IMG/VR virus record: IMGVR_UViG_3300006217_000028
Source of the DNA: a virus
Lineage: Duplodnaviria; Heunggongvirae; Uroviricota; Caudoviricetes
Direction: 5' to 3' (one strand)
Length of the DNA stretch: 12,346 nucleotides
Numbering within the stretch: position 1 is the first letter of the stretch; the number at the start of each line of letters is the position of its first letter. Below the pieces are notes generated by a model. That model did not search any database and was not told where the DNA came from. It saw only the letters and a list, made by a program, of their open reading frames with translations. The position numbers and the translations under genes were made by a program. Positions 1 to 12,346 of the stretch are shown one piece after another.

Positions 1-56
1 GTCAAGCCGCAATAAAGGATAGCTGTCATACCTCGCGAACCTATGGTGAGTATATA

Positions 57-86
57 GGAGGGGGTCTCTCAAAACACACCCCCTCC
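57..86. repeat. 9-bp inverted repeat/hairpin GGAGGGGGT-N12-ACCCCCTCC
   Basis: Bases 57-65 (ggagggggt) are the exact reverse complement of 78-86 (accccctcc). Confidence 0.7.
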
Positions 87-94
87 CTGCATCG

Positions 95-104
95 CGCCAC
101 CCCT
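95..104. other. Candidate cohesive-end (3' cos) site CGCCACCCCT
   Basis: GC-rich 9-10-mer in non-coding DNA just upstream of a possible TerS, an HNH nuclease and TerL, followed by an A-tract and an imperfect dyad (AAAAATTCTCCGGGGGATATTTT). It resembles the CGCCGNNCT-type 3' overhangs I recall for actinophages with the same protease-capsid fusion; that recollection is unverified. Confidence 0.4.
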
Positions 105-136
105 CAAAAATTCTCCGGGGGATATTTTCTAGAAAG

Positions 137-294
137 CATTCCGATTCCAGGGCTCTTTTAAGGACCTATTGGACACCCCTCCTATTGATATTTCATCGGC
201 GTACTCGGTTCGCCACGCTTTGTACTTTCAAATCCTTTCAGCAAAGCGATATATCGTCTTATAGGTCCTTAAAAGAGCCCTGGAAAATGGAATG
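137..294. repeat. Long inverted repeat: perfect 25-bp arms (145-169 / 261-285) with a 91-nt structured spacer
   Basis: ttccagggctcttttaaggacctat (145-169) is the exact reverse complement of ataggtccttaaaagagccctggaa (261-285). After a small internal loop, pairing extends by cattcc (137-142) / ggaatg (289-294). Confidence 0.92.
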
Positions 295-388
295 AAAATA
301 CCAGCAGTCTTTGTGAAAGGAGGCGGTTACTGCGAAAAAGACACAGATAAAATCCACGAACGCACGCACAAAGAAATCTCGCACGGCT

Positions 389-673
389 TTGACTCCAGAG
401 GCTCGGGAAAATCAACTGATGTCCCTTGCAACAGATTTAGTTGAGCAGCGACTCCGTGATGGCACCGCCTCCTCGCAAGAGGTGAGCACTATTATCCGGT
501 TGTGCTCGACAAAAGCTCGGCTGGAAAATGAGATACTTGAATTAAACAAGAAACTCATAGCCGCTAAAACGGAAGCTGTTGAATCGAGCAAGGATTTGAA
601 GCAGATGTATCAGGATGCGGTTAAAGCTATGAAGCGGTATAGCGGTCAAGGCGATGGCTATGATGAAACTTAG
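389..673 (+). CDS. Conserved phage protein (LTPEARENQL motif), possible terminase small subunit; the true start is probably near 326-332
   Basis: Helical, charged ~94-115 aa ORF, first gene after the candidate cos and overlapping the HNH gene. The frame is open back to 317 and a strong SD AAAGGAGG lies at 316-323. The TerS assignment rests on position only. Confidence 0.6.
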   Translation: MTPEARENQLMSLATDLVEQRLRDGTASSQEVSTIIRLCSTKARLENEILELNKKLIAAKTEAVESSKDLKQMYQDAVKAMKRYSGQGDGYDET

Positions 674-1079
674 AAGCTACGAGGAATTATCAAGGCTTAC
701 ATCCTTTGAAGAACGGTTTCGTTATTTGCAGCTAAACGGAAGCGTTGGGAAAGACACTTTTGGATTTGACCGATATCTGAATCAGAAGTTTTATCGTTCT
801 CCAGAATGGAAACGCGTTCGAGATCTGGTGATTGTAAGAGATAATGGATGCGACCTTGGAGTGGCAGGGTATACGATTCCAAGTCGAATTATCATTCACC
901 ATATGAATCCAATCACGGCAAGAGACATTGATTCTATGAGTGGATGTTTACTTAATCCTGATTTTCTGATTTGTACTACTCACCAAACACATAACGCAAT
1001 CCATTATGGAGATGAAAATTTATTACCGAAAGCTCCGGTTGAACGATACGCAAATGATACGTGTCCATGGAAACGTTGA
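654..1079 (+). CDS. HNH endonuclease (terminase-associated type)
   Basis: FYRSPEWKRVRDLVIVRDNGC, IHHMNP and LICTTHQTHNAIH give the typical HNH layout, close to terminase as in cos phages. The start may be ATG 660 or 663. Confidence 0.88.
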   Translation: MAMMKLRSYEELSRLTSFEERFRYLQLNGSVGKDTFGFDRYLNQKFYRSPEWKRVRDLVIVRDNGCDLGVAGYTIPSRIIIHHMNPITARDIDSMSGCLLNPDFLICTTHQTHNAIHYGDENLLPKAPVERYANDTCPWKR

Positions 1080-1095
1080 AAGGAGGGGTGCATAT

Positions 1096-1302
1096 ATGCA
1101 AGGCGTGGTCGTAAACTGTTTCCATACAGCGCTCAGAGATGCTCCCAGCCTTGACGCAAAACCGGTTGCCGATCTGGCCTGCCTAACAGAGATCGAGGTG
1201 GTCTTGGTCAGATCGAATAAGAGTTTCTATTGCGTGATAACCCCATCAGGCTGTGAGGGATTTTGCTCGAAGCAATATGTAGCAGTAAGGGAGCAGAGGT
1301 GA
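1096..1302 (+). CDS. Small (68 aa) stand-alone SH3b-like protein
   Basis: SD AAAGGAGG near 1078-1085 and ATG at 1096 (track ORF 1006 is over-extended). The pattern GVVVNC..ALRDAPSLDAKPVADL...EIEV....FY.V....EGFCSKQYV resembles bacterial SH3 domains. Confidence 0.6.
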   Translation: MQGVVVNCFHTALRDAPSLDAKPVADLACLTEIEVVLVRSNKSFYCVITPSGCEGFCSKQYVAVREQR

Positions 1303-1307
1303 CGGTT

Positions 1308-1661
1308 GTGGAAAGTATTCTCACATCAATAAAGAAGCTTTTGGGTATAACAGAGGATTATGAACATTTCGATGGCGAGTTGATGATACATATTAACTCT
1401 GTATTTGCGGTCCTAAATCAGCTTGGCGTCGGTCCGAATGCCGGTTTTGTAATAACCGACAAGAGTTCTGTGTGGACGGACTTTCTTAATGATGACAAGA
1501 CCTTGGAATTTGTAAAGACTTTTGTATACCTGAAAGTCAGGCTGCTGTTTGACCCACCGCAAAGCTCTGCTGTTATTGAGGCTATCAATAGACAGGCCAG
1601 TGAGTATGAGTGGAGAATATTGGTAGCGGCTGATTTAGATGGCAATAAGTATATAGAGTAA
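1308..1661 (+). CDS. Putative head-tail connector/adaptor protein (117 aa)
   Basis: SD GAGGTG at 1296-1301 and GTG at 1308. MESILTSIKKLLGI...LNQLGVGP...YLKVRLLFDPP...EYEWRI is a helical gp6/gp15-like pattern, and no other connector gene lies after the capsid gene. Confidence 0.6.
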   Translation: MESILTSIKKLLGITEDYEHFDGELMIHINSVFAVLNQLGVGPNAGFVITDKSSVWTDFLNDDKTLEFVKTFVYLKVRLLFDPPQSSAVIEAINRQASEYEWRILVAADLDGNKYIE

Positions 1662-1668
1662 TTTGTTT

Positions 1669-1699
1669 GGGGCTATGGAAACATAGCCTCTTTTCTTTT
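1669..1699 (+). terminator. Intrinsic terminator with GAAA tetraloop
   Basis: Stem ggGGCTATG-GAAA-CATAGCCtc followed by TTTTCTTTT, directly after the connector stop codon. Confidence 0.75.
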
Positions 1700-1722
1700 G
1701 TGTGGAAAGGAGGAATTTCAAA

Positions 1723-2346
1723 ATGGGCAACCTATTGACCCATCATGGTATCAAAGGCCAAAAATGGGGCGTACGTCGTTTCCAAAACAGAGACGGTACG
1801 CTTACTTCAGTTGGAAAGAAACGGTATGGAGATAATGACACCAAGACCCTTACAGAGAAAGGCGTTATGCGCCGGTTGAAGACCGACACCTCCGGCACCG
1901 GAAGTTCAACATCAAAATCATCTTCCGGTAAGAAATCTGTCAAGGATATGTCTGATGCAGATCTTACCAGTCAAGTCAAACGGATGAATCTCGAAAAGCA
2001 GTACAAGAAACTGTCAAAAGAGGATGCCGGTCCTTCAAAGCTTGAAAGCGCAAAGCGCGCCGTTGACTCTGCTTCGGGGCTTGTAAATCAGGCAAAGAAC
2101 ATGAACCGTTCTGGCTCAAAAAAGATACGTCCAGACCTTAGCAAGATGTCTGATAAGGACCTGCGTGATCTGATAACTCGCGAGAATCTGGAACGACAGT
2201 ACACTGATCTTTTCGGTAAAGACGCGGCAACAGTGTCACGCGGTAAGAAAATCTTCGACAACGTTCTGGAATATGGTGGTGGTGTTCTTGCTGTCGGCAG
2301 TTCGGCTCTTGGTATTGCTATGGCGATCAAGGAATTGAGGAAGTGA
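1723..2346 (+). CDS. HHGIKGQKWGVRR-motif phage protein (DUF7211-like), probable minor head/internal virion protein, 207 aa
   Basis: SD AAAGGAGG at 1706-1713 and ATG at 1723. N-terminal LTHHGIKGQKWGVRRFQN motif, two 22-aa repeats and a C-terminal Gly/Ala-rich hydrophobic helix. The DUF number is from memory. Confidence 0.65.
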   Translation: MGNLLTHHGIKGQKWGVRRFQNRDGTLTSVGKKRYGDNDTKTLTEKGVMRRLKTDTSGTGSSTSKSSSGKKSVKDMSDADLTSQVKRMNLEKQYKKLSKEDAGPSKLESAKRAVDSASGLVNQAKNMNRSGSKKIRPDLSKMSDKDLRDLITRENLERQYTDLFGKDAATVSRGKKIFDNVLEYGGGVLAVGSSALGIAMAIKELRK

Positions 2347-2350
2347 TACC

Positions 2351-4099
2351 ATGTCTCTTTCCAATACCGCCACCCCATATTATTACGGACAATTCCGAAA
2401 AGCGGTAATGAACGGCGAGATTCCAGTGTGCGATACGATAGTCATGGAAATGCAGCGGATAGATGAACTTATCGAGAATCCGCGGTATTACTACGATGAC
2501 GAAGCGGTAAACGGGTTTATCTATTTCTGCGAGGACGAGCTGACTTTGACAGATGGCGCCGACCTGCATCTGTTGGATACATTCAAACTTTGGGCAGAGC
2601 AAATCTTTGGATGGTACGAGTTTGAAGAGCGGAACGTGTACGAGCCATATCCGGATGGTCACGGAGGCCGTTATGTCAGAAAGCTAATAAAGAAGCGGCT
2701 GGTGAATAAGCAGTATCTTATCGTTGGGCGTGGAGCGGCAAAGACTCAGTATGCTTCCTATCTACAAAATTATTTCCTTAACGTTGATACAACGACTACA
2801 CACCAGATTACAACCGCTCCGACCATGAAACAAGCTGAAGAAGTGCTTTCTCCCATACGGACCTCCATCGTTCGGTCGAGGGGGCCAATGTTCAAGTTTC
2901 TCACTGCCGGATCTCTCCAGAATACCACTGGCTCAAGGGCAGATAGGGCACAGCTTGCGCCTACCAAAAAGGGTATCCAGAATTTCTTCAATGGTTCCCT
3001 CTTGGAAGTGCGCCCCATGAGTATCGATAAACTTCAGGGTCTACAGGTCAAGGTGGCAACCATAGACGAATGGCTGTCAGGCGATGTGCGGGAGAACCCT
3101 ATAACCGCAATCGAGCAAGGCGCCGCAAAGGTCGACGATTACCTTATTGTAGCGATAAGCTCGGAGGGCACGGTACGCAACGGTATCGGCGATTCCATCA
3201 AAATGGATTTGATGCGGATACTTCGTGGTGAAGACGGAGCCTATGAGCCAAACACTTCTATCTGGTGGTATAAGCTGGATTCAAAGGAGGAGGTTGGCGA
3301 CCCGGCTAAATGGGCAAAGGCAAACCCGAATCTTGGGCTTACTGTGAAGTATGATACCTATGAAAAAGAGGTTCGTCAGGCAGAACGCGACCCATCTACT
3401 CGAAATGATATCCTCGCAAAGCGATTCGGGATACCGACAGAGGGGTATACGTATTACTTCACATATGAAGAGACCCTTGTCCACCGCAGGAGAGAGTTCT
3501 GGAGAATGCCTTGTTCACTGGGGGCCGATCTATCTCAGGGCGATGATTTCTGTGCGTTTACATTCTTGTTTCCGTTGAAGAACGGCGAATTCGGGATAAA
3601 AACCAGAAATTACATTTCCTCGTCAACGATGGCGAAACTCCACATGGCAATGCGCGTCAAGTATGAAGACTTTATGAAAGAGGGAAGTTTGGTCGTACTT
3701 GAGGGCACAGTCCTTGATATGATGGAAGTCTATGAGGACTTAGACAATCATATAGCCAAGTGCGAGTATGACGTGTGCTGCCTTGGTTTTGACCCGTATA
3801 ACGCCCGGGAGTTTGTTGAGCGCTGGGAGACTGAAAACGGCCCATATGGGATTGAGAAGGTCATACAGGGAGCAAAAACGGAATCCGTACCTCTGGGTGA
3901 GCTTAAGAAACTCGCAGAGGAACGGATGCTTTTGTTTGACGAGGATTTGATGACCTTTGCCATGGGTAACTGTATTGCCATGGAAGATACCAACGGTAAC
4001 CGTAAGCTGATGAAGAAACGGTATGACCAAAAGATAGACGCCGTGGCGGCGATGATGGATGCGTATATCGCGTATAAGCTCCATAAGGACATGTTCTAA
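2351..4099 (+). CDS. terL: Terminase large subunit
   Basis: 582 aa with Walker A LIVGRGAAKT, Walker B VATIDE, and RNase H-like nuclease motifs GADLSQGDDF and KIDAVAAMMDA. Confidence 0.97.
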   Translation: MSLSNTATPYYYGQFRKAVMNGEIPVCDTIVMEMQRIDELIENPRYYYDDEAVNGFIYFCEDELTLTDGADLHLLDTFKLWAEQIFGWYEFEERNVYEPYPDGHGGRYVRKLIKKRLVNKQYLIVGRGAAKTQYASYLQNYFLNVDTTTTHQITTAPTMKQAEEVLSPIRTSIVRSRGPMFKFLTAGSLQNTTGSRADRAQLAPTKKGIQNFFNGSLLEVRPMSIDKLQGLQVKVATIDEWLSGDVRENPITAIEQGAAKVDDYLIVAISSEGTVRNGIGDSIKMDLMRILRGEDGAYEPNTSIWWYKLDSKEEVGDPAKWAKANPNLGLTVKYDTYEKEVRQAERDPSTRNDILAKRFGIPTEGYTYYFTYEETLVHRRREFWRMPCSLGADLSQGDDFCAFTFLFPLKNGEFGIKTRNYISSSTMAKLHMAMRVKYEDFMKEGSLVVLEGTVLDMMEVYEDLDNHIAKCEYDVCCLGFDPYNAREFVERWETENGPYGIEKVIQGAKTESVPLGELKKLAEERMLLFDEDLMTFAMGNCIAMEDTNGNRKLMKKRYDQKIDAVAAMMDAYIAYKLHKDMF

Positions 4100-4120
4100 A
4101 CCAGTATGTCCGCAATTTCA

Positions 4121-4162
4121 TAAGGAGGGAGCACCTACCGGAAACGAAGGTGATGCTATAAA
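4121..4162 (+). promoter_or_regulatory. Structured translation-initiation region of portal (two SD-like elements and a GAAA hairpin)
   Basis: TAAGGAGG at 4121-4128, hairpin 4130-4157 (CACCT/AGGTG stem, CG-GAAA-CG apex) that contains AAGGTG, and ATG at 4163. Confidence 0.5.
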
Positions 4163-5410
4163 ATGAATAACGAATCCATCGGTTCCAGGTTCAAACGAGC
4201 CTGGAATCTTTTTTTGAACCGAGATCCCACCTATGGATACGGTGATTATGGGTACAGCTCCGGCCGCAGGCCTGACCGCATCCGGCTTACCAGAGGGAAT
4301 GAGCGTTCTATTATCACCTCTGTTTATAACCGTATCTCAACGGACGCTGCGGCGGTTGATATCAAACACGTTCGTTTGGACAGTAATAGGCGTTTTCTGG
4401 AAGAAATCGACTCGAATTTCAATAAATGCCTTACCACAGAGGCCAACATCGACCAGACGGGCCGTGCCTTTATGCAGGATGTTGTGATGTCTATGTTGGA
4501 TGAAGGCTGCGTTGCGATTGTTCCTGTGGATACGGATACCGACCCGGATTCTACTGGGTCCTACAACATTCAGTCGATGCGGACGGGGCAGATCATTGAA
4601 TGGTATCCAGAGCATATCCGCGTCCGCGTATACAACGACAGAACTGGCCAGAAACAAGATGTTACTGTTCATAAGAGTTCGGCGGCTATAATAGAAAACC
4701 CATTTTATGCTGTGATGAACGAGCCTAACTCGACTATGCAGCGGCTTATTCGAAAACTGAATATTCTGGACGTTATAGACGAGCAGAGTGGATCGGGGAA
4801 GCTGGACATAATTGTCCAACTTCCTTTTTCTGTAAGGAACGACGTCAAGCGCAAGCAAGCTGAAGCAAGGCGGAAAGATCTTGAGGAACAGCTATCCAAA
4901 TCCAAATACGGCGTTGGATACATTGACACAACGGAGCATGTAACGCAGCTGAATCGCCCGGTTGAAAACAAGCTGATGTCCCAGATTGAATACCTAACGA
5001 GTATGCTTTTCAGCCAGTTAGGTATCACTCAGAGCATATTAGATGGTACAGCCGATGAGCAGACGATGCTGAATTATTATAACCGTACTATCGAGCCTAT
5101 TCTGTCTGCTATTACCACTGAACTAAAGCGTAAGTTCCTGACTAAAACAGCTCGCTCTCAAAAGCAGTCGGTTGAGTTCTATCGCGACCCGTTCCGTTTG
5201 GTACCGGTCAGCAGCATGGCTGAGATCGCGGACAAGTTTACCAGGAATGAAATCATGACGTCCAACGAGATCCGGCAGATTGCTGGTATGATGCCGTCCA
5301 GCGATCCGAAAGCCGACGAATTGAGGAACTCAAATCTAAGCGCTCCAAATGGGGGATACCCATCAAATTCCGAGAAGGAGGAAAATCAAAATGAAGCCAA
5401 AGAAGTATGA
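4163..5410 (+). CDS. Portal protein (HK97-type)
   Basis: 415 aa directly after TerL; GKLDIIVQLP, LFSQLGIT..IL.GTA and MTSNEIRQIAGM patterns are typical of HK97-family portals. Confidence 0.93.
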   Translation: MNNESIGSRFKRAWNLFLNRDPTYGYGDYGYSSGRRPDRIRLTRGNERSIITSVYNRISTDAAAVDIKHVRLDSNRRFLEEIDSNFNKCLTTEANIDQTGRAFMQDVVMSMLDEGCVAIVPVDTDTDPDSTGSYNIQSMRTGQIIEWYPEHIRVRVYNDRTGQKQDVTVHKSSAAIIENPFYAVMNEPNSTMQRLIRKLNILDVIDEQSGSGKLDIIVQLPFSVRNDVKRKQAEARRKDLEEQLSKSKYGVGYIDTTEHVTQLNRPVENKLMSQIEYLTSMLFSQLGITQSILDGTADEQTMLNYYNRTIEPILSAITTELKRKFLTKTARSQKQSVEFYRDPFRLVPVSSMAEIADKFTRNEIMTSNEIRQIAGMMPSSDPKADELRNSNLSAPNGGYPSNSEKEENQNEAKEV

Positions 5411-7334
5411 CTTTGGAGGCTGGGCCACCCGAAACAATCTGCGCTGCTCCGATGGTAGGACCATTGTGAGAGACGCATTCAAAGATTGCGATGGATTGAC
5501 CCGGCCTCTGGTCTGGAATCATCAGCACAATAGTCCCGATAACGTTCTCGGCCATGCTGTGCTGGAGAACCGCGCGGACGGCGTGTATGCTTACTGCTCT
5601 TTCAATGACACAGAAAACGGCCAGAAAGCGAAAAAGATCGTCGAGCATGGTGATGTAGTTGCCCTGTCTATCTTCGCCAATCAGCTCAAGCAGGACGGTT
5701 CCCGTGTCATTCACGGAGCAATCAAGGAGGTCAGCCTGGTGCTGGCTGGCGCCAATCCAGGGGCGCTTATCAACTCGGTTATGGCTCACGGCGAGGAGAC
5801 CGACGCCGCTGAAATTTACAATGGTCTGGATTATATCGAGTTTAGTCTGGAGCATAGTGAGGACGAACGGGAGTCTGAGGATAATTCAAGCGAGCAGACA
5901 GAGGAGCCACCTGCTGAGAATGACATTGCCCACTCGGATGATGGCGAAAAAGTCGAATCCACAAAGTCCGGTAAAGGAAAGACCCTTGAAGATGTACTTA
6001 AAACTCTTAGCAAAGAGCAATTGACGGCTGTCTATGGGGTTCTCGGCGCGGCATTCGTGGCTGAAATTGAGGACCGCGAGGATAACAGCTATACTGGTGA
6101 ACCAGAAGAGGACGAGAACAAAGTAAAACATTCCGAAGGAGGAAATGATTCTATGAAGAAACATCTGTTTGACCCGGAAAACAATAACGAGGGTGTCGTG
6201 CTGGCTCATTCTGACCAGGAAATGATTCTTGAGGCGGCCAAATCCAAAAGTATCGGCAGCTTGAGAGATGCTATCGAAATGTTTGTGGAACAGAATTCTA
6301 CCACTCTCAAGCATGGTATCGACGACATTGACTCCCTGTTCCCGGACTATCGCGACGTAAAGCCCGGCGCTCCTGATATGGTCACCCGCGACCAGGGGTG
6401 GATTACCGCAGTCATGAATAAGACCCATAAGACCCCTTTCAGCCGCATCCGCACCCGTCAGACTGATCTGCGCAGCAAAGACCTTCGCGGCAGTGGTTAT
6501 AAGAAAGGTGAGAAGAAACAGAACGTGGTTAATATGAACGCTCTTACTCGGACTACAGACCCGCAGACTATCTATGTTAAGGATCACCTCGACCGCGACG
6601 ACATTGTCGACCTTGTTGATTTCGACGCGGTTGAGTATCAGTATGGCGCTATGCGCCTGCTGCTGAACGAAGAGGTTGCCACTGCCATTACGATAAGTGA
6701 CGGCCGTGAGGCTGATGATAAGCAGAAGATCCACCAGCAGCATGTTCGCTCTATCTGGCATGATGACGAGCTTTACTGTATTCATGTTGATGTTGACGTT
6801 GAAAAAGCCCGCAATGAACTTCAGGGAACCGATACCGGCGCTAATTTCGGCGATAACTTTGTGTATTCCGAAGCTGTCATCACCGCAGCGCTCCATTCCC
6901 GAGAAAACTTCAAGGGCAGCGGCACCCCAGACTTCTTCTGCACTCCACACCTGCTGAACATCATGCTGCTTGCGCGCGACCGCAATGGCCACCGTATGTA
7001 TGAGTCCCGGTCTGACCTGGCCGCCGCGCTTAACGTCGGTGAAATCTATACCGCAGAACAGTTTGAAGGGCAGATTCGCACGGATGATGACGGCAATAAG
7101 CATAAGCTGCTGGGCATCTTTGTTAATCTCCTGGATTACACCATCGGTGCCGCAAAGGGCGGAGAGATTACTCGTTTCAACCAGTTTGACATCGACTTCA
7201 ACCAGGAAAAGTATCTGTTGGAGGCTCGTATGTCTGGCGCTCTGAACCGCATCAATTCTGCTATTGCTCTGGAGGAACCGGTTAATCAGCCGAGCGCCCG
7301 GACTCCCGGCAACACGAACGCCACCGCAGCCTAA
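5391..7334 (+). CDS. Prohead maturation protease / acidic linker / major capsid fusion protein (647 aa)
   Basis: SD AAGGAGG at 5375-5381 and ATG at 5391. The N-terminal ~135 aa resemble an HK97-type protease (LVWNHQH, ALSIFAN, EVSLVLAGANPGA), followed by an acidic linker and an HK97-fold capsid-like region (FDIDFNQEKYLLEARMSGAL). No other capsid gene is present. Confidence 0.9.
   Translation: MKPKKYDFGGWATRNNLRCSDGRTIVRDAFKDCDGLTRPLVWNHQHNSPDNVLGHAVLENRADGVYAYCSFNDTENGQKAKKIVEHGDVVALSIFANQLKQDGSRVIHGAIKEVSLVLAGANPGALINSVMAHGEETDAAEIYNGLDYIEFSLEHSEDERESEDNSSEQTEEPPAENDIAHSDDGEKVESTKSGKGKTLEDVLKTLSKEQLTAVYGVLGAAFVAEIEDREDNSYTGEPEEDENKVKHSEGGNDSMKKHLFDPENNNEGVVLAHSDQEMILEAAKSKSIGSLRDAIEMFVEQNSTTLKHGIDDIDSLFPDYRDVKPGAPDMVTRDQGWITAVMNKTHKTPFSRIRTRQTDLRSKDLRGSGYKKGEKKQNVVNMNALTRTTDPQTIYVKDHLDRDDIVDLVDFDAVEYQYGAMRLLLNEEVATAITISDGREADDKQKIHQQHVRSIWHDDELYCIHVDVDVEKARNELQGTDTGANFGDNFVYSEAVITAALHSRENFKGSGTPDFFCTPHLLNIMLLARDRNGHRMYESRSDLAAALNVGEIYTAEQFEGQIRTDDDGNKHKLLGIFVNLLDYTIGAAKGGEITRFNQFDIDFNQEKYLLEARMSGALNRINSAIALEEPVNQPSARTPGNTNATAA
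6153..7334 (+). CDS. Putative internally initiated, in-frame capsid isoform (393 aa)
   Basis: AAGGAGG at 6136-6142, 10 nt before the in-frame ATG 6153 (MKKHLFD), at the linker/capsid boundary. Confidence 0.6.
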   Translation: MKKHLFDPENNNEGVVLAHSDQEMILEAAKSKSIGSLRDAIEMFVEQNSTTLKHGIDDIDSLFPDYRDVKPGAPDMVTRDQGWITAVMNKTHKTPFSRIRTRQTDLRSKDLRGSGYKKGEKKQNVVNMNALTRTTDPQTIYVKDHLDRDDIVDLVDFDAVEYQYGAMRLLLNEEVATAITISDGREADDKQKIHQQHVRSIWHDDELYCIHVDVDVEKARNELQGTDTGANFGDNFVYSEAVITAALHSRENFKGSGTPDFFCTPHLLNIMLLARDRNGHRMYESRSDLAAALNVGEIYTAEQFEGQIRTDDDGNKHKLLGIFVNLLDYTIGAAKGGEITRFNQFDIDFNQEKYLLEARMSGALNRINSAIALEEPVNQPSARTPGNTNATAA

Positions 7335-7354
7335 GGTAAAGGAGGAAATTCAAA

Positions 7355-7666
7355 ATGGCAAAGTATTTCGGGAAAATCGGCTATGGGGTGTCCGAAACAA
7401 CGAAGCCTGGGAAGTCTGTCCCTAAAATAACCGAGAGGGAATATCACGGCGACATACTCCAATTCAGACGGCGGTGGGAGAACGGAGAGCATCTTAATGA
7501 CAACCTGAATGTTGACAATAAGATTAGCATCGTAGCCGACCCCTTTGCCTATGAGAATTTCCATGCAATTCGTTATGTCTGGTGGATGGGTGCAAAATGG
7601 AAAGTGATAAGTGCAGAGGTTCAGTACCCGAGACTTATTCTAACCATAGGGGGCGTGTTTAAGTGA
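7355..7666 (+). CDS. Putative head-closure (head-to-tail stopper) protein
   Basis: SD AAAGGAGG at 7338-7345; 103 aa beta-rich protein right after capsid, with IRYV.W.G.KWKVISAEVQYPRLILTIGGV matching the SPP1 gp16-like pattern. Confidence 0.7.
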   Translation: MAKYFGKIGYGVSETTKPGKSVPKITEREYHGDILQFRRRWENGEHLNDNLNVDNKISIVADPFAYENFHAIRYVWWMGAKWKVISAEVQYPRLILTIGGVFK

Positions 7667-7965
7667 ATACCCTAGATGATCTGCAAGCAATTTTGACCGA
7701 CTTGCTTGATATTCCCGGTTGGTATCAGCCCCCGGAAACATCAGAAATGGAGTATCCCTGTTTTGTGTTCCAACTGGACAAGGCTGCCGCAAAATATGCT
7801 GACAACTCCATATACCAGTACATGAAACGGTACAAAGTTACCGTCATAGACCGAGAGCCAGACTCAGTGACTCCAGATAAGATGTTGTCCCTGCCTTATT
7901 GCAGCTTTGACAGGTTCTATACAGCATCCAACCTGAATCACTGGGTCTATATTTTATACTTTTAG
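7663..7965 (+). CDS. Putative tail terminator/completion protein
   Basis: 100 aa with a GTGA overlap, WYQPP..MEYPCFVF and LNHWVYILYF, immediately before the major tail gene. Confidence 0.72.
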   Translation: MNTLDDLQAILTDLLDIPGWYQPPETSEMEYPCFVFQLDKAAAKYADNSIYQYMKRYKVTVIDREPDSVTPDKMLSLPYCSFDRFYTASNLNHWVYILYF

Positions 7966-7976
7966 GAGGTTTTTAT

Positions 7977-8660
7977 ATGAGAGCTAAGTGGGACGAAATT
8001 GGCAAAAGATATTACGAAACTGGCGTAGACCGGACCATGCTCTATAAAATGAAAGATAACGCATATCCTTTGGGTGTGCCATGGAGCGGAATTACCAGCG
8101 TAGAAGAAAGCCCTTCCGGGGCCGAGTCTAACGGTTTTTACGCGGACAATATCAAGTATTTCAACTTGACTTCTGCCGAGGAGTATGCTTGTACCATTGG
8201 CGCTTATATGTATCCGGATGAGTTTGCCGAGTGTGACGGCTCTGTGGAGGTTGCTGATGGCGTCCGTATCGGCCAGCAGACACGCGCACCGTTTGGTTTC
8301 TGCTACCGCACGGTCTTGGGGAACGACACGAAGAAGAACAAATATGGTTATAAGCTGCACCTGGTCTACGGCTGCGAAGCATCGCCCTCTAGTAAAGAGC
8401 ACGGTAGCGTCAACGACAGTCCGGAACCTGCTGAGATGTCCTGGGAGGTTAATACAACGCCTGTTCCGGTAAAGGGTCATGAACCTACCGCAACCATGGA
8501 GGTAGACTCTACCAAGACGCCGCCGGAGAAGCTGAAGCTGCTGGAAGACATCCTGTATGGCAAAGATCCAACATCCGACGATTCCGATGACGGCACAGAT
8601 CCCCGGCTGCCTCTGCCTGACGAAGTGATTGCTCTTGTCGGCATTGCGGCCGTTGCATAA
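7977..8660 (+). CDS. Major tail (tube) protein
   Basis: SD TAGGAGG; 227 aa with YETGVDR, WSGITSVEESPSGAE, FYADNIKY and YKLHLVYGCEASPS, a siphovirus tail-tube pattern; followed by a terminator and chaperones. Confidence 0.88.
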   Translation: MRAKWDEIGKRYYETGVDRTMLYKMKDNAYPLGVPWSGITSVEESPSGAESNGFYADNIKYFNLTSAEEYACTIGAYMYPDEFAECDGSVEVADGVRIGQQTRAPFGFCYRTVLGNDTKKNKYGYKLHLVYGCEASPSSKEHGSVNDSPEPAEMSWEVNTTPVPVKGHEPTATMEVDSTKTPPEKLKLLEDILYGKDPTSDDSDDGTDPRLPLPDEVIALVGIAAVA

Positions 8661-8677
8661 ACAACATATATGATATT

Positions 8678-8712
8678 GGCCGTGTCCTTGGAGATGCGGC
8701 CTTTTTTTATTT
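8678..8712 (+). terminator. Intrinsic terminator after the major tail gene
   Basis: Stem GGCCGTGTC (8678-8686) / GATGCGGCC (8693-8701) with two G-U pairs, followed by TTTTTTTATTT. Confidence 0.8.
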
Positions 8713-8730
8713 CTGAAAGGAGAAGACATT

Positions 8731-9153
8731 ATGCTTAAAAGAACGATTAAGTACATCGATTACAACGGCGTCGAGCGCGAGGAGGATTTCTACTTCAATC
8801 TCACAAAGGCTGATGTGGCTGAGATGGAGCTTACTACTGTCGGCGGCCTTGAGGCCATGTTCAACAAGATTTCCCAAGCACAGGACATTCCGGCTGTGGC
8901 TAAAGTCTTGAAGGGGATTATCCGTAAGGCTTATGGCGAAAAGAGTCCGGATGGCCGACAGTTTATCCGTACTCCTGAGGTCAAGGACGCTTTCTTTAAC
9001 ACCGAGGCATACTCGGAGCTTTTCACAGAGTTGGTTACTGATCCGGTAGCTCTGAATGACTTTATCCGCGCTATCCTGCCAAAAGCACCAGCAGCGGCAG
9101 TCGTGCCAGCAACCACCACCGCGTCACAGCCGGTTCTTCTTCCGACAAACTGA
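8731..9153 (+). CDS. Tail assembly chaperone
   Basis: SD AAAGGAG; 140 aa with Y.DYNG.ER.EDFYFNLTKA and AYGEKS.DGR.F, located between the major tail and tape measure genes. Confidence 0.8.
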   Translation: MLKRTIKYIDYNGVEREEDFYFNLTKADVAEMELTTVGGLEAMFNKISQAQDIPAVAKVLKGIIRKAYGEKSPDGRQFIRTPEVKDAFFNTEAYSELFTELVTDPVALNDFIRAILPKAPAAAVVPATTTASQPVLLPTN

Positions 9154-9175
9154 TTTTATCTAAGGAGGGATGGGA

Positions 9176-9721
9176 ATGCTCCGAATCACAGTACCCGAAA
9201 AAGAATTGTGGGACGAACGCAACCAGGTGTTTATCCAGGTTAAAGAGCAGACTTTGCAGCTTGAGCATTCCCTTGTCTCTCTTTCAAAATGGGAGTCGAA
9301 ATGGCGCAAATCGTTTTTGAAACATAAGGATAAGTCTTTGGAGGAAACAATCGATTACGTTCGATGTATGACCGTTACGCAGAATGTTAATCCCAATGTT
9401 TATCTATGCCTGACAGATGGCAACATTGCTGACGTAAACCGCTACATTGCTGATCCTATGACTGCTACATACTTGTCTAATGACGATTCTTCAGAGGGAA
9501 AAAGCAATGACGTAGTCACAGCAGAACTTATTTATTACTGGATGATAGCTTTCAATATTCCAGTTGAATTTCAGAAATGGCATTTGAACCGTCTGCTCAC
9601 CTTAATTCGGGTGTGCGAGATGAAGAACCGTTCCGGCAAAAAGAAAAATCCTAATGACATTATGCGCCGTAACAGGGCTAGAAACGCCTACAATCGTAAA
9701 CGGTTCAATTCAAAAGGATAG
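9176..9721 (+). CDS. Second tail assembly chaperone-like protein (181 aa)
   Basis: Own SD TAAGGAGG at 9161-9168; ATG 9176 has 7-nt spacing whereas ATG 9170 is too close. LEHSLVSLSKWESKW and IPVEFQKWHLNRLLTLIRVC, with a basic C-terminus. Confidence 0.65.
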   Translation: MLRITVPEKELWDERNQVFIQVKEQTLQLEHSLVSLSKWESKWRKSFLKHKDKSLEETIDYVRCMTVTQNVNPNVYLCLTDGNIADVNRYIADPMTATYLSNDDSSEGKSNDVVTAELIYYWMIAFNIPVEFQKWHLNRLLTLIRVCEMKNRSGKKKNPNDIMRRNRARNAYNRKRFNSKG

Positions 9722-9734
9722 GAGGAACTTAATT

Positions 9735-10709
9735 ATGAGTAACAGCAATCTTAGCTGTATGCGGCTGATCAGCCCCAACCGCAACAGCCCCAGAAATCAC
9801 AAAATCGACACCATCTCCATTCACTGTGTGGTGGGACAGATGGGCGTGGAGGCCCTGTGTAATGAGTTCAGCCGGTCCTCGAAGGGGGCCAGTTGCAACT
9901 ACGGCATCGGCTATGATGGCCGTATTGGCACGTCCGTGGATGAGGAAGATCGTTCGTGGTGTACCTCAAGCTGGGAGAACGATAACCGTGCTATCACCAT
10001 TGAGTGTGCCAGCGATGCGTTCTACCCTTACGCCATCAACGCCAATGTCTGGAAATCCCTGATTGAACTGTGCGCGGACATTTGCAGGCGCGATGGCATC
10101 TCAAAGCTGGTGTGGTCCACGGACAAGTACACCCGCATGAACCACCTGAACGGTTGCAACATGACAGTGCACCGGGACTACGAAAACAAATCCTGTCCCG
10201 GCGATTACATCTACAGCAGGCTGGGCCAGATCGCCAAAGAGGTCAACCAGAAGCTCAGCGGCGCACCCGCCGGACCCTTCAAGCCCTACCAGGGACAGGT
10301 GAACGCGGATGATGGCCTCAACTGCCGCACGGCTCCGGTCAGCGGCAGCGTCCTCAAGACCTACCTGGACGGTACGGTGCTCACCATCACCAAAGAGGAT
10401 GGCAACTGGGGCTACTGCGGCGAGGGCTGGGTGTGCCTGGATTACATCAATAAAATCGCGTCGGCGAAAGACCCGGCGGCAAAGGAGGATTCTATCATGG
10501 ATGGCAAGACCTTTAAGAAAATGTACGACGAAATCAACCCCACCTACAACACCATCGACGAGGTGCCCAGCTACTGGCGGGCCGACATCAAAGAACTGGT
10601 GGACAAGGGCATCATCAGCGGTGTGGGCGGCGGCAAGCTTGGTTTGACCAAGAGCGACTGCAAGGCTGCTGTGATTGCCAAACGAGTCTTCGAAAAAATG
10701 GAGAAGTAG
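9735..10709 (+). CDS. N-acetylmuramoyl-L-alanine amidase (Amidase_2-type) with SH3b and SLH-like C-terminal modules; endolysin or virion-associated lysin
   Basis: SD AGGAGG and ATG 9735. Zn-amidase motifs ISIHCVVG, AITIEC and VHRDYENKSCPG; SH3b-like region about 10287-10454 (GLNCRTAP...GWVCLDY); SLH-like region about 10551-10680 (EVPSYWRADIKELVDKGIISG). Confidence 0.88.
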   Translation: MSNSNLSCMRLISPNRNSPRNHKIDTISIHCVVGQMGVEALCNEFSRSSKGASCNYGIGYDGRIGTSVDEEDRSWCTSSWENDNRAITIECASDAFYPYAINANVWKSLIELCADICRRDGISKLVWSTDKYTRMNHLNGCNMTVHRDYENKSCPGDYIYSRLGQIAKEVNQKLSGAPAGPFKPYQGQVNADDGLNCRTAPVSGSVLKTYLDGTVLTITKEDGNWGYCGEGWVCLDYINKIASAKDPAAKEDSIMDGKTFKKMYDEINPTYNTIDEVPSYWRADIKELVDKGIISGVGGGKLGLTKSDCKAAVIAKRVFEKMEK

Positions 10710-10711
10710 AC

Positions 10712-11089
10712 ATGATAAGTTTCAGCCACAAGGGTGACTTCTCAAAACTTACCGGCTTTCTGGAGAGGGCGAAAGGAATTGTGCATCTGAGCGCTCTCGA
10801 CCGGTATGGCCGGAGGGGAGTAGCCGCCCTTGCGTCTGCAACGCCGGTTGAGTCTGGTGAGACCGCCGCATCATGGTCTTACGAAATTCAAAATGGAGAT
10901 GGAACCGCTGCTATTACCTTTAAGAATTCACACATCGTAGACGGCGTGCCCATAGCCATAATCCTGCAATACGGGCATGGAACCGGAACAGGCGGCTGGG
11001 TGGAAGGGAGAGATTATATCAATCCTGCCATTCAGCCTATCTTTGACGAGATTGTGGAAGAGGCTTGGAGGGAGGTTGCCCAGCTGTGA
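10712..11089 (+). CDS. HK97-gp10-like neck/tail component
   Basis: 125 aa with ATPVESGETAASW, AIILQYGHGT and YINPAIQPIFDEI, the TPVxTGxLxxS / EYGT / xxxPA pattern of the gp10-like family. Confidence 0.75.
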   Translation: MISFSHKGDFSKLTGFLERAKGIVHLSALDRYGRRGVAALASATPVESGETAASWSYEIQNGDGTAAITFKNSHIVDGVPIAIILQYGHGTGTGGWVEGRDYINPAIQPIFDEIVEEAWREVAQL

Positions 11090-12346
11090 GTAAAGCCATT
11101 GAAGAAAGAGTCGTCGCCATGCGCTTCGACAACAAACAGTTCGAGCGCAACGCCCAAACGAGCATTTCTACCCTGGACAAGCTGAAGCGCGCATTGAATT
11201 TGGACGGTGCGGCAAAAAGTTTCTCCCAAGTGGATTCTGCCGCTAAAAAGCTGGATCTGTCTGGAATAAGTTCTGCGGCAGAAACTCTGAAAACAAGGTT
11301 TTCTGCATTAGAGGTTATGGCCGTAACCAGCTTGGCAAATATCACCAACTCCGCTGTCAATGCTGGAAAGCAAATTGTTCACTCCCTCACCATTGCCCCC
11401 ATAAAACAGGGCTTTGACGAGTATGAACTTAAGATGGGCTCCATTCAGACTATGATGATGAGCACCGGCGAGTCGCTGGAAAGCGTAAATCATTATTTGG
11501 ATGAGCTGAACACCTACGCTGATAAGACAATCTATTCATTCAGCGACATGACCTCCAATATCGGAAAGTTTACCAATGCGGGTGTTGGACTAAAGGATTC
11601 CGTCAAGGCTATCCAGGGCGTGTCAAATGTAGCGGCTATATCGGGGGCAAACGCCAACGAGGCGTCACGGGCCATGTACAACTTTGCTCAGGCCCTGTCG
11701 GCAGGCTCTGTAAAGCTTATTGACTGGAAGTCTATTGAGAATGCCAATATGGCTACGGTGGAGTTCAAAAATGAGCTGATTAAGACCGCTGTCGCCATGG
11801 GTACTCTAATCGAGAGCGAAGGTCGCTACATAAGTACGACCACCGATGCGAACGGTCATGTTTCAGACGCCTTTACCGCTACCAGCTTGTTCAATGATTC
11901 TCTGTCCAGCCAGTGGATGACCACTGAAGTCCTGGTGGAAACTTTGGGCCGGTATTCCGACGAAACGACCGAGATAGGTAAAAAAGCTTTTGCCGCCGCG
12001 CAGGACGTCAAGACCTTTACCCAGCTGATGGATACCTTACAGGAGGCTGTGGGTTCTGGCTGGGCCACTACGTGGGAAATTGTATTCGGCGATTTCGATG
12101 AGGCAAAGGTTCTTTGGACAGAGCTGAGCAATACCATCGGCGGGTTTATCGACGACCAGTCAAAGTCCCGTAATGAGATGCTCAAAATTTGGAAAGACCT
12201 GGGCGGACGTGATGACCTGATTGAATCCGCTAAGAATTCGTTTGGAGGCTTACTAAGTGTTATTCAGCCAATCCAGGAAGCGTTCCGTGAAATCTTTCCG
12301 CCCATTACGGCACAGAGGCTGGCGGATATCACCAGCAACCTAAAGG
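11086..12346 (+). CDS. Tape measure protein, 5' part (runs off the window; absent from the ORF track)
   Basis: SD GGAGG at 11071-11075 and GTG at 11086 overlapping the previous TGA. Open to the window end: MSKAIEERVVAMRFDNKQFE...YADKTIYSFSDMT...EASRAMYNFAQALSAG, a tape-measure N-terminal domain with helical Ala/Ser/Thr-rich sequence. Confidence 0.93.
   Translation, partial: MSKAIEERVVAMRFDNKQFERNAQTSISTLDKLKRALNLDGAAKSFSQVDSAAKKLDLSGISSAAETLKTRFSALEVMAVTSLANITNSAVNAGKQIVHSLTIAPIKQGFDEYELKMGSIQTMMMSTGESLESVNHYLDELNTYADKTIYSFSDMTSNIGKFTNAGVGLKDSVKAIQGVSNVAAISGANANEASRAMYNFAQALSAGSVKLIDWKSIENANMATVEFKNELIKTAVAMGTLIESEGRYISTTTDANGHVSDAFTATSLFNDSLSSQWMTTEVLVETLGRYSDETTEIGKKAFAAAQDVKTFTQLMDTLQEAVGSGWATTWEIVFGDFDEAKVLWTELSNTIGGFIDDQSKSRNEMLKIWKDLGGRDDLIESAKNSFGGLLSVIQPIQEAFREIFPPITAQRLADITSNLK

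Follow-up and report, generated by a model that had tools for sequence, protein, structure and literature searches.

Here we show that an exact eight-nucleotide word, TCAAAATG, marks the late arm of a 76-kb mouse-gut phage genome. All 16 copies on the + strand lie in the 30-kb arm of virion genes (contig 1617-30407), and the other 45 kb hold none on the + strand and a single copy on the - strand. Every relative tested carries the identical word, in the corresponding arm and with the same orientation. Our preferred reading, held at about even confidence, is that TCAAAATG(G) serves the phage-encoded RNA polymerase P0001 as the central element of a minimal late promoter, or failing that as a recognition/initiation site; recognition of the word by P0001, and RNA initiation at it, we infer.

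Copies of the word in the window and in the genome

The window, that is, the whole stretch of DNA analysed (12,346 nucleotides), contains six copies of TCAAAATG on the + strand and none on the - strand, against 0.72 expected (dinucleotide shuffles, maximum 4). An earlier sequence-only reading had placed the six copies at 1718, 3198, 5386, 7350, 9284, and 10888, where all were found, and the excess it had claimed for the nine-nucleotide form was recovered as well (TCAAAATGG, five occurrences versus 0.14 expected). The features concerned are listed below in window coordinates unless otherwise stated.

1669-1700 (contig 1568-1599), + strand: terminator-like hairpin and T-tract, ending a small upstream block (HNH endonuclease, virion protein)
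1718-1726, + strand: motif copy 1, TCAAAATGG; supplies the ATG with which translation of a 207-aa gene begins (1723-2346)
2351-4099, + strand: large terminase gene (TerL), anchor of the late arm
3198-3206, + strand: motif copy 2, inside TerL at +847 nt, frame aTC AAA ATG G, peptide GD(S/T)IKM
5386-5393, + strand: motif copy 3, TCAAAATGA; contains the ATG start codon for the capsid-protease fusion
5391-7334, + strand: capsid-maturation protease/major capsid fusion gene
7350-7358, + strand: motif copy 4; contains the ATG start codon for a 103-aa gene (7355-7666, phrog_4270)
8678-8711, + strand: terminator-like hairpin and T-tract, downstream of the major tail protein gene (7977-8660)
9284-9292, + strand: motif copy 5, inside a 183-aa tail-region gene (9170-9721), frame TCA AAA TGG
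10888-10896, + strand: motif copy 6, inside a 125-aa gene (10712-11089), frame xxT CAA AAT GG
Contig 73044-75863, outside the window: P0001, a 939-aa single-chain two-barrel RNA polymerase, directly preceding the late arm once the genome is circularised

Copy 1 is the first in the genome; it lies 18 nt past the hairpin and T-tract at 1669-1700 and 4 nt downstream of a Shine-Dalgarno (SD) sequence, AAGGAGG, and the gene that it opens is directly upstream of TerL. The three start regions described earlier as near-identical (genes at 1723, 5391, and 7355) do share AAGGAGGAAWW-TCAAAATG, and the three internal copies do occupy three different reading frames. The tape-measure gene follows copy 6 at a distance of 198 nt and itself carries three evenly spaced internal copies.

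Enrichment in the late arm is strong (Poisson P ~2e-13, order-3 Markov model) and belongs to the exact word: one-mismatch variants showed no enrichment. Codon-preserving shuffles of the late genes gave 1.2 +/- 1.0 intragenic copies, versus 12 observed, and none of 1000 shuffles reached 12, so that a roughly ten-fold excess is left that coding does not explain. Gaps between copies measure 1-3.6 kb and are unusually even (CV 0.33, P ~1e-5). The cis signal that had been proposed is thus oriented (16:1 by strand in the genome), selected, and not accounted for by a peptide motif or start-codon context alone, but it is not genome-wide, being limited to the first 30 kb with the virion and lysis genes. 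The word marks the late arm just downstream of a phage RNA polymerase gene. Among the functions suggested for it, a late-transcription element fits best, with a packaging, ejection, or DNA-organising role or an RNA-binding site as weaker possibilities.

Conservation among relatives

Across 80 IMG/VR contigs from relatives, TCAAAATG occurs 445 times on the gene strand and twice on the opposite strand, its density jumping ~1 kb before TerL; five complete IMG/VR genomes give 72 versus 3 by strand. In seven genomes (our own phage, a human-gut phage, and Lactococcus, Gordonia, Arthrobacter, Streptomyces, and Rhodococcus phages), the late arms together hold 59 copies on the + strand and 0 on the - strand, and the remainder of the genomes 2 and 3, respectively. 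Twelve copies are found in the human-gut phage, in the arm downstream of its polymerase gene, and GC-rich relatives carry only 3-6, grouped in head genes. In the literature, we found no paper describing the word.

Individual copies are conserved in place, including those inside genes. The copy at TerL +847 is present in 76 of the 80 IMG/VR relatives and at the same offset in Streptomyces, Gordonia, and Rhodococcus phages; ATC AAA, with both of its synonymous sites, is kept in five of six named genomes, including that of the Streptomyces phage (61% GC), while third positions of the conserved codons flanking this copy are 32-89% identical. The excess conservation looked for at internal copies is therefore borne out at this site. 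The capsid start codon lies within the word in Gordonia Schwartz33, Streptomyces Annihilus, and Arthrobacter Nason as it does here, the placement of copy 4 is orthologous in Nason, and orthologues of copy 5 stand at +105 to +111 nt of the homologous tail gene in four actinophages, with similar flanks. Phages of Firmicutes share the word letter for letter with phages of Actinobacteria, so whatever reads it must be phage-encoded. TerL identity among relatives falls from 56% to 25% with no intermediates, and the entire virion module is passed on together with polymerase and motif; that these two occur together therefore does not favour the polymerase over other conserved phage proteins.

Site placement, flanks, and spacing

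The motif ATG is a start codon in 43% of 370 unique sites; 44% (163/370) are deep intragenic, in all three frames, and 11% are intergenic. Several intergenic copies in Rhodococcus, Gordonia, and Lactococcus phages are situated 10-45 nt upstream of a start codon, where they occupy the classical promoter position, upstream of SD sequences, and look like promoters. The base following TCAAAATG is G in 74-79% of sites, often continuing as GGAG in actinophages; information content reaches background beyond ~13 nt, and no conserved flanking structure was seen. Among relatives, 82% of gaps measure 1-2.5 kb and only 1.6% are shorter than 500 bp, versus 25% expected. With ruler-like spacing and coding copies whose synonymous sites are kept, the word illustrates cleanly how selection can act on short DNA sequences within coding regions. 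In assembled metatranscriptome contigs, the only form of those data used, two contigs start 2 and 7 nt past two different copies, and others run across copies.

The phage RNA polymerase

P0001 has a full-length match to phrog_4291, a weak Pfam RdRP match, a DFDGD motif, and helix-turn-helix (HTH) domains at both ends. The sequence SGADFDGDT is invariant among 22 P0001 homologues and 4 distant phage homologues, and the recognition helix of the N-terminal HTH (E/D-S-S/T-V-R) is conserved down to 38% overall identity. A structure model of low confidence (pLDDT 59.7) gave QDE-1 (E 4.5e-5) and P74-26 gp62 (probability 0.99) as best Foldseek matches, with TM only ~0.2; both are two-barrel polymerases, and P0001 resembles QDE-1 and YonO in fold class.

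The polymerase has been named a signature gene of this phage group (bioRxiv 10.1101/842583). In ~250 phage genomes its gene directly precedes the late arm, and all of these TCAAAATG phages encode a two-barrel polymerase of ~900 aa at that place. The polymerase and TCAAAATG are both present in our phage and in its relative from the human gut, whereas the CCTATAATG-type early repeat of other relatives is missing from these two, so that the polymerase goes with TCAAAATG more constantly than with the CCTATAATG-type repeat. The family, with ~250 sequenced phages and at least 8,000 metagenomic homologues of the polymerase, is often still labelled in databases as a helix-turn-helix regulator.

A candidate late promoter

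Were the word a late promoter, P0001 would be expressed from the last gene of the early/middle region and would recognise the 8-mer on the gene strand, possibly via one of its two HTH domains, with RNA beginning at or beside the final G of TCAAAATG(G). The ~16 starts, 1-3.6 kb apart, would sustain transcript levels over the 30-kb virion and lysis block. Given the ATG in the word, its cheapest placement in a packed genome would be on a start codon, using the free spacer between SD and ATG, and the large share of copies on start codons would follow from this; in long genes such as that of the tape measure, the word would have to be accommodated within the reading frame of the gene, in any register that permits it.

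Several points weigh against this reading. RNA begun at a start-codon site would lack the start of that gene, and a further 44% of sites are deep intragenic, a geometry that speaks against promoters placed gene by gene; ordinary promoters, moreover, need no such regularity as the ruler-like spacing displays. The polymerase homologue of Lactococcus phage 1706 is labelled a structural protein in the ReqiPoco6 annotation, which would suggest an early, injected enzyme. SPbeta YonO, finally, transcribes late genes from one promoter for the whole late operon and is highly processive (PMC5467207).

Comparison with known systems

The late promoters of T4 consist of TATAAATA, read by gp55 together with gp33 and the gp45 clamp. 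Like TCAAAATG, with which it is identical at five of eight positions, the T4 word is a nearly invariant A/T-rich 8-mer that has no second element and is found on the gene strand about once per 2 kb of late genes; T4, however, redirects the host polymerase via a sigma-like protein at sites upstream of genes, whereas here a phage polymerase is presumed and most sites lie on start codons or in genes. Class II/III promoters of the T7 type are likewise signals for a phage polymerase, in one orientation and every few kb, but they extend over 23 bp and serve an unrelated right-hand polymerase. Stoperators of Cluster A mycobacteriophages are dispersed, asymmetric 13-bp sites that need the immunity repressor. 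Together with the start-associated sequences (SAS) of Cluster K, as cited in PMC7302621, they resemble TCAAAATG in being dispersed asymmetric words along transcription, many of them at gene starts; they differ in measuring 13 bp and in lying only between genes or at ribosome-binding sites. Neither was retained as an identity for the word, which is kept in relatives lacking a repressor or integrase gene and, in contrast to the SAS, which occur only at ribosome-binding sites or translation starts, is deep intragenic at 163 of 370 sites.

Closer parallels are offered by two-barrel polymerases of other phages. Late promoters of the phiKZ non-virion polymerase consist of just T(-3)ATG(+1), with all four bases required (PMC7598289), and thus share with TCAAAATG a short word ending in ATG, a phage two-barrel polymerase, and late genes; the phiKZ word overlaps the transcript start. 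The word described here is longer (8-9 nt, TCAAAATG-G), enough to be specific by itself, and P0001 is a single 900-aa chain with HTH domains, whereas the phiKZ enzyme is multisubunit. Short promoter motifs are also used by the two-barrel polymerases of P23-45 (10.1101/2022.12.01.518664). YonO, like P0001, is a single-chain two-barrel enzyme from a temperate phage of a Firmicute, and it transcribes virion and lysis genes (PMC5467207), but it has one mapped start for a whole operon, and P0001, with its terminal HTH domains, belongs to a different, distantly related family (phrog_4291).

Alternative explanations

The word could instead act after initiation, as a site for pausing or reloading that the elongating polymerase or a partner reads in the RNA or in the non-template strand, or as an RNA-processing site at which the 30-kb transcript is cut into ~2-kb units. 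We regard this as a minority possibility worth keeping in view: the word is strictly on the gene strand of a single transcription block, its ruler-like spacing independent of gene boundaries suits a need arising every few kb, and close to half of the sites are deep intragenic. Yet information is gone beyond ~13 nt with no conserved structure around it, no dedicated phage RNase or elongation factor was present among the proteins scanned, the intergenic copies upstream of SD sequences look like promoters, and elongation signals that recur periodically have no precedent known to us. A further reading, which we think unlikely, is that instead of acting as a promoter, or in addition to it, the word forms a ruler, a regularly spaced, polar lattice that the phage polymerase reads as it moves along the left arm. 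Such a lattice might help a minimal two-barrel enzyme, lacking the host's elongation factors, to reload or to stay processive; or a virion-carried polymerase might use the copies as entry points, pulling the first 30 kb in by transcription, in a manner resembling transcription-driven DNA entry in T7 and N4, and the same sites would serve again late, after expression of the polymerase gene, which enters last.

A signal at the DNA level and unrelated to transcription, comprising strand-specific nick sites (cut, for example, by the HNH endonuclease) or polar packaging or ejection sites of the left arm, appears similarly improbable. T5 and Pseudomonas phage tf have consensus nick sites on one strand, of a type also represented by phiKMV, which the single strand, exact word, and kilobase spacing seen here resemble; in addition, a conserved HNH endonuclease gene (window 654-1079, phrog_4321) adjoins the terminase region here and in relatives, where the arm also adjoins the cos end. 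However, nicking or packaging would be expected to involve the whole chromosome and not the late block, an HNH gene beside TerL is the usual cos-cleavage helper, and 3-6 head-gene copies in GC-rich relatives make a poor lattice for a mechanical role. Far less probable still are stoperator-like repressor sites that block read-through into late genes. The phage is temperate, with a tyrosine integrase, and the sites are asymmetric, oriented with transcription, and often at gene junctions, but eight base pairs are short for an operator, the word is absent from the early region, and it is kept in Microbacterium Count and Camille, in which no repressor or integrase gene was found (PMC7302621); Count carries the polymerase and the TerL lineage. 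That there is no dedicated signal at all, only a shared translation-initiation context with a conserved peptide or a site set by the host (Chi, a restriction-related word), is barely credible. Start codons behind a strong SD make up 43% of sites and the TerL copy lies within a conserved peptide, but such an origin does not fit intragenic copies in three frames at ten-fold over codon shuffles, kept synonymous positions, or a strand ratio of 445:2; host-specified sites (Chi, restriction/modification) were rejected on the ground that the 8-mer does not vary among phages of Lactococcus, gut Clostridia-type hosts, Arthrobacter, Gordonia, Streptomyces, and Rhodococcus, hosts that belong to two phyla.

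Implications

As an exact 8-mer shared from Lactococcus to Streptomyces phages, TCAAAATG is a directly testable promoter candidate, for which one oligonucleotide template and one purified protein suffice. If the late-promoter reading is true, it would inform our picture of promoter recognition by minimal two-barrel polymerases and would provide a very small orthogonal polymerase-promoter pair working in both Firmicutes and Actinobacteria. It would also define the transcription programme of a phage group abundant in the mouse and human gut, dairy fermentations, and soil.

Distribution of TCAAAATG in the window and across the genome

The exact 8-mer TCAAAATG, usually followed by G, occurs six times in the window, each time on the + strand:

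1718, +, exact match; its ATG is the start codon of the gene at 1723
3198, +, exact match; within the large terminase gene (TerL, 2351-4099)
5386, +, exact match; its ATG is the start codon of the gene at 5391 (capsid-protease/major capsid fusion, 5391-7334)
7350, +, exact match; its ATG is the start codon of the gene at 7355
9284, +, exact match; within a gene
10888, +, exact match; within a gene

Dinucleotide-preserving shuffles of the window gave a mean of 0.72 copies and a maximum of 4, and the next base is G in five of the six copies (0.14 expected). AAGGAGG lies 4-5 nt upstream of each of the three start-codon copies; the three intragenic copies are each in a different frame, one in TerL, one in a gene of the tail region and one in a small gene preceding the tape measure. 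A peptide motif was rejected as the explanation because the copies use three frames. Given the shuffle counts, the start-codon regions and the three frames, the sequence-only reading had described the positions, the polarity, the three start-codon copies and the three intragenic copies accurately.

The window forms the left end of a phage genome of 76,115 bp in a single contig. The sequence-only reading had taken the signal to be genome-wide, which has to be narrowed, as all 16 + copies in this contig are confined to contig positions 1617-30407 and the other 45 kb contains none on + and a single copy on -. The late arm so delimited encodes an HNH endonuclease, terminase, portal, the capsid-protease fusion, major tail protein, a 2579-aa tape measure, tail proteins and lysis genes; outside it are a tyrosine integrase, a D5-type primase-helicase, a methylase, nucleotide-metabolism genes and many small genes. 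An order-3 Markov model predicts 1.2 copies for the arm (P ~2e-13). The proposed enrichment over codon-shuffled controls was borne out, with 12 internal copies observed in the late genes vs 1.2 +/- 1.0 after shuffling of synonymous codons (0 of 1000 shuffles reached 12), as was the proposed strand bias (16 on + vs 1 on - in this genome; 445 vs 2 in 80 IMG/VR contigs). Spacing is also more even than under random placement: the coefficient of variation is 0.33 vs 0.95 (P ~1e-5), the shortest gap being 985 bp and the longest 3561 bp. One-mismatch variants showed no enrichment in our genome (50 on + vs 48 on -). The first copy of our phage lies 18 nt past a strong terminator-like hairpin.

Several other features of the window were recorded. 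Positions 1-101 lie outside the stored 76-kb contig, which begins at window 102, and have no match within it; they include a GC-rich inverted repeat, GGAGGGGGT...ACCCCCTCC, at ~57-87. A strong terminator-like hairpin (12 pairs) followed by a run of seven T is located at 4181-4218, inside the first 20 portal codons; it might stop the host polymerase while being passed by a flap-less phage polymerase. An endolysin/amidase-like gene (9735-10709; phrog_20388, phrog_7698) precedes the tape measure, with tail genes around it.

Conservation of TCAAAATG in related phages

Every relative examined carries the identical word on the gene strand of its virion-gene arm, and TCAAAATG is common to phages of two bacterial phyla across 33-61% GC.

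Copies of TCAAAATG in relatives (gene strand; opposite strand). As the loci are akin to one another, the counts cannot be treated as independent.
Human-gut contig (polymerase 54% identical): 13 (12 of them in the arm that follows its polymerase gene); 2
Lactococcus P078, first 50 kb: 10; 0
Gordonia Schwartz33, first 50 kb: 6; 0
Arthrobacter Nason, first 50 kb: 4; 0
Streptomyces Annihilus: 3; 0
Rhodococcus ReqiPepy6, first 50 kb: 9; 0
80 IMG/VR contigs (1.09 Mb): 445; 2
Five complete IMG/VR genomes: 72; 3

Pooled over seven genomes, ours among them, the late arms have 59 copies on + and none on -, against 2 on + and 3 on - in the remainder. Copies in the five complete IMG/VR genomes are clustered in one 23-30 kb arm, and across the 80 contigs density climbs from ~0.05 per kb to 0.5-1 at a point about 1 kb ahead of TerL. 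The median gap in the IMG/VR set is 1643 bp, 82% of gaps fall within 1-2.5 kb, and only 1.6% are shorter than 500 bp vs 25% under a Poisson process. Degenerate forms were sought in the GC-rich relatives, where one-mismatch variants were not clearly enriched.

Individual copies are retained at orthologous positions. Our phage and the Streptomyces, Gordonia and Rhodococcus phages have the TerL copy at +847 nt; Lactococcus P078 has it at +832, and 76 of 80 IMG/VR relatives keep it. The copy encodes part of a conserved peptide, GD(S/T)IKM(D/E)L, yet the expected excess of synonymous-site conservation was found there: five of six named genomes use ATC AAA, including a Streptomyces phage at 61% GC (the sole exception being Arthrobacter Nason, with AAG), vs only 32-89% identity at third positions of the neighbouring conserved codons. 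The start codon of the capsid fusion lies within TCAAAATG in four lineages and that of the following gene in two; in five lineages TCAAAATG is found inside a tail gene, between +105 and +111 nt.

Among 370 unique sites, the ATG is a start codon in 43%, while 44% are deep intragenic, 11% intergenic and 2% near gene ends. The extended logo consists of weak A/T upstream, TCAAAATG, G in 74-79% of sites, and then background. Intergenic copies in the Rhodococcus, Gordonia and Lactococcus phages, often as TCAAAATG-GGAG, stand 10-45 nt before a start codon, the place that would be expected of a promoter.

The putative polymerase P0001

P0001, a 939-aa putative two-barrel RNA polymerase, is the product of the final gene on the contig (73044-75863), which stands immediately upstream of the arm on the circularised genome. 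The protein matches phrog_4291 ('RNA-dependent RNA polymerase') along its full length and the Pfam RdRP family weakly, carries SGADFDGDT, the metal loop of two-barrel polymerases, and has helix-turn-helix domains at both ends. The best fold matches of its AlphaFold model, used only for their identity owing to low confidence (pLDDT 59.7), were QDE-1 polymerases (E 4.5e-5), phage P74-26 gp62, RDR2 and Rpb1; a PDB sequence search returned only weak matches, to the HTH regulator SinR. P0001 is the same protein as the 'HTH putative RNA polymerase' proposed as the signature of an actinophage supercluster and a Lactococcus/Faecalibacterium phage group (bioRxiv 10.1101/842583).

Using tblastn, homologues were detected in 250 phage records, where the gene is nearly always the final large one at the right end, and at least 8,000 are present in the protein database, several named transcriptional regulators. 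Homologues also occur on 145-180 kb contigs, one named Eubacteriales. Residues 12-29 (gene at L005:13044-15863, in the 30-76 kb part of the contig) form a nearly invariant N-terminal HYG..RRSGRYPWGSG kept down to Lactococcus phage 1706, whose P0001 homologue is labelled a structural protein in the ReqiPoco6 record.

Metatranscriptome contigs

Close relatives are present in four mouse-gut metatranscriptome runs, as assembled contigs only, which cannot show RNA ends and are not taken as evidence here. In one run (X15), a contig stops 9 nt before the capsid-start copy and the next, of highest depth, begins 2 nt after it and extends as far as the terminator that follows the major tail gene; in a run from a different study (X17), a contig begins 7 nt after the TerL copy. 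Other contigs cross TCAAAATG copies unbroken.

Other repeated words and non-structural genes

The words TTATATTT and TGATATTT, enriched at contig 30-76 kb, were rejected as early -10 boxes; they are largely T-rich tails of GC hairpins (intrinsic terminators), then SD. Terminator-like sites number 34 at contig 30-50 kb (17.5 expected) and 19 in the first 20 kb of the late arm (20.2 expected). TATAAT occurs 6 times on + and 28 times on - in the whole contig, though nearly all genes are on +.

Just past the virion arm, relatives (L008-L012) carry 7-14 copies of a long early repeat with CCTATAATG before small genes, in the forms ...TCCTATAATGAGACCCCTA in actinophages and TACATACCCTATAAT in Lactococcus P078. 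This type of repeat is absent from our phage and the human-gut relative, yet both retain TCAAAATG as well as the polymerase; of the two, TCAAAATG is therefore the more constant companion of the polymerase.

The phage is temperate, as a tyrosine integrase is present (L003:3276-4463, also in the 30-76 kb part), and IMG/VR lists one complete relative as a provirus. The non-structural region further encodes a 320-aa protein with DUF5662 and a C-terminal Ntox50 (bacterial toxin 50) domain (L005:1789-2751), and a dCTP-deaminase-like gene close to a DUF1599 'nucleotide modification associated' gene (L005:4322-5866), a pair that could hint at a modified base in the phage DNA.

The proposed reader of the word

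Since TCAAAATG is identical across host phyla, its presumed reader must be phage-encoded, and host Chi sites, restriction words and host sigma sites are ruled out. A word found only on the gene strand, in one co-oriented late-gene block just downstream of a polymerase gene, is most simply that polymerase's promoter, and we give an even chance to TCAAAATG being the late-gene promoter of P0001. RNA would then start at or after the final G, and start codons would be the cheapest spots for holding an ATG-containing word. Very short promoters have precedent in phiKZ, P23-45 and T4. T4 late promoters are the 8-mer TATAAATA, and the density of TCAAAATG, about one per 2 kb, is like that of T7 and T4 promoters. 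The non-virion two-barrel polymerase of phiKZ requires only T(-3)ATG(+1) (PMC7598289), and both P23-45 two-barrel polymerases use short motifs (10.1101/2022.12.01.518664).

Start-codon copies fit the promoter reading poorly, because they cannot serve their own gene if RNA begins at or after the final G; even if start codons are the cheapest spots, that the one of the capsid gene is used again and again is notable. Even spacing and copies within the tape-measure gene suggest that one site per couple of kilobases is needed, not one per gene. SPbeta YonO, the one phage polymerase of this general type to have been characterised, targets late genes from a promoter of unknown sequence, and one promoter suffices, unlike the many copies here (PMC5467207). 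If the enzyme is packaged, as the structural label of the 1706 homologue would have it, an early or DNA-entry role enters consideration. Isolates were searched for a related phage lacking the polymerase, a natural knock-out, and none was found because TerL identity drops from 56% to 25% with nothing between; as the polymerase, TCAAAATG and the virion module are co-inherited and an outgroup is lacking, their co-occurrence does not point to the polymerase in particular. On these grounds two other readings are retained: an elongation or processing signal, which we regard as rather unlikely, and a DNA-level signal for nicks, packaging or ejection, which seems more improbable still. Repressor-stoperator sites, which a temperate phage could carry, are unlikely because TCAAAATG is kept in relatives in which no repressor or integrase gene was found.

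Our search of the literature on TCAAAATG in phages, YonO promoters, actinophage clusters and ReqiPepy6 found no description of TCAAAATG. If the promoter reading is true, TCAAAATG would be a phage-polymerase promoter for an uncharacterised polymerase family. Its lattice property could prove to be something new.
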